A stretch of DNA of 64,000 bases from Bacteroidales bacterium (lineage in GTDB: Bacteria; Bacteroidota; Bacteroidia; Bacteroidales; WRLA01), in NCBI GenBank assembly GCA_965230045.1, contig OZ245940.1:1999403-2063402 (forward strand), written 5' to 3'. Within the stretch, counting starts at the first letter, position 1. Each line of letters opens with the position of its first letter. The position numbers were made by a program, and so were the translations under genes. Shown piece by piece: positions 1 to 64,000 of this stretch. The notes beneath the pieces are model-generated. The model saw only the letters and a program-made list of their open reading frames with translations, was not told where the DNA came from and ran no database searches.

Positions 1-135
1 AGCTTACTAAAGTAAGTGACTGGTTTCAATACCAAGAATAACGCTGAGATCGGACATTATGGACAAGCACTATTTAGTGTCTGTCTATAAAGTCGGGTTT
101 CTGATTCAGAATGTTCGAGGTCGAGGCATTTCTTT
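1..135. mobile_element. Two abutting fragments of MITE family A (subtype A1): the right part of one copy (1..70, cut by the window edge), a TATTTA junction (71..76), and the left ~57 bp of a second copy (77..~135)
   Basis: 1..70 matches the right half of the complete copies at 29554..29696 and 46931..47073 (cttactaaagtaag loop, aacgctgagatcggacattatggac terminus). 77.. starts with the family terminus gtgtctgtctataaagtcggg...gaggtcgaggcat and then breaks off. Confidence 0.6.
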
Positions 136-140
136 TTGAT

Positions 141-627
141 ATTTCACTATTGTTCGAGCATCATATCAGGAAGTTGCTAAAACAAAGGTTTATGCTTTTC
201 CCAAAAAAAATTCTGTATCCCAAACGGCATATATGAAAACAATATTTATCCTGACGTCGTTATTGATTATGGCAATGATTGTATTGGAGTCTATGATGTG
301 AAGTATAAAAAGTTTGATTTTTTAAATGGCGTTAATCGTGAAGACAGATTTCAGTTAATAACTTATGCTGCCTCATATCTTAGAAAATACAAAATTATTG
401 ACAGTGGAATCATATACCCTATTGGTGAATCAAATTGTGATAAAATCAATGCTATAAAACCTCAGTATCTTTGGGTTGGTAATATTAAGATTCCTTTTAA
501 GGTCAGGTTTTATAAAATCAAGCAAGATATTGCTTGGCAAAGGATAGTTGGTAATAATTTTTTGGATAAATTCTTTTGCAATTTGAAAGAAATTACTTCT
601 TCTACGGAAGAGAAATTGATTAATTGA
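141..627 (+). pseudogene. McrC-like / PD-(D/E)XK restriction-endonuclease C-terminal remnant, 5'-truncated by the MITEs and frameshifted
   Basis: Frame 1 reads ...NIYPDVVIDYGNDCIGVYDVKYKKFDF...REDRFQLITYA, a D...D-x-K core followed by a Q-x-x-x-Y motif as in McrC-type nucleases. Upstream, frame 3 reads LFEHHIRKLLKQRFMLFPKK up to an A8 run (203..210). No N-terminal half is present. Confidence 0.4.
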
Positions 628-639
628 AAAACACCATCT

Positions 640-1548
640 ATGTCCCAACAAGGCACCATAAAACGATATACGCTCATTATTGAGAAGATCAATAACGGAC
701 AGTTTCCTGGTTTTGAAGAGATCAGGAGCTTCCTTTTTGAACAGGGTTTTGAAGTCAGTAAGCGAACCGTGCAGCGCGATATTGAGCAAATACGCACGGA
801 GTTTGGGCTGGAGATTGTATATGAGCGCCATAGGAACGGTTACTTTATCGACTTTGAGGAAAGCTACAATACAGATGCCTTTTTTCGCTTTCTGGAAATT
901 GTAAATACGGCTGAAATGCTCAAAACAAGCCTCTCGGAGAGCAAAGAAAGCCTGCGCTATATTTCTTTTGATGATGGTGGAGGATTGCGGGGCGTTTCTC
1001 AACTGGGACCTTTGCTCAAAGCTGTACGCGAGAAATGCTATATTTCATTTCGGCATCAAAGCTATTTCAGGGATAAAGCCAGGCGATACACCATAAAACC
1101 CTATTTGCTGAGGGAGTATCTGAACCGCTGGTATGTTATTGGGCTGATCGGGCCAATGAAAGAATTCCGGACTTTTGGCATCGACCGGATCACCGAACTG
1201 GAAGTGAAAGCAAAATCTTTTGAGCCTCATGCCGAGCTGGATGCGCGGGAAGCTTTCCGGAATATTATTGGCTTGGTTTATTCAATGAGCGCTGTGCAAT
1301 CTGTTATCCTTTCTTTCACCCCGGAGCAGGGAAAATACATTAAGAGCCTGCCTTTGCATCACAGCCAGGAGGTTTTGATTGACGATGAAAAAGAATGCCG
1401 CATCAAGCTGAGAGTCATTCCAAATTTAGAACTCAAACAGCAAATCCTGATGCAGGGAGATCGCGTAAAGGTGATTGAGCCTCAGTGGCTGGTGGAGGAA
1501 ATCAAGGAAATTTTATTAAAAAGCCTGGAACGATATTCCTCAGAATAA
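640..1548 (+). CDS. WYL-domain transcriptional regulator (N-terminal wHTH + WYL + C-terminal extension)
   Basis: HTH segment SKRTVQRDIEQIRTEFG. WYL-type segment RYTIKPYLLREYLNRWYVIGL...FRTFGIDRI. C-terminal KVIEPQWLVEEIKE. Starts 12 nt after the upstream ORF stop. Confidence 0.85.
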   Translation: MSQQGTIKRYTLIIEKINNGQFPGFEEIRSFLFEQGFEVSKRTVQRDIEQIRTEFGLEIVYERHRNGYFIDFEESYNTDAFFRFLEIVNTAEMLKTSLSESKESLRYISFDDGGGLRGVSQLGPLLKAVREKCYISFRHQSYFRDKARRYTIKPYLLREYLNRWYVIGLIGPMKEFRTFGIDRITELEVKAKSFEPHAELDAREAFRNIIGLVYSMSAVQSVILSFTPEQGKYIKSLPLHHSQEVLIDDEKECRIKLRVIPNLELKQQILMQGDRVKVIEPQWLVEEIKEILLKSLERYSSE

Positions 1549-1566
1549 TTTTGTTTTTCGCTTGAA

Positions 1567-1602
1567 TACGCCATAGTTTGGCGTAGTACAGGGATAATTT
1601 TG
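1567..1602 (+). promoter_or_regulatory. Putative promoter/operator of the ATPase-protease operon: inverted repeat TACGCCA-N5-TGGCGTA (1567..1585) and a Bacteroidota-type -7 box TAATTTTG (1595..1602)
   Basis: The palindrome was read directly. TAATTTTG fits TAnnTTTG and lies 18 nt upstream of the ATG at 1620. Confidence 0.35.
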
Positions 1603-1619
1603 TCATCGATAAAAATAAT

Positions 1620-3665
1620 ATGATGGCAAAAGAAAACAATCAATCAAAACACATTCAACAGAAATACAAAGTCCTTGAGAATGCAAGGCAAACCCTCAAA
1701 AAAGAATTCATTGGCATAGATGGGATTATTGATGAAATCATTGAAAATGTAAGTGCCTGGTATTTGATGCCGCAACTTTTGGAGCGTCCGGTTGTGATCA
1801 ACCTTTGGGGTCTGACCGGAGTAGGAAAAACATCGGTGGTCAACCGTTTGGCCGAACTGCTCGATTATAAGAGTTTATACTACCGCTTCGATTTAGGCGA
1901 AAAAGAAAAGGGATATTCATTTGGGAGTACAGTGGATGAAATTAAAGAAAATGAAGAAGAAGAACCCATAATTTTCGCTCTGGATGAAATTCAGCAATGT
2001 CGGACAAAAATAGCTTCACGTCCTACTTTTCAGGACAAAAACCGGATGGTTTGGGATTTACTGGATAACGGCAAAATACAGTTTGTTGAATACTCACACG
2101 AACTTTGGCGAATTAAAAACCTGACATGGCGGCTCTACCAATTCATATTATTGGGCATCAAAGTAAAAGACGGCATTGTTTGTAGTCATAAGCAACAATA
2201 TCGGGATGAATTTGATGTGGATGATGATGAAGCGATTCTGCGTTTTATTCCGGAAAAGTATTATACATACATTATCAATCTGGCAGGCGATAAATTAAAT
2301 TTAAGCCTAAAGCAGGATCTTGAGAAAATCCTTTTGTCTGGAACCGCTGAAGAAAATATACAATTCCTTAAAAAAGTCATTAAAATAGGAAACGGGCCAA
2401 AAGTGGCGAATTTTTCAAAAGCTCTGATTTTTGTTTTGGGTAACCTGGATGAGGCATATAGCATGAGCGGCAATTACAGCTCTGATATGGATGCAGATGT
2501 TTTCCACCGTCTGTCAATCAAATTAAACGTTCCCAGAATCAAAAGTACCCTGGGCAAAATGTTTCGGGACGAACAGGTTGCCCGCCTTGGCAATATCCAT
2601 ATTATCTATCCGGCACTGAGCCGGAATTCCTATGAGCTGATTATTAAAAAAGAGCTTCATCAGCTTGCTCTTCAATTAAACAAACACTTTAATGTTCTGA
2701 TCGAATTTAGCGACAGTATTCATCAACTCATCTATGAAGAAGGTGTTTACCCCAGCCAGGGTGTTCGTCCGGTTTTTACCACCATTCATCAGATATTAAA
2801 AAGTACATGCAGTAACTTTTATGCGCAGATTTTAGCAAAAAATATAGATGCCGACAAACTTTTGTTTGAGCGTGCCGGCAACAAAATAAGGTGTATCTGC
2901 AAAAAGCTGAATCAAAGTGTATTTATACTGGAGTCAACCATAAAAACTTCCCTGGGCGATTTGCGCAAAAACAGAATGGACGATTTACAAGCAATTACTG
3001 CTGTTCACGAAAGTGGCCACGCTGTTTTATCCATTTCTTTGCTGGGAACAATTCCTGAAGCTGTTTATTCGGTCAGCTCCGATGCGGACAAGCATGGTTT
3101 TGTTTATTTCGAAGATGAATGGCCATTTATACCTCGCAAAGAAATCACGGCACGGGCAGCCGTATTGCTTGGAGGTTTTGTTGCTGAAAAGCTGATTTTT
3201 GGTCAGGAAAACCAAACCAATGGTTCCGAATCGGATATAAGCAAAGCAACTCAACTATTGCAATTTGCTTTTGCTAACTCAGGATTTGGAAAGCATCCCA
3301 TTCAATATGGTTTGCCGGTTTACGAGACGAAGGAAACCTACCATAATTATCAGGAAATGGAGGCTCAGGTCAAGGAGAGCCTGCAGAAATCTCTTCAACT
3401 GGCAGAACAGTGCCTCCAAAAGGAGTTTGCCCTCTTGCTAAAAATGTCTGATTACTTAAGTAAAAACAGCGTTCTTTCAAAAGCAAAAATCAAAGAATTA
3501 ACTGAAAAATACCTACAGGGATCAGGCGCTGAAAATGATAAATGGAACAGCTCTTTTTATCGGGATCAACTAAAAAACAAAATCCGGGAGTACGGAGACG
3601 AAGAACCTAACAATAAAGCAGTAGGTAATTCATTGATACTCAATAGCGATAAGAATACAGCCTAA
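1620..3665 (+). CDS. Soluble P-loop AAA+-type ATPase fused to an FtsH-type (M41) zinc metalloprotease domain; no TM segment
   Basis: Walker A LWGLTGVGKTS (K70, nt 1827..1829). Walker B PIIFALDEIQ. Lid-like MFRDEQVARLGNIHIIYPAL. Protease half: ITAVHESGHAV (HESGH at nt 3006..3020), AAVLLGGFVAEKLIFG, GSESDISKATQLL. These parallel FtsH HEAGHA / LLGGRAAEE / ASNDIxxAT. Confidence 0.85.
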   Translation: MMAKENNQSKHIQQKYKVLENARQTLKKEFIGIDGIIDEIIENVSAWYLMPQLLERPVVINLWGLTGVGKTSVVNRLAELLDYKSLYYRFDLGEKEKGYSFGSTVDEIKENEEEEPIIFALDEIQQCRTKIASRPTFQDKNRMVWDLLDNGKIQFVEYSHELWRIKNLTWRLYQFILLGIKVKDGIVCSHKQQYRDEFDVDDDEAILRFIPEKYYTYIINLAGDKLNLSLKQDLEKILLSGTAEENIQFLKKVIKIGNGPKVANFSKALIFVLGNLDEAYSMSGNYSSDMDADVFHRLSIKLNVPRIKSTLGKMFRDEQVARLGNIHIIYPALSRNSYELIIKKELHQLALQLNKHFNVLIEFSDSIHQLIYEEGVYPSQGVRPVFTTIHQILKSTCSNFYAQILAKNIDADKLLFERAGNKIRCICKKLNQSVFILESTIKTSLGDLRKNRMDDLQAITAVHESGHAVLSISLLGTIPEAVYSVSSDADKHGFVYFEDEWPFIPRKEITARAAVLLGGFVAEKLIFGQENQTNGSESDISKATQLLQFAFANSGFGKHPIQYGLPVYETKETYHNYQEMEAQVKESLQKSLQLAEQCLQKEFALLLKMSDYLSKNSVLSKAKIKELTEKYLQGSGAENDKWNSSFYRDQLKNKIREYGDEEPNNKAVGNSLILNSDKNTA

Positions 3666-3669
3666 AAAT

Positions 3670-4665
3670 ATGCAAGCCAAACTAATACCTTTGAAGAAAG
3701 TTTTTGAGAAGCATAATCTTTACAGGCTTTTTGATATTGACTTCGATAAGGCAGAGACGGTAGTGTGGCTATACAGACATGAACAACGTCTTTTCTGTCT
3801 CTTTAAATCCAAGGGCAAGTACCTGCTTCTTCATACCGATGGTTACCATTTTTGGTGTCGGGATACTGTCTATTGGGAGTATTACATTTATGATTCCTTG
3901 CATGAATCCTTCCGGAACATCAATCAGTTGTTTTACGATAGCATACCTTATTATGGTGTATGTAATCAAAGTAGAAGACAACTGGAGTATTGGATGAATA
4001 TAATCCCGGTTTGGGCAATATTGAGACCCAGATATTTATCAGTAATAGCCAGGGCGTATATACATGATCGTTTATCAAGCTTACAGGATACACCTAATTC
4101 AAATGAAGTGGCCTGGTTTGTGGATTCTGTGTATAAAATTTTCTGGAAAGAGTATTTTTTCAAAAAAAGCAGTAGCCAAATTGCTTCAATTCAGCCAATA
4201 TTACAGGATTTGGTCATAAAATGTATCGCTAAGAAAAAGTATCATGAAATTTACAAAAAAATTTGCAATGTAAAGACCGGATCATTTGTAATTGACTCTT
4301 TTACTTTGATTTATGATGATTGCAGTCAGATAGAATTTGAGATGGAAAGACAAAGATACAAGGAGATGATCAAGATATCGCCGGGAGATTACTCAGATTT
4401 TCTGATCAAAGAGGAGCAAATTCGGTCTAGTGACCAATTTTTGAATGAGCTTGAATGTAGCAATGGTGTAAAATTTACAAGTATAAAATTAAGGATTGAA
4501 TACGATTTGTACATTGATGGTTCGATGGAATTTGAGTACGATCAATACACGAATAAACTTGGTGAAAGATTTCGAGCCATTTATTATCAGATTGTTAAAG
4601 AGAAAATAATTGATGAAGATAGTATAGAAAACATGCCCATTTATAAGTTATTGAAGGGGACGTAG
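3670..4665 (+). CDS. Hypothetical 331-aa protein, operonic partner of the ATPase-protease
   Basis: A long ORF starting 4 nt after the upstream stop. Visibly rich in W/Y/F. No signal peptide, TM segment or catalytic motif recognised. Confidence 0.7.
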   Translation: MQAKLIPLKKVFEKHNLYRLFDIDFDKAETVVWLYRHEQRLFCLFKSKGKYLLLHTDGYHFWCRDTVYWEYYIYDSLHESFRNINQLFYDSIPYYGVCNQSRRQLEYWMNIIPVWAILRPRYLSVIARAYIHDRLSSLQDTPNSNEVAWFVDSVYKIFWKEYFFKKSSSQIASIQPILQDLVIKCIAKKKYHEIYKKICNVKTGSFVIDSFTLIYDDCSQIEFEMERQRYKEMIKISPGDYSDFLIKEEQIRSSDQFLNELECSNGVKFTSIKLRIEYDLYIDGSMEFEYDQYTNKLGERFRAIYYQIVKEKIIDEDSIENMPIYKLLKGT

Positions 4666-4704
4666 CATTGAAGCCCTGCGGGAAAGTGTGTAATTTAGCC
4701 CTGT

Positions 4705-6097
4705 GGGAGTATTCAGAAAAGTGTGTCAGCTGCTTGCCCTGCAACGCCCTGGAGCCTTGGCGGAAGGGCGTTGCAGGGCAAATATAAGCAATTATAAATA
4801 GCGGGCATAACGGTCTCCAAATTTTTCGATGAGTTCTCTCTGTATGGACCCCCAATTGAAGGCCTTGCGCTTCCAGCTTTTTTTGTTGTGCATCAATGCT
4901 AGATACAGCTGTTTTATCAGTCCTTTGTCGTTGCTCCAGGCTCCTTTGGACTTGGTTATCTTGCGCATAATACGATGCACTGCCTCAACTGGATTGGTGG
5001 TGTAGATCATCCGCCTGATATGATGCCCATAGTCCATAAACGCCATCAGTTCCTCCCAGTTTTCCTCCCATTTTGGACGGATGTTTTTGTATTTGCCGTC
5101 CCATTTCTGTCCAAATGATATTAAAGCTGTTTCGGCTTGTTGCCTGTTTGCTGCTGTATAGATCTTACGCAGATCAGAGCAAAGAGCCTTCCTGTCTTTG
5201 TCGCTTACAAAGCGGGTAGATGTGCGTACCATATGCACTATGCAGCGCTGTACAATGGCTTTGGGATAAACCTGGCCTATAACCCCGGAAAAGCCTTTAA
5301 GCCCATCTACACAAAAAAACAAAACTTCCTCTACGCCACGTTCCTTAAGGTCTTCCAGGATCATGCCCCACTGGTTGGCCCCTTCTGATTCGTTTATGTA
5401 AAGCCCAAGGATATCGCGTTGGCCTTCAGCGTCTATGCCATAACATGTATAGATGGCTTTGCTGATAATATGACCCGCTTCGCGGACTTTAAAGTGAACA
5501 GCATCAAGGTATATGACACTGTAGCACGGAAATAGCAACCGCTGCTGCCATTGGGTAATTTCAGGCCATACACGGTCGGTTACCGAACTGATTACTCCGG
5601 CGCTTATTTCAAGCCCATATAGGTGCTGCAACTGGTAGCGCACATCCTCAACTGATTGACCGCGGGCGTATAGGCTTAGGATTATTTCATCTACCCCGTT
5701 CCCAAGGTCCCTGTCCCACTTTTTAACCAAAATCGGCTCATGGTCGCCTTGGCGGTCACGCGGCGTGCGTACCTGCAGCGCTCCGGCAGCACTGCGTACT
5801 TTTTTCTCCGTATAGCCATTGCGCCGGTTGCCGCTGTCAACCTTTTGGCTTAAACTATGATTTATCTCGCCCTCTAAGGCTGCATTTACCATAGTTTGAA
5901 GCATCTCGCTGAAAACACTGCCTTCTCCAAATAAGGATTCTCCACTGTATAAGCGACTTAGTACTCTTTCTCGTAAATGCGCATCTGGTATCAACTCTTC
6001 CATGCGCGGGGATTTCTTGTTTTTCTTTCTTGTCATGTGTCAAATGTATTAATTCAGTTCTAATTCCCAAACATGACACACTTTTTTGAACAGCCTC
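4705..6097 (-). mobile_element. Intact IS256-family insertion sequence (1393 bp) with an 8-bp target-site duplication AGCCCTGT
   Basis: Direct repeats AGCCCTGT at 4697..4704 and 6098..6105. Imperfect terminal inverted repeats gggagtattcagaaaagtgtgtca / gaggctgttcaaaaaagtgtgtca (19 of 24 positions match). Confidence 0.9.
4792..6036 (-). CDS. IS256-family (mutator-type) transposase
   Basis: Typical IS256 segments: YLDAVHFKVRE...AIYTCYGIDAEGQRDILGLY, FFCVDGLKGF, VQRCIVHMVR, YTTNPVEAVHR. Confidence 0.95.
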   Translation of the reverse strand: MTRKKNKKSPRMEELIPDAHLRERVLSRLYSGESLFGEGSVFSEMLQTMVNAALEGEINHSLSQKVDSGNRRNGYTEKKVRSAAGALQVRTPRDRQGDHEPILVKKWDRDLGNGVDEIILSLYARGQSVEDVRYQLQHLYGLEISAGVISSVTDRVWPEITQWQQRLLFPCYSVIYLDAVHFKVREAGHIISKAIYTCYGIDAEGQRDILGLYINESEGANQWGMILEDLKERGVEEVLFFCVDGLKGFSGVIGQVYPKAIVQRCIVHMVRTSTRFVSDKDRKALCSDLRKIYTAANRQQAETALISFGQKWDGKYKNIRPKWEENWEELMAFMDYGHHIRRMIYTTNPVEAVHRIMRKITKSKGAWSNDKGLIKQLYLALMHNKKSWKRKAFNWGSIQRELIEKFGDRYARYL

Positions 6098-6173
6098 AGC
6101 CCTGTACTAAGAAGTGAGACCATTATAACTGTTACTCATTAGGTAAACAAGCTCAATTATTTTCATTTATAAT

Positions 6174-6668
6174 TTAGAATGAGTCAAATCCTTTTTGTGT
6201 TAAAACCATGCAAAAAACATGTCTGTCTTCAGTTGTAATTAAATCATTTTCAACCAATCTCTCAATTGCTCTTTCAATCAAAGCATTTTCTTTAGGATTT
6301 AACCATTTACTTAAGTTAAAGTTAATCCATCTATAATCGACAACATGATTAACTTTTGAATTAGTATCAGCAAATTGTTGCATAATTATACTACCAATTC
6401 TTTCAATTACTTCATCTTCATTAATTGGGTAGATTGCATCAAATCCTTTCTCAGTCAAAACTAAACAGAATCCACTTCTGTCATCGGTTTTTATTAAACC
6501 ATCATTTACTAAATCATTAATTGCTGGATTAATTAAATTTTGCTCTTTGGCGTTTAACTGTCTTAATAGTACTTGGTTTATCCACCTTTCTTGAATTACG
6601 TGCTTGGGTTTTGAATTTGTTTCTACAAACTGATTCATTATCAAATTTGCAATATCATTTTGTGTCAT
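6174..6668 (-). CDS. Hypothetical protein built from two tandem ~80-aa repeats
   Basis: The two halves align (QFVETNSKPKHVIQERWIN...LVNDGLIKTDDRSGFCLVLTEKGFD versus QFADTNSKVNHVVDYRWIN...LVENDLITTEDRHVFCMVLTQKGFD). The DNA is AT-rich relative to its neighbours. Confidence 0.65.
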   Translation of the reverse strand: MTQNDIANLIMNQFVETNSKPKHVIQERWINQVLLRQLNAKEQNLINPAINDLVNDGLIKTDDRSGFCLVLTEKGFDAIYPINEDEVIERIGSIIMQQFADTNSKVNHVVDYRWINFNLSKWLNPKENALIERAIERLVENDLITTEDRHVFCMVLTQKGFDSF

Positions 6669-6867
6669 GTTTTATTGTTTTATAATTAATTCTACTTTAC
6701 GAACTTAATTTTTGTGGTTTAATGGTCTAATTTGCTTTAAACGAGTAAAAAGGGTTGAAAGATGGATATTCCGGACTAAACCGACCCACCCGACCGGCTG
6801 AAATAAACAGCAATAAAAAGCCATCAAAGACTGCCAATCCGGCGAATACTGCCCCATTGAAACGGAA

Positions 6868-6946
6868 AAAGGTACTTCAGGCAAACAAATCCGGGCTATG
6901 TTGACCCTTATTTATCGCTTTTTTTTGCCCGGCACGCAATCACAAG
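6868..6946. repeat. 79-bp direct repeat, copy 1 (partner at 8382..8460)
   Basis: aaaggtacttcaggcaaacaaatccgggctatgttgacccttatttatcgcttttttttgcccggcacgcaatcacaag versus the near-identical string at 8382..8460. Confidence 0.8.
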
Positions 6947-7303
6947 TTTGTTAATTTCTTCGATACTTAAGCCGGTGATTTCCTGGATAATATCAATTTC
7001 CATTCCTTTAAGGAGCAGATTCCTTGCTAAGGATAATTTTTCTTCTTTTCTGCCTTCTTCCCTGCCTTTAATTAGTGTTTGTCCATAGAGTCGAGAGTTT
7101 GCTCTATAAAGTTCAAATTCAAGGCGTGTGAAAAATCTAAACCGCAGTATACTAGGGTATATGAGGATTTAGATTTTGAGCAACAACGCAGAAGTTGGAC
7201 TTTATAGACGAACTCTAATTAGCCCCTTTTCTTCTGCCCAGTCAATGGAGTTTTTGATATCGTTGAGGATATCCGGATTGAAATTGTATTTTCTCCCGGT
7301 CAT
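6908..7303 (-). pseudogene. Truncated Rpn-family C-terminal paralogue, split by a MITE
   Basis: Reads MTGRKYNFNPDILNDIKNSIDWAEEKGLI, then the MITE, then KGREEGRKEEKLSLARNLLLKGMEIDIIQEITGLSIEE. This matches the C-terminus of the intact neighbour at 7308..8270. Confidence 0.7.
7075..7215. mobile_element. MITE family A, subtype A3, with a TAATTA target duplication (7069..7074 and 7216..7221)
   Basis: Termini gtgtttgtccatagagtcg ... ggactttatagacgaactc. The same element occurs at 29703..29843. The uninterrupted homologous site is at 7532..7537. Confidence 0.85.
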
Positions 7304-7307
7304 TGTC

Positions 7308-8270
7308 TCAGAGTTCATCCTGTAGTTTGCTGATTTCTTCCAGGCTTAAGCCGGTGATTTCCCGGATAATATCAATTTCCATATCTTTAAGGAACAGATT
7401 CCTTGCTAAGGATAATTTTTCTTCTTTTCTGCCTTCTTCCCTGCCTTCTTCCCTGCCTTCTTTTCTACCTCTAATAATTCCTTTCTTCTCTCCCTCAATC
7501 AGCCCTTCTTGTTTGCCTTCTTCCCTGCCTTTAATTAGCCCCTTTTCTTCTGCCCAGTCAATGGAGTTTTTGATATCGCGATAGGCATTTAGGCTGAACT
7601 GATATTCTTTGTACTCCTTTGAATCCAAACGGGCAATTTCTGCCGTTTCAAAGAATTTAAGGAAAACCTGTTCCCTCAGTTTTTCAGGCACGCGGTCCAA
7701 GCGGTTTAGGTTTTTGATCACATAAAGCCATTTTTCAAATTTGCTTTCCAGCTCCGATAGCTCCTTGCTGAATTTGGGCATAGCGAGATAAATGTAAGTG
7801 AGCTTGTCGTAGAAAATATCCTTGCTGTCCAAATCACAGATCTTCGCATCGAAACGGTATTTGTCCTCCGGGCTCTCGTCGCCCTTAAACACGAAATCCA
7901 AAATACCAATGGTATAAACGTGCTTGAGCTCAAAATTCCAGTCTTTGCCTTTGTCTTTTGCCTGCTCCTGAATCGGGAAAGTAGAATAAAAAACAGTGCG
8001 ATCCTTGAAATACTTCTGTTCTGCCTTTTGCATTTCCACAATGAAACGCTCGCCCTTTTCGTTTTTGCAGTAAATATCAAAAATAGCCCTGCGGTCGCCC
8101 AAGGCAATCGGCAGGTTTTCGTTGGGCAAATACGACAGCTCCACAATGTTGCCTTCCTGCTCGCGCAACAGCTCGTTCAGGAAATCCTGCAATAAATCCT
8201 TGCTGGGCTCCTCGCCAAACAATCGTTTAAAACCGTAATCCGTAAAAGGATTGATGTATTTTTCTTTCAT
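7308..8270 (-). CDS. Rpn-family recombination-promoting nuclease / PD-(D/E)XK putative transposase
   Basis: N-terminus MKEKYINPFTDYGFKRLFGEE...LLQDFLNELL with IFDIYC...FIVEMQ core. C-terminal E/G/K-rich repeat and LSLEEISKL tail. Confidence 0.85.
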   Translation of the reverse strand: MKEKYINPFTDYGFKRLFGEEPSKDLLQDFLNELLREQEGNIVELSYLPNENLPIALGDRRAIFDIYCKNEKGERFIVEMQKAEQKYFKDRTVFYSTFPIQEQAKDKGKDWNFELKHVYTIGILDFVFKGDESPEDKYRFDAKICDLDSKDIFYDKLTYIYLAMPKFSKELSELESKFEKWLYVIKNLNRLDRVPEKLREQVFLKFFETAEIARLDSKEYKEYQFSLNAYRDIKNSIDWAEEKGLIKGREEGKQEGLIEGEKKGIIRGRKEGREEGREEGRKEEKLSLARNLFLKDMEIDIIREITGLSLEEISKLQDEL

Positions 8271-8381
8271 AGCTAAAGTGCTGGTTCACAAAAATAATAC
8301 ATTATAGGCACTAAAATCAATTTTAGCAAAAGCTTTTTGATATTATGAGAGCACAACAGGCAACTGACCCTTTAAAAGAAT

Positions 8382-8460
8382 AAAGGCACTTCAGGCATCC
8401 AAATCCGGGGCATATTGACCCTTATTTATCGCTTTTTTTTGCCCGGCAACCGATCACAAG
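8382..8460. repeat. 79-bp direct repeat, copy 2 (partner at 6868..6946)
   Basis: Same orientation and near-identical sequence. The two copies bracket the Rpn gene and its truncated paralogue. Confidence 0.8.
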
Positions 8461-8593
8461 ATGGCGAATGATCAATAAAAAAAACGCTGCAACACTCCTG
8501 CAACACATCAACAACATTATTGCACAACTGCTACAGGAGCCTTGCTTATTACGGACACTATGGCAAACGTATCTAAATTTGCTGTTATATTGA

Positions 8594-8873
8594 ATGGATA
8601 TACTCTCTTGTCAAGCTTACCGGAGGACATTTGTCTCCATTATTGGCAAAACAATAAAAGGAGCAAAATCCATGGTAAAAAAAATCCTTATTCACTCATT
8701 AAACGCCTGGGCAGCTGAAAGTGGTCTGGTTTTAGGGCATGTCAAAACGGATGGAAGTCAAATAAGATTACTGCAACTCCAAAATGCTGAATTTACTGAT
8801 GCTGAAAAACGAAAAACCTTGAAATCAGGAGATAAAGGTAAAGTGCCAGAGGCTGGTTTTATGAAAGTACTTA
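8594..8873 (+). pseudogene. ISAs1-family transposase remnant (central fragment only)
   Basis: SIIGKTIKGAKS...ILIHSLNAWAAESGLVLGHVKTDG resembles the ISAs1 segment AIDGKTLRGS...HLVSA...GLVLGQ.KV. The expected KSNEITAIP follows only in another frame (KSNKITATP). The DDE domain is missing and the ORF runs into a MITE. Confidence 0.45.
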
Positions 8874-9015
8874 GTTTCCGTCTATAAAGTCCGCTAACTT
8901 CGTTACGCTTGCCCGAAAAATGCTCATTTACACCAGTAAACTCTGCTTTTTCGGGCTGCGCAAGCCTCGTTATCGAACTTTCTAGCTCAGAAACACGACA
9001 TTATAGACAGACACT
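8874..9015. mobile_element. MITE family A, subtype A2 (inverted), with TSD TACTTA (8868..8873 and 9016..9021)
   Basis: Reverse complement of the copies at 29407..29547 and 51103..51243. A perfect 6-bp duplication flanks it. Confidence 0.85.
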
Positions 9016-9107
9016 ACTTAATTAATGATGCGTTGCCTTATTAAAATTGTTCCACCGTTTTGGTAATTCGGTTTTATCCTTTTACCTTTACAAACAAACG
9101 AACTCTT

Positions 9108-10124
9108 ATGTCACGAAAGATTGTAATGCTTGTTGATGAGCGGACACTGCCAAACCTGCAGTTTATACATGAATTTGGCGCCGGTGCAGATGAATACATC
9201 TTTATAACCACCCGAAAAATGGAAGTGCCGGACGCCAATCGGGTGAACTGGATTATAAAATCTGCTGGAATTGATGATGAAAAATGTAGCCGGCTGGTAT
9301 GTGACCCTCACGGTATTAGCCAAACTTCCCAGCAACTTTCAGGTTTGAACCTTGATTTGGCTAATGAGTACCTGGTGCATATTACTTGCGGAACAAAAAT
9401 TATGGCTTTGGCGGCCTATAGTTTTTTCGGTCGTTTCCCGAAAGCAAGGATTATCTTCAGCTTTTTGGGTGAAGGCTCATACCGTCAGCTCCATCCGCAT
9501 ATTACGAGGGCGGAGCATGAATATAAAACCAAACCCTCGCTCAAAGCTTCATTGCTTGCGCATGGGTTAAAAATAGCTTTTGCAGACAGGAAGCTAACAG
9601 ATGCAGGCATGGGGCGTCATTTGATGGATGAATGCATCAAAAACAATAACCGTCAAAACCATATTCCTGAGATACGAAAGGCCATGAAATGCATCACGCC
9701 CGAAGAGCGATCCTATTTTAGCGGAGGTTGGTTTGAAGAATATGTTTATGATCGTATCAAAACTGAGTTGAAACTGGCTGATGATCAGATTGCTATGAAA
9801 GTAAGCGTGCGAAAAGCAGAAGTTTATAATGAGTTTGATGTGATTTTCCTCTACCGTGACCGCATTCATGTGGTAGAGTGCAAAGCATATTTTTCACGGC
9901 ATAACCTCAAAACAAAGGTAGAAGGAGCTTTGTATAAACTGGGTGCTTTGGATGATAAATTTGGCATGAACACCCGATCTTTGTTTTTTACAAACCTTGA
10001 TTTTGCGCGTGACGATATCCGTTTGAATGAAGTGTTGCGGGCACGGGCCAAGGACCTGAAGGTGCGCTTTGTTGATATGTCGGATATACGGGAAAGGCGC
10101 CTGAACCTTTCCGTACATGAATAA
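9108..10124 (+). CDS. CARF-like domain + PD-(D/E)XK nuclease protein (Card1/Can2-like, DUF1887-type)
   Basis: N-terminus KIVMLVDERTLPNLQFI...EYIFITT follows the DUF1887/CARF start pattern. C-terminal nuclease core EFDVIFLYRDRIHVVECKAY (nt 9831..9890). The ATG at 9108 is preferred over the TTG at 9060. Confidence 0.7.
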   Translation: MSRKIVMLVDERTLPNLQFIHEFGAGADEYIFITTRKMEVPDANRVNWIIKSAGIDDEKCSRLVCDPHGISQTSQQLSGLNLDLANEYLVHITCGTKIMALAAYSFFGRFPKARIIFSFLGEGSYRQLHPHITRAEHEYKTKPSLKASLLAHGLKIAFADRKLTDAGMGRHLMDECIKNNNRQNHIPEIRKAMKCITPEERSYFSGGWFEEYVYDRIKTELKLADDQIAMKVSVRKAEVYNEFDVIFLYRDRIHVVECKAYFSRHNLKTKVEGALYKLGALDDKFGMNTRSLFFTNLDFARDDIRLNEVLRARAKDLKVRFVDMSDIRERRLNLSVHE

Positions 10125-10176
10125 AAAAAGCACCTGTAATAGTTGCAGATGCTTTTTGGTGGAATAAATGTCTTGC

Positions 10177-10812
10177 TTATTTTTTTGCCAGGTAAGATGA
10201 AACTCCTTCCTGAGTTGGTTTCATTGCTTCATCACCTTTGTGCCAGTCGGCAGGGCAAACTTCACCGTTTTCTTCGAAGAACTGAAGTGCATCGATCATG
10301 CGGAGCGTTTCCTCAACACTTCTGCCCAGTGGCATATCATTAACAACCTGATGACGCACAACGCCTTGCTTGTCGATGAGGAAAAGACCACGATACGAAA
10401 CGGCTTCACCATCAAATGTGCTCAGGTCGTCCTCTTCATCATAATCATATTCACCGGCCAAAACATCGTAATTTTCTGATATAGTTTTGCTTAGGTCAGA
10501 AACCAGGGGAAATTTTACGCCTTGGATCCCGCCTTTGTTTTTTTCGGTATTTAACCAGGCAAAATGGGAAAATTTTGAATCAACGGAACAGCCAACAACA
10601 GCTACATTGCGTTTTTCAAATTCTTCTATTTTATCCTGAAATGCAATGATTTCGGTAGGACAGACAAAAGTGAAATCGGCAGGGTAGAAGAAGAAAATGA
10701 CGTGTTTTTTCCCAATAAATTGCTCCAATGAAAATTTTTCGACGAATTCGCAGCCGTTAATCACAGCATCTGCTTCGAAATGAGGGGCTTTTTTACCAAC
10801 TAATACGGACAT
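10177..10812 (-). CDS. Typical 2-Cys peroxiredoxin (AhpC/Prx1 family)
   Basis: FFFYPADFTFVCPTEI peroxidatic Cys motif and GEVCPADW resolving Cys motif. Confidence 0.95.
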   Translation of the reverse strand: MSVLVGKKAPHFEADAVINGCEFVEKFSLEQFIGKKHVIFFFYPADFTFVCPTEIIAFQDKIEEFEKRNVAVVGCSVDSKFSHFAWLNTEKNKGGIQGVKFPLVSDLSKTISENYDVLAGEYDYDEEDDLSTFDGEAVSYRGLFLIDKQGVVRHQVVNDMPLGRSVEETLRMIDALQFFEENGEVCPADWHKGDEAMKPTQEGVSSYLAKK

Positions 10813-10920
10813 AATTCTTGTAATTTTGTTTTTTATTGATTTTCTGTTCTTTAGATATTACAAATCTACAAATTTATTGTTTTTCCACACTGCATTAACA
10901 AGCAAAGCAGTCAGTTGTTT

Positions 10921-12405
10921 TTAGTTTAACAGGTTTTTTTCATCGAACTCGATGGTGCTGTTGTTTCTGAAGTTGAAGAGGGTCAGCTTTCGCACAGTAT
11001 AGTAGTATTGCCAATAGGTTTCCAGGGCATTGTAATACGATATTTTTGACCGATCGAAACTTTGCTGAGCTTCGGTAAGTTTAAGCACATCATTAATTTT
11101 ACCGATCATATAGCGTTTGCGGGTGATTTCATAGCTTTTGCGCGCAACGGTATCGGCTTTGGCTGCGATGGTCAGAAGTTGGTTCTGCATATTGAAATTA
11201 GCAGTTTGAAGGTATATATTTTGTTCAAAATCAATCCGTTCCTGTTCAACCCTGATATATTCCAGTTCACGGCCTGATTCTGCCATTTTAATTCTTCCTT
11301 TGGATCTTCCCCAGTCCAGAATTGGAACAGATATCCCTACATTTACCTGCTGTTGGTCTAGTGGTTTTTTATATGCATCAGAAAGTTCTTCAGCAGATTG
11401 AGTCAATCCGAAAACGGCATAGATATTAGCGTCAAAGCGTCCCTGCATTTTTGCATAATTCAGGCTTTTGTCCGCTTCCAGGAGCCTTCGCTCAAACTCC
11501 ATGCCGCTGGATGTATTGGTGTGGGCAAGCTCAATGGCTTCTTCAATATTAACCTGAAATGGATTGCTTTCTGCAGGTGGGATGAGCTTTACCTCGAGAT
11601 TATGGGGCAATCGCAGGAAGCTCAGGAATCTTTGTAACTGGCTGTTGTAATTGAGTTTGGCCTGCTCCAGGTCTGATTGGGCGTTTAAAAGTTTTAGCTC
11701 CAAATTAAGTACTTCATCTTCAGAGGTTTTGCCCATATTGTAACGGCCTTTGCCAATAAAAAACAAAGTGTCATAATATGCAACATTTTCTTCCGCAATA
11801 TCGGTTTGTACCTGTGCGACCAGCAAATTAAAAAAGTTTCTAATGGATGTCAGTGCCACATCCTCCATGTCTTCCAAATATACGCGTTTCGCCTTTTCAT
11901 ATTTTAAAGGCTCAATCCTTTTTGCCCATTTATAATCGTTGTACTGAAAGATAGGTTGGTTATAGCTGATATTGACGGGTGTGCTCAGGTAACTTGTTTG
12001 CGTGATGGTATCAAAAATATTATCGGTTCGCCTTAATCCGCTGTTGAGTGATATAACCCCACCGGTTAGCCCAATATTTTGCTGCAGTGAAAGTTGTCCG
12101 GAAAAAGAGGTGTATTTCTGTTCTTTGTATTCGATGGTTCCATCCGGCTGCGTAACCTCATTAATTGCCCTGTTAAAATTTGGAAGGGTGGCATCAACAC
12201 TGAGCAAGGGGAGGTAATTTGCTTTAAAAGTTCGGAATTCCCAAAAGCTTTGCCTGAATGTATGCTTGGCAATCAAAGCAATGTTGGACCTTTGTTGGGC
12301 AACTGTTATTACTTCATCAAGAGTAAAAACCCGTTCTTCCTGTGCCTTTACAAAAGGGCAGGAGAGGAGTATGAGCAGGATGGTCAGTATATTTAATATT
12401 TTCAT
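10921..12405 (-). CDS. TolC-family outer-membrane efflux protein
   Basis: Signal peptide and two-repeat coiled-coil/beta-barrel pattern. Last gene of the MFP-permease-OMP operon. Confidence 0.85.
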   Translation of the reverse strand: MKILNILTILLILLSCPFVKAQEERVFTLDEVITVAQQRSNIALIAKHTFRQSFWEFRTFKANYLPLLSVDATLPNFNRAINEVTQPDGTIEYKEQKYTSFSGQLSLQQNIGLTGGVISLNSGLRRTDNIFDTITQTSYLSTPVNISYNQPIFQYNDYKWAKRIEPLKYEKAKRVYLEDMEDVALTSIRNFFNLLVAQVQTDIAEENVAYYDTLFFIGKGRYNMGKTSEDEVLNLELKLLNAQSDLEQAKLNYNSQLQRFLSFLRLPHNLEVKLIPPAESNPFQVNIEEAIELAHTNTSSGMEFERRLLEADKSLNYAKMQGRFDANIYAVFGLTQSAEELSDAYKKPLDQQQVNVGISVPILDWGRSKGRIKMAESGRELEYIRVEQERIDFEQNIYLQTANFNMQNQLLTIAAKADTVARKSYEITRKRYMIGKINDVLKLTEAQQSFDRSKISYYNALETYWQYYYTVRKLTLFNFRNNSTIEFDEKNLLN

Positions 12406-12438
12406 TTTAATCTGTTTCTTGGGTTAAATTAAAAGGGA

Positions 12439-13797
12439 TTAATCGTGGCGCAATGAGGTTACCGGATCCTGTTCCGATGCCCTTTTTGCGGGCATATAGC
12501 CAAACAATATTCCTACACCGGCCGATACGCCAAACGAAATCACAATGCTTACCACACTGATGATGGTCAGGATACCGGTTATTTTCATAATGAGTTTGGC
12601 GAAAATAACACCGAGCAAAATACCGATGATACCCCCAGCCAGGCTGATGAGTGTAGATTCCATCAGGAACTGCATCACGATATCCCGCTTACGGGCGCCA
12701 ATAGCAAGCCGCACTCCAATTTCGCGGATACGTTCCATCACGGATGCCAGCATAATATTCATAATCCCAATGCCGCCCACAATCAGCGAAATACTGGCAA
12801 TGGCGCCAAGCACGATATTGAAAATATCTTTGGTGCGTTGTTCTTGCTTAAGCAGAAGCTCGGGAATAGTGATTTCAAAATCCTGTGCCCCGGAATGCCT
12901 GCGCAGGATCATCCGGCTCAAAACTTCCGCAGTAGGACTGAGGTAGCGGCTGTCCGTTACCTGCACGGTAATTTTATCGAGCTGGTTGCGGTTGCTCTCT
13001 TCGGTAGAAGATGAACTTCGCCTTCGTCCCCTGCGGGATATTGATTCGCTGGTGATCCTGGCCCGGTCATTATATCTGCTCAATACACTTGTCAGGGGCG
13101 CAAATACATCATTTTGACTCAAATCCATACCGAGCTCGCTGAGCTTGCCCGATGTGTTCAAATCTTTGATGATTCCGCACACTGTAAACCAGATGTCTCC
13201 GCATTTGATGCTTTTCCCAATTGGGTCTTCCTTTTGAAAAAGGCGTGCGCTGAGTTTCTGGCCAATCACACAGACGGGTTTGTCTGATTTCATATGCTGT
13301 TCATCAAAGAAATGCCCTTTGATCAGTTCATGGCCAAAAACGTCAAAATAATTTGGGGTAACTCCTTTTAATGTGGCTTTGCTTTTGTTTCCTGCTCGGA
13401 TAACGGTAGTGTTATAACTTACTTCGGGGCAAACATTTAGTGCTGTGGGCACATTCTGTTCAATAGCAATTGCTTCTTCCATGCTGAGGCCACGGGAAAG
13501 TTTGCCCATATTTTTTCCCTGGTCTTCATTGCCTGAATCGGAATCGGAATCAGAGTCGGAATCGGAATTTTCATCATCGCTCCTGGCGTTATCTGTTTTA
13601 GCCGAGATAATGATGTTGTTGACACCCACAAGTTTCATTTGGTCGAGGATTTCCTTTTGTGCCCCTTTGCCGATGGATAACATGGCAATAACGGCAGCAA
13701 CGCCAAAAATAATGCCCAAAGTAGTGAGCAGACTGCGGGTTTTATTGGCGATTACGGCCTCAAGAGCAATCAGGAGGATTTGTATGAAGCGTTCCAT
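12439..13797 (-). CDS. MacB-type ABC transporter permease (MacB periplasmic domain + FtsX) with an SD-rich insertion
   Basis: N-terminus ANKTRSLLTTLGIIFGVAAVIAM. C-terminus FtsX-like EIGVRLAIGARKRDI...PAKRASEQDPVTSLR. Insert is SDDENSDSDSDSDSDSGNEDQ. Confidence 0.9.
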   Translation of the reverse strand: MERFIQILLIALEAVIANKTRSLLTTLGIIFGVAAVIAMLSIGKGAQKEILDQMKLVGVNNIIISAKTDNARSDDENSDSDSDSDSDSGNEDQGKNMGKLSRGLSMEEAIAIEQNVPTALNVCPEVSYNTTVIRAGNKSKATLKGVTPNYFDVFGHELIKGHFFDEQHMKSDKPVCVIGQKLSARLFQKEDPIGKSIKCGDIWFTVCGIIKDLNTSGKLSELGMDLSQNDVFAPLTSVLSRYNDRARITSESISRRGRRRSSSSTEESNRNQLDKITVQVTDSRYLSPTAEVLSRMILRRHSGAQDFEITIPELLLKQEQRTKDIFNIVLGAIASISLIVGGIGIMNIMLASVMERIREIGVRLAIGARKRDIVMQFLMESTLISLAGGIIGILLGVIFAKLIMKITGILTIISVVSIVISFGVSAGVGILFGYMPAKRASEQDPVTSLRHD

Positions 13798-13809
13798 ATT
13801 GTCCTCCTT

Positions 13810-15054
13810 TTATTGTTTTTTGTTCAGCAATCGTAGTTTGAAATCTTCAGGATCCTGCGGCATCGAAAGATATACGGTTTGGCCTTCTTCCAGTCCTTCC
13901 TCAATGACAATTGCATCGGAGTTGCTGGCCCCTGTTATGACTTCCTGCTTATTGCTTTTTGTGAAAACGTACGTCATGGAATCATTGCTGTGCACGCATT
14001 CCAGCGGCAGGAAAAGGACATCATCCAAAATATCGGTGATAATGGTGACCTGGGTAGTCATTGCGGGTTTCAGGATGGAATCAGATTCGTTCAGGTCGAT
14101 GATAACTTCATAAACCTTTGCGGTTGAATTGCGCAATTGCTCGCCGATATTGGCAACGGAAACAACATTTCCTGTATAGCTTTTTTCGGGGAAGGCATCA
14201 ATGCCAATGGTTGCCTCCTGCTTTTCACTCAGCTTGCTGATATCTATTTCGTTAACATAGGTTTTGGTAATCATCATGCTCAGGTCGGGCAATTTGGCTA
14301 CGATGGGGTCCCAGGGGCTAACCGATGAGCCGGTTTCAATTTTTCCGCGCCAGCCTTTGTGGTAAATCACCATTCCGGGCTGGGGTGCCATAATGGTGAA
14401 ATTGGCCATGGCACGCATGTATTTTTCCACTTTGAGTTTTTGTGAGTTCAGGTCGGCCTGTACTTCACGCACCTCTGCTTTGGCTTTGGTGATTTGCAAA
14501 TCATAATTGTTTTTCATTTGCCTGAAAGCCCGTTGCGATTTTTCCAGGGCAATTTGCGCCTGCCTTTGGGTTGCCGGTGGTTCGTAAATAGACTGTTCCA
14601 CTTCAATTTTCTTTTCTTCCAATTCAAATTCCTGATTGATGAGGTTGTTGCGCAATTCACGCATCCGCAGCGAAGTGTCGATCATCTTTTGTTCCAGCTG
14701 GCTTTCAAGTTTCGTAATTTCATTGTCCAGCTCTTTCATCCGGTTGGCAATGGGTGTTTTGTCGAGTTGGGCAACAAATTCCCCTGAATCTACTACCGTA
14801 CCTTCTGCAATGAGTTTATCAATTTTAATATCATCATAGAATCCGAGGCTTCGGAGGATATTGGATTCAAAACGGATATCGGTAGAATTTTTGGCTTCCA
14901 GTTCTCCGGTTGTACGCACATCAATAACGAATTCGCCTTTTTTAACATTGGTGAAAATGTCTTCTTTCTGGCTGCCGTCTGAACCGCCAATAAGAAAGGC
15001 CAGGATTAGGATTACAGCAACAGATGCCAGGATGATCCAGTTTCTTTTATTCAT
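13810..15054 (-). CDS. Efflux periplasmic adaptor (HlyD/MacA-type membrane fusion protein)
   Basis: N-terminal anchor, long coiled-coil segment, beta-barrel C-terminus. Operonic with the permease. Confidence 0.85.
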   Translation of the reverse strand: MNKRNWIILASVAVILILAFLIGGSDGSQKEDIFTNVKKGEFVIDVRTTGELEAKNSTDIRFESNILRSLGFYDDIKIDKLIAEGTVVDSGEFVAQLDKTPIANRMKELDNEITKLESQLEQKMIDTSLRMRELRNNLINQEFELEEKKIEVEQSIYEPPATQRQAQIALEKSQRAFRQMKNNYDLQITKAKAEVREVQADLNSQKLKVEKYMRAMANFTIMAPQPGMVIYHKGWRGKIETGSSVSPWDPIVAKLPDLSMMITKTYVNEIDISKLSEKQEATIGIDAFPEKSYTGNVVSVANIGEQLRNSTAKVYEVIIDLNESDSILKPAMTTQVTIITDILDDVLFLPLECVHSNDSMTYVFTKSNKQEVITGASNSDAIVIEEGLEEGQTVYLSMPQDPEDFKLRLLNKKQ

Positions 15055-15209
15055 TCCTTTAGTATTAGATTTAAAACTCTTTTATGATTGCGAAAGGGAA
15101 ATTTAGGTCAAAGTAAGCTATTTCTCTTTATTTTGTCAAATTTTTCTTATTATTTCTTTTGGCGAATATTTTATTTGGACATTTATAAGCCAAAACCACA
15201 GGCAAGAGC

Positions 15210-15240
15210 AAAAAAAAGCTGCCTCCGGAAGAGAGGCAGC
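15210..15240 (-). terminator. Rho-independent terminator downstream of tsf
   Basis: On the minus strand: gctgcctc-tcttccg-gaggcagc followed by T8. Confidence 0.7.
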
Positions 15241-15265
15241 CTTATGTTTTTGAGTTGTTTCGGAA

Positions 15266-16099
15266 TTAACCGTCGAGGCCAACACGTTTGAAATTAACTA
15301 CTTTAAGGTCTTTGTTAACTTCTTTAAGATATTGGCTTACAGATTTTTTGGTGTCTTTGATGAAATCCTGCTCAGCAAGAGTATTGTCTTTGAAGAAACG
15401 CTGGAGTTTTCCCTGAGCGATTTTTTCAATAATTTGTTCCGGTTTGCCTTCCTGAATGGCTTGCTCGCGGCCTACCTTGAGTTCACGTTCTTTTACTTCA
15501 TCAGAAACGCTGTCTTTATCAACGGCAACAGGATTCATAGCAGCAACCTGCATCGCGAGGTCGTGACCTGCTTCTGCTTCCTGCTCGCCATTTTGGTTTA
15601 AAGCAACAAGGGTTGCAATGCGGTTACCGTGGTGGTTATAACCTGCAACGAGTTCTGACTCGAGGCATTCCATTGCGCCGAGGTCGATTTTTTCGCCAAT
15701 TGTACCCGTAAGGTCTGTTACGTGATCAGCGATAGTGCGGCCTTCGATTTCCATTCCCTTAAGTTCGTCAAGGGTTTTGGCTTTATTTTCGATAGATACT
15801 GCAGAAACTTTTTTAGCGAAATCAATGAAATCCTGGTTTTTCGCTACGAAATCTGTTTCGCAGTTCAGCATAATAATTGTACCAAAAGTTTTGTCTTCGT
15901 TGATTTTTGCGAAAACAAATCCTTCGCCAGCCTCGCGGTCGGCACGTTTTGCAGCAACCTTCTGACCTTTTTTGCGGAGGTAATCGATTGCTTTTTCGAA
16001 ATCACCGTCAGTTTCAACAAGCGCCTTCTTACAGTCCATCATTCCTGCGCCTGTGGTTTTCCTGAGCTTATTAACTTCAGCTGCTGTAATTTTTGCCAT
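15266..16099 (-). CDS. tsf: Translation elongation factor Ts
   Basis: MAKITAAEVNKLRKTTGAGMMDCKKAL... is the canonical EF-Ts N-terminus. Located downstream of rpsB. Confidence 0.97.
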   Translation of the reverse strand: MAKITAAEVNKLRKTTGAGMMDCKKALVETDGDFEKAIDYLRKKGQKVAAKRADREAGEGFVFAKINEDKTFGTIIMLNCETDFVAKNQDFIDFAKKVSAVSIENKAKTLDELKGMEIEGRTIADHVTDLTGTIGEKIDLGAMECLESELVAGYNHHGNRIATLVALNQNGEQEAEAGHDLAMQVAAMNPVAVDKDSVSDEVKERELKVGREQAIQEGKPEQIIEKIAQGKLQRFFKDNTLAEQDFIKDTKKSVSQYLKEVNKDLKVVNFKRVGLDG

Positions 16100-16179
16100 T
16101 ATTTATGGGTTTTAAACAGAAAATACGTGCTAAGGAACACGTATTTTCGAGGGTTTATTAATTATTTTATAAAATACGA

Positions 16180-17037
16180 TTAGTCATTATTTTTATCTGA
16201 TTTCGACATCACTTTACGTGGACGTTTTTTGCGCTTGGGCTGGTCATCGTCGTCATCTTCCTCAGCAACTGCTGCTTTCTTTTCTTCTGCTTCCTCCTGT
16301 TCGGCAGCTAGCTCGGCAGCCTGGTCTGCAGCACGCTTTTCACGTTCCACTTTGCGTTCGTCAAGACCTTCCTGAATTGCCTGAACCATAATTTTGATGA
16401 TAATGGCAATGGATTTGCTGGCATCGTCATTGGCAGGAATTGGGAAATCAATGAGTTGCGGGTTAGAATTGGTATCAACAATAGCGAAAGTAGGAATATT
16501 GAGTTTCTTTGCTTCATGAACAGCAATGTGTTCTTTGCTGATATCAACGATAAAAATAGCAGCCGGCAAACGGTTTAGGTCGGCAATACTACCAAAGTTT
16601 TTTTCCAGTTTCTGGCGTTCGCGCTGAATTTGCAGGCGCTCGCGCTTGGAAAGGTTATTGTAGTTGTCTGTCTCAACCAGTTTGTCGATGGAGGTCATTT
16701 TCTTAACAGCTTTGCGGATTGTTGCAAAGTTGGTAAGCATACCGCCGGGCCAACGCTCAGTAGCGTAAGGCATATCCACTTTTTTAACTTCCTGGGCTAC
16801 GATGTCTTTTGCTTGTTTTTTTGTTGCAACAAACAAAACTTTTTTACCTGATTTGGCTACCTGCTTCAGTGCAGCTGCAGCTTCTTCTATTTTTGCTGCG
16901 GTTTTGTAGAGGTCAATGATGTGGATACCATTGCGTTCCATAAAAATATATGGCGCCATGTTGGGGTTCCACTTACGTTTAAGGTGGCCAAAGTGTACAC
17001 CTGCTTCCAGTAATTCTTCGAAATTTGCTCTTGCCAT
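16180..17037 (-). CDS. rpsB: 30S ribosomal protein S2 with a charged C-terminal extension
   Basis: LLEAGVHFGHLKRKWNPNM...IVDTN motifs. The tail is rich in E/A/D/K. Confidence 0.97.
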   Translation of the reverse strand: MARANFEELLEAGVHFGHLKRKWNPNMAPYIFMERNGIHIIDLYKTAAKIEEAAAALKQVAKSGKKVLFVATKKQAKDIVAQEVKKVDMPYATERWPGGMLTNFATIRKAVKKMTSIDKLVETDNYNNLSKRERLQIQRERQKLEKNFGSIADLNRLPAAIFIVDISKEHIAVHEAKKLNIPTFAIVDTNSNPQLIDFPIPANDDASKSIAIIIKIMVQAIQEGLDERKVEREKRAADQAAELAAEQEEAEEKKAAVAEEDDDDDQPKRKKRPRKVMSKSDKNND

Positions 17038-17136
17038 GTTTACTTTCTTTAATTAGCAACGACCAAGTAGTCTCCTAAAGGAAAGTCTTAACCGTTTAGA
17101 TGCTAAACATAATTGAATAAAAAGTGAATAATTTGA

Positions 17137-17523
17137 TTAACGCTTGCTGAACTGGAATTTCTTCCTTGCTTTTGGTTGACCAGGCTTTTTGCGTTCTACC
17201 ATACGTGGGTCACGACGCATCAAACCATTTGCTTTCAGTACAGGGCGATATTCAGGGTCGATTTCGCAAAGTGCGCGGGAAATTGCAAGACGAAGAGCTT
17301 CGGCCTGACCTGTGATTCCGCCACCATCGAGGTTGACTTTAATATCGTATTTGCCTGTAGTTTCAGTCAAAACAAAAGGTTGTTCAACAACTTTGTGCAG
17401 TGTAGGCACACTGAAATATTCTTTGTAATCTTTCTTATTAATGGTAATCTTGCCTTCGCCCTCGGACATATAAATACGGGCTACAGCAGTTTTACGTCTG
17501 CCTAATGTATTAATGTACTCCAT
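17137..17523 (-). CDS. rpsI: 30S ribosomal protein S9
   Basis: GRRKTAVARI...GGGITGQAEA...PRMVERKKPGQPKARKKFQFSKR. Confidence 0.97.
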   Translation of the reverse strand: MEYINTLGRRKTAVARIYMSEGEGKITINKKDYKEYFSVPTLHKVVEQPFVLTETTGKYDIKVNLDGGGITGQAEALRLAISRALCEIDPEYRPVLKANGLMRRDPRMVERKKPGQPKARKKFQFSKR

Positions 17524-17525
17524 TG

Positions 17526-17984
17526 TTATTGCTTAATTGTACTTAAATCAACTTCTTTTGGTTGCTGACCCTGGTGAGGGTGTTCCGTACCTGCATAAAC
17601 ATACAGGTTCTTGAAGATCGCACGTCCAAGCTTGTTCTTGGGGAGCATACCTTTAATGGCATGACGAAGGATTTCTTCCGGACGGCTTTTCATCAGCTCA
17701 TCAGCTGTACGGCTGCGCTGGCCTCCGGGGTAACCCGTATGACGGATATACTCTTTCGTTTGCATTTTGTTCCCGCCGAATACAACTTTGTCGGCATTGA
17801 TCACGATCACATTGTCGCCACAGTCGGCATGTGGAGTAAAGCTGGGCTTATATTTCCCACGCAACATTTTGGCTACCGTTGTGGATAAACGGCCTACCGT
17901 GGCATTCTCTGCATTAACAATAACCCACTCTTTTTGAGCAGTTTCCTTGTTTGCACTGATTGTTTTGTAACTTAACGTATTCAT
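17526..17984 (-). CDS. rplM: 50S ribosomal protein L13
   Basis: WVIVNAENATVGRLST..AKMLRGK...FTPHADCGD..VVINA. Directly upstream of rpsI. Confidence 0.97.
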   Translation of the reverse strand: MNTLSYKTISANKETAQKEWVIVNAENATVGRLSTTVAKMLRGKYKPSFTPHADCGDNVIVINADKVVFGGNKMQTKEYIRHTGYPGGQRSRTADELMKSRPEEILRHAIKGMLPKNKLGRAIFKNLYVYAGTEHPHQGQQPKEVDLSTIKQ

Positions 17985-18130
17985 TTAACCTCTAAATTTC
18001 TTTTTATAATTAGCCTATAAGGGCTCAAAAAGGGCTGCAAAGGTAGATATATTTTTTGATTTAACAAACAGACTCCAAATTATTTGCAGAAATTTTCATC
18101 AAAGCATTTTCTACCTGCATACCAGCATAG

Positions 18131-18158
18131 AAAAAGGCCACCTCGCGGCGGCCTTTTC
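18131..18158 (-). terminator. Rho-independent terminator downstream of tRNA-Gln
   Basis: On the minus strand: aaaaggccgcc-gcga-ggtggcc followed by TTTTT. Confidence 0.6.
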
Positions 18159-18160
18159 TG

Positions 18161-18233
18161 TTGTCCCATTAGGGCTCGAACCTAAACTCTTCTGAACCAA
18201 AATCAGACGTGTTGCCAATTACACCATGGGACA
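18161..18233 (-). tRNA. tRNA-Gln (anticodon UUG)
   Basis: Folded by hand. Acceptor TGTCCCA/TGGGACA (U1-A72), D stem GTGT/ACAC, anticodon stem TCTGA/TCAGA with loop TTTTGGT (anticodon TTG), T arm TTAGG-TTCGAGC-CCTAA. CCA is not encoded. Confidence 0.9.
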
Positions 18234-18460
18234 TCCCGTTTCATTGATTTGGGATTGCAAAAGTACTGCTTTTTGTGAATCATCCAAATGTTTTTTTGGA
18301 TTTTTTGAAGTTTTTTCCGGAATTCCAAAAGCTGATGGCTCTTAATATTTCTTAAAAGCGAAATCTGCCAATCCTCTTCATACATTTTTTTTTATTTTCG
18401 CAGGCATATTCGTATAATACAGCCAGATGATCTGGCTCAATTTTAAAACTGTTTCCCGGA

Positions 18461-21400
18461 ATGAAAGATTTCAAATTCCTTAACAATGTTACCGGTTGGG
18501 TAGTTTTTCTTATCGCAACCCTCGTCTATTTTATGACTCTGGAACCTACTGCCAGCTGGTGGGACTGTGGCGAATACATCGCAACGGCCTATAAGCTACA
18601 GGTGGGACACCCTCCGGGAGCTCCTTTGTTTCAATTGTTGGGTCGCTTCTTCTCCCTTTTCGCTTTTGGGAATACTGCCAATGTGGCGATGATGATCAAT
18701 GCGATGTCTGCTTTATCCAGTAGCTTTACCGTGCTTTTCCTTTTCTGGATTATCACAATGCTGGCAAAAAAAGCACTTAGCATTAAAGAAGATAGTTTTT
18801 CTTTTGATCAGCAACTTATGGTGCTTGCTGCAGGTGTTGTGGGCGCCCTCGCTTACACATTCTCCGATTCATTTTGGTTTTCTGCTGTTGAAGGTGAAGT
18901 CTATGCCATGTCGGCCTTTTTTACAGCACTCACGTTTTGGGCTATACTGAAATGGGAAGCCGTAGCTGATCTGCCGCACGCTAGCCGTTGGCTGCTTTTT
19001 ATCTCATATCTCGTTGGTTTAACTATTGGTGTGCACTTGCTGAACCTTCTGGCAATTCCGGCAATTGCATACATTATATATTATAAAAAGTATCCTGAAT
19101 TCAGCTGGAAAGGTTTTTTTGTGACCGGTGCCCTTTCAATTGTTGTGTTGGCTTTTATTATGTATATCATCATCCCGGGAACGGTAAAACTGGCCGGTAA
19201 TTTTGAGCTGTTCTTTGTCAACAGTATGGGTCTGCCATTTAATTCAGGTACAGTGGTTTTCTTTATGCTGCTTATCGGCCTGATCGTTTTTGGCCTGCAC
19301 TATACGGTGAAACATAAGCATGCTATGGCCAATATGGTTATCCTCGGATTTACCTTTATTTTAATTGGTTATTCATCCTTCTTTATTTTGGTAATTCGTG
19401 CTAATGCCAATACGCCCATCAATGAAAACGACCCCAAAGACGCAATTAGCTTACTGTCATACCTAAACAGGGAACAATATGGCTCCTGGCCGCTGCTCAA
19501 AGGGGAGTATTTCAATTCACCTATTAAAGAATATGGCGACAGAAGCCCTATTTACATTAAGGATTACAAAGAAGGAAAATACATTATCACCGATGACCGC
19601 AAAAATACGGTGCCAATTTATGATGACCGGTTCACAACCATTTTCCCGCGTATGTGGAGCAACCAAAAACCCGTACATGAGCAGGATTATAAAGAATGGG
19701 CTGATATCAAAGGTGTTCCGATTACTTATACAAAACCGGATGGTACTAAAGAGACGGTAATCAAACCTACTTTTGGTGAAAACCTGAAATTCTTTTTCCG
19801 TTATCAGATCGGGCATATGTACTTAAGGTATTTCCTCTGGAATTTCAGCGGAAGGCAAAATGATATCGAAGGCCACGGAAGCATTACCGATGGCAACTGG
19901 ATAACAGGCATTAATGCGCTCGACCGCATGCGTCTGGGCAATCAGGCCGATTTGCCGCATTCCAAACAAAATCCGGCCAACAACAAATTTTATTTGCTGC
20001 CACTTTTGCTTGGGCTGATTGGTTTCTTTTTCCACATCAACCGCGACGGGAAAAATGCCTGGGTTGTTGGCTTGCTTTTCCTGATGACCGGTTTGGCAAT
20101 TGTGGTATATCTAAACCAGCAACCGCATCAGCCGCGCGAAAGGGATTATGCCTATGCTGGTTCCTTTATGGCCTATACCATTTGGATTGGCCTGGGAACA
20201 CTGGCCATTGCCCGTCAACTGGCTCAACTCATGAATAAAAAGCTTGCCGTAGGCATCACATTCGTTGCCACCTTGCTGCTCGTCCCAGGCCTTATGGCTG
20301 CTGAAGGTTGGGACGATCACGACAGAAGCGGAAAAACGGCTGCACGTGATTACGCCATTAACTACCTGAATTCCTGTGCGCCCAATGCCATCCTGTTTAC
20401 CAATGGCGATAACGATACTTTTCCATTGTGGTACGCACAAGAAGTGGAAGGAATCCGTCCCGATGTGCGTGTCGTAAATTATATGCTTTCCGGTGGCGCC
20501 TGGTATGTGCATCAACTACAGCGGAAAGTGTATGATTCTGATCCATTGCCGCTTACATTGCGCCCCGATCAGTATGATAAAGGGATCAACGATGTGGTCC
20601 CCGTTATGGATATGAATGCACGCGGTGTTTATGTGCCTGTGAAAGACGCCGTGGATTTTATTGCCAACGATAAAAACAAACGCGACCTGGGCATGGGGCA
20701 AAAACTGGCTTTCCTTCCAGTTAAAAAACTTCGCATTCCGGTAGATAGCGCTAAAGTTGTGGACAATGGCACTGTTCCTTTGGATAAAGCCGGCGCTGTT
20801 GTCGATCAAATCGACTTCGATGTGAAAAAGCGCCTGCTCTATAAAAACGACCTGATGCTGCTCGATCTTATCGCTAGCAACAATTGGGAGCGCCCGATTT
20901 ATTTTGCCAACCCTTCAAGCGTTAGCGATGTGCTGGATGTGGATGACTACTGCCACCTCGAAGGTTTTGTTTATCGCCTGAAACCCTATAAAGCCGATCA
21001 CCATATCCGCAGGTTAGGTGGTATTGATGCCGATACATCCTTTAAAATCCTGACTGAAAATTGTCAGTGGGGCAATCTGGAAAAACCGGATATCGCAGTG
21101 GACCGTGAAAGTATGCGCAACAGCATCATTCCGAAACAGAATTTTATGCGCATCGCGGAAGCCCTGATTAAGGAAAACAAACCGGAGCAGGCAAAAGCGA
21201 TTCTTGATACCTGCATCTATTATTTCCCGGATGAGAAATTCCCCTTTGATTATTTCCTGTCCTCAGTGGCCGATATGTACTACCATGTTGGAGATACTGC
21301 CGGTGGCGATTACGTCGTTGAGCGTATCTTCAATAATTATGCTGATGATGTGGAATACTACCACAGCCTGAAAGAACCATTTTTTGAACTGTATTTCCAG

Positions 21401-21535
21401 GATATGCAGCGTAGTTTGGGTACGGTACAAAATCTTGTGCAGATGACCGAACGCAATAAACGTACCGCACTAAATGAAAAAATGACTGCCTGGTTGGATG
21501 AGGAGATCGCCCGACTGAGTGTCATGGGACAATAA
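18461..21535 (+). CDS. DUF2723-type large polytopic membrane protein (putative glycosyl/mannosyl-transferase-like)
   Basis: N-terminus TLEPTASWWDCGEYIATAYKLQVGHPPGAPLFQLLGRFF is characteristic of DUF2723. It has many TM segments and a large C-terminal soluble domain. Confidence 0.8.
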   Translation: MKDFKFLNNVTGWVVFLIATLVYFMTLEPTASWWDCGEYIATAYKLQVGHPPGAPLFQLLGRFFSLFAFGNTANVAMMINAMSALSSSFTVLFLFWIITMLAKKALSIKEDSFSFDQQLMVLAAGVVGALAYTFSDSFWFSAVEGEVYAMSAFFTALTFWAILKWEAVADLPHASRWLLFISYLVGLTIGVHLLNLLAIPAIAYIIYYKKYPEFSWKGFFVTGALSIVVLAFIMYIIIPGTVKLAGNFELFFVNSMGLPFNSGTVVFFMLLIGLIVFGLHYTVKHKHAMANMVILGFTFILIGYSSFFILVIRANANTPINENDPKDAISLLSYLNREQYGSWPLLKGEYFNSPIKEYGDRSPIYIKDYKEGKYIITDDRKNTVPIYDDRFTTIFPRMWSNQKPVHEQDYKEWADIKGVPITYTKPDGTKETVIKPTFGENLKFFFRYQIGHMYLRYFLWNFSGRQNDIEGHGSITDGNWITGINALDRMRLGNQADLPHSKQNPANNKFYLLPLLLGLIGFFFHINRDGKNAWVVGLLFLMTGLAIVVYLNQQPHQPRERDYAYAGSFMAYTIWIGLGTLAIARQLAQLMNKKLAVGITFVATLLLVPGLMAAEGWDDHDRSGKTAARDYAINYLNSCAPNAILFTNGDNDTFPLWYAQEVEGIRPDVRVVNYMLSGGAWYVHQLQRKVYDSDPLPLTLRPDQYDKGINDVVPVMDMNARGVYVPVKDAVDFIANDKNKRDLGMGQKLAFLPVKKLRIPVDSAKVVDNGTVPLDKAGAVVDQIDFDVKKRLLYKNDLMLLDLIASNNWERPIYFANPSSVSDVLDVDDYCHLEGFVYRLKPYKADHHIRRLGGIDADTSFKILTENCQWGNLEKPDIAVDRESMRNSIIPKQNFMRIAEALIKENKPEQAKAILDTCIYYFPDEKFPFDYFLSSVADMYYHVGDTAGGDYVVERIFNNYADDVEYYHSLKEPFFELYFQDMQRSLGTVQNLVQMTERNKRTALNEKMTAWLDEEIARLSVMGQ

Positions 21536-21589
21536 AAAAACTGATAAAAAGATTAGAGGTCAGTAGATAAGTACATAGAATGATTTATG

Positions 21590-21785
21590 CTCGTGAATAA
21601 ATAGATTTCTCCTCCCGCTGGTCGTCGAAATGACTGTTTACTAATTGTTTGGGCAAAGGCGGCTTACGGTCACTGAGCGTCCTGTGGTGAGCGTAGCCGA
21701 ACCAAGTCGAAGTGCGCCGCCTTTGCCACTTGAACACAACAAAAGGTCATTTCGATGCCGAAGTTTCGGCAGAGAAATCTATGTT
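21590..21785. repeat. Core hairpin repeat (the same core as inside MITE family B) nested in the IS
   Basis: Concentric inverted repeats tagatttctc/gagaaatcta, tcgaaatgac/gtcatttcga and ggcaaaggcggc/gccgcctttgcc surround the module ggtcactgagcgtcctgtggtgagcgtagccgaaccaagtcgaagtgcgcc. Confidence 0.75.
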
Positions 21786-22232
21786 ACTCAATAACAAATT
21801 CAGCAGTTCCGCATTAAAAAAGCCTAACTCGTAAGGCCGTGAAAATAAAGGGGATAATAATTTAGGTCAGAAATATTTTTCGCACTATTTTTGCACGCAA
21901 TTGGCCTGACACCTTCAATAACATTTACTAAGGCGTAAGTTGTTGATTATAAATTAGTTAACCACAAACAGGCGAATGACCGCCATTCCTAGGGGATGTG
22001 GGTTTCATGTTTTTTTAATTAAAAAACGCCGGGGCTAAGCCACGTATACCGGCGTTTTTGTTTACCGCTAAGATACTGCAATTCAGCGAAATGACCAAAA
22101 TTTTTATCGTTTTTTTGTTATATTTTTGCAATTATTTTCTATACTTCGTATATTATATAGAAGACGGAAAAATTGAGAAAAAGGGCTAGGTGCAAAGCCA
22201 AAATCGAATTGCACCAAATTTTCACCTTCACA

Positions 22233-23519
22233 ATGCAGGTGAGTATAACCATCAAGCGGCATTTCCCGGATTTTTTGAATCTTCTCGCCCAAGTAAGCGA
22301 TCAGCGCAAACAACCAATTTACAAAGTTGAGGAATTATTGATGGCAGTAGTAGCGATGTTCCTTTTTAAGCGTGGTTCCAGAAACCATGCAGACAACACC
22401 GCTAGAAAAGGAAGCTATTGTTTTAATTTTGAAAGGCTTTTCGGTTGTAGGCTGCCCGATCTGGACACTTCCAACAGACTGCTTAAACAACTGGACCCAA
22501 AAGAATTGGAAGAGATAAAGCGAAAGATGGTACAGCTGCTCTTAAGAGCGAAAGTATTGAATAAATACAAACTCTTTGGGCTCTATCACCTTATTGGGAT
22601 TGATGCCACAGGAACTCATAGTTTTGACTACGAACCTTATCCCGAATGTCCTTATAAAACATACAAGAGCGGAAAGCGGACATGGACAGCCTATGTACTG
22701 GAAGCAAAGATTATGTGTGGAAACGGATTTAGTTTTTCAATGGCTACTGAATGGGTCAAAAACCCCATAAACCAAGATTATGAAAAACAGGATTGTGAAC
22801 TAAAGGCCTTTAAACGGCTCAGCAAAAAGATCAGGCAGATGTATCCACGCCTACCGATCGCCATTGCGGCCGATGGACTGTACCCCAACGATAATGTCTT
22901 TAAAACTTGCGCTTCCAACCAATGGCGGTTTATCATCACCCTTAAAGATGGCAACCTTCCCAGCATATGGGAGGAAGTAAACCTGCTCAAAAAAGCAGGT
23001 GCCCTTGCTACAGAAAAAAACTATGACATCCATGGGCAGCACAAAATCTCCACCGAATATTGTTTTCTTAACAGTATTGCTTATAAAACACACAATATCA
23101 ACTTTTTGGAAACACAAATTGTCACAACGGCCATACAAAATAACGAGCTGCCTGTTAAAGAGCGTTTTGTCCATATTACTGATTTAGAGGTTACAAACAA
23201 AAATGCTAAAACCATAAGTGATTACGGGCGTTTAAGATGGAAAATTGAAAACGAAGGCTTTAATGCACAAAAAAATTCTGGCTATAATCTATCGCACAAA
23301 TACTCTAGAACATCGTTTTGCGCAACCCAGAATTATTATCAATGCTTGCAAATAGCCCACATGATAAATCAATTGGCACATAAATCCCAGCGCGTCCAGA
23401 AAATGATATCAAGCCATGATTCTTTGAAATCCTTCGAGGAATGCATTATAGTTTTATTGATTGCAGGTAATCTTACTGATTTTCCCACGCCAAACTTTAA
23501 CTGCCAGATGAGATACTGA
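22233..23519 (+). CDS. DDE transposase (IS4-like superfamily)
   Basis: LIGIDATGTHSF, IAADGLYPNDNVF and LRWKIENEGFNAQKN..YNLSH are typical DDE_Tnp_1 segments. ATG at 22233 is preferred over the TTG at 22173. Confidence 0.85.
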   Translation: MQVSITIKRHFPDFLNLLAQVSDQRKQPIYKVEELLMAVVAMFLFKRGSRNHADNTARKGSYCFNFERLFGCRLPDLDTSNRLLKQLDPKELEEIKRKMVQLLLRAKVLNKYKLFGLYHLIGIDATGTHSFDYEPYPECPYKTYKSGKRTWTAYVLEAKIMCGNGFSFSMATEWVKNPINQDYEKQDCELKAFKRLSKKIRQMYPRLPIAIAADGLYPNDNVFKTCASNQWRFIITLKDGNLPSIWEEVNLLKKAGALATEKNYDIHGQHKISTEYCFLNSIAYKTHNINFLETQIVTTAIQNNELPVKERFVHITDLEVTNKNAKTISDYGRLRWKIENEGFNAQKNSGYNLSHKYSRTSFCATQNYYQCLQIAHMINQLAHKSQRVQKMISSHDSLKSFEECIIVLLIAGNLTDFPTPNFNCQMRY

Positions 23520-23774
23520 AACTAAAAAAACAGAGAACCCCTGCTCAGACATTCAGGGCAAAACCTATTAACAAAAAAAGGAGGTAATTTTTTAAGTCAT
23601 AATGATGAAGGCAACTGGCTAAATGCTGGCAGGTAAAACTATGCCCAATAGTTTCAATGCCAAATGATCTTTCTATGAAAATAACTTCTTGCGGAATTGC
23701 TGAACAAATTATTATCGTTTTTGTGATTTGCCAAAACTAATATGCACCTACATGCTGACCTCTAAAAAAGATTT

Positions 23775-23806
23775 AAAATCCGGTATCTGATGTGCCGGAT
23801 TTTTTT
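23775..23806 (+). terminator. Rho-independent terminator, probably the original terminator of the DUF2723 gene displaced by the IS
   Basis: aaaatccgg-tatctgatgtg-ccggatttttttg. It lies immediately after the right TSD copy. Confidence 0.65.
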
Positions 23807-23978
23807 GTCTATGCTAAAAGCATGCTTCATGCCGCTATAAATTCCTGTATCCATGATTTTAGGAAGTTTTTGTTCCAATTACCCACTTAACAATATCTTA
23901 AAGGATGCTGAAAATCGTTTGGTTTTTAAGAAATTGTAAACCCTTTTAACATCCGGGAAACCGGATTACTTTTGTGGC

Positions 23979-24605
23979 ATGGAGCATTATATAACAGGTT
24001 TTGTTCTGGGTTTAAGCCTCAGCCTTTCTATTGGGCCTGGGTTCATTGGGATTTTTCAAACGACATTGAACAAAGGATTCCGTTCGGGTTTGAGTTTTGC
24101 AGCCGGAATTTGGATCAGTGATCTATGCGTTTTCCTGATAACCTTCTATTGGGCTTATTTATTGGTTGATAATATTGATAATCAAAGGTTTATTGCTTTG
24201 GTGGGAGGTGTTGTCCTCCTGATTTTTGGTATGCTTTCGTTTTGGCGCACTCCTAAGCTTGATATTCAACACGGTCAAACTGTGCAAAAGGGTAATCTGA
24301 GCTTAATCCGTGGGTTTCTTTTTAATATTGCAAATCCTTTTGCTTATATTTTCTGGTTAGGAATCAGCAGTATAGCAGGGAGTGTTAATGAAGTCCGGGG
24401 TATAGGGGATTATTTTATTTTGTATGCGGGGGTTTTTACAAGCGGTTTTGGGGCTGATATTGTAAAATGTGCGCTTTCCGGCTGGATAAGAAGTCGTTTA
24501 AAGGGAAAAATGATGCTGCGTTTGCACCGGCTTTCCGCTTTGATTATCCTTATGGCCGGCCTTTATATTTTTCTGTTTAAAGGTCTGCTGTTAACGCCTC
24601 ATTAA
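23979..24605 (+). CDS. LysE/RhtB-family amino-acid exporter
   Basis: Six-TM profile. N-terminus ITGFVLGLSLSLSIGPG is typical of LysE translocators. Confidence 0.8.
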   Translation: MEHYITGFVLGLSLSLSIGPGFIGIFQTTLNKGFRSGLSFAAGIWISDLCVFLITFYWAYLLVDNIDNQRFIALVGGVVLLIFGMLSFWRTPKLDIQHGQTVQKGNLSLIRGFLFNIANPFAYIFWLGISSIAGSVNEVRGIGDYFILYAGVFTSGFGADIVKCALSGWIRSRLKGKMMLRLHRLSALIILMAGLYIFLFKGLLLTPH

Positions 24606-25515
24606 ACTCCACGCGCGCCTCCACAGCATAATGGTCGCTCATAAATGACTTTTCAGTTCCGTCCTGATAATCAAATTTCTGAACCTTAAGCTCCATTTGT
24701 TTTATCGTTTTCCTCTGGTCCTTATAAAGAATAAAATCAATGGTTTGACTGTAGTCAACGCCATAGGTAAGAGGATTATCCAGATCGTAGGTTATGTGGC
24801 TGTCTCCGGTCCAGATTCCGCACTGGGCTTCCAGATCCCGGAGCATTGAACCATAATCCCGGCTATGGTCTTCTGCTGTGTTGAAATCTCCGCAAATGAT
24901 CTGGGGATATATATTGATATTGTGGCTCTTCAGTAATTTGTTGTTAAGCTCACTTATCTGTGCCTGCCTTATTTCCTGGTCGCCGGTAGCCTGAAGGTGG
25001 GTTACTGCCAGCTGAAAGTTTTGGTTATTAAAAATGCCCTCAACAAGCAGCCCGCCTTTACGGGCAATACGCTCTATTCCAAAGGATTTTTTGAAACTAA
25101 ATTCCTGTATATTGAACAAAGGGAATTTACTGATGACCCAAAGGCCACTGTTCAATAAAAGCGAGCTGTAATTATTCGCCGGACCATAATCAAAAGGGAA
25201 AATGTCGCTCAGTTCTTTTTGTAAATAACGCCTGATTTGGCTGTCAAATGCTTCCTGAAATACGATAATGTCATATTTGCTGTTTTTCAGGGCTTTAACG
25301 ATTTCTTCAGCGCGTTCCGAACCCGAAGTATAAAGCTGGCAGCCTGGAAGCATATAAATATTCCAGCTGAGTATGCTCAGGTAGTTTCTGCCGGGTTGGT
25401 AATTGTATGTCTCTCGTGGAATTTCTGCTTTGTGGTTGGTCAATGAAACGGGTTTTTGCCAGAAAAGTAAAAACACCATAAAGAAGCAGAATGATAAGGT
25501 TTTTCTTTTGAACAT
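24577..25515 (-). CDS. Endonuclease/exonuclease/phosphatase (EEP) family protein, sphingomyelinase-like, secreted
   Basis: LSWNIYML, IIVFQEAFD, ICGDFNT and SDHYAV motifs, plus an N-terminal signal peptide. Confidence 0.8.
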   Translation of the reverse strand: MFKRKTLSFCFFMVFLLFWQKPVSLTNHKAEIPRETYNYQPGRNYLSILSWNIYMLPGCQLYTSGSERAEEIVKALKNSKYDIIVFQEAFDSQIRRYLQKELSDIFPFDYGPANNYSSLLLNSGLWVISKFPLFNIQEFSFKKSFGIERIARKGGLLVEGIFNNQNFQLAVTHLQATGDQEIRQAQISELNNKLLKSHNINIYPQIICGDFNTAEDHSRDYGSMLRDLEAQCGIWTGDSHITYDLDNPLTYGVDYSQTIDFILYKDQRKTIKQMELKVQKFDYQDGTEKSFMSDHYAVEARVEFNEALTADL

Positions 25516-25719
25516 GCCTGTATATCATTGTTTCGTGCAAAAGTATCATAGGCTTGATAAGCGAACTTAAAGCCTCTGTAACTTTTACTTTATCAATTTC
25601 AGGGCGATGGAGTCTTATGTTTCTTTTTTTTTAAGCATCTCATTACTCAAAAGAATCATCAGCATTCCTTATACTTTTGTGTACATTATAAAATCTTTAT
25701 ATTCAGGTTTTTAATATTT

Positions 25720-26071
25720 GGTTATACTAGGAATTTCGTGGGTCACAATAATGTTTGAAAATAATATGCAGATATTTATTATTGAACATTGGATTCCTAA
25801 CAGATTCCTTCCTACACAAAGCCTTAATCACTTCGTTTGGCTTTGTTACGGTCGGAATGATGCTGTTTATTAGGTGTTTAAGGCAAATGCGGTCTGGTCA
25901 CTGAGCGTCCTGTGGTGAGCGTAGCCGAACCAAGTCGAAGTGCGCCGCATTTGCCTCCTGACTTCATAAAACCGTGTCATTCCAACAAAGTTTCCGAAGT
26001 ATGAGGAAACTTTGGAGGAATCTGTTTGGGATAGCATTCAAGTTTCTTTCCACGAAATTCCGTTTAGAACC
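25720..26071. mobile_element. MITE family B copy 1 (352 bp) with an 8-bp TSD TAATATTT
   Basis: TIR ggttatactaggaatttcgtggg / ccacgaaattccgtttagaacc. TSD at 25712..25719 and 26072..26079. Confidence 0.85.
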
Positions 26072-26093
26072 TAATATTTGTTTTGTCGGCCTG

Positions 26094-27305
26094 TTATACG
26101 CAAAGTTTTAATCCTTCCTTCCCTGAATAATAATCCGGAATGCGGGAACGCATATTATAAGCGGAGGCCATCGACTGGCCATAGGCTCCTGCAGACCGGA
26201 TCACAAGCCTGTCGTTTCGCTTTAGCTGTGGTATTAAGACATCACGGGCAAAAATATCCGAAGATTCGCAAACCGGACCGGCAACCGTATATCTCCGATT
26301 GGCGCCAGATGATCCCAGCTTTTGGATTTTATGTTCTGCACCGTACAAAGCCGGTCGCATCAAATCGTTCATCCCGGCATCAATTATGGCAAAATCGCGC
26401 TCCGGCCCCTTTTTGATGTACAATACCTTGCTGAGCAGATATCCACATTGGGCCACCAGGGAACGGCCCGGTTCTATGTGGATTTGCTGTCCCTTTTCCA
26501 GATGGATATTGCGGCTTAAACTGCCAATCCAGCCTGCGAAATCAGGAATTGGTGTTTCGTCGGGATTTTGGTAATTCACGCCTAAGCCACCGCCCGCATT
26601 GATGATCTGAGGAAAAAAGCCTCGCTCTTTAAAATATTTTTGAATACTGTTGATGTGCTCTGTTAAACCGCTAAATGTATTGATGTCAATAATTTGTGAC
26701 CCAATATGAAAGTGCAGCCCTTTGAATTCCAGAGATTTTCCGTTTCTGAGAATATCCAAAGCGTTTTCCAGTTCGTCCAGTTGAATGCCAAATTTGTCGT
26801 TGCGGGTTGCTGTAGTGATTTTTTTGTGCGTACCGGCATCAAAATCAGGGTTTATGCGCAGCGCTACTCGGGCTTTGGCCCCTATTCCGGAAGCAATATT
26901 ATTAATGACCTCCAGCTCGTCCAAACTTTCGCAATTGAAGCAGAGGATGTCGTGTTCCAGGGCATATTTTATTTCTTCATCACTTTTTCCTACGCCGGCA
27001 AATACAATTTCCGAGGTCCGAAAACCTGCCTCCAAAGCTGTTTTTATTTCCCCTCCGCTGACACAATCTGCACCTAGTCCATGCCCAGAAAGTAATTTCA
27101 GAATGGGCGCGTTATTGTTGGCTTTCAGTGCATAGTGCACTTTGATGCCATCTCTTTCCGCTAAATGCATCAAAAGGACTGCGGTTTGCTCGAGCAGCTC
27201 CATATCGTAAAAATAAAACGGGCCGGGAAGCATTTCCAAACAGTGGGGCAAATGGCTAATTGCTGCTGATGCAGGATCGTTCTGTATATTGGCTTGTGAT
27301 TTCAT
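26094..27305 (-). CDS. lysA: Diaminopimelate decarboxylase
   Basis: FYFYD...HYALKANNN..IL..L...G.GADCVSGGE, with the CESSD motif near the C-terminus. The start is uncertain; M at 27233 would remove the overlap with lysC. Confidence 0.93.
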   Translation of the reverse strand: MKSQANIQNDPASAAISHLPHCLEMLPGPFYFYDMELLEQTAVLLMHLAERDGIKVHYALKANNNAPILKLLSGHGLGADCVSGGEIKTALEAGFRTSEIVFAGVGKSDEEIKYALEHDILCFNCESLDELEVINNIASGIGAKARVALRINPDFDAGTHKKITTATRNDKFGIQLDELENALDILRNGKSLEFKGLHFHIGSQIIDINTFSGLTEHINSIQKYFKERGFFPQIINAGGGLGVNYQNPDETPIPDFAGWIGSLSRNIHLEKGQQIHIEPGRSLVAQCGYLLSKVLYIKKGPERDFAIIDAGMNDLMRPALYGAEHKIQKLGSSGANRRYTVAGPVCESSDIFARDVLIPQLKRNDRLVIRSAGAYGQSMASAYNMRSRIPDYYSGKEGLKLCV

Positions 27306-28617
27306 GCAATGCTCTTAGTGTTTTTGTTTTATCATTTTGATCGACTAAAAAGGTGATGCTGTTGTGCGATGATCCATACGAAATCATGCGTACTTCAATA
27401 GTGCTCAGCGCATTAAAAATGGCAGAAACTTTTCCCTGATTTTCTTTTAAATGGTCGCCAACAACACAGATGATGGATAAATTATTTCGGAAACAAACAG
27501 ATCCGTAGGCTTTTAAGTCATGGAGTATGGCCTTTAGCCTGCAGCTTTGGTCGATACTTACCGAAACGCTGATTTCGGACGTACTGACCAAATCAATGGA
27601 TGTTTGGTGTTGCTCGAAAACTTCAAAAATTCTGCGCAAATAGCCGTAAGCCATCAGCATTTTGCTGCTTTTTACCGTGATGGAAATTATGTTATCGCGT
27701 GCAGCAATGGCTTTGATGTCGCCTGTTTGTGTATTATCGGAGATAATCGTTCCTGCGGCATTGGGTCGGAAAGTGTTTTTGAGCAAGACCGGAATTCCGG
27801 CTTCCTGCGCGGGCATCAAGCTGAGCGGATGTAAGACCCTTGCCCCAAAATAAGCGAGTTCTGCTGCTTCACCAAACGAAAGCTGCCGCAATGGCGTAGG
27901 TGTTTCCACAAAACCGGGATCATTGTTGAGGAATCCGTCCACATCGCTCCAAATCTGGATCTGGTCGGCCTTGGCTGCCTGCCCCAATAAACTGGCACTG
28001 AAATCACTGCCTCCGCGCCCCAGATTGCTGATCTGTCCTTTATAATCGCTGCAAATAAAGCCCTGGCTGATGATGAATCTGCTTTCGGGATGTTCCTCTT
28101 TCCATGTCAGCAAATTTTTCCGGATATCTTCGGCGCATACTTCTCCTGCTTCATTTTGCTGTATGATGTCCGGAGCATGCATTAGCGTTGCATGGATGTT
28201 GTTTTCACGGAGCAAAAGCTGCAGGATTTTGGACGAGATCAATTCCCCCATGGCCAGGATTTCCCTGTGGATGACCTCAGCGAAAACCGCCAATGAAAGC
28301 ACATCAAGCCGCCTGAAAAAAGTGAGGATGTTTTTTTGCGCTTCTTCGAGTTGGATGCTGCTTTGAAAAACGGCAGAACTAAGCCCGAGATAATAATCAT
28401 AAAGTTTTTCCTTTTCATTCAGCAGAAGTTCTTTTTGTGTGTTTTTCATTGCCAGGCAAATAGATTCCAGCCTGTCCGTGCTTTTTCCATTTGCCGAAAC
28501 CAAAACAATCTTTTCTTCATCATTCCCGATGATCTGCAGCACATTTTTTAAGCCTTCTGCCGAACCAACCGATGTGCCACCAAATTTATAAATCTGCATC
28601 TTGAAATTTTTTGGCAA
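27256..28617 (-). CDS. lysC: Aspartate kinase
   Basis: IYKFGGTSVG N-terminus, amino-acid kinase core, C-terminal ACT-like repeats. The true start is probably MQIYKFGG at 28599. Confidence 0.92.
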   Translation of the reverse strand: MPKNFKMQIYKFGGTSVGSAEGLKNVLQIIGNDEEKIVLVSANGKSTDRLESICLAMKNTQKELLLNEKEKLYDYYLGLSSAVFQSSIQLEEAQKNILTFFRRLDVLSLAVFAEVIHREILAMGELISSKILQLLLRENNIHATLMHAPDIIQQNEAGEVCAEDIRKNLLTWKEEHPESRFIISQGFICSDYKGQISNLGRGGSDFSASLLGQAAKADQIQIWSDVDGFLNNDPGFVETPTPLRQLSFGEAAELAYFGARVLHPLSLMPAQEAGIPVLLKNTFRPNAAGTIISDNTQTGDIKAIAARDNIISITVKSSKMLMAYGYLRRIFEVFEQHQTSIDLVSTSEISVSVSIDQSCRLKAILHDLKAYGSVCFRNNLSIICVVGDHLKENQGKVSAIFNALSTIEVRMISYGSSHNSITFLVDQNDKTKTLRALHEITSQYTERSCISSN

Positions 28618-28701
28618 ACCTATGGCGGCTATGTTTTTGCTGCAAATTTTCTATGCAAGATAAACAATTATAAAACATTTTGTTAAATTTGAAACAAAAT
28701 T

Positions 28702-29367
28702 GTGCATATGATCAGTATTCAACAAGCTGTAGATCGTTTGATTTCCTCGCGCCCGTTTATGGAAGAAGCATTGTATGAGGGATTGTTAAACCTTTCATCA
28801 GTGGCACGCAGGCTGCAATCTGAACTCGAAGAATTGCTTGGGAAAAGGGTGCAAACAGGGGCAATTGTTATGGCATTGCGCCGGCATGTGCCCGGGAAAT
28901 TGCATCAGTTGCGCAGCAAAAACCGGAAGAGTGTAAACCGCATTAATAAAATGACTGTGCGCGCCGGGATTTGCTCCTATACTTATCATAATTTTCCTGG
29001 ATTGATGAGGCATTTGCAAATACTAACCCACGCATTTCAGGAGAAAGATGCAGAGTTTTTTACTTTCTCAATGGGTGTTTTTGAAACTTCGGTTTTTGTG
29101 CACGAAAGCGCCGCCAAATTCGTGCAGGAAGTTTTTCACGACAAGGAATGTGTGGCCAGTTATAAAAACCTTTCCTGCATTACCCTTAATCTTCCCGATG
29201 ATAATGCGGAATCTCCCGGATATTATTATTCTATTTTAAAGCGCATTGCCTGGGAAGGCATCAACATCCGTGAAGTTCTTTCCACCACAAATGAATTTTC
29301 CCTTATGCTCGATGAAAAAGATGTGGATCAGGTTTTTGCTGTTTTAAATAAACCGGTGGTTTTGTGA
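28702..29367 (+). CDS. Hypothetical protein with an ACT-like C-terminal domain
   Basis: C-terminus ILKRIAWEGINIREVLSTTNEFSLMLDEKDVDQVFAVL resembles ACT-domain segments. Divergent from lysC. Confidence 0.5.
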   Translation: MHMISIQQAVDRLISSRPFMEEALYEGLLNLSSVARRLQSELEELLGKRVQTGAIVMALRRHVPGKLHQLRSKNRKSVNRINKMTVRAGICSYTYHNFPGLMRHLQILTHAFQEKDAEFFTFSMGVFETSVFVHESAAKFVQEVFHDKECVASYKNLSCITLNLPDDNAESPGYYYSILKRIAWEGINIREVLSTTNEFSLMLDEKDVDQVFAVLNKPVVL

Positions 29368-29406
29368 TCGGATATTTCCTTAATCAGACAGGGCCTCTCC
29401 TAATTA

Positions 29407-29843
29407 GTGTTTGTCTATAATGTCGTGTTTCTGAGCTAGAAAGTTCGATAACGAGGCTTGCGCAGCCCGAAAAAGCAGAGTTTACTGGTGTAAATGAGCA
29501 TTTTTCGGGCAAGCGTAACGAAGTTAGCGGACTTTATAGACGGAAACTAATTAGTGTCTGTCTATAAAGGCGGGTTTCTGATTCAGAATGTTCGAGGTCG
29601 AGGCATTTCATTTGCTGGAAACGAGGAGTTTACTGGAGTAAATGACTGTTTCCAGCAAATGAAATAACGCTGAGATCGGACATTATGGACAGAAACTAAT
29701 TAGTGTTTGTCTATAATGTCGGGAGTTTGCTCTATAAAGTTCAAATTCAAGGCGTGTGAAAAATCCAAACCGGATAATACTCAAGTATTTGAGGATTTGG
29801 ATTTTGAGCAACAACGCAGAAGTTGGACTTTATAGACGAACTC
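29407..29843. mobile_element. Tandem array of three different MITE family A members (A2 29407..29547, A1 29554..29696, A3 29703..29843), each junction being exactly TAATTA
   Basis: TAATTA at 29401..29406, 29548..29553, 29697..29702 and 29844..29849. Each unit has termini GTGTyTGTCTATAA... / ...TTATrGACnGAAAC-like. Confidence 0.9.
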
Positions 29844-29898
29844 TAATTACAACGGAAAATTGTAATCAGGAGAGTTGTGCATTTTCGTGGCAGGCCAT

Positions 29899-30642
29899 TT
29901 ATCTAAAAAATTCAGTAAAACCGTATAATTTTTCGACATAGATCACGGAATTGGGTTTAATGCAAAATTCGCTTAATCCAACTCTGGAAGTGAAGTCAGC
30001 CCAATCATAAGTGTACCCCATTCTTGTCCACGGCATAGGAGAAGTACCATAATATGAATAAATCAAATTTGAGTCAAACCAGGCTTTGTATGCTGAATCA
30101 GCATTCGGTGCTAAATTTTGATATGCTGTTTTGTCATCAATTTCATTGTCTCCTGCAGGACGGAAAAGGTCAGAGCTTTTGATCCACAGCACAGCAATAT
30201 GGGTGTATTCCTTTTGAGGAGGAAGCCCAAGGAGCTGTTTGAACCGCATGGTGGTATCCTTTGAACTTCCATCGGGATTGAATGAAAAACGCTGGTGTGC
30301 TTGCTGCGGAATAAAAACCCAAACATCGCCCCACCAATTTGAGAGGCTGTCAACTTTGTAGCTGTCGGGAAATGCGGTTAAGTTTGCCACTTGCAGGTAG
30401 TTTTCTCCGTCTATTTCTTTCCATTTTAGATGAGGATTTGAACTGCTAATGGCCCATAAACTGTCAATAACGTAGCTGCTGTCGGCTGTCATGGCGTTAT
30501 AGACTGAATTTTGGTATAAAGTTTCTAAATCTACTGTAACAGGTTTGGGTTCAATAGCTTCCTCGTCTTTTTGACAGGACACAAGGACCATAATACAAAT
30601 CAAGCATAACAGCTGAAGTAATTGTTTCTTTTTCATGATCAT
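29899..30642 (-). CDS. Hypothetical lipoprotein
   Basis: Signal peptide ending LVSC (lipobox-like). No other motif recognised. Confidence 0.7.
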   Translation of the reverse strand: MIMKKKQLLQLLCLICIMVLVSCQKDEEAIEPKPVTVDLETLYQNSVYNAMTADSSYVIDSLWAISSSNPHLKWKEIDGENYLQVANLTAFPDSYKVDSLSNWWGDVWVFIPQQAHQRFSFNPDGSSKDTTMRFKQLLGLPPQKEYTHIAVLWIKSSDLFRPAGDNEIDDKTAYQNLAPNADSAYKAWFDSNLIYSYYGTSPMPWTRMGYTYDWADFTSRVGLSEFCIKPNSVIYVEKLYGFTEFFR

Positions 30643-30726
30643 AGGTTTTAAATAGGTTTTGAAAAATCAAAATTACTTCCTTTGAATCAGAAAAAGATTG
30701 ACTTAAGTTAATAAATTTGTAGTCAG

Positions 30727-31335
30727 CTAAGATTTTGAAATCCGTTTTCGGATGCGGCTCAAGCTTTCCGGTGTGATGCCCAGATATGATGCTATGTGCC
30801 TTCCTGAAATATTTTGAACTAGTTTTGGGTTTTGATTCAAAAGCTCAAGATAATTGTCTTCAGGGCTTTGTGTGTTTATCTTTGCGTCTTTATTTTCTGT
30901 ATTAATAAGTGCAAATTCGATCATTTTCCGACCTGTTTTTTCGGCATTGGGTGCTTGTTCGTAAAGCTGTTCCATAGATTTTCTGGAAAACTGCAGTACC
31001 AATGCCGGGCTGAGTGCCTGAAGCGCAATTGTAGAAGGTGTTTTTTGCCTGTAGGATGAATAGGAATTAAAGAACTTTACCGGAAAATGGAAATCAAAGG
31101 TGTATTCTTTTGTGCCTTTAAATGTATATTTGCGTACAACGCCCTCTAAAAGGCAGTAAATATTGTTTTCTATCTCATTGATTTGCAGTAAAAACTCATT
31201 TTTATTGTAGCTTACAGTTTTAATTAGAGACCTGAAAATATCCCAATCTTTTTCGGTTGTTTGGATGTTCTGAAATAAAGTAGTTTGGATTTTTGTGCAT
31301 ATCGCTTCGGTATCATATTGATTTATTGTTTTCAT
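30727..31335 (-). CDS. Crp/Fnr-family transcriptional regulator
   Basis: cNMP-binding-like N-terminal domain. C-terminal HTH SGRHIASYLGITPESLSRIRKR. Confidence 0.85.
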   Translation of the reverse strand: MKTINQYDTEAICTKIQTTLFQNIQTTEKDWDIFRSLIKTVSYNKNEFLLQINEIENNIYCLLEGVVRKYTFKGTKEYTFDFHFPVKFFNSYSSYRQKTPSTIALQALSPALVLQFSRKSMEQLYEQAPNAEKTGRKMIEFALINTENKDAKINTQSPEDNYLELLNQNPKLVQNISGRHIASYLGITPESLSRIRKRISKS

Positions 31336-31671
31336 GTCTTTTTTAGTTTCTAATAAAGTGTGTGATTTGCTGCATGCTGATGCTTTTCATGTCATTAGTA
31401 GTTTTGTTTTCTGATTTTTTATTACAAGTAATCAGAAAAATGTGTCCGCTGCTCTTACCGCATGCTCCTTTATGCAGTATTTCATTATGCTTTTAATTTT
31501 TGTTCAGACCAATGGCCTGTCTGTTTTTATTCGTCTAAGTTAACAAATTTAAGCCTGTATCATAAAATCCGTTGTTTGAATATCAATTCTGGCCATATCT
31601 TACCCTAAATTGGCCATATTTTCCATCGATAACTGCCTTTTATTGCATTTTTTTGCGCAAAAGAATAAATT

Positions 31672-33159
31672 ATGAATTTGCTTGGAATTGATCTTGGCAG
31701 CTCTTCGGTGAAAATTGCGCTCATCAATGGCGAAAATGGACGCCAAATTGCTGCTGCCGGTTGGCCGGAAAAGGAAATGGATATCCTCAGCCCGCAGTCC
31801 GGATGGGCGGAACAAAATCCTGATATTTGGATGAAGTGCATCTTTCAGGCCGCGCAACAGCTCAAAACAGATTATCCCTTTGAAATGAATAAAGTTGGAG
31901 CTATTGGCATCGCTTACCAAATGCATGGGCTGGTTGCTGTGGATCAGGAAGGGAAGCCAGTGCGCAATGCTATTATCTGGTGTGATAGTCGTGCAGTTTT
32001 CGTTGGAAATAAAGCTTTTGAAGATCTTGAAGCTGATTATTGCCTGAATCATTTTCTGAATTCACCTGGGAATTTTACAGCATCAAAGTTGAAGTGGGTA
32101 AAGGAAAACGAAGCGGAAATATATGCGAAAATCCACAAAATCATGCTGCCTGGCGATTATGTCGCTTACCGCCTGACAGGAGCTATGCAAACCACCGCAT
32201 CGGGTCTGTCGGAAGGGATTTTCTGGGATTATCAAGAAAATGATATTTCGAACGAATTGCTGAAATACTATGGGTTTGACCACAACATTTTACCGGAAGT
32301 AGTCGATACTTTTGCAAAACAAGCCTTTTTAAGAAAAGAGATTGCTGAGGTGATGGGCTTGCCGGCAGGAATCCCTGTGGCTTATCGCGCAGGTGACCAG
32401 CCCAATAATGCTTTTTCGCTGAATGTTTTGAATGCCGGTGAAATTGCCGCCACAGCCGGAACTTCGGGTGTAGTATATGGAGTTTCAGAACAAAAATCGC
32501 ACGATCCGCTTTCGCGTGTAAACACTTTTTTGCATGTCAATAATTCCCTGCAAAACCCACGGCTCGGAATTCTTTTATGCCTCAATTCTGTAGGCATTCT
32601 CAATTCATGGGTAAAACATCAGCTTTTGCTACAAAATATCTCTTATGAAGAAATGAATGCCTTGGCGCAAACAGTGCCAACAGCTTCGGAAGGATTATTG
32701 GTTTTTCCTTTCGGAAATGGTGCCGAGCGGGTTCTGGAAAACAAAAATATCGGTGCGAATTTTCAGGGCTTGAATCTTACATTGCATCGCATAGAGCATA
32801 TCCTGAGGGCTTTGCAGGAAGGCATTGCCTTTGCTTTTCAATATGGAATTGAAATTATGGAAGAAATGGGCATGCAGGTTTCTGTAATCAGGGCAGGCAA
32901 AGCCAATATGTTTTTGAGCAGCCTTTTTGCGCAAACCCTTGCTGATTTAAGCGGTGCGCGTATCGAGCTTTATAATACCAACGGCGCTGTTGGCGCGGCT
33001 CGTGCAGCCGGCTTGGGCTGTGAGTTTTATCATAATCCCGATGAGGCTTTTGTGGGCTTAAAAGTGCTGAACATTATTGAACCAAAGAAAAACCAGATTA
33101 TAAAGGATGCGTATCTCCGCTGGAAAGAAATTTTGAAACATCAATTGGGTGAAAATTAA
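31672..33159 (+). CDS. xylB: Xylulokinase (FGGY carbohydrate kinase)
   Basis: LLGIDLGSSSVK N-terminus and FGGY motifs. Directly upstream of xylA. Confidence 0.9.
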   Translation: MNLLGIDLGSSSVKIALINGENGRQIAAAGWPEKEMDILSPQSGWAEQNPDIWMKCIFQAAQQLKTDYPFEMNKVGAIGIAYQMHGLVAVDQEGKPVRNAIIWCDSRAVFVGNKAFEDLEADYCLNHFLNSPGNFTASKLKWVKENEAEIYAKIHKIMLPGDYVAYRLTGAMQTTASGLSEGIFWDYQENDISNELLKYYGFDHNILPEVVDTFAKQAFLRKEIAEVMGLPAGIPVAYRAGDQPNNAFSLNVLNAGEIAATAGTSGVVYGVSEQKSHDPLSRVNTFLHVNNSLQNPRLGILLCLNSVGILNSWVKHQLLLQNISYEEMNALAQTVPTASEGLLVFPFGNGAERVLENKNIGANFQGLNLTLHRIEHILRALQEGIAFAFQYGIEIMEEMGMQVSVIRAGKANMFLSSLFAQTLADLSGARIELYNTNGAVGAARAAGLGCEFYHNPDEAFVGLKVLNIIEPKKNQIIKDAYLRWKEILKHQLGEN

Positions 33160-33182
33160 AAATTATATAAATACAGAATAGA

Positions 33183-34496
33183 ATGCAAAAAGAATATTTT
33201 AAAGGGATCAATAAAATAGAATTTGAAGGAACATCTGGAAAAAACCCAATGGCCTTTCATTATTATGAGCCGGACCGCATTGTGGCCGGCAAGCCTATGA
33301 GGGAACATCTGCGTTTTGCCGTAGCATGGTGGCATAGCTTCTGCGCCAATGGGGCCGATCCTTTTGGCCGTGGGACCATCGCTTATGAATGGGACAATAT
33401 CACCGATCCCTTGCAGAAAGCAAAGGCTCGCATGGATGCCGCTTTTGAGTTTATGACAAAAATCGGGATCAATTATTATTGTTTCCACGATTTTGACCTG
33501 ATCGATGAAGCTGCCGGCATCCCGGAATCGGAAAAACGTTTGCAGCAAATGGTCGATTATGCCAAAGGGAAGCAGCAAGAAACAGGAAAACAACTCCTTT
33601 GGGGCACTGCCAACCTTTTTTCGCATCCACGCTATATGAACGGTGCAGTTACGAATCCTGATTTCAATGTGCTGGCCTATGCGGCTGCTCAGGTGAAAAA
33701 TGCGCTGGATGCGACTATTGCGCTGGGCGGGCAAAATTATGTGTTTTGGGGCGGACGTGAAGGTTACCTCTCGCTTTTGAATACCAATATGAAAAAAGAA
33801 CTCGATCATTTGGCGCAATTCCTTGGCATGGCGCGCGATTATGGCCGCAAAAACGGATTTGAAGGCACTTTCCTGATCGAGCCGAAACCTATGGAGCCTA
33901 CCAAACATCAATATGATTTTGACTCCGCCACCGTGATTGGTTTCCTGAAGGAATACGGCCTGGAAAAGGATTTTAAACTTAATATCGAAGTCAACCACGC
34001 TACACTTGCAGGCCATACTTTCCAGCATGAGCTGCAGGTGGCTGCCAACAGTGGGCTGCTGGGTTCTATTGATGCCAACCGTGGCGATTACCAAAATGGC
34101 TGGGATACGGATCAGTTCCCGCTCAACCTTTACGAAATCACGGAAGCTATGCTGGTCATTCTGGAAGCCGGCGGTTTGGGCAATGGCGGAATTAATTTCG
34201 ATGCCAAAATCCGTAGAAATTCAACCGATAAAAAAGATCTTTTTGTGGCCCATATCTCTGCCATGGATCTTTTTGCCCGCGCTTTGCTTGTTGCCGATAA
34301 TGTTTTGCGTAATTCGGATTACATGAAGCTGCGCGAAGAACGTTACAAGTCTTTTGCTTCGGGAGCCGGTAAGGATTTTGAAGCTGGAAAACTGAGTCTG
34401 GAAGATCTGCGCGATTTGGCGGTAAAGAATGGCGAACCTTCACAAATAAGCGGCAGGCAGGAATTTTTCGAGAATATTCTGAATCTATACATTTAG
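33183..34496 (+). CDS. xylA: Xylose isomerase
   Basis: [15 protein letters not shown]...[16 protein letters not shown] and [17 protein letters not shown] are canonical XylA segments. Confidence 0.97.
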
Positions 34497-34502
34497 TTGA
34501 TT

Positions 34503-35885
34503 ATGAATGCTCCATCATACAGTAAAGCTTATATTGCACTGATTACGCTTGTGGCCACTTTGGGCGGATTGCTTTTTGGTTACGACACTGCCGTGATTTC
34601 CGGTGCGGAAAAATCGGTGCAGCAATTTCTGATCAGCAGCCAGGGGCTCAGTACTTTGGTTCATGGCCTGACCATTTCCAGTGCCCTGATCGGCTGCATC
34701 ATAGGAGCCGCTCTTTCCGGTTTGCTCTCATCGGGGATGGGACGTAAAAAATCCATGATGATTGCTGCTCTTTTGTTTTTTCTGTCTGCACTCGGCTCAG
34801 CGCATCCGGAATTTTTGTTTTTCGATAAAGGAAAAGCTACAATTGGCCTGCTGTGGATGTTTAATTTTTACAGGATTATTGGTGGAATAGGAGTGGGGCT
34901 GGCCTCGGCCATTGTTCCGGTTTATTTGGGCGAAATTGCCCCGGCCGCAATACGCGGAAGGCTGGTTTCCTACAACCAGTTTGCTATTATTTTCGGGATG
35001 CTGGTGGTTTATTTTGTGAACTGGGGCATTGCCAAAGGCCAGAGCATCGAATGGATTGACTCCATTGGCTGGCGCAGGATGTTTCTCTCGGAAGCTATTC
35101 CTGCCGGTGTTTTTGGCCTTTTGCTCTTTCTCGTGCCCGAATCGCCGCGATATCTTTCGCTCAAAAAGAAAGAGGACGACGCATTGCGGATCCTTGAGAA
35201 AATCAACGGCATAGCCCGTGCCCGCGAAATCATGAACGATATCCAAACTTCCTTAAGCGATCGTTCAGGTAAATTGCTGTCGTATGGCAAAGTGGTTTTG
35301 GTTATTGGTGTTTTGCTTTCTGTTTTTCAGCAGTTTGTGGGCATAAATGTGGCATTGTACTATGCGCCGCGGATCTTTGAAAGCATGGGCGCAGGCAAAG
35401 ATGCCAGTATGATGCAAACGGTTGTGATGGGCCTGGTCAATGTTGTTTTTACTGTGCTGGCCATTGCCACAGTTGACCGCTGGGGCCGCAAACCGCTGCT
35501 GATGGTTGGCTCCGTGGGCATGGCGGTTGGCATGTTTGCCATTGCCGGGCTCAGTTATTTTGAAGTGATTGGCATCGGGACTTTGGTCTTTATCATAATT
35601 TATACCGCTTCCTTCATGATGTCGTGGGGGCCAATTTGCTGGGTGCTCATTTCAGAGATTTTCCCCAATAAAATCCGCGGTCGTGCTGTTGCACTGGCTG
35701 TTGTGGCACAATGGGCTTCCAATTATTTTATTTCATCAACTTATCCGTCCATGATGGAGTTCAGTGGGGCTTTTACTTATGGTTTTTATGGCCTGATGAG
35801 CATGCTTTCCCTGATTTTTGTTTGGAAAATGGTTCCCGAAACCAAAGGAAAAACCCTCGAAGAGCTGGAAAAACACTGGAAATAA
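34503..35885 (+). CDS. Sugar-porter-family MFS transporter (XylE-like sugar:H+ symporter)
   Basis: LGGLLFGYDTAVISGA, GRKKS, PESPRYL and VDRWGRKPLL are sugar-porter signatures. ATG at 34503 is preferred over the TTG at 34497. Confidence 0.9.
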   Translation: MNAPSYSKAYIALITLVATLGGLLFGYDTAVISGAEKSVQQFLISSQGLSTLVHGLTISSALIGCIIGAALSGLLSSGMGRKKSMMIAALLFFLSALGSAHPEFLFFDKGKATIGLLWMFNFYRIIGGIGVGLASAIVPVYLGEIAPAAIRGRLVSYNQFAIIFGMLVVYFVNWGIAKGQSIEWIDSIGWRRMFLSEAIPAGVFGLLLFLVPESPRYLSLKKKEDDALRILEKINGIARAREIMNDIQTSLSDRSGKLLSYGKVVLVIGVLLSVFQQFVGINVALYYAPRIFESMGAGKDASMMQTVVMGLVNVVFTVLAIATVDRWGRKPLLMVGSVGMAVGMFAIAGLSYFEVIGIGTLVFIIIYTASFMMSWGPICWVLISEIFPNKIRGRAVALAVVAQWASNYFISSTYPSMMEFSGAFTYGFYGLMSMLSLIFVWKMVPETKGKTLEELEKHWK

Positions 35886-35970
35886 ATATTGATTCATCGG
35901 ACGACGGACAAAGTCATCCGATGAACATCATTGAAACAATATCCTTAACTCAAAAAAAAGTTCTATTATT

Positions 35971-36888
35971 ATGGCTGTTTTTATGAGTACTGATATGACC
36001 GAACGTGCATTAGGACAAAATTACTTCTCAAATCCAAATTGCCCGGTGAACCTTAACAGGGTATGCCGGCAAAAGCAGGTCTCGCATGAGCATGACCTGA
36101 CAGAAACAGAACATTATCACGATTTCGTAGAGATTGTTTTTATCCTCAATGGACAAGGCGTTCAGATTCTTGAGGGTAAGGAGTATCCCGTGGGTATGGG
36201 CGATGTCTTCGTGCTTCAGGGAAATCAGCGGCATTATTTTAAGGATGCAGAAAAGCTCGAAATCGTTAATGTGATGTTTGATGCTACAAAAAAAACAAAA
36301 ATAATACCCCCGGAGATCAAACACCTGGATGGGTACAAAGCTCTTTTTATTCTGGAGCCATCCTTCAGGGCGCGTAACAATTTTCGCAATATGCTCCGTC
36401 TAAATCCAAAAGATATGGCTGCTGTTGAATTGATTCTGAGTGTTATGTTTTACGAACAAGAACAAAATGAAGAAGGCAGCACCATTATCCTTGTGAACCG
36501 CTTTCAGGAGCTGATCATTCATCTTTCCCGCCACTTCAGCAATATTCCATCTGTAAAAGCCCAAAGTTTGGTGCGCATCAGCAAAGTGATGGATTTTATG
36601 GAGCAAAACCTTTCGGAGAACCTTTCTATCGATAATTTGGCACTTATGGCCAATATGTCGAAAAGGAATTTTATGCGTAATTTTAAATTGACAATAGGTC
36701 TTTCGCCCGGAAATTATTTGAACGAGATACGGATGAAAAAGGCATGCAGCCTGCTGCGGGAATCCCGGACTACCATAAAAGAAATTGCCTTTCAATGTGG
36801 TTTTTCCGATAGCAATTATTTTACGAAATGCTTTAAAAAATCGGTAAATATTACACCTGCAAAATACCGTATGCGGTTTAAAGGATGA
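35971..36888 (+). CDS. AraC-family transcriptional regulator (cupin + HTH)
   Basis: Cupin-like HYHDFVEIVFILNG. C-terminal AraC HTH ...IKEIAFQCGFSDSNYFTKCFKK. Confidence 0.88.
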   Translation: MAVFMSTDMTERALGQNYFSNPNCPVNLNRVCRQKQVSHEHDLTETEHYHDFVEIVFILNGQGVQILEGKEYPVGMGDVFVLQGNQRHYFKDAEKLEIVNVMFDATKKTKIIPPEIKHLDGYKALFILEPSFRARNNFRNMLRLNPKDMAAVELILSVMFYEQEQNEEGSTIILVNRFQELIIHLSRHFSNIPSVKAQSLVRISKVMDFMEQNLSENLSIDNLALMANMSKRNFMRNFKLTIGLSPGNYLNEIRMKKACSLLRESRTTIKEIAFQCGFSDSNYFTKCFKKSVNITPAKYRMRFKG

Positions 36889-36894
36889 CGCCTT

Positions 36895-36990
36895 TTGCAA
36901 AGTCAAAGGGTAAGTGCGGCTTCTCGCTTGGTTCGGCTCCGCTTACTTCGACAAGCTCGGCACAGCGGACCATGGGACGCTCGAAGACCT
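36895..36990. repeat. Diverged, inverted relative of the inner module of the hairpin repeats
   Basis: Contains cttggttcggctccgct...ggacgctcgaagacc, similar to the reverse complement of ggtcactgagcgtcc...agcgtagccgaaccaag. Confidence 0.35.
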
Positions 36991-37081
36991 TAAAAAGCGC
37001 TTCTTAAGAGGAAATGTGACCAGGCATGAGGTATTCCGATAGCCTACGGAAGGAGGGATCTGTTGGGGATTTAACTTTTGT

Positions 37082-37451
37082 GGTTCTACTAGGAATTTCG
37101 TGGGTAACAATAATGTTTGAAAATAATATGGAGATATCTATTAATAAACTATTGATCCCTAACAGATTCCTCCCTTCACAAAGCCTTAATCACTTCGTTT
37201 GGCTTTGTTCCGGTCGGAATGACGCTGTTTATTACTTGTTTAAGGCAAATGCGGCGAGGACATCTTTAAAATATACTATTGTGTCCTCGCCGCATTTGCC
37301 TCCTGACTCCATAAAAACGCGTCATTCCGACAAAGTTTTCCGAAGAATGAGGAAACTTTGGAGGAATCTGTTTGAAATAGCATTCTAATTTCTTTCCACG
37401 AAATTCCGTGTAGAACCACATTTGTCTTTCCACGAAATTTCGTGTAGAACC
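37082..37451. mobile_element. MITE family B copy 2 (37082..37417) plus an extra solo right TIR (37426..37451)
   Basis: TIR ggttctactaggaatttcgtggg / ccacgaaattccgtgtagaacc. Flanks ACTTTTGT / ACATTTGT (7 of 8 positions match). The inner loop differs from copies 1 and 3. Confidence 0.8.
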
Positions 37452-37482
37452 TTTTTTATTGAGAAAATTGTACTTTCGAAGC

Positions 37483-37944
37483 ATGAAACTCAAAAGTTTA
37501 AATGACAGGTCTGATTTGCAGGGCCGAAAACTGCTCACAAAGAGATTTGCGCAATACCAAAAACTTATAGCCGAACTCAATCAGCGGGAATTGCCGGAAA
37601 GCATCATCGGCTTTATCAACCAAAAAACGGACTTCCTTAATGCTGTGCCCAATTATGACAATAGGTTCGGAAAGTACTTGCGATCGGCTTTGGTGCAGAT
37701 TATTGATTCGCTTGAAAAGGAACTTCAGCTTGTGCCAAAAAATCATTATCAGAACAAATATCTGGCTTTGGGGCTGGTTTTTGGCGTGCCTTTCGGTTTT
37801 ATTTTCGCAACAATACTCGATCAAATGGCTTTTATCAGCATTGGTTTGCCTATCGGAATGTCCATTGGAATAGCTATCGGTGCTTCCATGGATAAGAAGG
37901 CTGCACGCGAAGGCCGGCAATTGGATGTTGAAGCTTTTTATTAG
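37483..37944 (+). CDS. Hypothetical membrane protein (C-terminal Gly-rich TM region)
   Basis: C-terminus LALGLVFGVPFGFIFA...ISIGLPIGMSIGIAIGASM. ATG at 37483 is preferred over the TTG at 37459. Confidence 0.55.
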   Translation: MKLKSLNDRSDLQGRKLLTKRFAQYQKLIAELNQRELPESIIGFINQKTDFLNAVPNYDNRFGKYLRSALVQIIDSLEKELQLVPKNHYQNKYLALGLVFGVPFGFIFATILDQMAFISIGLPIGMSIGIAIGASMDKKAAREGRQLDVEAFY

Positions 37945-38169
37945 GCTTTTTTTCAGTGGATTAGGCGGTTACGGCTTCTCCCTTAATTTGCTTAACAACC
38001 TCTTTGTAATGTCTTGGATAGTTTAGAACAAATCTGCATGAAATATTTTTTCCCTGATATCCCGGTCGAAGCAAAAAAAGCGTATCCTCCGCGCATAAAA
38101 AAAGCCGGTCAAAAAAAGACCGGCCTTTAACAAAAAGGTTATCGAAGGTTTACATGTACTCAAACAAAA

Positions 38170-40248
38170 TTATTTGTTGTCATTTTTCTTGTCAGCAAGT
38201 TTCTTCAGGATTTCTTCCTGTACCGCTGGTGAAACCGGCATATACTGGTGGAAGTCCATAGAATAGCTGGCACGACCGCTGGAAAGGTTTCGCAATGTGC
38301 TGGCATAGCCAAACATCCCGCTGAGCGGAACAAAAGCAAGCAGTTTTTGCGATCCCTTGCGGAAACGGCGCATAGATTCTACCTTGCCACGACGACGGTT
38401 GAGGTTGCCTACGACATCGCCGATATATTCATCAGGTGTGTTTACTTCTACTTTCATTACAGGCTCCAGCAGGACAGGGTTTGCTTTCATAAAGGCTTCT
38501 TTAAAAGCAATGGAGGCACAGGTTTGGAAAGCCATATCCGAAGAATCTACCGGGTGGTGCTTACCGTCAACAAGTACGATTTTAACATCAACAACAGGGA
38601 ACTCGGCCAAAACACCACGCTCCATGGTTTTTCTGATTCCTTTATCAACCGATGGGATGAATTCGTTAGGAATAACACCGCCTTTGATATTGTCGATAAA
38701 CTCGTATCCGCTGCCGCCATTGGGCTCCATGCGGAAAGTAGTTTGTGCAAACTGGCCCTTGCCACCGGTTTGCTTGGAGTGACGGTATTCTGCCCTGATT
38801 TCGGACTGAATGGTTTCGCGGTAAGCAACAGCAGGCTCGCCCACGTTTACTTCAATTTTAAATTCGTCTTTAAGGCGGTCAACCATAATTTCCAGGTGCA
38901 GCTCGCCCATACCTGCAATCAGTGTTTCCTCTGTTTCTTCATCAAAATGAACATTGAAAGAAGGGTCTTCGATGGAGAGCTTGTGCAGCGCTTCGCCCAG
39001 TTTGCCCTGATCTTTGCGGGTTTTGGGCTCAATGCGCAGTTCAACTACTGATGGCGGTACATTAATTGATTCGAGATGAACCGGGGCATCCGGAGCGCAA
39101 AGTGTATCACCGGTTTTGGTAACTTTCATGCCAATGAGTGCAACAATATCGCCGGGCATTGCTTCTTCAATTTCCTCACGGTCTTTCGCGCGGATTTTCA
39201 TAATGCGCCCAATACGTTCCATCTTGCCTTTTGTGCTGTTATACACCTGCATGCCGCTTTTCAGGGTGCCGGAATACATGCGGATAAAAGTCTGCTGGCC
39301 AACATAAGGGTCGTTGATCAGTTTAAACGCCAGTGCGGCAAAAGGCTCTTTGCAGCTCGGGCCGCGCGTATGCGTTTTTTCTTCGTCATCTACATCTGTT
39401 CCTACAACGGCTTCAACATCAAGCGGGCTTGGCAGATAGTCAATTACCGCGTCAAGCAGCATCTGGACACCTTTGTTTTTGTAGGCAGAACCGCAGAAAA
39501 CCGGAGTGATATACATTTTTAAAGCTGCTTCGCGTGCCGCTGCTTTAAGCATTTCATTGGAGATGGGTTGCTCTTCCAGGAAAAGCTCCATTAATTCTTC
39601 ATCGAATTCGGCCAGTTTTTCGATCAGGTTGTTGCGTGCTTCTTCTGCTGCATCTTTCATATCTGCAGGAATTTCAACAATCTGGCGGCTTCCGTCTTCT
39701 TCGAAAAGATGCGCTTTTTCTTCAATCAAGTCTATAATGCCTTTAAAATCTTCTTCAGCACCAATTGGAAGCTGGAATGGCGTTGCATTGGCATCCAGAT
39801 ATTCGTCCATTGAGCCAACAGCCTGGGCAAAATCAGCACCGGTGCGGTCCATTTTGTTGATGAATGCAATACGTGGCACTTTGTAACGGTCAGCCTGGTT
39901 CCAAACGGTTTCACTTTGAGGTTCAACACCACTTACAGCGCAGAAAAGGGCAACCATACCGTCGATTACGCGCAGCGAACGCTCTACCTCAATAGTGAAG
40001 TCAACGTGGCCGGGAGTATCTATGATATTGATATTGTGATCGTTCCATTTTGCGCTGATCGCAGCGGATGCAATGGTAATACCGCGTTCCTGTTCCTGTT
40101 TCATGAAGTCCATGGTGGCCTGGCCGTCATGTACTTCGCCCAACTTCCGGTTTACGCCCGTGAAAAACAGTATGCGTTCTGTTGTTGTGGTTTTTCCCGC
40201 ATCAATATGGGCTGCAATTCCGATGTTCCTCAAACGACTTAAAGACAT
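38170..40248 (-). CDS. Elongation factor G family GTPase (stand-alone paralogue, not in a str-type operon)
   Basis: [33 protein letters not shown] and NKMDR G-motifs. Full five-domain length. Confidence 0.93.
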
Positions 40249-40658
40249 TTTAAAAATTATTTATAATGATTAGTACTTTCTTCTATAATATGCCTGCTCT
40301 CAGATGAAAACATAAAAAAATTGAACCGCTGCAAAGCATATTATGTTCATCCCGGCTTTGCTAAAGGTCCAATTCCTCTTGATCTCACTAATTGCTTTAG
40401 GCTGTATGAACGTTAATTTCTTCTTAATTTAAAATTAAATTTCTTATTTTCAGTAGCTTAATATGAATTCTTCTTCTGAAAATTTGAGGGTGCAAAATTA
40501 GATTACTTTTTAATACGCGCAACATTAAATTTATATTAATTGGAATTTTTTGGACTTAAATTGTCTTTATCAGCCACCAAAATGCCGGCTGCCCATACGA
40601 TCAAGGGGTGGGCTAATAAATAATTTTTGAATATCAGGTCTTTGGCGATGTCGCTATT

Positions 40659-40916
40659 TTAAAATATTATGCGGCATTTATCTGATCCCTGCCCAGCCAT
40701 TTTGCGTCTGCATACTGTGCGCACCAAAATCCTCAGTCCCATAAACAGTAATCCCATCAACGACAATACCGAAAATACGATTAAAGTGATCACGGAAAAT
40801 TCGATTACCGTATGCCAGAAATTTGCATAGGCTTCATCCGAATCAATCAAATAGCCAAAGCCTGTCAGCAGGAGCGCCAATCCAAAAATGTAAGGGAGCA
40901 GTTTCGTGAATTTCAT
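40659..40916 (-). CDS. Small hypothetical membrane protein (2 TM)
   Basis: Two hydrophobic segments. No other evidence. Confidence 0.4.
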   Translation of the reverse strand: MKFTKLLPYIFGLALLLTGFGYLIDSDEAYANFWHTVIEFSVITLIVFSVLSLMGLLFMGLRILVRTVCRRKMAGQGSDKCRIIF

Positions 40917-40994
40917 AAAATGGGGTTTCTTTTTAAACGGCAGATTCTGGAAATTAGTGCGTGCACAATTATCTTTCCAGGCTGTATTCTAAAT

Positions 40995-41363
40995 GGTTCT
41001 ACTAGGAATTTCGTGGGTTACAATAATGGTTGAAAAAAAATATGCAGATATTTATTAATGACCTATGGTATCCCTAACAGATTCCTCCCTCCCGATAGCT
41101 ATCGGGACAAAGCTTTAATCATTTCGTTTAGCTTTGTTCCGGTCGGAATGACGCTGTTTATTAGGTGTTTAAGGCAAATGCGGCCTGGTCACTGAGCGTC
41201 CTGTGGTGAGCGTAGCCGAACCAAGTCGAAGTGCGCCGCATTTGCCTCCTGACTTCATAAAAACGCGTCATTCCGACAAAGTTTTCCGAAGTATGAGGAA
41301 ACTTTGGAGGAATCTGTTTGGAATAGCATTCAAGTTTCTTTCCACGAAATACAGTGTAGAACC
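40995..41363. mobile_element. MITE family B copy 3 (369 bp)
   Basis: TIR ggttctactaggaatttcgtggg / ccacgaaatacagtgtagaacc. Flanks TTCTAAAT / TCTAATAT. Same inner module as copy 1. Confidence 0.8.
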
Positions 41364-41478
41364 TCTAATATTAAGGAGTAATTATTGTTATTCAAAATAA
41401 AATTATCGTTTAACAATAAATATTTCTTGCTTTTTGATAATTCTTGCCTTATCTTTGCTGCATTAAAAATCAATTGCT

Positions 41479-42108
41479 ATGAAAACACAAAATCAATCTT
41501 TCAGTATCAAATTAATTTTTTGGGGCACCCAAATTACGTTTTGGCTCTTTTGTGCCTCCATGCTCGTAGGCGTTTTTCTGTCTGTTGGCTTTATTTATGG
41601 TTTCATCCGGCCGGATAACCTGGCTGTAGGTGTTCCGGTTGGACTGGACCTTGCGCAAAACGGCCTGCTGCAAATTGATGGCCACGATATAGCCGTGCGT
41701 TTTGTTGAGATGCAGGGCAGAATCCGTTTTAGCGACGGAACACCACAGTTTATTGGGCGCATTTACGGTGTATTTATGCTGCTGGCCATTGCATTGTTTT
41801 TCTACGTCTTTTACACCTTTAAAAACTTCATCGGCACAATTTATAAAGGCGATTATTTCAATAAAAGAAATATCGGCCTTCTTAAAAGGATTGCCTATGC
41901 TGTTGCTCTTGGCTGGTTGTTTATGCTGTTTTATGCCTATTTTCAGTATTTCTACATTGTGCAGCGCCTCGATTATCCGGTACTCGACAGTGCCGCAGAC
42001 TTGCAATTTTATCCTGCTGTTTTGCTTGCAGCCCTTTTTATTTGGGTGCTCTCGCATGTCTTTGTAAAAGGCGTCGAATTACAGGAAAATAACGATTTAA
42101 CTATTTAG
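41479..42108 (+). CDS. DUF2975-type membrane protein
   Basis: Four-TM profile and the usual pairing with a downstream YozG-like HTH gene. Confidence 0.65.
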   Translation: MKTQNQSFSIKLIFWGTQITFWLFCASMLVGVFLSVGFIYGFIRPDNLAVGVPVGLDLAQNGLLQIDGHDIAVRFVEMQGRIRFSDGTPQFIGRIYGVFMLLAIALFFYVFYTFKNFIGTIYKGDYFNKRNIGLLKRIAYAVALGWLFMLFYAYFQYFYIVQRLDYPVLDSAADLQFYPAVLLAALFIWVLSHVFVKGVELQENNDLTI

Positions 42109-42250
42109 TGCTTGTCCATAATGTCCGATCTCAGCGTTATTTCTTTTGCTGGAAACAGTCATTTACGCCAGTAAACTCCTCGTTTCCAGCAAAAGAAATG
42201 CCTCGACCTCGAACATTCTGAATCAAGCACAGTACTTTATAGACAGAAAC
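42108..42250. mobile_element. MITE family A, subtype A1 (inverted), with TSD TATTTA (42102..42107 and 42251..42256)
   Basis: Termini gtgcttgtccataatgtccgatc ... ctttatagacagaaac. A perfect 6-bp duplication flanks it. Confidence 0.85.
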
Positions 42251-42259
42251 TATTTAATT

Positions 42260-42481
42260 ATGGGTATTATAGTTAACCTTGACGTGATGCTGGCCAAACG
42301 AAAGATGAGCCTCACCGAATTAAGCGGACGCATTGGGATCACTATGGCCAATCTCAGCATCCTAAAAAAAGGAAAAGCCAAAGCGGTGCGCTTCAGCACG
42401 CTGGAAGCTATTTGCGAAGTGCTGGAATGTCAGCCCGGCGATATCCTGGAATATGAACCTCAAAAAAAACTTTCAAAATGA
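42260..42481 (+). CDS. XRE/YozG-like helix-turn-helix transcriptional regulator
   Basis: MGIIVNLDVMLAKRKMSLTELSGRIGITMANLSILKKGKAKAVRFSTLEAICEVLECQPGDILEY. The ORF-track start at 42146 lies inside the MITE and was rejected. Confidence 0.85.
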   Translation: MGIIVNLDVMLAKRKMSLTELSGRIGITMANLSILKKGKAKAVRFSTLEAICEVLECQPGDILEYEPQKKLSK

Positions 42482-42687
42482 GTAAAGACAGAACGCCTAA
42501 GGAATTTATTGTTGGCCGCAACATCAGGCTGACCTGCCAAATATGTGGCCATAAACGTTTTTATACCCGCAAAACTTTGATGAATACGGTGGCTTTCAGT
42601 TTCCTGAATATTGATTGGGCCAATAAAAAAGCCACCAATTATATTTGTGAGCAGTGTGGCTATATCCATTGGTTTATGGAAGAGTGA
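42478..42687 (+). CDS. Small zinc-ribbon protein (CxxC...CxxC)
   Basis: CQICGH ... CEQCGY. ATGA start/stop overlap with the HTH gene. Confidence 0.55.
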   Translation: MSKDRTPKEFIVGRNIRLTCQICGHKRFYTRKTLMNTVAFSFLNIDWANKKATNYICEQCGYIHWFMEE

Positions 42688-42749
42688 AACTTTGGATATA
42701 TTGGCGCCCTCTATAGCCCAGCCATCAAGCTTCCGCTTCAACGGACAAA

Positions 42750-42875
42750 GCTACCGCGCGTGTCCCAGCTACCGCGCGTGTCCTCCCCAGCTACCGCGCG
42801 TGTCCTCACGCGTGGTACTGCTTAAATATCAACCACAATAACATCTTCGGGTATCGATTTTTTTCTGCATAATCC
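42750..42875. repeat. REP-like hairpin units plus an 89-bp direct repeat (42787..42875), copy 1
   Basis: agctaccgcgcgtgtcc occurs three times, closed by cacgcgtggtactg. It is followed by a short remnant of a RayT-like gene 3' end. The partner copy is at 50555..50643. Confidence 0.75.
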
Positions 42876-43236
42876 CTGATATTCCGTGATACCTCATATG
42901 ATTCATAGCACCCATCGGATAACGCTACTCATCGGATGACTCCAAGTCATCCGATGAGTAGGTCTAATTTGCCTCAATAAGTATATTTACAGAATATCTG
43001 CCCGAAGCAAGCCCGCAGCAGCCGGCTGCCCGCAAAGTATTTACAGGGACTTGGTATAGCGATGGTATAGCGAAAACCCCTGTGGGGACAATGCGGGTTT
43101 TGCGGGGAATTACCGAAAAAATCGGTAAAAATTTGCCTTACAAAATTGCCATAATCCCGCATGCTTTTACTAATTGCTAAGGTCTTCCTGGGTTTACTTC
43201 AAGTATTTAGATTGATGATTACAGGCGTAGAAATTA

Positions 43237-43320
43237 TTTTTGATGCGCATCAAAAACTTTTTTTACGCGCATAAAAACCATTTTTCATGCGCATGAAAAT
43301 CAATTTTGATGCGCATGCAA
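43237..43320. promoter_or_regulatory. Four phased 18-bp palindromes TTTTnATGCGCATnAAAA (centres ~43245.5, 43268.5, 43290.5, 43312.5)
   Basis: ttttgatgcgcatcaaaa and ttttcatgcgcatgaaaa are perfect dyads and the other two have one mismatch each. Spacing is 23/22/22 bp. The array lies ~230 bp upstream of the integrase gene. Confidence 0.6.
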
Positions 43321-43548
43321 ATTTCAAGGCAACAAGAGCTGTTGAAAGAAAGATGCTTTTGTGTGTTCAGATAAGACACGGCTACTTGGTGAGCGGATCA
43401 GGTTTTTTGCCAAATACAGGCGGGCTTGTTTGGTTTATGCCATTAATATGATTGCCCTCCGAAAAACGCGGGTAATCCCAAAAAAAAACATAGAACCATA
43501 CGTACCAATCAATATTTTCCATATATTTGATGTTTGAAACAAAAATAA

Positions 43549-44700
43549 ATGAGGAAGCCCAAAATCACACTGGCATTTGAAGAACACAGCAAGCAGGCGG
43601 TGGTATGCCTGTGTTTTGAAAAGGACTCCACACTTATCTGGAAGGTGAAAGCCCTCCCGAATGCCCGTTGGAGCCAGAGCAGAAAGTTTTGGGACATTCC
43701 AAAAGAAGCATTTGATCTGCATACAGTATTTGAAGTACTCAATCCGTTTGCTTATTTGGATTATTCGGCATTAAAAACAAAAGGGGCAAAGCCTGAACTG
43801 AATAAAAACGCCAGAAGACCGAAACCTAATCCAACTGATAAATTATCCAATACGCATCAGCATGAACTTTCCGAGTTTCGGGTATGGATGCAGCAGCAGC
43901 GCTATGCCACAAACTCAATTAAAATTTATCAGTATTGCCTCGCTAATTTCTTTCGTTTTTACCCTGAAAAGGAAATTGATGAAATCAACAATCGTGATAT
44001 CGAAAAATTCAATCATGATTTTATTTTAAAAAACGGATATTCCTCAAAAACCCAAAACCAGTATATCAGTGCCATTAAAACCTATTATTTGAAAATGAAA
44101 GGCACCAATCATATACTGGCTCAACTTGAACGCCCAATTGAAGGCCAAAAGCTTCCAAAAGTACTGCCCGTTGATTTGGTGCAAAAAATGCTTGAATGCA
44201 TTTCAAACATCAAACATAAAACCGCATTAACCACAATTTATGCGTTGGGACTGCGACGAAGCGAATTATTGAATATAAAATTGAGGGATATCAGTTTTGA
44301 AAGAGATGCCGTAGAAATCCGTAATTCAAAAGGGAAAAAAGACAGGGTTCTGCCTCTGCCCCGTAGTTTAAAGCAACTGCTCACAACCTACCTCCGGCAT
44401 TTTGAGCCACAGATTTGGCTCATCGAAGGGCAAAAGCCGGAAAGCCAGTATTCGCCTACAAGCCTTGAGAAAATTTTTAAAAAATACCTGGCAAATGTTA
44501 CCATAAACGACGCTTTTTCACTACATTGCCTGCGACATAGTTATGCAACACATTTATTGGACATGGGGGTAGATTTGCGGATCATACAGGAATTGCTCGG
44601 GCATAAAAGCAGCAGAACAACAGAGATTTATACACATGTGAGCATGAAGAATTTAAAAAACGTTAAAAACCCATTGGATCAATTTGGAGGAATAACATGA
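43549..44700 (+). CDS. Tyrosine-type site-specific recombinase/integrase
   Basis: C-terminal catalytic region LRHSYATHLLDMGVDLRIIQELLGHKSSRTTEIYTHV. The R...HxxR...Y pattern is present. Confidence 0.92.
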   Translation: MRKPKITLAFEEHSKQAVVCLCFEKDSTLIWKVKALPNARWSQSRKFWDIPKEAFDLHTVFEVLNPFAYLDYSALKTKGAKPELNKNARRPKPNPTDKLSNTHQHELSEFRVWMQQQRYATNSIKIYQYCLANFFRFYPEKEIDEINNRDIEKFNHDFILKNGYSSKTQNQYISAIKTYYLKMKGTNHILAQLERPIEGQKLPKVLPVDLVQKMLECISNIKHKTALTTIYALGLRRSELLNIKLRDISFERDAVEIRNSKGKKDRVLPLPRSLKQLLTTYLRHFEPQIWLIEGQKPESQYSPTSLEKIFKKYLANVTINDAFSLHCLRHSYATHLLDMGVDLRIIQELLGHKSSRTTEIYTHVSMKNLKNVKNPLDQFGGIT

Positions 44701-44854
44701 ATACATTTGAAATAAAAACAATAAAAGGTGAACATATCCGCAGTATAATGTTGGATATAGTTACTAAAGGTGAACATATAAGTAGTTATGGGTTATTAAA
44801 ATTGCAACACATATAAATCAATTTATTAATGTTTAATTTAAAAAAGGAAGTATT

Positions 44855-45307
44855 ATGAAACAATTATTTTTTTTAACTCTAACAATGACAATGTTAGTCG
44901 GACAATTAATGGCTCAAAGTGGAAAGATTTATTTTTCAAATGGTAAAACATTAAATTTTTCAGAAATTAATTATTTGCAAGGTAAGCTGACAGAAACTAA
45001 AGCCAGTTTTAAAGATGGTAAAATGAGAATTGATTATGAAAATAGTATTAGAGAAGTTCCATTTGACAAAATCAAATCAATTGAGGTGAAAACTTGGAAA
45101 CCTAATTGTCCGACTTGCAACTCTTTATTTGATGTAAACTTAAATATTCAAACGAAATCAGGGGTTTATATAACCAATACAAATCATACATTGCTTGAAT
45201 ACGTAATTGTGTTTATCAATGACGAACTGACTGGTGAACAAGTTAGACAGAAAGTTTATTTTGGCTCAAGTGGAAAAAAGAATATTAACAAAATTGTAAT
45301 CTACTAA
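44855..45307 (+). CDS. Hypothetical secreted protein
   Basis: N-terminal signal peptide MKQLFFLTLTMTMLVGQLMA. AT-rich DNA. Confidence 0.6.
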   Translation: MKQLFFLTLTMTMLVGQLMAQSGKIYFSNGKTLNFSEINYLQGKLTETKASFKDGKMRIDYENSIREVPFDKIKSIEVKTWKPNCPTCNSLFDVNLNIQTKSGVYITNTNHTLLEYVIVFINDELTGEQVRQKVYFGSSGKKNINKIVIY

Positions 45308-45523
45308 TAACAACCCATAACATTTTGTATAAGTAATGGCAGATATGTGCTAAATTTTAAGGTTCGTAACCTGCTCAAACTGCGTAGTGGTTTGACAGGA
45401 AACTACCACGCAATCTGCCACTACTCATACAATTTACCGTTGGCATGCATTGTAAAACGCTTAGACAATAGAGAAAATTTTTTGTAAAAAAGAAGAACCA
45501 TTAACAAATAAAATCTAATCATT

Positions 45524-46576
45524 ATGAAGCGAATTTCCTTATTAACAATTTTGTTATTTTATCTAGTATTCTTTTTCGGGTGTGAAAAAGAAGAATCCAG
45601 TGTTAATCCTAAAGCTAATTTCATGAACTTCAGATTACATGATATTTATTGGTCTGAATCGGTAGATCAAGATTCAGACTGTTTTCCATCAAGTCGTGTT
45701 TTAGTGTTTGAAATGTCAATTTCTTGTACGTGCGAAAACAACTTTAATATTAATGTTTATTCTGATAATATTTTGTGTGGCAGCTCTTTAAATAATAGTA
45801 TAACTGAAAGTAGTTGCAATGGCATGGAACCAATTATTCAAAAGTTTGAGGTTATTGTAAATGACAATAATAAACTTACTCATGATGAATATGACTTTGA
45901 TGTAATAATAAACTCTAATGGTTTTAGTGAAGATATATGGCCAAACCCGGCAAATTATAATCCATTTTGGTCAGAATTTGTTGATATGTTTAGTGATCAA
46001 AAGTTTGAAACTGATGATGAAGAAATTCTTCCGGATGGGCAATGGCTAATTTATGATGATGATAGTTTTGAATCTCAAATGAGTCCAGCCACTATCCCAT
46101 TGCCTAATATGGGAAATGGTAATATGGCAGTATTCTGGACCAGATTCACAAAACCTATTGAATGGCAAGATTACAATTTAGTAATTAAAAAAGTTAAAGT
46201 GTTTAATAAATCTGGGGCAAACCTTCCAATTAATATTGTTGCTTCGTCAGGCTCTGTTTTCCATCATGGATACAATTTTCCAACACATGAAGGTGAATAT
46301 GGCTCATGGCAAAATATTTATTCTGATAAAGTATGGGATTCAAACACATGGATTGAAGTTGAGACTGATAAAGAAATTAATGCTGAAGATTTTTTTGTTG
46401 GTATCGAACATGTTGAAATGTTTACGTTTTTAATTGGTGTTGACGTTCAAAACCAATCAACAGCAAGAAGTGGAATTACCACATATAATGCTGCTTGGAA
46501 CTTGTTCATGGGAGCATTTAATGATGCTGAATACGGGATTAGGGTATATGTGGAACCAATAGGAGGATGTAATTAA
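45524..46576 (+). CDS. Hypothetical lipoprotein
   Basis: Signal peptide with lipobox-like FFFGC. AT-rich DNA. No recognisable domain. Confidence 0.6.
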   Translation: MKRISLLTILLFYLVFFFGCEKEESSVNPKANFMNFRLHDIYWSESVDQDSDCFPSSRVLVFEMSISCTCENNFNINVYSDNILCGSSLNNSITESSCNGMEPIIQKFEVIVNDNNKLTHDEYDFDVIINSNGFSEDIWPNPANYNPFWSEFVDMFSDQKFETDDEEILPDGQWLIYDDDSFESQMSPATIPLPNMGNGNMAVFWTRFTKPIEWQDYNLVIKKVKVFNKSGANLPINIVASSGSVFHHGYNFPTHEGEYGSWQNIYSDKVWDSNTWIEVETDKEINAEDFFVGIEHVEMFTFLIGVDVQNQSTARSGITTYNAAWNLFMGAFNDAEYGIRVYVEPIGGCN

Positions 46577-46930
46577 AAGTTTGTGTAAGACTTTATGGAA
46601 CTTTTACTTAACTCAAATGTACAAAGTTGAAGATGTAAAAACAACGACATGCCAACAATTAAGCAACGTTTTCCGGCCATAGCCGGAATATCCCGTTAGG
46701 CGGGACAAGTAGTGCTTTGTGTTGAACAGCCTGTCCCGAGCCATTCGGGAAAACCGGTGTACCTATATATTGGGGAATCAATTTTTGCGGTATTTTCTGC
46801 CAAATACCTTAAGGGAAGGGAAAGCAGGCCATTTTCAGCCGAAAAGCTTTGGTTTGCAATAATTCAAATGAACGTTTTGTCAAGATATGATGCCTGCCAC
46901 AGTCCATTTTGTGGGGCTTAGGCATAATTA

Positions 46931-47073
46931 GAGTTCGTCTATAAAGTCGTGTTTTTAGTTCAGAATGTTCGAGGTCGAGGCATTCTCGGTATTGAAAATA
47001 AGGAGCTTACTAAAGTAAGTGACTGGTTTCAATACCGAGAATAACGCTGAGATCGGATATTATGGACAAAAAC
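46931..47073. mobile_element. MITE family A, subtype A1
   Basis: gagttcgtctataaagtcg...gaggtcgaggcat...cttactaaagtaag...gatcggatattatggacaaaaac. Left flank TAATTA, right flank degenerate (TAACCA). Confidence 0.8.
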
Positions 47074-47133
47074 TAACCATATCAGTCCTGCATTGCAGGG
47101 GCAGAAGGAAAACAATAAAGCATGTGCATTTTC

Positions 47134-47391
47134 TCAGCAATCATCCGGAGCCCTGATTCGCTCATGGAATGATTCGGGGATTATTTCCACGAGCCACATC
47201 CTCCCGCCACAGTTGGTGCAAAATCCCACAACAATGTTCATGCGTGTTTCTGCAATTTCTTCCCAGCCCATTTTCTTTTTTTGCGGCCTTGGCTGGTTAA
47301 AATATTCATACAGGGCAGGCAAGGCCTTTCCTTTTGCAGCCGAAGACATACTGAATTCTTCATTAAATAAACCATTTTTGAATAAAATCAA
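47134..47391 (-). CDS. Hypothetical 85-aa ORF, possibly a gene fragment between a MITE and the IS1380-type element
   Basis: ORF only. Contains CTNCGG. No family recognised. Confidence 0.3.
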   Translation of the reverse strand: MILFKNGLFNEEFSMSSAAKGKALPALYEYFNQPRPQKKKMGWEEIAETRMNIVVGFCTNCGGRMWLVEIIPESFHERIRAPDDC

Positions 47392-47502
47392 TGAAGAACT
47401 CTATCCTAAATTATTCATAAACCAAAAAAAAATAGGGAAATTTGTGCGATACCTCATTGATATTCAGTATCTTTATGTCGGCAAACAAAAACAAAAATCC
47501 CT

Positions 47503-48879
47503 ATGGCTAAAAATACAAAGAATATTTCAAACAGTGGCACAAAACCACAGGAAATTACACAAAAGAGCCTTTTTCCTCTCACCAGTTCAAATGGCAAAAA
47601 GGTTGAGGTTAACTTTACTTTGAAAAAGACATCAAGTGATGGCGGCCTATTATTGCTTCGCGAAGTAGAAAAACAGCTTGGTTTAATCGACAGCCTTGCA
47701 GGCTGCATTGAAGACCCCCGCAACCAAAGTTATGTCAAGCACAGCACAAAACGCCTTCTAAGCCAGCGTATTATGCAAATTGCTGCAGGCTATGAAGATG
47801 CAAATGACTGCAATGCGCTCAGGGACGATGAGGTAGTTAAGGTATGCTGTGAGACTACAGAAAGCCTTTCAGCCCAGCCTACAATGAGTCGTTTTGAGAA
47901 TCAAATCACGGCTTCTCAGAACTACAAAATGGCCAAGGTCTTTGTAGATAAATTTATCGCTTCCTATGACCACGAACCAAAAATTATTATACTTGATTCT
48001 GACGATACAAGCAGCTTAACATATGGTAATCAGCAGCTTACCATGTTCAATAATTACTACGGGGACTATTGCTATATGCCTTTGCACATATATGAAGGCT
48101 TTTCGGGCAAGCTGGTAACCACTATCCTCAAACCTGGCCGCCGCAGCAAAAGCCTTGATGTTTTTTCGATCCACAAACGCATCATAAGCTACCTGCGCCA
48201 GCATTGGCCCAACACGATGATCATCCTTAGGGGCGACAGCCATTTTTGTTCCAAAGAGTTTATGGAGTGGGCAAGGGAGAGCCATAGGGTTGAATTTATC
48301 ACAGGGCTCAGTGGCAATTCTGTTTTAAACCAAAAGGCCAAAATAACCATAGAAAGCGCCAAAAAAAACTTCCAACAGTCGGGTACACCAGTGAAACGTT
48401 ATCATAGCTTTCAATATCAGGCATCCAGTTGGGCTTTTGCCGAACGAGTGGTAGTCAAAGTAGAAGTAAGCAGCATGGGGACAAATGTAAGGTATATTGT
48501 CAGCAGCCTGCAAAATGTTCGTGCCAAGGCGCTTTACGAACAAGGATATTGTGCAAGGGGCGCAGCCGAATTGCGTATCAAAGAACATAAAACATACCTT
48601 AAGTCGGACAGGATGTCCTGCAACAGCTTTAAGGCCAATCAGTTCAGGTTGTTTTTGCATTCTGCTGCTTATGTCCTGATGCACAGCTTGCAAAGCATGG
48701 CGTTAGTAGGGACAGAGTTTGCTAAAGCAACTATGAAAACACTTCAATTGAAGCTGATCAAAGTAGCTGCCCGGGTCAAAGTACTGAAATCAAAAATTAA
48801 AATAGAGCTGCCTGCAGAATTTTACAGCGACCGGGTGTTTATGAAATGCTTTAAGAAATTTGAAACCCTAAGGATTTAG
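47503..48879 (+). CDS. IS1380-family DDE transposase (element ends not resolved)
   Basis: GGLLLLREVEKQLGLI, IAAGYEDANDCNALRDD, MSRFEN, ILDSDDT, RGDSHF and ELRIKEHKTYLKSDRMSC..F.ANQFRLFLHSAAYVL are typical IS1380 segments. Confidence 0.88.
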   Translation: MAKNTKNISNSGTKPQEITQKSLFPLTSSNGKKVEVNFTLKKTSSDGGLLLLREVEKQLGLIDSLAGCIEDPRNQSYVKHSTKRLLSQRIMQIAAGYEDANDCNALRDDEVVKVCCETTESLSAQPTMSRFENQITASQNYKMAKVFVDKFIASYDHEPKIIILDSDDTSSLTYGNQQLTMFNNYYGDYCYMPLHIYEGFSGKLVTTILKPGRRSKSLDVFSIHKRIISYLRQHWPNTMIILRGDSHFCSKEFMEWARESHRVEFITGLSGNSVLNQKAKITIESAKKNFQQSGTPVKRYHSFQYQASSWAFAERVVVKVEVSSMGTNVRYIVSSLQNVRAKALYEQGYCARGAAELRIKEHKTYLKSDRMSCNSFKANQFRLFLHSAAYVLMHSLQSMALVGTEFAKATMKTLQLKLIKVAARVKVLKSKIKIELPAEFYSDRVFMKCFKKFETLRI

Positions 48880-49362
48880 GCCAAAATTCGGTAAGCTAAT
48901 GTTCTTCAACATCTTGATGTCAAATAAAATTTTCAATGGGCTTTACGGGAAAACCCAAATAGGAAAATTATGCTCATAAGCCATGTGATTAGAGTAAATA
49001 TATAGAAATTTAAGCGATTATTCTTGATTCGCAATGCCTGACCCTGCTCGGTTAAAAAATTTTGTCTGTTTTTGGGAGTTTATGAATTAAACAGGCTATA
49101 GGTAAGCCGTATGAGGGAAAACTTCATAGCCTGTCCCGACTTATTCGGGATACGGTTTGATGAAGGGGGTACTGATAGCATACAAATAATTATTATCTTT
49201 ACGGAGATTAAATGGAGTGTGCTATCAGGCTCTACTCTACTGGCCAAGCAGGAGAGAACGTGCATGCGGAGAATAACGAGCATAAAAAGCGCATAATTTG
49301 CGGAGATTGTTTGATTTGCGGAGAAAAGGCCTTATATTTGCCGCATAAATTGCGGAGATATA

Positions 49363-50481
49363 GTGATGTATATTCATAATAGAACAAATTGGACAAATTT
49401 TACCTGGAACGACAAGAAAGTTTTGTTGAAACTAAGCGAAACTCGAAACTTGCAGGGAAAACTATTAGGGCGAATGGAGTCTCTTGGATTTGATTTGCAA
49501 AATGAAGCCATGTTGAATACTTTAACGCTTGAAATAGTCAAATCATCTGAAATTGAAGGAGAAATTCTTGAAAAAGAACAAGTTCGCTCATCAATTGCTC
49601 GTAGTCTTGGTATTGATATAGCAGGAGCAATTGAGTCTGAAAGACATATTGATGGCATCGTTGAAATGATGCTTGACGCAACCCAACGCTATGATCTACC
49701 TCTCACCAAAGAGAGATTATTTGGCTGGCATTCAGCATTATTCCCTACAGGTTGGAGTAAAATGTTTAAGATAGTCGTAGCGAACTGGAGAAAAGATTCC
49801 AAAGGCACAATGCAAGTCGTGTCAGGGCCATTAGGTAGAGAAAAGGTTCATTTTGAAGCCCCTGCTGCAGAACGGATTGACGCTGAAATGGATGAACTTA
49901 TTGATTGGATTGAAAATGAAAAAGGAGTTGACCCTGTTCTTAAAGCTGCAATATCTCACCTGTGGTTTGTTACCATTCATCCATTTGAGGACGGAAATGG
50001 ACGTATAACGAGAGCGATTACTGAGATGATTTTAGCTCGTTCTGATAAAAGTGTCAAACGTTTCTATAGTATGTCGGCTCAAATCCGAACTGAAAGAAAA
50101 CAATATTATGAGGTATTGGAAAAAACACAAAAAGGAGATTCTGACATAACCGAATGGATTTTATGGTTTTTGGATTGTTTGCAAGGAGCAATTAACTCTA
50201 CTTATGAAGTGCTTCAGAGAGTGCTGGAAAAAGCAGAATTTTGGAAAATTCATTCTACTACTATTTTAAATGAACGACAACAAAAAATGATTAATCGCTT
50301 GTTAGATGGATTTACAGGCAAACTTACAACTACAAAGTGGGGCAAGATTTGTAAATGCTCTCAAGATACTGCACTTAGAGACATACAGGACTTGATTAAG
50401 AAAGATATTTTGCAAAAAGAAGCTAGTGGAGGAAGAAGTACAAATTATGAATTGATACCAATGCCAGGCTATAACAATTAA
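49363..50481 (+). CDS. Fic-family protein (Fic/DOC fold with N-terminal inhibitory-helix motif and C-terminal wHTH)
   Basis: Active-site motif HPFEDGNGRITRA. An N-terminal SSEIEG fits the (S/T)xxxE(G/N) inhibitory motif. Confidence 0.92.
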   Translation: MMYIHNRTNWTNFTWNDKKVLLKLSETRNLQGKLLGRMESLGFDLQNEAMLNTLTLEIVKSSEIEGEILEKEQVRSSIARSLGIDIAGAIESERHIDGIVEMMLDATQRYDLPLTKERLFGWHSALFPTGWSKMFKIVVANWRKDSKGTMQVVSGPLGREKVHFEAPAAERIDAEMDELIDWIENEKGVDPVLKAAISHLWFVTIHPFEDGNGRITRAITEMILARSDKSVKRFYSMSAQIRTERKQYYEVLEKTQKGDSDITEWILWFLDCLQGAINSTYEVLQRVLEKAEFWKIHSTTILNERQQKMINRLLDGFTGKLTTTKWGKICKCSQDTALRDIQDLIKKDILQKEASGGRSTNYELIPMPGYNN

Positions 50482-50519
50482 GCGCCCTGGCTGTGCGCAG
50501 CGCGAAGTCTGGACGTCCC

Positions 50520-50643
50520 CCAGCTACCGCGCGTGTCCCCACGCGTGGTACTGCCCAGCTACCGCGCGTGTCCCCACGCGTGGTACTGCTTAAATGTCAA
50601 CCAAAATAACATCTTCGGGTATCCCTTTCTTTCTGCATAATCC
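50520..50643. repeat. Two full REP-like hairpin units plus the 89-bp direct repeat (50555..50643), copy 2
   Basis: cagctaccgcgcgtgtccccacgcgtggtactg occurs twice. The stem is taccgcgcgtg/cacgcgtggta with one G-T pair. Confidence 0.75.
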
Positions 50644-50815
50644 AATGCACTACTGAAAACACCAGGCCATCTTCGGCAGGCTTTTGATGAACGTACCTGA
50701 TTTTTTCCGAGATCACTTCATTGCTCAATAATTCAATCGGTTTACTGTCGTGCCTCCAGAATTGGTGGTTCTTGACATTTGAAGATTCTTTTACAGCTTT
50801 TGAGAAACTTTCCAA
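50597..50815 (-). pseudogene. RayT-like (COG1943, IS200/IS605-type Y1 transposase-like) C-terminal remnant, N-terminally truncated and frameshifted
   Basis: HQFWRHDSKPIELLSNEVISEKIRYVHQKPAEDGLV fits the conserved C-terminal half of this family. The expected ...SSALDYAERKG tail is readable only in another frame. Confidence 0.55.
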
Positions 50816-50953
50816 TAAGCATTCCTAATTGCACATGGAGTTGAACTTAAAAAAAACGCACAATTAGGAATTAGGGCAAGCTTGATGCTGCGCCAGTAGG
50901 AGAGGCAGTTCATCCCTCGCTTCTTTATGGAATGTTGCCTGGGCCGATAATTA

Positions 50954-51243
50954 GTTTCTGTCCATAATGTCCGATCTCAGTGTTATTCTTGTTCTGCAAC
51001 CAAGTCATTTACTAAGGTAAACTCCTTGTTTTCAGCCCTGCGAATGCCTCGACCTCGAACATTCTGAATCAGAAACCCGACTTTATAGACGAACTCTAAT
51101 TAGTGTTTGTCCACAGAGTCGGGTTTCTGAGCTAGAAAGTCCGATAACGAGGCTTGTGCAGCCCGAAAAAGCGGAGTTTACTGGGGTAAATGAGCATTTT
51201 TCGGGCAAGCGTAACGAAGTTAGCGGACTTTATAGACGGAAAC
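50954..51243. mobile_element. Tandem pair of MITE family A members (A1 inverted 50954..51096; A2 51103..51243) joined by TAATTA
   Basis: TAATTA at 50948..50953, 51097..51102 and 51244..51249. Confidence 0.88.
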
Positions 51244-51372
51244 TAATTATGGGCTTTCAATACCTGCAACCCAAAGCCTTAAGTCCTTTTAACTTATCCC
51301 AAAGTTATTCACAGAAGCACTTTGCAATCCAATTTTATTAATTTTGCAGAGTGAACATGCTAAAAGCACTGA

Positions 51373-52797
51373 ATGAATACACAATATGGTCCAATAGATG
51401 AGGAGGAATTCGGGGGGCTTCTGGGGCGCTATGAAGATATGCTGAACCGGAAGGAATCCTACTTCTTTGATGTGGAAGATTTCGAGAGCATCATTAACTA
51501 TTACCTTGATAATGACATGCTTTCGCGCGCCAATCAGGCATTGCGCTTTGCATTGCAGATTTATCCTTCTCATGTTAGCCTGAAAATTAAACAGGCACAA
51601 CTTTTCTCTGCCGAGAACAAAGAGGACAAGGCTTTGAACATCCTTTCTCAGGCCGAACAGCTGGAACCCGGAAATTCCGAAATATTCCTTACCAAAGGCG
51701 CTATATACAGTAAGCTCAACCGTAACGAAGCTTCTATTGCTGAATTTATGAAATCGCTCAGCGATGAAGACGTGCAGGAAGAAGCTTTTTCGAGCATTGC
51801 CCTCGAATATGAAAAGCTGGGCGAATACGGACAAGCAATTGATTACCTGAAGAAATCACTGGCGCTGGATTATGATAATGAATCGGTACTGACCGAGCTG
51901 GCTTTTTGCTACGAAATGGCGCAAAAGCACAGCGATGCTATTGGTTTTTACAAGGCTTATCTCGATGAACGCCCTTTTTCTACCATTGGCTGGTTTAATC
52001 TGGGTTTGGCTTATAGTGCCCTCGACCAGCAGGAAGAAGCCATTGATGCCTATGATTTTGCTTTGGCCATTGATGAAGAACATGCTTCATCCGTGTTCAA
52101 TCGGGCAAACAGCCTGGCCAATCTCGGACGTTATCAGGAGGCCATAGAATCGTACAGGGATTCTGCAAAATACGAACCCGGCGACTACCTTACCTATTTC
52201 TATATGGGCGAGTGCTTTGAAAAGCTGGGCGATTATGCCAATGCGCTGGAAAACTACCGCAAATCGCTCGAACTCGACAGTTTTTCATCAGATACCTGGC
52301 TGGGTATCGGTGTTTGCCTGGCCGAAATGGACCGTCCCTCAGAGGCTTTGCCTTATGTGGAAAAAGCTATTGAGCTGGAACCCAATACCGGCGATAACTG
52401 GTTTGTGATGGGCGACCTGCAAATGCGCCTGAATCGTTTTGATAAAGCAGTCGAAGCTTATAACCGCGTTATTTTTCTGGAAAAAGAAAATGCGGACGCA
52501 TGGCTGGAACGTGCTGCTGCCTATCTGGAACTCGAAAATACACAAGAAGCAATCGCATCACTGCAGGAGGCTTTGATCCATCTTCCGGCGAATCCTGTAC
52601 TGCATTTCCGACTGGCCGGCATTTTGGCTTTAAGTGGTGATGTCCCAACAGCTCTTGCAGAATTTGAAAAAGGACTGCAAATCAATGCCCGGCTCTTTCA
52701 TGAAACCTATGTTTATGATGCCGGTCTGGTTGAGAATGACGCTTTCCTGGATTTGCTGGATCAATACGCAGGCGAGGATTTTACCGACGAACAATAA
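51373..52797 (+). CDS. Tetratricopeptide-repeat (TPR) protein
   Basis: Repeated 34-aa A/Y/L patterns throughout (e.g. WFNLGLAYSALDQQEEAIDAYDFALAID). Confidence 0.85.
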   Translation: MNTQYGPIDEEEFGGLLGRYEDMLNRKESYFFDVEDFESIINYYLDNDMLSRANQALRFALQIYPSHVSLKIKQAQLFSAENKEDKALNILSQAEQLEPGNSEIFLTKGAIYSKLNRNEASIAEFMKSLSDEDVQEEAFSSIALEYEKLGEYGQAIDYLKKSLALDYDNESVLTELAFCYEMAQKHSDAIGFYKAYLDERPFSTIGWFNLGLAYSALDQQEEAIDAYDFALAIDEEHASSVFNRANSLANLGRYQEAIESYRDSAKYEPGDYLTYFYMGECFEKLGDYANALENYRKSLELDSFSSDTWLGIGVCLAEMDRPSEALPYVEKAIELEPNTGDNWFVMGDLQMRLNRFDKAVEAYNRVIFLEKENADAWLERAAAYLELENTQEAIASLQEALIHLPANPVLHFRLAGILALSGDVPTALAEFEKGLQINARLFHETYVYDAGLVENDAFLDLLDQYAGEDFTDEQ

Positions 52798-52900
52798 GAA
52801 CTGGAGCACAGGTTTTCTTTTGTCCGACAGGAGCATTAATAAAAAAGGATATTGCGAAACGCTTGATTATTCACAATTTGCCGATCAAAAATAAAAGCTG

Positions 52901-53515
52901 ATGAATATTTTCCGAAGATTATACGATTGGGTATTGCACTGGGCAGAAAGTCCTTATGGTGCAGTGGCGCTTTTTGTTTTGTCATTTGCCGAAGCATCAT
53001 TTTTCCCCATTCCGCCCGATCCTCTGCTGATTGCGCTGGTGCTGGGCGCGCAAAACAAAGCATTCCGCTATGCACTCAATGCAACCATTGGCTCGGCTAC
53101 CGGGGCCATTTTCGGATATTATATCGGCTATGCCATTTGGTGGGGCGCCGATGGTTCCTTCTCTTCCGTGGCCAATTTCTTTTTCGATAATATTCCCGGA
53201 TTTACCACAGCAGTTTTCGACCGCGTACAGGCATTATACGAACAGTGGAATTTCTGGGTGGTTTTCACCGCCGGATTTACACCTATTCCGTTTAAAGTAT
53301 TCACCATAGCAGCAGGCGCTTTCAATGTGAACATTTTTATGGTGGTCATTGCTTCTTTGGTGTCACGCGCCGGGCGTTTCTTCCTCGTGGCATGGCTCAT
53401 CTGGAAATACGGAAAATCCATTAAAGCATTCATCGACAAATACTTCAACCTGCTCGCCATCCTCTTTACTGTTCTTCTAATTGGTGGTTTTGTGGCGATC
53501 AAATATCTTTTTTAA
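52901..53515 (+). CDS. YqaA-family (DedA/VTT-related) membrane protein
   Basis: ESPYGAVALFVLSFAEASFFPIPPDPLLIALVLG is the typical YqaA N-terminus. Confidence 0.8.
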   Translation: MNIFRRLYDWVLHWAESPYGAVALFVLSFAEASFFPIPPDPLLIALVLGAQNKAFRYALNATIGSATGAIFGYYIGYAIWWGADGSFSSVANFFFDNIPGFTTAVFDRVQALYEQWNFWVVFTAGFTPIPFKVFTIAAGAFNVNIFMVVIASLVSRAGRFFLVAWLIWKYGKSIKAFIDKYFNLLAILFTVLLIGGFVAIKYLF

Positions 53516-53517
53516 GC

Positions 53518-54261
53518 ATGAAAACTTTTGGCCTGATCGGATATCCGCTGGGACATTCATGGTCGGCTGCTTATTTTTCTGAAAAGTTCCGCCGTTTGGG
53601 ACTTGATGATCATGCTTACCGGCTGTTTCCTCTAAAAAATATTCAGGAATTTACCGAACTCCGGAAAACTCATCCCCGGCTCATTGGGCTGAATGTGACG
53701 ATTCCTTATAAACAATCGGTAATCCCTTTTCTGGATTTGCTTGATGATGTGGCATCAGCTATTGGCGCAGTAAACTGCATACTAAAAAGCCCGGAAGGGA
53801 AATTCAAAGGTTTCAATACCGATGCTTTTGGTTTTGAAAAAGCTTTGCGTCTGAAAAACGGTCATCAACGAAAAAATGTTTTGGTATTGGGTACGGGCGG
53901 TGCATCAAAAGCTGTGGTTTATGTTTTGCGAAAGCTCGGAATTTCATATCAGTTGGTTTCCCGGAAAGCATCACCGAATATTCTGAGCTATAATAATTTA
54001 GATGCCAACACTTTCAAATGCTTTGATTTGATCATCAATACCACGCCTTTGGGAATGTGCCCCAATGTGGAAAGCTGTCCTGATCTACCCTGGGATGGGG
54101 CGGGCAGTCACCAGTTATTTTTTGATCTGGTGTATAATCCGGAGCAGACCGCATTTCTCGAAAAAGCAGCCGCAAGGGGAGCGCAAACCGAAAATGGCTC
54201 GAAAATGCTGGAATTGCAGGCCGATGCATCATGGGAAATATGGAATAAATCGCAGCTTTGA
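53518..54261 (+). CDS. aroE: Shikimate dehydrogenase
   Basis: FGLIGYPLGHSWS...GLNVTIPYKQ...VLGTGGASKAV. Confidence 0.9.
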   Translation: MKTFGLIGYPLGHSWSAAYFSEKFRRLGLDDHAYRLFPLKNIQEFTELRKTHPRLIGLNVTIPYKQSVIPFLDLLDDVASAIGAVNCILKSPEGKFKGFNTDAFGFEKALRLKNGHQRKNVLVLGTGGASKAVVYVLRKLGISYQLVSRKASPNILSYNNLDANTFKCFDLIINTTPLGMCPNVESCPDLPWDGAGSHQLFFDLVYNPEQTAFLEKAAARGAQTENGSKMLELQADASWEIWNKSQL

Positions 54262-54321
54262 ACGTTATTCCCTTTTTAACGTTATTTTTGGAGACACAAA
54301 CATCAATTATTTCAGAGATTT

Positions 54322-54633
54322 ATGTCAGTATTGCTCGAATTTGCTATGTTCCCAACCGATAAGGGAGCAAGCGTAAGTGCTTATGTGAAGCGCATCATTG
54401 CCCATATCCGCGATAAAGGATATAACTACAAACTTACTGCAATGGGAACCATTGTTGAAACCGAAACACTGGATGAAGCTTTGGAAGTGGTCAGGGAGTC
54501 CTATGCGCAGCTGGAGGAAGATTGCGAACGCGTGTATTCCAGTCTGAAATTTGATATCCGAAAAGGCAGCGAAAACCGCATGGACAAAAAACCGGCCAGT
54601 ATTGAAGAAAAAATAGGGAAAGTCAGTAAATGA
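54322..54633 (+). CDS. MTH1187/YkoF-family thiamine-binding protein (DUF77)
   Basis: VLLEFAMFPTDKGASVSAYVKRII..I...G..YKLTAMGTIVE. Confidence 0.8.
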   Translation: MSVLLEFAMFPTDKGASVSAYVKRIIAHIRDKGYNYKLTAMGTIVETETLDEALEVVRESYAQLEEDCERVYSSLKFDIRKGSENRMDKKPASIEEKIGKVSK

Positions 54634-55481
54634 GGATAAAGGATTTGTTTTTATTGGCCTTTTTGCTCTTGTTCACAGTTTCAGCAGCAAAAGCTCAGGA
54701 CAGTGCTGTGCGCTATCCGGTGCGGATTAATGGGCAATGGTTCAAGGATTTTGGGGGTGATTTTATTCAAACCGGTCTGGCTCCGTTAAAATGGGACGGC
54801 AGATCATGGATAAAATTTGGTGGCTTTGCAGCGGTAACCGGCGGATTGATGGTTTTTGATGAAGATATCCATACTTTTTTGCTTGATCATGATTCGCCAT
54901 TTATCACACAGCAAAGTGAGAATTTATTGAATGATATGTGGTCGTTTCAATATGTGCTGCCTGCCATGGGATTAACTTATGCCGCTGCCCGAATCGGTAA
55001 GAATGACCGCCTCGCTTTTACCAGCCTTACTGCTTTCCGGGCATTTATGGTCACCACGGTTTTTACGGGCGGCTTCAAAATGATGTTTCATCGTCACCGT
55101 CCCAACGAGCACGAGCCTCCGGATGCTTATATCTGGGACGGCCCTTCATTGAGTACGGATTTTTTATCATTCCCCTCAGGGCATTCTTCGCTTTCCTTTG
55201 CTGTGGCTGCGGTTGTAGCCTCCGAATATTCTGAAAATAAATGGGTAGGAGGGATCGCCTACGGTCTGGCAGGGCTTACTGCCATCTCGCGCATATACGG
55301 CAATAAACACTGGGCTTCCGATGTGCTTGCAGGTTCTGTTCTGGGCTATGCTATTGGCCGTTTTGTTCATAAACGTGCTTCAGGAAGAATGGATGCCGAA
55401 AAGAGGAAATTCAGTTTTGCCCCGGCAATTATGCCCGGTGGAGGTTCGGGTATTGTATTGACTTATAAAATTGGTGGTTAG
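54630..55481 (+). CDS. PAP2-family phosphatase
   Basis: KMMFHRHRP ... PSGHSS ... SRIYGNKHWASDV is the tripartite PAP2 motif. Signal peptide present. Confidence 0.88.
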   Translation: MRIKDLFLLAFLLLFTVSAAKAQDSAVRYPVRINGQWFKDFGGDFIQTGLAPLKWDGRSWIKFGGFAAVTGGLMVFDEDIHTFLLDHDSPFITQQSENLLNDMWSFQYVLPAMGLTYAAARIGKNDRLAFTSLTAFRAFMVTTVFTGGFKMMFHRHRPNEHEPPDAYIWDGPSLSTDFLSFPSGHSSLSFAVAAVVASEYSENKWVGGIAYGLAGLTAISRIYGNKHWASDVLAGSVLGYAIGRFVHKRASGRMDAEKRKFSFAPAIMPGGGSGIVLTYKIGG

Positions 55482-55483
55482 GA

Positions 55484-56161
55484 CTATTCCCTGATCAAGG
55501 CTTTTAAGGCCTGAACATTCAGGATCCGGATTTCTTTTCCATGTGTTTCAATGATTTTATCTTCGCGCAACTCTTTGATACTCCGTGCCAATGCCGGACG
55601 GCTAACGCCAAAAAGTACCGCCAATTGTTCCTGCGAACTTTCCATTATTAGGGTTTGTGACCGGGTCTCCCTGCTTTTTGTCAGGTAATAATGTGCCAGT
55701 TTCCCCTTGATGTCCTGAAAAAACAGGAATTTGATTTTTTCGGATAAAAATTGGGCCCGGCTGGAAATATTATCCAGGTAATTCCTTAAAATCAGCTCGT
55801 TGGCTCCAAGCAACTGCAGGAAATCATTTTTTGGGATATTGAGAACCCGGCTTTCTTCATTGGCAATAATGGAAACCGGATAATGGTTTTGTTTCCCAAA
55901 CAAAAATGCAGGAGCAAGCATACGTATGGCTTTTATATCTTCAATTTTTATCGCTTTTCCATTGAAGTCCATCATTTCACCGCGTACACTGCCGCTCAAA
56001 AGGATCAGTTGGGCAGTGGTTTCATCTCCGCTTTGTGCGATGAGGGATTCCCTTTTAAAACTCTTTTCCTGGTAATAGATTTGACTCAAAAGAAGTTCGA
56101 TTTCATGCTCTTTTAATCCCTTAAAAAGAATGCATTGGCTGAGATATGCGGCAGTTGTCAT
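55484..56161 (-). CDS. Crp/Fnr-family transcriptional regulator
   Basis: cNMP-binding-like fold. HTH SQEQLAVLFGVSRPALARSIKELRE. Confidence 0.88.
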   Translation of the reverse strand: MTTAAYLSQCILFKGLKEHEIELLLSQIYYQEKSFKRESLIAQSGDETTAQLILLSGSVRGEMMDFNGKAIKIEDIKAIRMLAPAFLFGKQNHYPVSIIANEESRVLNIPKNDFLQLLGANELILRNYLDNISSRAQFLSEKIKFLFFQDIKGKLAHYYLTKSRETRSQTLIMESSQEQLAVLFGVSRPALARSIKELREDKIIETHGKEIRILNVQALKALIRE

Positions 56162-56196
56162 AATATTTTGTTAATTTCGGTATTAAAATACCAAAT

Positions 56197-56241
56197 TGTA
56201 ACTTAGGTTACAGTTTCTAATCTGAGGGCACAATATATTTG
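56197..56241 (+). promoter_or_regulatory. Crp/Fnr-type operator TGTAA-N6-TTACA (56197..56212) plus -7 box TATATTTG (56234..56241) in the divergent intergenic region
   Basis: The 16-bp palindrome tgtaacttaggttaca is perfect. TATATTTG fits TAnnTTTG and lies 27 nt before the ATG at 56268. Confidence 0.55.
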
Positions 56242-56267
56242 TCTCAAAATTAAAAAAATGATACGCC

Positions 56268-57170
56268 ATGGAAAGAGAAATTGTTCATATCGACGAAGAA
56301 AAATGTAATGGTTGCGGACTTTGTGTGCCCGAATGCCATGAAGGTGCTTTGCAGATCATTGATGGAAAAGCGCGCCTGGTGAGTGATTTGATGAGCGATG
56401 GGTTAGGCGCTTGCCTGGGACATTGTCCGCAAGACGCCATCAGTATCGAAAAGCGTGAAGCACAGCCGTATAACGAAACAGAGGTAATTGCTTTAATGAT
56501 CCAAAAAGGCCGCAATACGGTTTTGGCACATATGAAGCACCTGAAAGATCATAATGAAACGGTCTATCTCAAAGAGGCCGTAAATTATTTGCTCGAAAAT
56601 GAAGGAAAAATCGATTTTGATGTAAAGGAAGTCATCCGCGAGGTGCATAACAGTGGCAAAAAACCACAAGCCGTTCAGCAAGTCGCTCAAATGCATCATC
56701 ACCATGGTGGGGGATGTCCGGGCTCAAAAAGTATGGACTTTGGAAATATTGATCCGGATGTGCCGGCTGCTGCCCTGGGAACGCAGGCCAGCCAACTAAA
56801 GCAGTGGCCGGTGCAAATGCATCTCGTGCAGCCCAATGCCAGCTATTTTCAAAATTCCGACCTTTTGCTTGCAGCCGATTGTGTTGCGTTTTCTATGGGA
56901 AATTTCCATCAGGATTACCTTAAAGGCAAAAGTCTGGCCGTGCTTTGCCCCAAGCTGGATCAGGGCATAGATTCTTATATCGAAAAAGTGCGCATGATGA
57001 TTGATGACGCAAAAGTGAATACCATCACAGTGATGATGATGCAGGTGCCTTGTTGCAGCGGTTTGCTCCATATCGTGAAAGCAGCACAGGCGAATGCAAA
57101 CAGAAAAGTGCCGGTGAAATCCATTATTGTTGGCTTGCAGGGGGAATTGCTGAAGGAAGAATGGGTGTAA
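56268..57170 (+). CDS. 4Fe-4S dicluster domain protein
   Basis: CNGCGLCVPEC and a second Cys cluster CLGHCP near the N-terminus. Histidine-rich linker and a Cys-containing C-terminal domain. Confidence 0.8.
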   Translation: MEREIVHIDEEKCNGCGLCVPECHEGALQIIDGKARLVSDLMSDGLGACLGHCPQDAISIEKREAQPYNETEVIALMIQKGRNTVLAHMKHLKDHNETVYLKEAVNYLLENEGKIDFDVKEVIREVHNSGKKPQAVQQVAQMHHHHGGGCPGSKSMDFGNIDPDVPAAALGTQASQLKQWPVQMHLVQPNASYFQNSDLLLAADCVAFSMGNFHQDYLKGKSLAVLCPKLDQGIDSYIEKVRMMIDDAKVNTITVMMMQVPCCSGLLHIVKAAQANANRKVPVKSIIVGLQGELLKEEWV

Positions 57171-57768
57171 ATCTTTCTTTTCTGTTTTTTGGATAATAAA
57201 TAGTCAAAAAGTTAATTATCTTAATATCAATATTTTAATGAGGCTAATGCTTTGAGTTTGGGCGTCTTGATTTCATTTTAATAGCTATTTGTTGGCAATA
57301 AAGATATTTGTGCAATCAGGATTATTCTCCTGTTATGCGCATACGTCTATTGATTTTACGTTAGACGAAAATTTTAATCCAATTGTTTTCAAAACAAGAA
57401 TCATCCTCGTTTAGACAGTGGGGCGGCCTGTCAAAACAGTGGTTCTTGAGCCTGTCGAAAGACGGGCCGGATAAGGGTGAATTCCCGATGCTTAGAATTT
57501 CCATCAAAGGGCAACAGCTTTGCCGAGGCACGAGGCACTACTTTGATTGGAAATTCTTGGTATCGGGAAGAGCGGGGGGAAGCATTGTTTTGACTTGGCT
57601 TTTTGGTTCCTTTTGTGCCAAGACAAAAGGAATAAAAACAGTGGTCGAAGACATGCTTTATATTCAATATTTTTAGAGTTTACAGATGCCTAAAGTTAAA
57701 AACTGGTGTCTTATCTGGAAAACAGGAGGGAGAATTGCTAAAGGAAGAATGGGTGTAAATCTTTCGTT
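57138..57768. other. ~540-bp non-coding segment bracketed by ~42-bp direct repeats (57138..57181 and 57722..57768) that copy the 3' end of the Fe-S gene
   Basis: cagggggaattgctgaaggaagaatgggtgtaaatctttc versus caggagggagaattgctaaaggaagaatgggtgtaaatctttc. The interior contains several strong helices. Confidence 0.7.
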
Positions 57769-57894
57769 TATATAATCTGCATTGGCCTTGCAATGCTGTT
57801 GAAACGGTGTTGCAACGGCATTGCAACGCCAATAAAAAGGTTTTATCGAGACATGAAATCAGCTTAAAAACAGCAGGTACTTCTGAGGCAAGGT

Positions 57895-58125
57895 TTATCC
57901 GCGATAGGGCTCCACCTTAATGTTGAACTCTTTATGCTTGTTCTTGTTTTTGCATTTCGATTTATCCGTGCCTCCGCAGACACAGCCTCCATGTTTCCCT
58001 GCACTGTCGTCGTGAGAGCTGCATGACTTGGTAAAAACACCGTTTTTAAACATAAACATCTTAATAGCAATGCCGGCAATGGCAATTCCGAGAAGAACTG
58101 TAGTCAGAAGGAGTAATTTGAGCAT
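57895..58125 (-). CDS. Small membrane-anchored Cys/Lys-rich protein
   Basis: MLKLLLLTTVLLGIAIAGIAI anchor followed by CSSHDDSAGKHGGCVCGGTDKSKCKNK. ATG at 58125 is preferred over the TTG at 58158. Confidence 0.45.
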   Translation of the reverse strand: MLKLLLLTTVLLGIAIAGIAIKMFMFKNGVFTKSCSSHDDSAGKHGGCVCGGTDKSKCKNKNKHKEFNIKVEPYRG

Positions 58126-58204
58126 CTTTTTACGCGTTTCTTGTTTGAGAAATAACAACGCTGCGGCATCTTTGTTTGGTATATCCTGATAATATTTCCT
58201 TTGA

Positions 58205-59830
58205 CTATTGTATCACCCCAAACTGCCGTGCTCCCACAAACTCATTCCCACAAACAACCTGTAAAATATAGTTCCCGCTTTTGTAACTCTCCAAAGATAT
58301 AATATATTCTTCTGTGCCCTGTGGCAATGGATAAGTGGCCAGCATCCTGCCTTGCAGGTCGAAAACAAGCAGCTCGCCTTTTTGAGGCAGGGGGGCAAAA
58401 CGGATGTTGATCTGCCCTTGGGCCGGATTGGGTGCTATTTGTATTTTGTTTTCCGGCTTTTTGGGTAGCTCGCCCGTGGCAGTGGTAATGATAAAATCCT
58501 CTGCATAAAACTCTACCGCCCCGCTGGGGATACCGCCCGGGCACCAGGGGTCGTAATGGTTGGTGTCGGTTTGCAGGCTGTCGTATTCCAGATCGGAATT
58601 GAGTTTGAAAAGTACACTGCCCGGTTCGGAATAATCTGTTGTGAAGAAGTAGAATTTATCATCTTTGCTTTTGGCTACCTCAGAATATAAGTTTGGCTCG
58701 TTGGATACCAGGCTTTTTATCTTGATAATACTTCCATTGGTATCCAGCTTTACGGCCAGGCTTTGGTATTCATATTCAATATAGGGTAAAGTGTCCGGAG
58801 CTTCAGGGTCTCTGTACCAACGTGCTGAAGCAATTAAAGTGCTGTCATTCAAAAGAGCACCGGAATAATAACGCGCCGGCTTATATCCATCAAAATGAAA
58901 GGATTGATAGTTGGCTGTATTTTGCCCGTTTGCATTATATACATTGAGTGCCGGGCTGCTGTACTCAAATTTGAATTCCCCCAGGCCAATAAATTTTTCG
59001 GTATCCGGAAAATTTAAAGCTTTTAAAGCCCCGCCTAAGAAAACAGTATCCCTGATGCTGGGGGCGTCTGCCCAAAGGAATTCCCCATCGGGACTGACAC
59101 ATGCATAGTAGGGGCTTGAAAACCATTCCAGAGAATCCCAACGGTAATAGCATTCCCCGGCACAAATGGTATTGCCCGATGGCAGCATTTCTATATCACG
59201 GATTAATGGAAGGATAATATTGCTGTCGCCGGCATAGGAATGCAATGGGCAGTTCCAAATGAGTTCCCCTTCTGGGGAATACTTAAGGATATAGCTTTCC
59301 GTTCCCGAAGCATTGGGGTCAAGATAGCGCATTAGGGTTACAATATTGCCATCAGGAGCCAATGCAAGATCAACACCATAATTAAGTATTTCCGGCGAAT
59401 AATAAAGCATGGCCCATTCTTTTTTGCCACATGCATTAAGCTTTATCAGGAAAGGGTCGTTGTTTGAGCTTAAAGCTTTTGTGCCTCCAATGGAATATAT
59501 ATTGCCATTGTTGTCCTGCTGGCTTTGTACGATATAATTGTAAGTTTCCTCATGAAGTATGTCAAAAGTGTGTATGTCTTTCTCCCAGAGTTTGTTTCCA
59601 TTAATATCTGTTTTAGAGATAAGGCCTTGATAAGAAAAGCCATTATTGCTTAAATTGTGAGTCAATAGTATTCCATTATCCTGGCTAATGTTAATTTTTC
59701 TTGAGATAGTATTGTATCTTATTACGGCCTTCCAAATGGAATCATTTTGAGCTTTGATAAGAAGTGAGTTTAGGACTAAAAAAAGGGTTAGGCTTATATA
59801 TGGTTTCATATTTATTTTGCTTTTTGGCAT
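58205..59830 (-). CDS. Secreted protein with a T9SS C-terminal sorting domain (paralogue A)
   Basis: Signal peptide. C-terminus IAPNPAQGQINIRF...GNYILQVV...FGVIQ is a type-A CTD pattern. Confidence 0.85.
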   Translation of the reverse strand: MPKSKINMKPYISLTLFLVLNSLLIKAQNDSIWKAVIRYNTISRKINISQDNGILLTHNLSNNGFSYQGLISKTDINGNKLWEKDIHTFDILHEETYNYIVQSQQDNNGNIYSIGGTKALSSNNDPFLIKLNACGKKEWAMLYYSPEILNYGVDLALAPDGNIVTLMRYLDPNASGTESYILKYSPEGELIWNCPLHSYAGDSNIILPLIRDIEMLPSGNTICAGECYYRWDSLEWFSSPYYACVSPDGEFLWADAPSIRDTVFLGGALKALNFPDTEKFIGLGEFKFEYSSPALNVYNANGQNTANYQSFHFDGYKPARYYSGALLNDSTLIASARWYRDPEAPDTLPYIEYEYQSLAVKLDTNGSIIKIKSLVSNEPNLYSEVAKSKDDKFYFFTTDYSEPGSVLFKLNSDLEYDSLQTDTNHYDPWCPGGIPSGAVEFYAEDFIITTATGELPKKPENKIQIAPNPAQGQINIRFAPLPQKGELLVFDLQGRMLATYPLPQGTEEYIISLESYKSGNYILQVVCGNEFVGARQFGVIQ

Positions 59831-59876
59831 ACTTAAAGCAGTCGGGAACCCAGAGGGTTTCCCGACTGCTAAAGTG

Positions 59877-60365
59877 TTAATTATTAATTACATTGAAAGT
59901 CCGGGTTCCGATTGAATGGTTTTTATCAGCTAATTTCAGGAAATAACTGCCCGTAGGATAATTTTGCAAATTTAATTTATATTGGTCCATGCCATTGGAA
60001 AGCATAATGGCATCCATAATTTTTCCATTGGCATCATATACGCTCAGTAAGGCGCTGTTTTTTAATTCTGAGAAACGGATGTTGAGCTTTTCTGTTGCAG
60101 GGTTTGGATAAACGCTAAGCTTTGGTGTGTCTTTTTCAGCTATTTCCAGCTTTCTGTATTTTTCAAAAGGGTCTTCTGTATTGCCCGATTTAAAACCTTC
60201 GTCCTGCAGGTAAAGGGGTTCGGAATACTCAATGGCTTTTGCCGTAAGCAGTATGTTGCGGGCATATGCAGCCGCTAAACTGTTGGGATCATGGCCAATC
60301 TGTATTAGGTTTTGTCGGATGAGGGGGAAGGCTTTATCTGATATTATCGGGTTTGTATTCATCAT
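59877..60365 (-). CDS. Small ORF that is essentially only a T9SS C-terminal domain (paralogue A), with no visible signal peptide
   Basis: LSVYPNPATEKLNIRF...GSYFLKLADKNHSIGTRTFNVINN. Confidence 0.6.
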   Translation of the reverse strand: MMNTNPIISDKAFPLIRQNLIQIGHDPNSLAAAYARNILLTAKAIEYSEPLYLQDEGFKSGNTEDPFEKYRKLEIAEKDTPKLSVYPNPATEKLNIRFSELKNSALLSVYDANGKIMDAIMLSNGMDQYKLNLQNYPTGSYFLKLADKNHSIGTRTFNVINN

Positions 60366-60374
60366 ACCAAAAGT

Positions 60375-62030
60375 TTAATTTATCACCCCAAACTGCCGTG
60401 CTCCTACAAACTCATTCCCACAAACAACCTGTAAAATATAGTTCCCGCATTTGAAGCCCTCCAAAGATAAAATATATTCTTCTGTGCCCTTTGACAATGG
60501 ATAAGTGGCCAGCATCCTGCCTTGCAGGTCGAAAACAAGCAGCTCGCCTTTTTGAGGCAGGGGGGCAAAACGGATGTTGATCTGCCCTTGGGCCGGATTG
60601 GGTGCTATTTGTATTTTGTTTTCCGGCTTTTTGGGTAGCTCGCCCGTGGCAGTGGTAATGATAAAATCCTCTGCATAAAACTCTACCGCCCCGCTGGGGA
60701 TACCGCCCGGGCACCAGGGGTCGTAATGGTTGGTGTCGGTTTGCAGGCTGTCGTATTCCAGATCGGAATTGAGTTTGAAAAGTACACTGCCCGGTTCGGA
60801 ATAATCTGTTGTGAAGAAGTAGAATTTATCATCTTTGCTTTTGGCTACCTCAGAATATAAGTTTGGCTCGTTGGATACCAGGCTTTTTATCTTGATAATA
60901 CTTCCATTGGTATCCAGCTTTACGGCCAGGCTTTGGTATTCATATTCAATATAGGGTAAAGTGTCCGGAGCTTCAGGGTCTCTGTACCAACGTGCTGAAG
61001 CAATTAAAGTGCTGTCATTCAAAAGAGCACCGGAATAATAATGCGCCGGCTTATATCCATCAAAATGAAAGGATTGATAGTTGGCTGTATTTTGCCCGTT
61101 TGCATTATATACATTGAGTGCCGGGCTGCTGTACTCAAATTTGAATTCCCCCAGGCCAATAAATTTTTCGGTATCCGGAAAATTTAAAGCTTTTAAAGCC
61201 CCGCCTAAGAAAACAGTATCCCTGATGCTGGGGGCGTCTGCCCAAAGGAATTCCCCATCGGGACTGACACATGCATAATAGGGGCTTGAAAACCATTCCA
61301 GAGAATCCCAACGGTAATAGCATTCCCCGGCACAAATGGTATTGCCCGATGGCAGCATTTCTATATCACGGATTAATGGAAGGATAATATTGCTGTCGCC
61401 GGCATAGGAATGCAATGGGCAGTTCCAAATGAGTTCCCCTTCTGGGGAATACTTAAGGATATAGCTTTCCGTTCCCGAAGCATTGGGGTCAAGATAGCGC
61501 ATTAGGGTTACAATATTGCCATCAGGAGCCAATGCAAGATCAACACCATAATTAAGTATTTCCGGCGAATAATAAAGCATGGCCCATTCTTTTTTGCCAC
61601 ATGCATTAAGCTTTATCAGGAAAGGGTCGTTGTTTGGGCTTAAAGCTTTTGTGCCTCCAATGGAATATATATTGCCATTGTTGTCCTGCTGGCTTTGTAC
61701 GATATAATTGTAAGTTTCCTCATGAAGCATGTCAAAAGTGTGTATGTCTTTCTCCCAGAGTTTGTTTCCATTAATATCTGTTTTAGAGATAAGGCCTTGA
61801 TAAGAAAAGCCATTATTGCTTAAATTGTGTGTCAAAAGGATGCCATTATCCTGGCTAATGTTAATTTTTCTTGAGCGAGAATTGTATCTTATTACGGCCT
61901 TCCAAATGGAATCATTTTGAGCTTTGATAAGAAGTGAGTTTAGGACTAAAACCAGGGTTAGGGTTATATATAGTTTCATAATTTGATATTGCTTTTGGGT
62001 ATTATTGAAGCAGTCAGGAAACCGAAACAT
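60375..62030 (-). CDS. Secreted protein with a T9SS C-terminal sorting domain (paralogue B)
   Basis: Near-identical to 58205..59830. The probable start is MKLYITLTL at 61979. Confidence 0.85.
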   Translation of the reverse strand: MFRFPDCFNNTQKQYQIMKLYITLTLVLVLNSLLIKAQNDSIWKAVIRYNSRSRKINISQDNGILLTHNLSNNGFSYQGLISKTDINGNKLWEKDIHTFDMLHEETYNYIVQSQQDNNGNIYSIGGTKALSPNNDPFLIKLNACGKKEWAMLYYSPEILNYGVDLALAPDGNIVTLMRYLDPNASGTESYILKYSPEGELIWNCPLHSYAGDSNIILPLIRDIEMLPSGNTICAGECYYRWDSLEWFSSPYYACVSPDGEFLWADAPSIRDTVFLGGALKALNFPDTEKFIGLGEFKFEYSSPALNVYNANGQNTANYQSFHFDGYKPAHYYSGALLNDSTLIASARWYRDPEAPDTLPYIEYEYQSLAVKLDTNGSIIKIKSLVSNEPNLYSEVAKSKDDKFYFFTTDYSEPGSVLFKLNSDLEYDSLQTDTNHYDPWCPGGIPSGAVEFYAEDFIITTATGELPKKPENKIQIAPNPAQGQINIRFAPLPQKGELLVFDLQGRMLATYPLSKGTEEYILSLEGFKCGNYILQVVCGNEFVGARQFGVIN

Positions 62031-62048
62031 TTCCCGACTGCTAAAGTG

Positions 62049-62561
62049 TTAATTATTAATTACATTGAAAGTCTGGGTTCCGATTAAATGGTTTTTATCA
62101 GCTAATTTCAGGAAATAACTGCCCGTAGGATAATTTTGTATGTTCAATTTATATTGCCCCATGCCATTGGAAAGCATAATGGCATCCATAATTTTTCCAT
62201 TGGCATCATATACGCTCAGTAAGGCGCTGTTTTTCAATTCTGAGAAACGGATGTTGAGCTTTTCTGTTGCAGGGTTTGGATAAACGCTAAGCTTTGGTGT
62301 GTCTTTTTCAGCTATTTCCAGCTTTCTGTATTTTTCAAAAGGGTCTTCTGTATTGCCCGATTTAAAACCTTCGTCCTGCAGGTAAAGGGGTTCGGAATAC
62401 TCAATGGCTTTTGCCGTAAGCAGTATGTTGCGGGCGGCAATATCTGTCATAGAAAGCAGCCCTGTGGTATATATTTGTTTCAACATGTTTCCCGAAATTT
62501 TGGTTGAGGTTTTTGCGTAATATTGAAATGCAAGTATAATAATTCTATCTGGTTTATGCAA
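62049..62561 (-). CDS. Small T9SS-CTD-only ORF (paralogue B)
   Basis: The C-terminal ~125 aa are near-identical to 59877..60365. The N-terminus is unrelated. Confidence 0.55.
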   Translation of the reverse strand: MHKPDRIIILAFQYYAKTSTKISGNMLKQIYTTGLLSMTDIAARNILLTAKAIEYSEPLYLQDEGFKSGNTEDPFEKYRKLEIAEKDTPKLSVYPNPATEKLNIRFSELKNSALLSVYDANGKIMDAIMLSNGMGQYKLNIQNYPTGSYFLKLADKNHLIGTQTFNVINN

Positions 62562-62621
62562 GAATTATTTTTGAATTTTTAATTTGGTTTCCGCGAAAGA
62601 TGGATTTCGATTGCATATTCG

Positions 62622-63743
62622 TTATGCAATGTCATGTATATCGTTGGTGATTATTCCTCCATCCACCGAAAATATCCTGTGCGCTACTTTGTGGTGTTGG
62701 AAAATCCGTTCTACGCGTTCGCGCTGTGTGTCGCTGATGAAAATCTGGCCAAAACCGTCATTGCTCACCATTTCAATAATCTGGTCCACCCGTTTATCGT
62801 CCAGTTTGTCAAAAATATCATCCAGCAAAATAATCGGTTTGAAATTTTTAATGATCCGGGTGTGCTTGTATTGTGCCAGCTTAATGGCAATAACAAAGGA
62901 TTTTTGCTGGCCCTGGGAGCCGAATTTTTTGAGTGGATGTCCCGAAATCCTGAAATTCAGGTCGTCGCGGTGCACGCCGCTTCCGGTATATTTCAGCATA
63001 CGGTCGCGCTCCAGGTTTTTGCGCAGCAGTTCTTCGGTGCTGTGCTGCAAAAGCTGTGAACTGTATTCTATGCTTACTTCCTCCTGTTGCCCGGAAATAA
63101 AACGGTAATAATCCTGAAAAACCGGCGCGAATTCTTCAATAAATTTCTTGCGCACTTCATGGATTTTTTCTCCCAGCACAATCAGTTGCTGATCCCAGGG
63201 TTCGAGCAGATTTTGGTCAAATTGCTGCTGTGTGGCAAAATGTTTCAGTAAAATATTTCTTTGCTGTACACTTTTATTATAGCGGATCAGATTGTCCAGA
63301 TAATCTTTATCAAATTGTGCGATAACGCTGTCCATATATTTCCGGCGCAGCTCCGAGCCATCGTTGATGAGGTCGCGGTCGTAAGGGCTGATCATTACCA
63401 AAGGGATAAGCCCGATATGATCGGCCAGGCGCTGGTAGTCTTTTTTGTTTTTGCGGAACTGCTTGGGCTGGCCTTTTTTCTGTATGCACTGCACCAGGTC
63501 TTCCTCGCCCGCGCTGTTTTCGTAATAACCATGAATGGCAAAGAAATCTTCCCCATGCTTGATGTTCTGGCTGTCGGAAGGATTGAAATAGCTTTTGCAA
63601 AAAGAGAGATAATAAATGGCATCGAGGATATTGGTTTTGCCTGCGCCATTGTATCCCACAAAGCAATTGATTTTTTCTGATAATTCCAGATCTGCTTCCG
63701 AGCAGTTTTTAAATTGGGCCAGTTTGAGTTTTTTTAGGTGCAT
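62622..63743 (-). CDS. recF: DNA replication and repair protein RecF
   Basis: MHLKKLKLAQFKN...FVGYNGAGKTNILDAIYYLSF Walker A. C-terminal LLDDIFDKLD Walker B/signature region. Confidence 0.95.
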   Translation of the reverse strand: MHLKKLKLAQFKNCSEADLELSEKINCFVGYNGAGKTNILDAIYYLSFCKSYFNPSDSQNIKHGEDFFAIHGYYENSAGEEDLVQCIQKKGQPKQFRKNKKDYQRLADHIGLIPLVMISPYDRDLINDGSELRRKYMDSVIAQFDKDYLDNLIRYNKSVQQRNILLKHFATQQQFDQNLLEPWDQQLIVLGEKIHEVRKKFIEEFAPVFQDYYRFISGQQEEVSIEYSSQLLQHSTEELLRKNLERDRMLKYTGSGVHRDDLNFRISGHPLKKFGSQGQQKSFVIAIKLAQYKHTRIIKNFKPIILLDDIFDKLDDKRVDQIIEMVSNDGFGQIFISDTQRERVERIFQHHKVAHRIFSVDGGIITNDIHDIA

Positions 63744-63946
63744 GGCAAAGCTTTGTGCAAAAATACATTTTCCTGAGGTATAAAACTGATTAGGTTTTAC
63801 CTGCTTTCGGGTCGATGTGGAAATTTTTGCTTGATATCTGCGAGGGAAAATTAGTCGCGCGCTATTAAAGGGTTTTGTTTACCGTAATCAAAAGGAGTTT
63901 TTATTTCACGATTAAAATAACTAAGTTTGTATTAAATTAATTGTCA

Positions 63947-64000
63947 ATGGAAAGTTTGAGAGAAAGGGTTACGATTGATGAGAATATCTGTAACGGCAAA
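63947..64000 (+). CDS. Start of a DUF433-like small protein (partial, runs off the window)
   Basis: MESLRERVTIDENICNGK matches the DUF433 start pattern (I.IDP.ICGGKP). Only 18 codons are visible. Confidence 0.4.
   Translation, partial: MESLRERVTIDENICNGK

What the first reader, a model, noticed from the sequence alone, without database searches (positions are those of the whole stretch)
29401..29849. MITE family A builds head-to-tail arrays of different subtypes sharing single TAATTA junctions
Three sequence-distinct members (A2, A1, A3) sit in tandem, with exactly one TAATTA at every junction. The same arrangement occurs at 50948..51249 (A1 inverted + A2) and at 1..135. This is what repeated insertion into the TAATTA left by a previous copy would produce, so the elements create their own preferred target. 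All subtypes share the termini and a palindromic hairpin tip (tttacNNNgtaaa / cttactaaagtaag) but differ in their arms.
Basis: partly seen in the sequence, partly recalled or inferred. Interest (0 to 1): 0.6.

Follow-up and report, generated by a model that had tools for sequence, protein, structure and literature searches.

The report
Self-stacking MITE arrays in Bacteroidales
Small non-coding transposons in this uncultured Bacteroidales genome pile up end to end because each insertion copies its 6-base target (TANNTA) onto both of its sides, and later insertions reuse that copy; sister genomes show the same site empty, holding one unit and holding two.

Summary
At 29401-29849, three 141-143-nt units (64-72% alike) are separated and flanked by exactly one TAATTA.

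The units are MITEs. They carry terminal inverted repeats, real target-site duplications and no ORF, in about 170 copies and fragments in three main subfamilies. Their ends match a 1647-bp IS present in two intact copies, whose 444-aa DDE transposase is ISNCY-type (NCBIfam NF033593).

Relatives and a paralogue hold one hexamer at the empty sites. Genome-wide there are 43 end-to-end junctions: 39 have one hexamer, 2 a heptamer and 2 a reduced CTAG.

Within an array every hexamer is the same, but it differs between arrays (TAGTTA, TAAGTA, TAAATA and others). This rules out block copying. One orthologous locus shows 0, 1 and 2 units in different sister genomes, and two more show 0 or 1 against 2.

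- Arrays occur in all orientations, not only head to tail.
- Neighbours are almost never of the same subfamily.
- Left-end to left-end junctions outnumber right-end to right-end ones 16 to 2.
- The hairpin tip is not shared by all subtypes.

Abutted ends with the same 2-nt spacing occur in 9 of 121 genomes sampled across the order. This is a new variant of a known kind, of moderate interest.

The parts
29401..29406 (.). TAATTA, left copy of the target-site duplication of the array
   Evidence: G001 has a single TAATTA at the orthologous empty site.
29407..29547 (+). MITE unit, subfamily A2 (141 nt, G...C)
   Evidence: 16 near-full copies in the genome. It has terminal inverted repeats and folds as a long hairpin, z -5 to -6.
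29548..29553 (.). TAATTA junction between A2 and A1
   Evidence: genome 2028951/2028953.
29554..29696 (+). MITE unit, subfamily A1 (143 nt)
   Evidence: 56 near-full copies. Hairpin z -8 to -10.
29697..29702 (.). TAATTA junction between A1 and A3
   Evidence: genome 2029100/2029102.
29703..29843 (+). MITE unit, subfamily A3 (141 nt)
   Evidence: 39 near-full copies. Hairpin z about -6.
29844..29849 (.). TAATTA, right copy of the target-site duplication
50948..51249 (.). Two-unit array: TAATTA, A1 (inverted) 50954-51096, TAATTA, A2 51103-51243, TAATTA
   Evidence: The site is empty in G001 and approximately so in G002 (the flanks are 5 nt apart in the hit table, not aligned); in G003 only the right flank was found.
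1..135 (.). End of an A1-type unit (1-70), TATTTA junction (71-76), and an A1 unit truncated after about 62 nt (77-135)
   Evidence: genome 1999474/1999476.
7069..7221 (+). Single A3 unit flanked by TAATTA on both sides. The paralogous empty site with one TAATTA is at 7532-7537.
8868..9020 (-). Single A2 unit flanked by TACTTA on both sides
42102..42256 (-). Single A1 unit flanked by TATTTA on both sides; the site is empty in G001, G002 and G003
46925..47079 (+). Single A1-type unit, with TAATTA on the left and a degenerate TAACCA on the right

Best explanation
[quoted passage not shown] The enzyme inserts into TANNTA (rarely TANNNTA) and duplicates it, most likely as a 6-bp duplication. Every new copy is therefore bracketed by two intact copies of a target that has already proved usable, in a place where an insertion is tolerated. 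A later element, usually of another subfamily, inserts into one of these flanking hexamers and duplicates it again. This gives hexamer-unit-hexamer-unit-hexamer with one identical hexamer at every junction.

Shown: the MITE nature of the units, the target and its duplication, the empty sites, the identity of hexamers within arrays and their diversity between arrays, and stepwise growth between sister genomes.

Inferred: that this transposase is the one responsible; and that same-subfamily neighbours are missing because direct homodimers collapse by recombination and inverted homodimers are unstable long palindromes.
For: MITE nature:
- There are about 170 copies and fragments in 127 blocks with no ORF. 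Complete units are mostly 141-145 nt measured G to C (145-149 nt from TAG to CTA), with some longer variants carrying internal inserts.
- 44 elements have identical non-palindromic hexamers on both sides, which makes these true direct duplications.

Partner element:
- Two intact IS copies lie at genome 1036742-1038389 and 3469401-3471048. They are 96% identical to each other.
- The IS ends read TAGTGTCTGTCTAT..., and its right end matches the MITE end for about 19 nt.
- Their flanks are TAATTA/TAATTA and TAAGTA/TAAGTA.
- The transposase scores 351 bits against NF033593 (cut-off 325) and matches Pfam DDE_Tnp_1.

Empty sites hold one hexamer, both in sister genomes and in a paralogue at 7532-7537.

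Junctions: 39 of 43 carry exactly one hexamer. Hexamers are identical within arrays and differ between arrays.

Stepwise series: locus 3805341 has 0, 1 and 2 units in different sister genomes. Locus 4644393 does too. At locus 1735640 two different units entered the same element-end hexamer GAAATA in different lineages.

Enrichment: 25% of insertions are at element ends, against 1.1% of all TANNTA sites and 4.4% of non-ORF TANNTA sites.

Generality: IS relatives at 55-66% amino-acid identity in other Bacteroidota keep the TAG(A/T)GTCTGTC ends and TANNTA flanks, and some abut another element end. Abutted ends with 2-nt spacing occur in 9 of 121 genomes sampled across the order, one per genus.
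Against: - No transposition assay was done, so the link between transposase and MITEs rests on shared ends and shared target.
- The duplication length (6 bp or 2 bp) is not fully settled. GAAATA duplicated in three events favours 6 bp. One element, with GAATTA on the left and TAATTC on the right, fits 2 bp better.
- A few arrays have one deviating hexamer (loci 120315, 417516, 4644393).
- A target-preference matrix combined with restriction to non-coding space already predicts 15-29% end insertions. The excess therefore needs no special mechanism. But that model does not explain why left-end to left-end junctions outnumber right-end to right-end ones 16 to 2.
- Orthologous copies in sister genomes sometimes differ in the hairpin tip. 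Some 'shared' units could therefore be independent insertions.
Confidence: 0.85

Rival explanations
1. Active end-targeting. The transposase bound to a resident terminal repeat captures the incoming element and inserts it at a fixed distance from that end, as IS30 and IS911 do. Arrays would then reflect recognition of the repeat, not only of the regenerated hexamer.
For: Left-end to left-end junctions number 16, mixed junctions 19 and right-end to right-end junctions 2 (p 0.001 for 16 against 2). This fits 'one kind of resident end is targeted about 8:1, with random incoming orientation'. The flanking-base preference of virgin targets does not predict it. The spacing of abutted ends (2 nt between CTA and TAG) is formally like IS30 IR-IR junctions. 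The same locus was hit twice independently. One of the two IS copies (3469401-3471048) directly abuts a MITE end.
Against: Sequence preference plus tolerance of non-coding sites already predicts the share of end insertions. The junctions are stable over species-level divergence, unlike the reactive IS30 junctions. Orientation is not exclusive. The transposase is not of the IS30 or IS3 families. In the four cases where the resident unit is known, the targeted end was the left end twice and the right end twice.
Confidence: 0.3
2. The arrays are one longer composite repeat that was copied as a block.
For: A1+A3 pairs recur at several loci. Locus 120315 reads TAAGTA-unit-TAATTA-unit-TAAGTA, as if a dimer had moved using its outer ends.
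Against: Composition and orientation vary between arrays. The internal hexamer matches the local outer duplication in 16 of 25 complete arrays, including many non-palindromic hexamers. Sister genomes show 0, 1 and 2 units at the same site. The single candidate differs from the simple model by one base.
Confidence: 0.03
3. The units are REP/BIME-type palindromic elements spread by a RAYT (Y1, IS200/IS605-like) transposase, or arrays made by tandem duplication and unequal recombination.
For: The units are long imperfect hairpins. BIMEs are also mosaics of different palindromic units.
Against: True target-site duplications with one-hexamer empty sites are not made by Y1 transposases. The 20-nt terminal inverted repeats match a DDE-type IS. 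Neighbouring units are only 64-72% identical, so they are not tandem duplicates of each other.
Confidence: 0.02

Closest known systems
Bacterial MITEs derived from a resident IS (for example the IS982-derived MITECca01 of Cardinium, PMC9769881, or the Correia elements of Neisseria, from my own knowledge)
   Same: Short, non-coding and high in copy number. The terminal inverted repeats are shared with an autonomous IS in the same genome. They make target-site duplications, sit between genes and fold as hairpins.
   Different: The partner here is an ISNCY-type IS. The target is a specific 6-mer, TANNTA. A quarter of insertions abut another copy, which builds mixed arrays. Three co-existing subfamilies share only the ends.
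IS30 IR-targeting and (IS30)2 junctions (PMC9333248)
   Same: An element is inserted next to the inverted repeat of a resident copy. The abutted ends are separated by 2 nt if the element is counted as TAG...CTA. Both have two kinds of target: a palindromic hot spot and element ends.
   Different: The transposase family differs (no IS30 match). IS30 gives only IRL-IRR junctions, which are highly reactive and unstable. Here all orientations occur and the junctions persist across species. The spacer here equals the local target duplication.
Nested and multimeric MITEs of plants (Jiang and Wessler 2001, Plant Cell; cited from memory, not read here)
   Same: MITEs insert preferentially into or next to other MITEs because their short AT-rich target recurs in the elements.
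   Different: Those are eukaryotic Tourist and Stowaway elements with 2-3-bp targets, mostly nested inside one another. Here the insertions are precisely end to end at the duplicated hexamer, in a bacterium.
BIMEs (mosaic arrays of REP units) of enterobacteria and pseudomonads
   Same: Intergenic arrays of different palindromic unit types in varying orientation.
   Different: REPs are 20-40 nt, have no target duplication and are linked to Y1 RAYT transposases. These units are about 141-143 nt with inverted-repeat ends and duplications.
ISNCY family, possibly the ISDol1 group (ISfinder lists 1.6-1.9 kb and 6-7-bp direct repeats for it; from memory)
   Same: IS length 1647 bp, a single 444-aa DDE transposase, and 6-bp (rarely 7-bp) duplications.
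   Different: Homology to ISDol1 itself was not tested. The TANNTA specificity and the array habit are not, to my knowledge, described for that group.

Membership tests
MITE | Short (under about 300 bp) with no coding capacity | tested here: met
   Units are 141-143 nt. The only ORF of 60 aa or more that touches the array is a spurious 61-aa frame.
MITE | Terminal inverted repeats | tested here: met
   Consensus (TA)GTKTYTGTCYATARWGKC at both ends of about 120 paired elements.
MITE | Target-site duplication, with empty sites holding one copy | tested here: met
   44 elements have identical non-palindromic hexamers on both sides. Empty sites were found in G001-G003 and in a paralogue.
MITE | Multiple copies in the genome | tested here: met
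   111 near-full and 56 partial copies.
MITE | An autonomous element with the same ends in the genome or its relatives | tested here: met
   Two intact 1647-bp IS copies share about 19 nt of terminal sequence and the same TANNTA duplication.
MITE | Mobilisation by that transposase | not testable with these tools
   This needs a transposition assay.
ISNCY-type IS (NCBIfam NF033593) | The transposase scores above the curated cut-off of the model | tested here: met
   351.5 bits against a cut-off of 325, over residues 15-437 of 444.
ISNCY-type IS (NCBIfam NF033593) | DDE catalytic domain | tested here: met
   Pfam PF01609 DDE_Tnp_1, E 1e-12. The catalytic residues were not mapped individually.
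IS30-type IR-targeting | IS30-family transposase | tested here: not met
   There is no IS30 model among the NCBIfam hits. The best hits are ISNCY, IS5 and IS1182.
IS30-type IR-targeting | Exclusively IRL-IRR junctions | tested here: not met
   16 left-left, 19 mixed and 2 right-right junctions.
IS30-type IR-targeting | Abutted ends separated by 2 bp | tested here: met
   39 of 43 junctions have 2 nt between CTA and TAG. Under a 6-bp duplication this is simply one hexamer.
REP/BIME | No target duplication; Y1 (RAYT) mobilisation; 20-40-nt units | tested here: not met
   Duplications are present, units are about 141-143 nt, and the ends match a DDE-type IS.

The most novel reading that the evidence does not exclude
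The ISNCY-type transposase recognises a resident terminal repeat as part of its target, preferring one of the two ends by about 8 to 1, and places the incoming element exactly one hexamer away. This would be an IR-targeting mode evolved independently of IS30 and IS911. It would yield stable mixed MITE arrays across many Bacteroidales families. Host recombination and palindrome surveillance would then remove same-subfamily neighbours, which in turn would favour the co-existence of several diverged subfamilies.
Probability: 0.25. Interest if true: 0.7.

Novelty: new variant of a known kind. Interest (0 to 1): 0.5.

Why it matters
It gives a simple, documented route from single transposon insertions to complex intergenic repeat arrays in bacteria. 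A specific palindrome-like target, once duplicated, becomes a self-renewing landing pad. Intermediate stages are preserved in sister species.

It defines the target (TANNTA) and the ends of a poorly characterised ISNCY-type IS group that is widespread in Bacteroidota.

It raises two testable questions. Why are same-subfamily neighbours missing: recombinational collapse, palindrome instability, or an unknown interference? Why is one end favoured?

Practically, such arrays mimic other repeat classes and break short-read assemblies of Bacteroidales genomes. An annotated model of them therefore helps annotation.

Tried and rejected
No small-RNA or population-read test was possible, and read laying was not used.
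- The first attempt at chaining elements into arrays lost most arrays because of my de-duplication rule. It was replaced by BLAST-defined blocks.
- The first target matrix was contaminated by flanks that were themselves element ends and gave absurd shares of 52-79%. It was redone with clean targets and few positions.
- A 12-nt core motif with 2 mismatches was half noise and was replaced by 17-20-nt motifs.
- Apparent 23-24-nt gaps between ends turned out to be the inner degenerate repeat of the same junctions.
- Rfam gave only sub-threshold miRNA noise.
- Literature searches found no description of this family or of end-to-end bacterial MITE arrays. The Cardinium MITE is IS982-derived and unrelated. 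The digIS paper did not give ISDol1 features.
- I ran no further search on naming the IS subgroup.
- The choice between a 2-bp and a 6-bp duplication cannot be made at TANNTA targets, because both models give identical sequence. Only the rare non-TA targets discriminate.

Full report
**1. The observation**

The window is C1:1999403-2063402 of a 5.14-Mb, 42% GC, single-contig genome. Its closest relatives are titled 'MAG: Bacteroidales bacterium'.

At 29401-29849 the sequence reads:

TAATTA | A2 29407-29547 | TAATTA | A1 29554-29696 | TAATTA | A3 29703-29843 | TAATTA

The three units are 141-143 nt long and only 64-72% identical to one another. The array lies between the 3' ends of two convergent ORFs, 28702-29367 (+) and 29899-30642 (-).

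The second array, at 50948-51249, is an inverted A1 plus an A2 with three TAATTA hexamers. The stretch 1-135 is the tail of an A1-type unit, a TATTTA junction, and a unit truncated after about 62 nt.

**2. What the units are**

A motif scan and BLAST with the three units find 111 near-full and 56 partial copies in 127 blocks: A1 56, A3 39 and A2 16 near-full copies. Most complete units measure 145, 147 or 149 nt from TAG to CTA, which is 141-145 nt from G to C. Longer variants of 172-204 nt carry inserted GC-rich modules.

Both ends carry the repeat (TA)GTKTYTGTCYATARWGKC.

Of 125 paired elements, 71 have the same hexamer on both sides. In 44 of those the hexamer is not a palindrome (TATTTA, TAGTTA, TACTTA, TAAGTA, TAAATA, TACATA, TATCTA, TAGATA, TAACTA). 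These are therefore direct duplications and not part of the inverted repeat.

Each unit folds as a long imperfect hairpin, with z from -5 to -10 as DNA or RNA on either strand. In the minimum-free-energy DNA folds of all three units, and in the RNA folds of A1 and A3, the first ~22 nt (the left terminal repeat) take no part in the main hairpin, and an inner degenerate copy of the repeat pairs with the right end. The A2 RNA fold pairs the two termini instead. Rfam has nothing for the region.

**3. The partner**

Two pairs of ends 1647 bp apart enclose an intact 444-aa ORF, at genome 1036742-1038389 and 3469401-3471048 (0-based). The two copies are 96% identical.

- The protein scores 351 bits on NCBIfam NF033593 'ISNCY family transposase' (cut-off 325). 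It has weaker IS5 and IS1182 hits and matches Pfam DDE_Tnp_1.
- The IS ends read TAGTGTCTGTCTAT.... The right end matches the MITE end for about 19 nt.
- The two copies are flanked by TAATTA/TAATTA and TAAGTA/TAAGTA.
- The second copy directly abuts an A3 unit through a shared TAAGTA.

Relatives of this transposase at 55-66% identity occur in many Bacteroidota MAGs. They keep the TAG(A/T)GTCTGTC ends and TANNTA flanks, and several abut another element end in the same way.

**4. Empty sites**

- G001 reads ...CTCC TAATTA CAACG... where G000 has the three-unit array.
- The single unit at 42102 is absent from G001, G002 and G003. The dimer at 50948 is absent from G001 and approximately so from G002 (5-nt gap, not aligned); only the right flank was found in G003.
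- Inside the window, the A3 unit at 7069-7221 has a paralogous empty site with one TAATTA at 7532-7537.

**5. Arrays genome-wide**

There are 43 junctions where one element end meets another. The distance between ...CTA and TAG... is 2 nt in 39 of them, which is one hexamer. It is 3 nt in 2 (TACCATA, TAAAATA). In the other 2 the ends overlap as CTAG. Apart from one pair 24 nt apart, all other neighbours are more than 100 nt apart.

In 16 of 25 arrays with both outer ends intact, every hexamer is identical, whether outer or internal. Yet the hexamer differs between arrays. Block copying would instead keep the internal hexamer constant and vary the outer ones. Only locus 120315 (TAAGTA-unit-TAATTA-unit-TAAGTA) looks like that, and it differs from the simple model by a single base.

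**6. Stepwise growth seen directly**

I searched the four sister genomes with the joined flanks of 15 arrays, fetched the loci and aligned them.

| Locus (G000 coordinate) | Empty | One unit | Two units |
|---|---|---|---|
| 3805341 | G002, G003 (CAAG TAATTA GGTTC) | G001 (one A1) | G000 (the same A1 plus an A3 in its right-hand TAATTA) |
| 4644393 | G001, G002 | G003 (one A3) | G000 (A1 added at the A3's left hexamer) |
| 1735640 | none | G003 (one A1) | G000 and G001 (A3 + A1); G002 (A1 variant + A1) |
| 417516 | G001, G002 | none | G000, G003 |
| 4603001 | G003 | none | G000, G001, G002 |

At 1735640 the same element-end hexamer, GAAATA, was therefore used twice independently. By the hit coordinates, several more arrays sit at sites that are empty in the relatives: four have flanks about 90-94% identical (263698, 1351491, 1440799 and, at 80%, 457414), and two have flanks 99-100% identical (2203329 and 4589254). 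The last two are therefore very recent.

**7. Is the excess at element ends special?**

- 43 of about 170 insertions (25%) are at element ends.
- Element-end hexamers make up 1.1% of the 15,574 TANNTA sites in the genome. They make up 4.4% of the 3,787 TANNTA sites outside crude ORFs. The excess is 24-fold and 5.8-fold respectively.
- A small preference matrix built from 35 clean virgin targets, covering the central NN and 1-4 flanking bases, raises the expected share to 15-29% when only non-coding sites count.

The passive model is that a copy of a good target in a tolerated place is reused. It is sufficient to first order.

**8.

- Same-subfamily neighbours are 2 of 37, against about 40% expected (p 4e-6). 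My inference is that direct homodimers collapse by recombination and inverted homodimers are long perfect palindromes. At locus 1735640, G002 has an A1-A1 direct dimer, and the single unit in G003 looks like its recombinant. That fits the inference but does not prove it.
- Junctions join two reference-left ends 16 times, a left and a right end 19 times, and two right ends only 2 times (p 0.001). The target matrix does not predict this. It fits a model in which one kind of resident end is favoured about 8 to 1 and the incoming orientation is random. This keeps an IS30-like end-recognition component alive, at odds of roughly 0.3. IS30, by contrast, gives only IRL-IRR junctions and those junctions are unstable.

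**9. Duplication length**

At TANNTA targets, a 6-bp duplication (element G...C) and a 2-bp duplication (element TAG...CTA) give identical sequence. Rare non-TA targets discriminate.

- GAAATA is found intact on both sides of the incoming unit in two independent events at locus 1735640. The same holds at 2891604. These favour 6 bp.
- One element has GAATTA on the left and TAATTC on the right, which favours 2 bp.

I favour 6 bp, occasionally 7 bp, at about 0.75. From memory, ISfinder lists 6-7-bp repeats for the ISDol1 group of ISNCY. I did not test membership of that subgroup.

**10. Generality**

I scanned one genome per genus across the order (121 genomes, this one included) for abutted ends, allowing 0-10 nt between them. 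Nine genomes in nine families, G000 among them, have such junctions. All but two matches have exactly 2 nt. The reversed-pattern control gave 0-1 hit per genome.

**11. Verdict**

The finding is a MITE family of an ISNCY-type IS whose duplicated, specific target makes insertions stack.

To my knowledge, and after five literature searches, end-to-end mixed MITE arrays built this way have not been described in bacteria. The principle is close to known things: target reuse, nested plant MITEs and IS30 IR-targeting. I therefore rate it a new variant of a known kind, with interest 0.5.

Noticed in passing
Genome loci 3805341, 4603001 and 417516 in G000 against G001-G003 (loci L041, L050, L053, L054): Copies at orthologous sites in sister genomes have identical arms but different hairpin tips, for example CATCCCGTACAGACGGGACTCC against CATTTACTAAGGTAAACTCC. 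The tips (TTTAC..GTAAA, ATAC..GTAT, CCCGTA..TACGGG) behave like swappable cassettes. This could be short-patch gene conversion among copies, or independent insertions of variants at the same site.
   Followed up: partly
Genome 2626601-2628252, 2430180-2431874 and 4823286-4824882 (outside the window): An IS3-like element (about 1.45 kb, ORFs of 133 and 318 aa, ends TGTAGCGTCCTGAT, 5 copies at over 99% identity) sits inside A-family MITEs at 3 of its 5 loci, at different internal positions. It may prefer these hairpins as targets.
   Followed up: partly
Genome-wide; for example genome 1171386, 10604 and 1310639: Longer MITE variants (167-204 nt) carry an inserted 25-55-nt GC-rich module (GCTGAGCGTAGCCGAAGT...). 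It resembles the core of another repeat family in the window (D10, 21668-21744, 25896-25972, 41187-41263). Some copies carry the perfect palindrome TCCCGAAGCTTCGGGA in place of an arm segment.
   Followed up: no
window 25719-26071, 37081-37417, 41010-41363: A second, unrelated MITE-like family of about 350 nt is present in three copies (families D1, D5 and D7 of the repeat scan). Earlier notes from this scan describe 8-bp duplications for it.
   Followed up: no
window 42763-42875 and 50518-50643; 43231-43321: REP-like GC-rich hairpins (CCCCAGCTACCGCGCGTGTCC...) recur 7.8 kb apart. A phased array of 22-nt TGCGCA palindromes lies at 43231-43321.
   Followed up: no
Genome 2228937 and 1366382: At two junctions the hexamer is reduced to CTAG (units overlapping on TA). 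A 4-bp deletion between the two TA dinucleotides of the hexamer would give this.
   Followed up: partly
Genome, 7 loci (for example 4984972-4985940 and 41231-42199): A second IS5/IS1182-like transposase, 26% identical to the ISNCY-type one, is present in 7 near-identical copies. Its relation to any MITE family was not examined.
   Followed up: no
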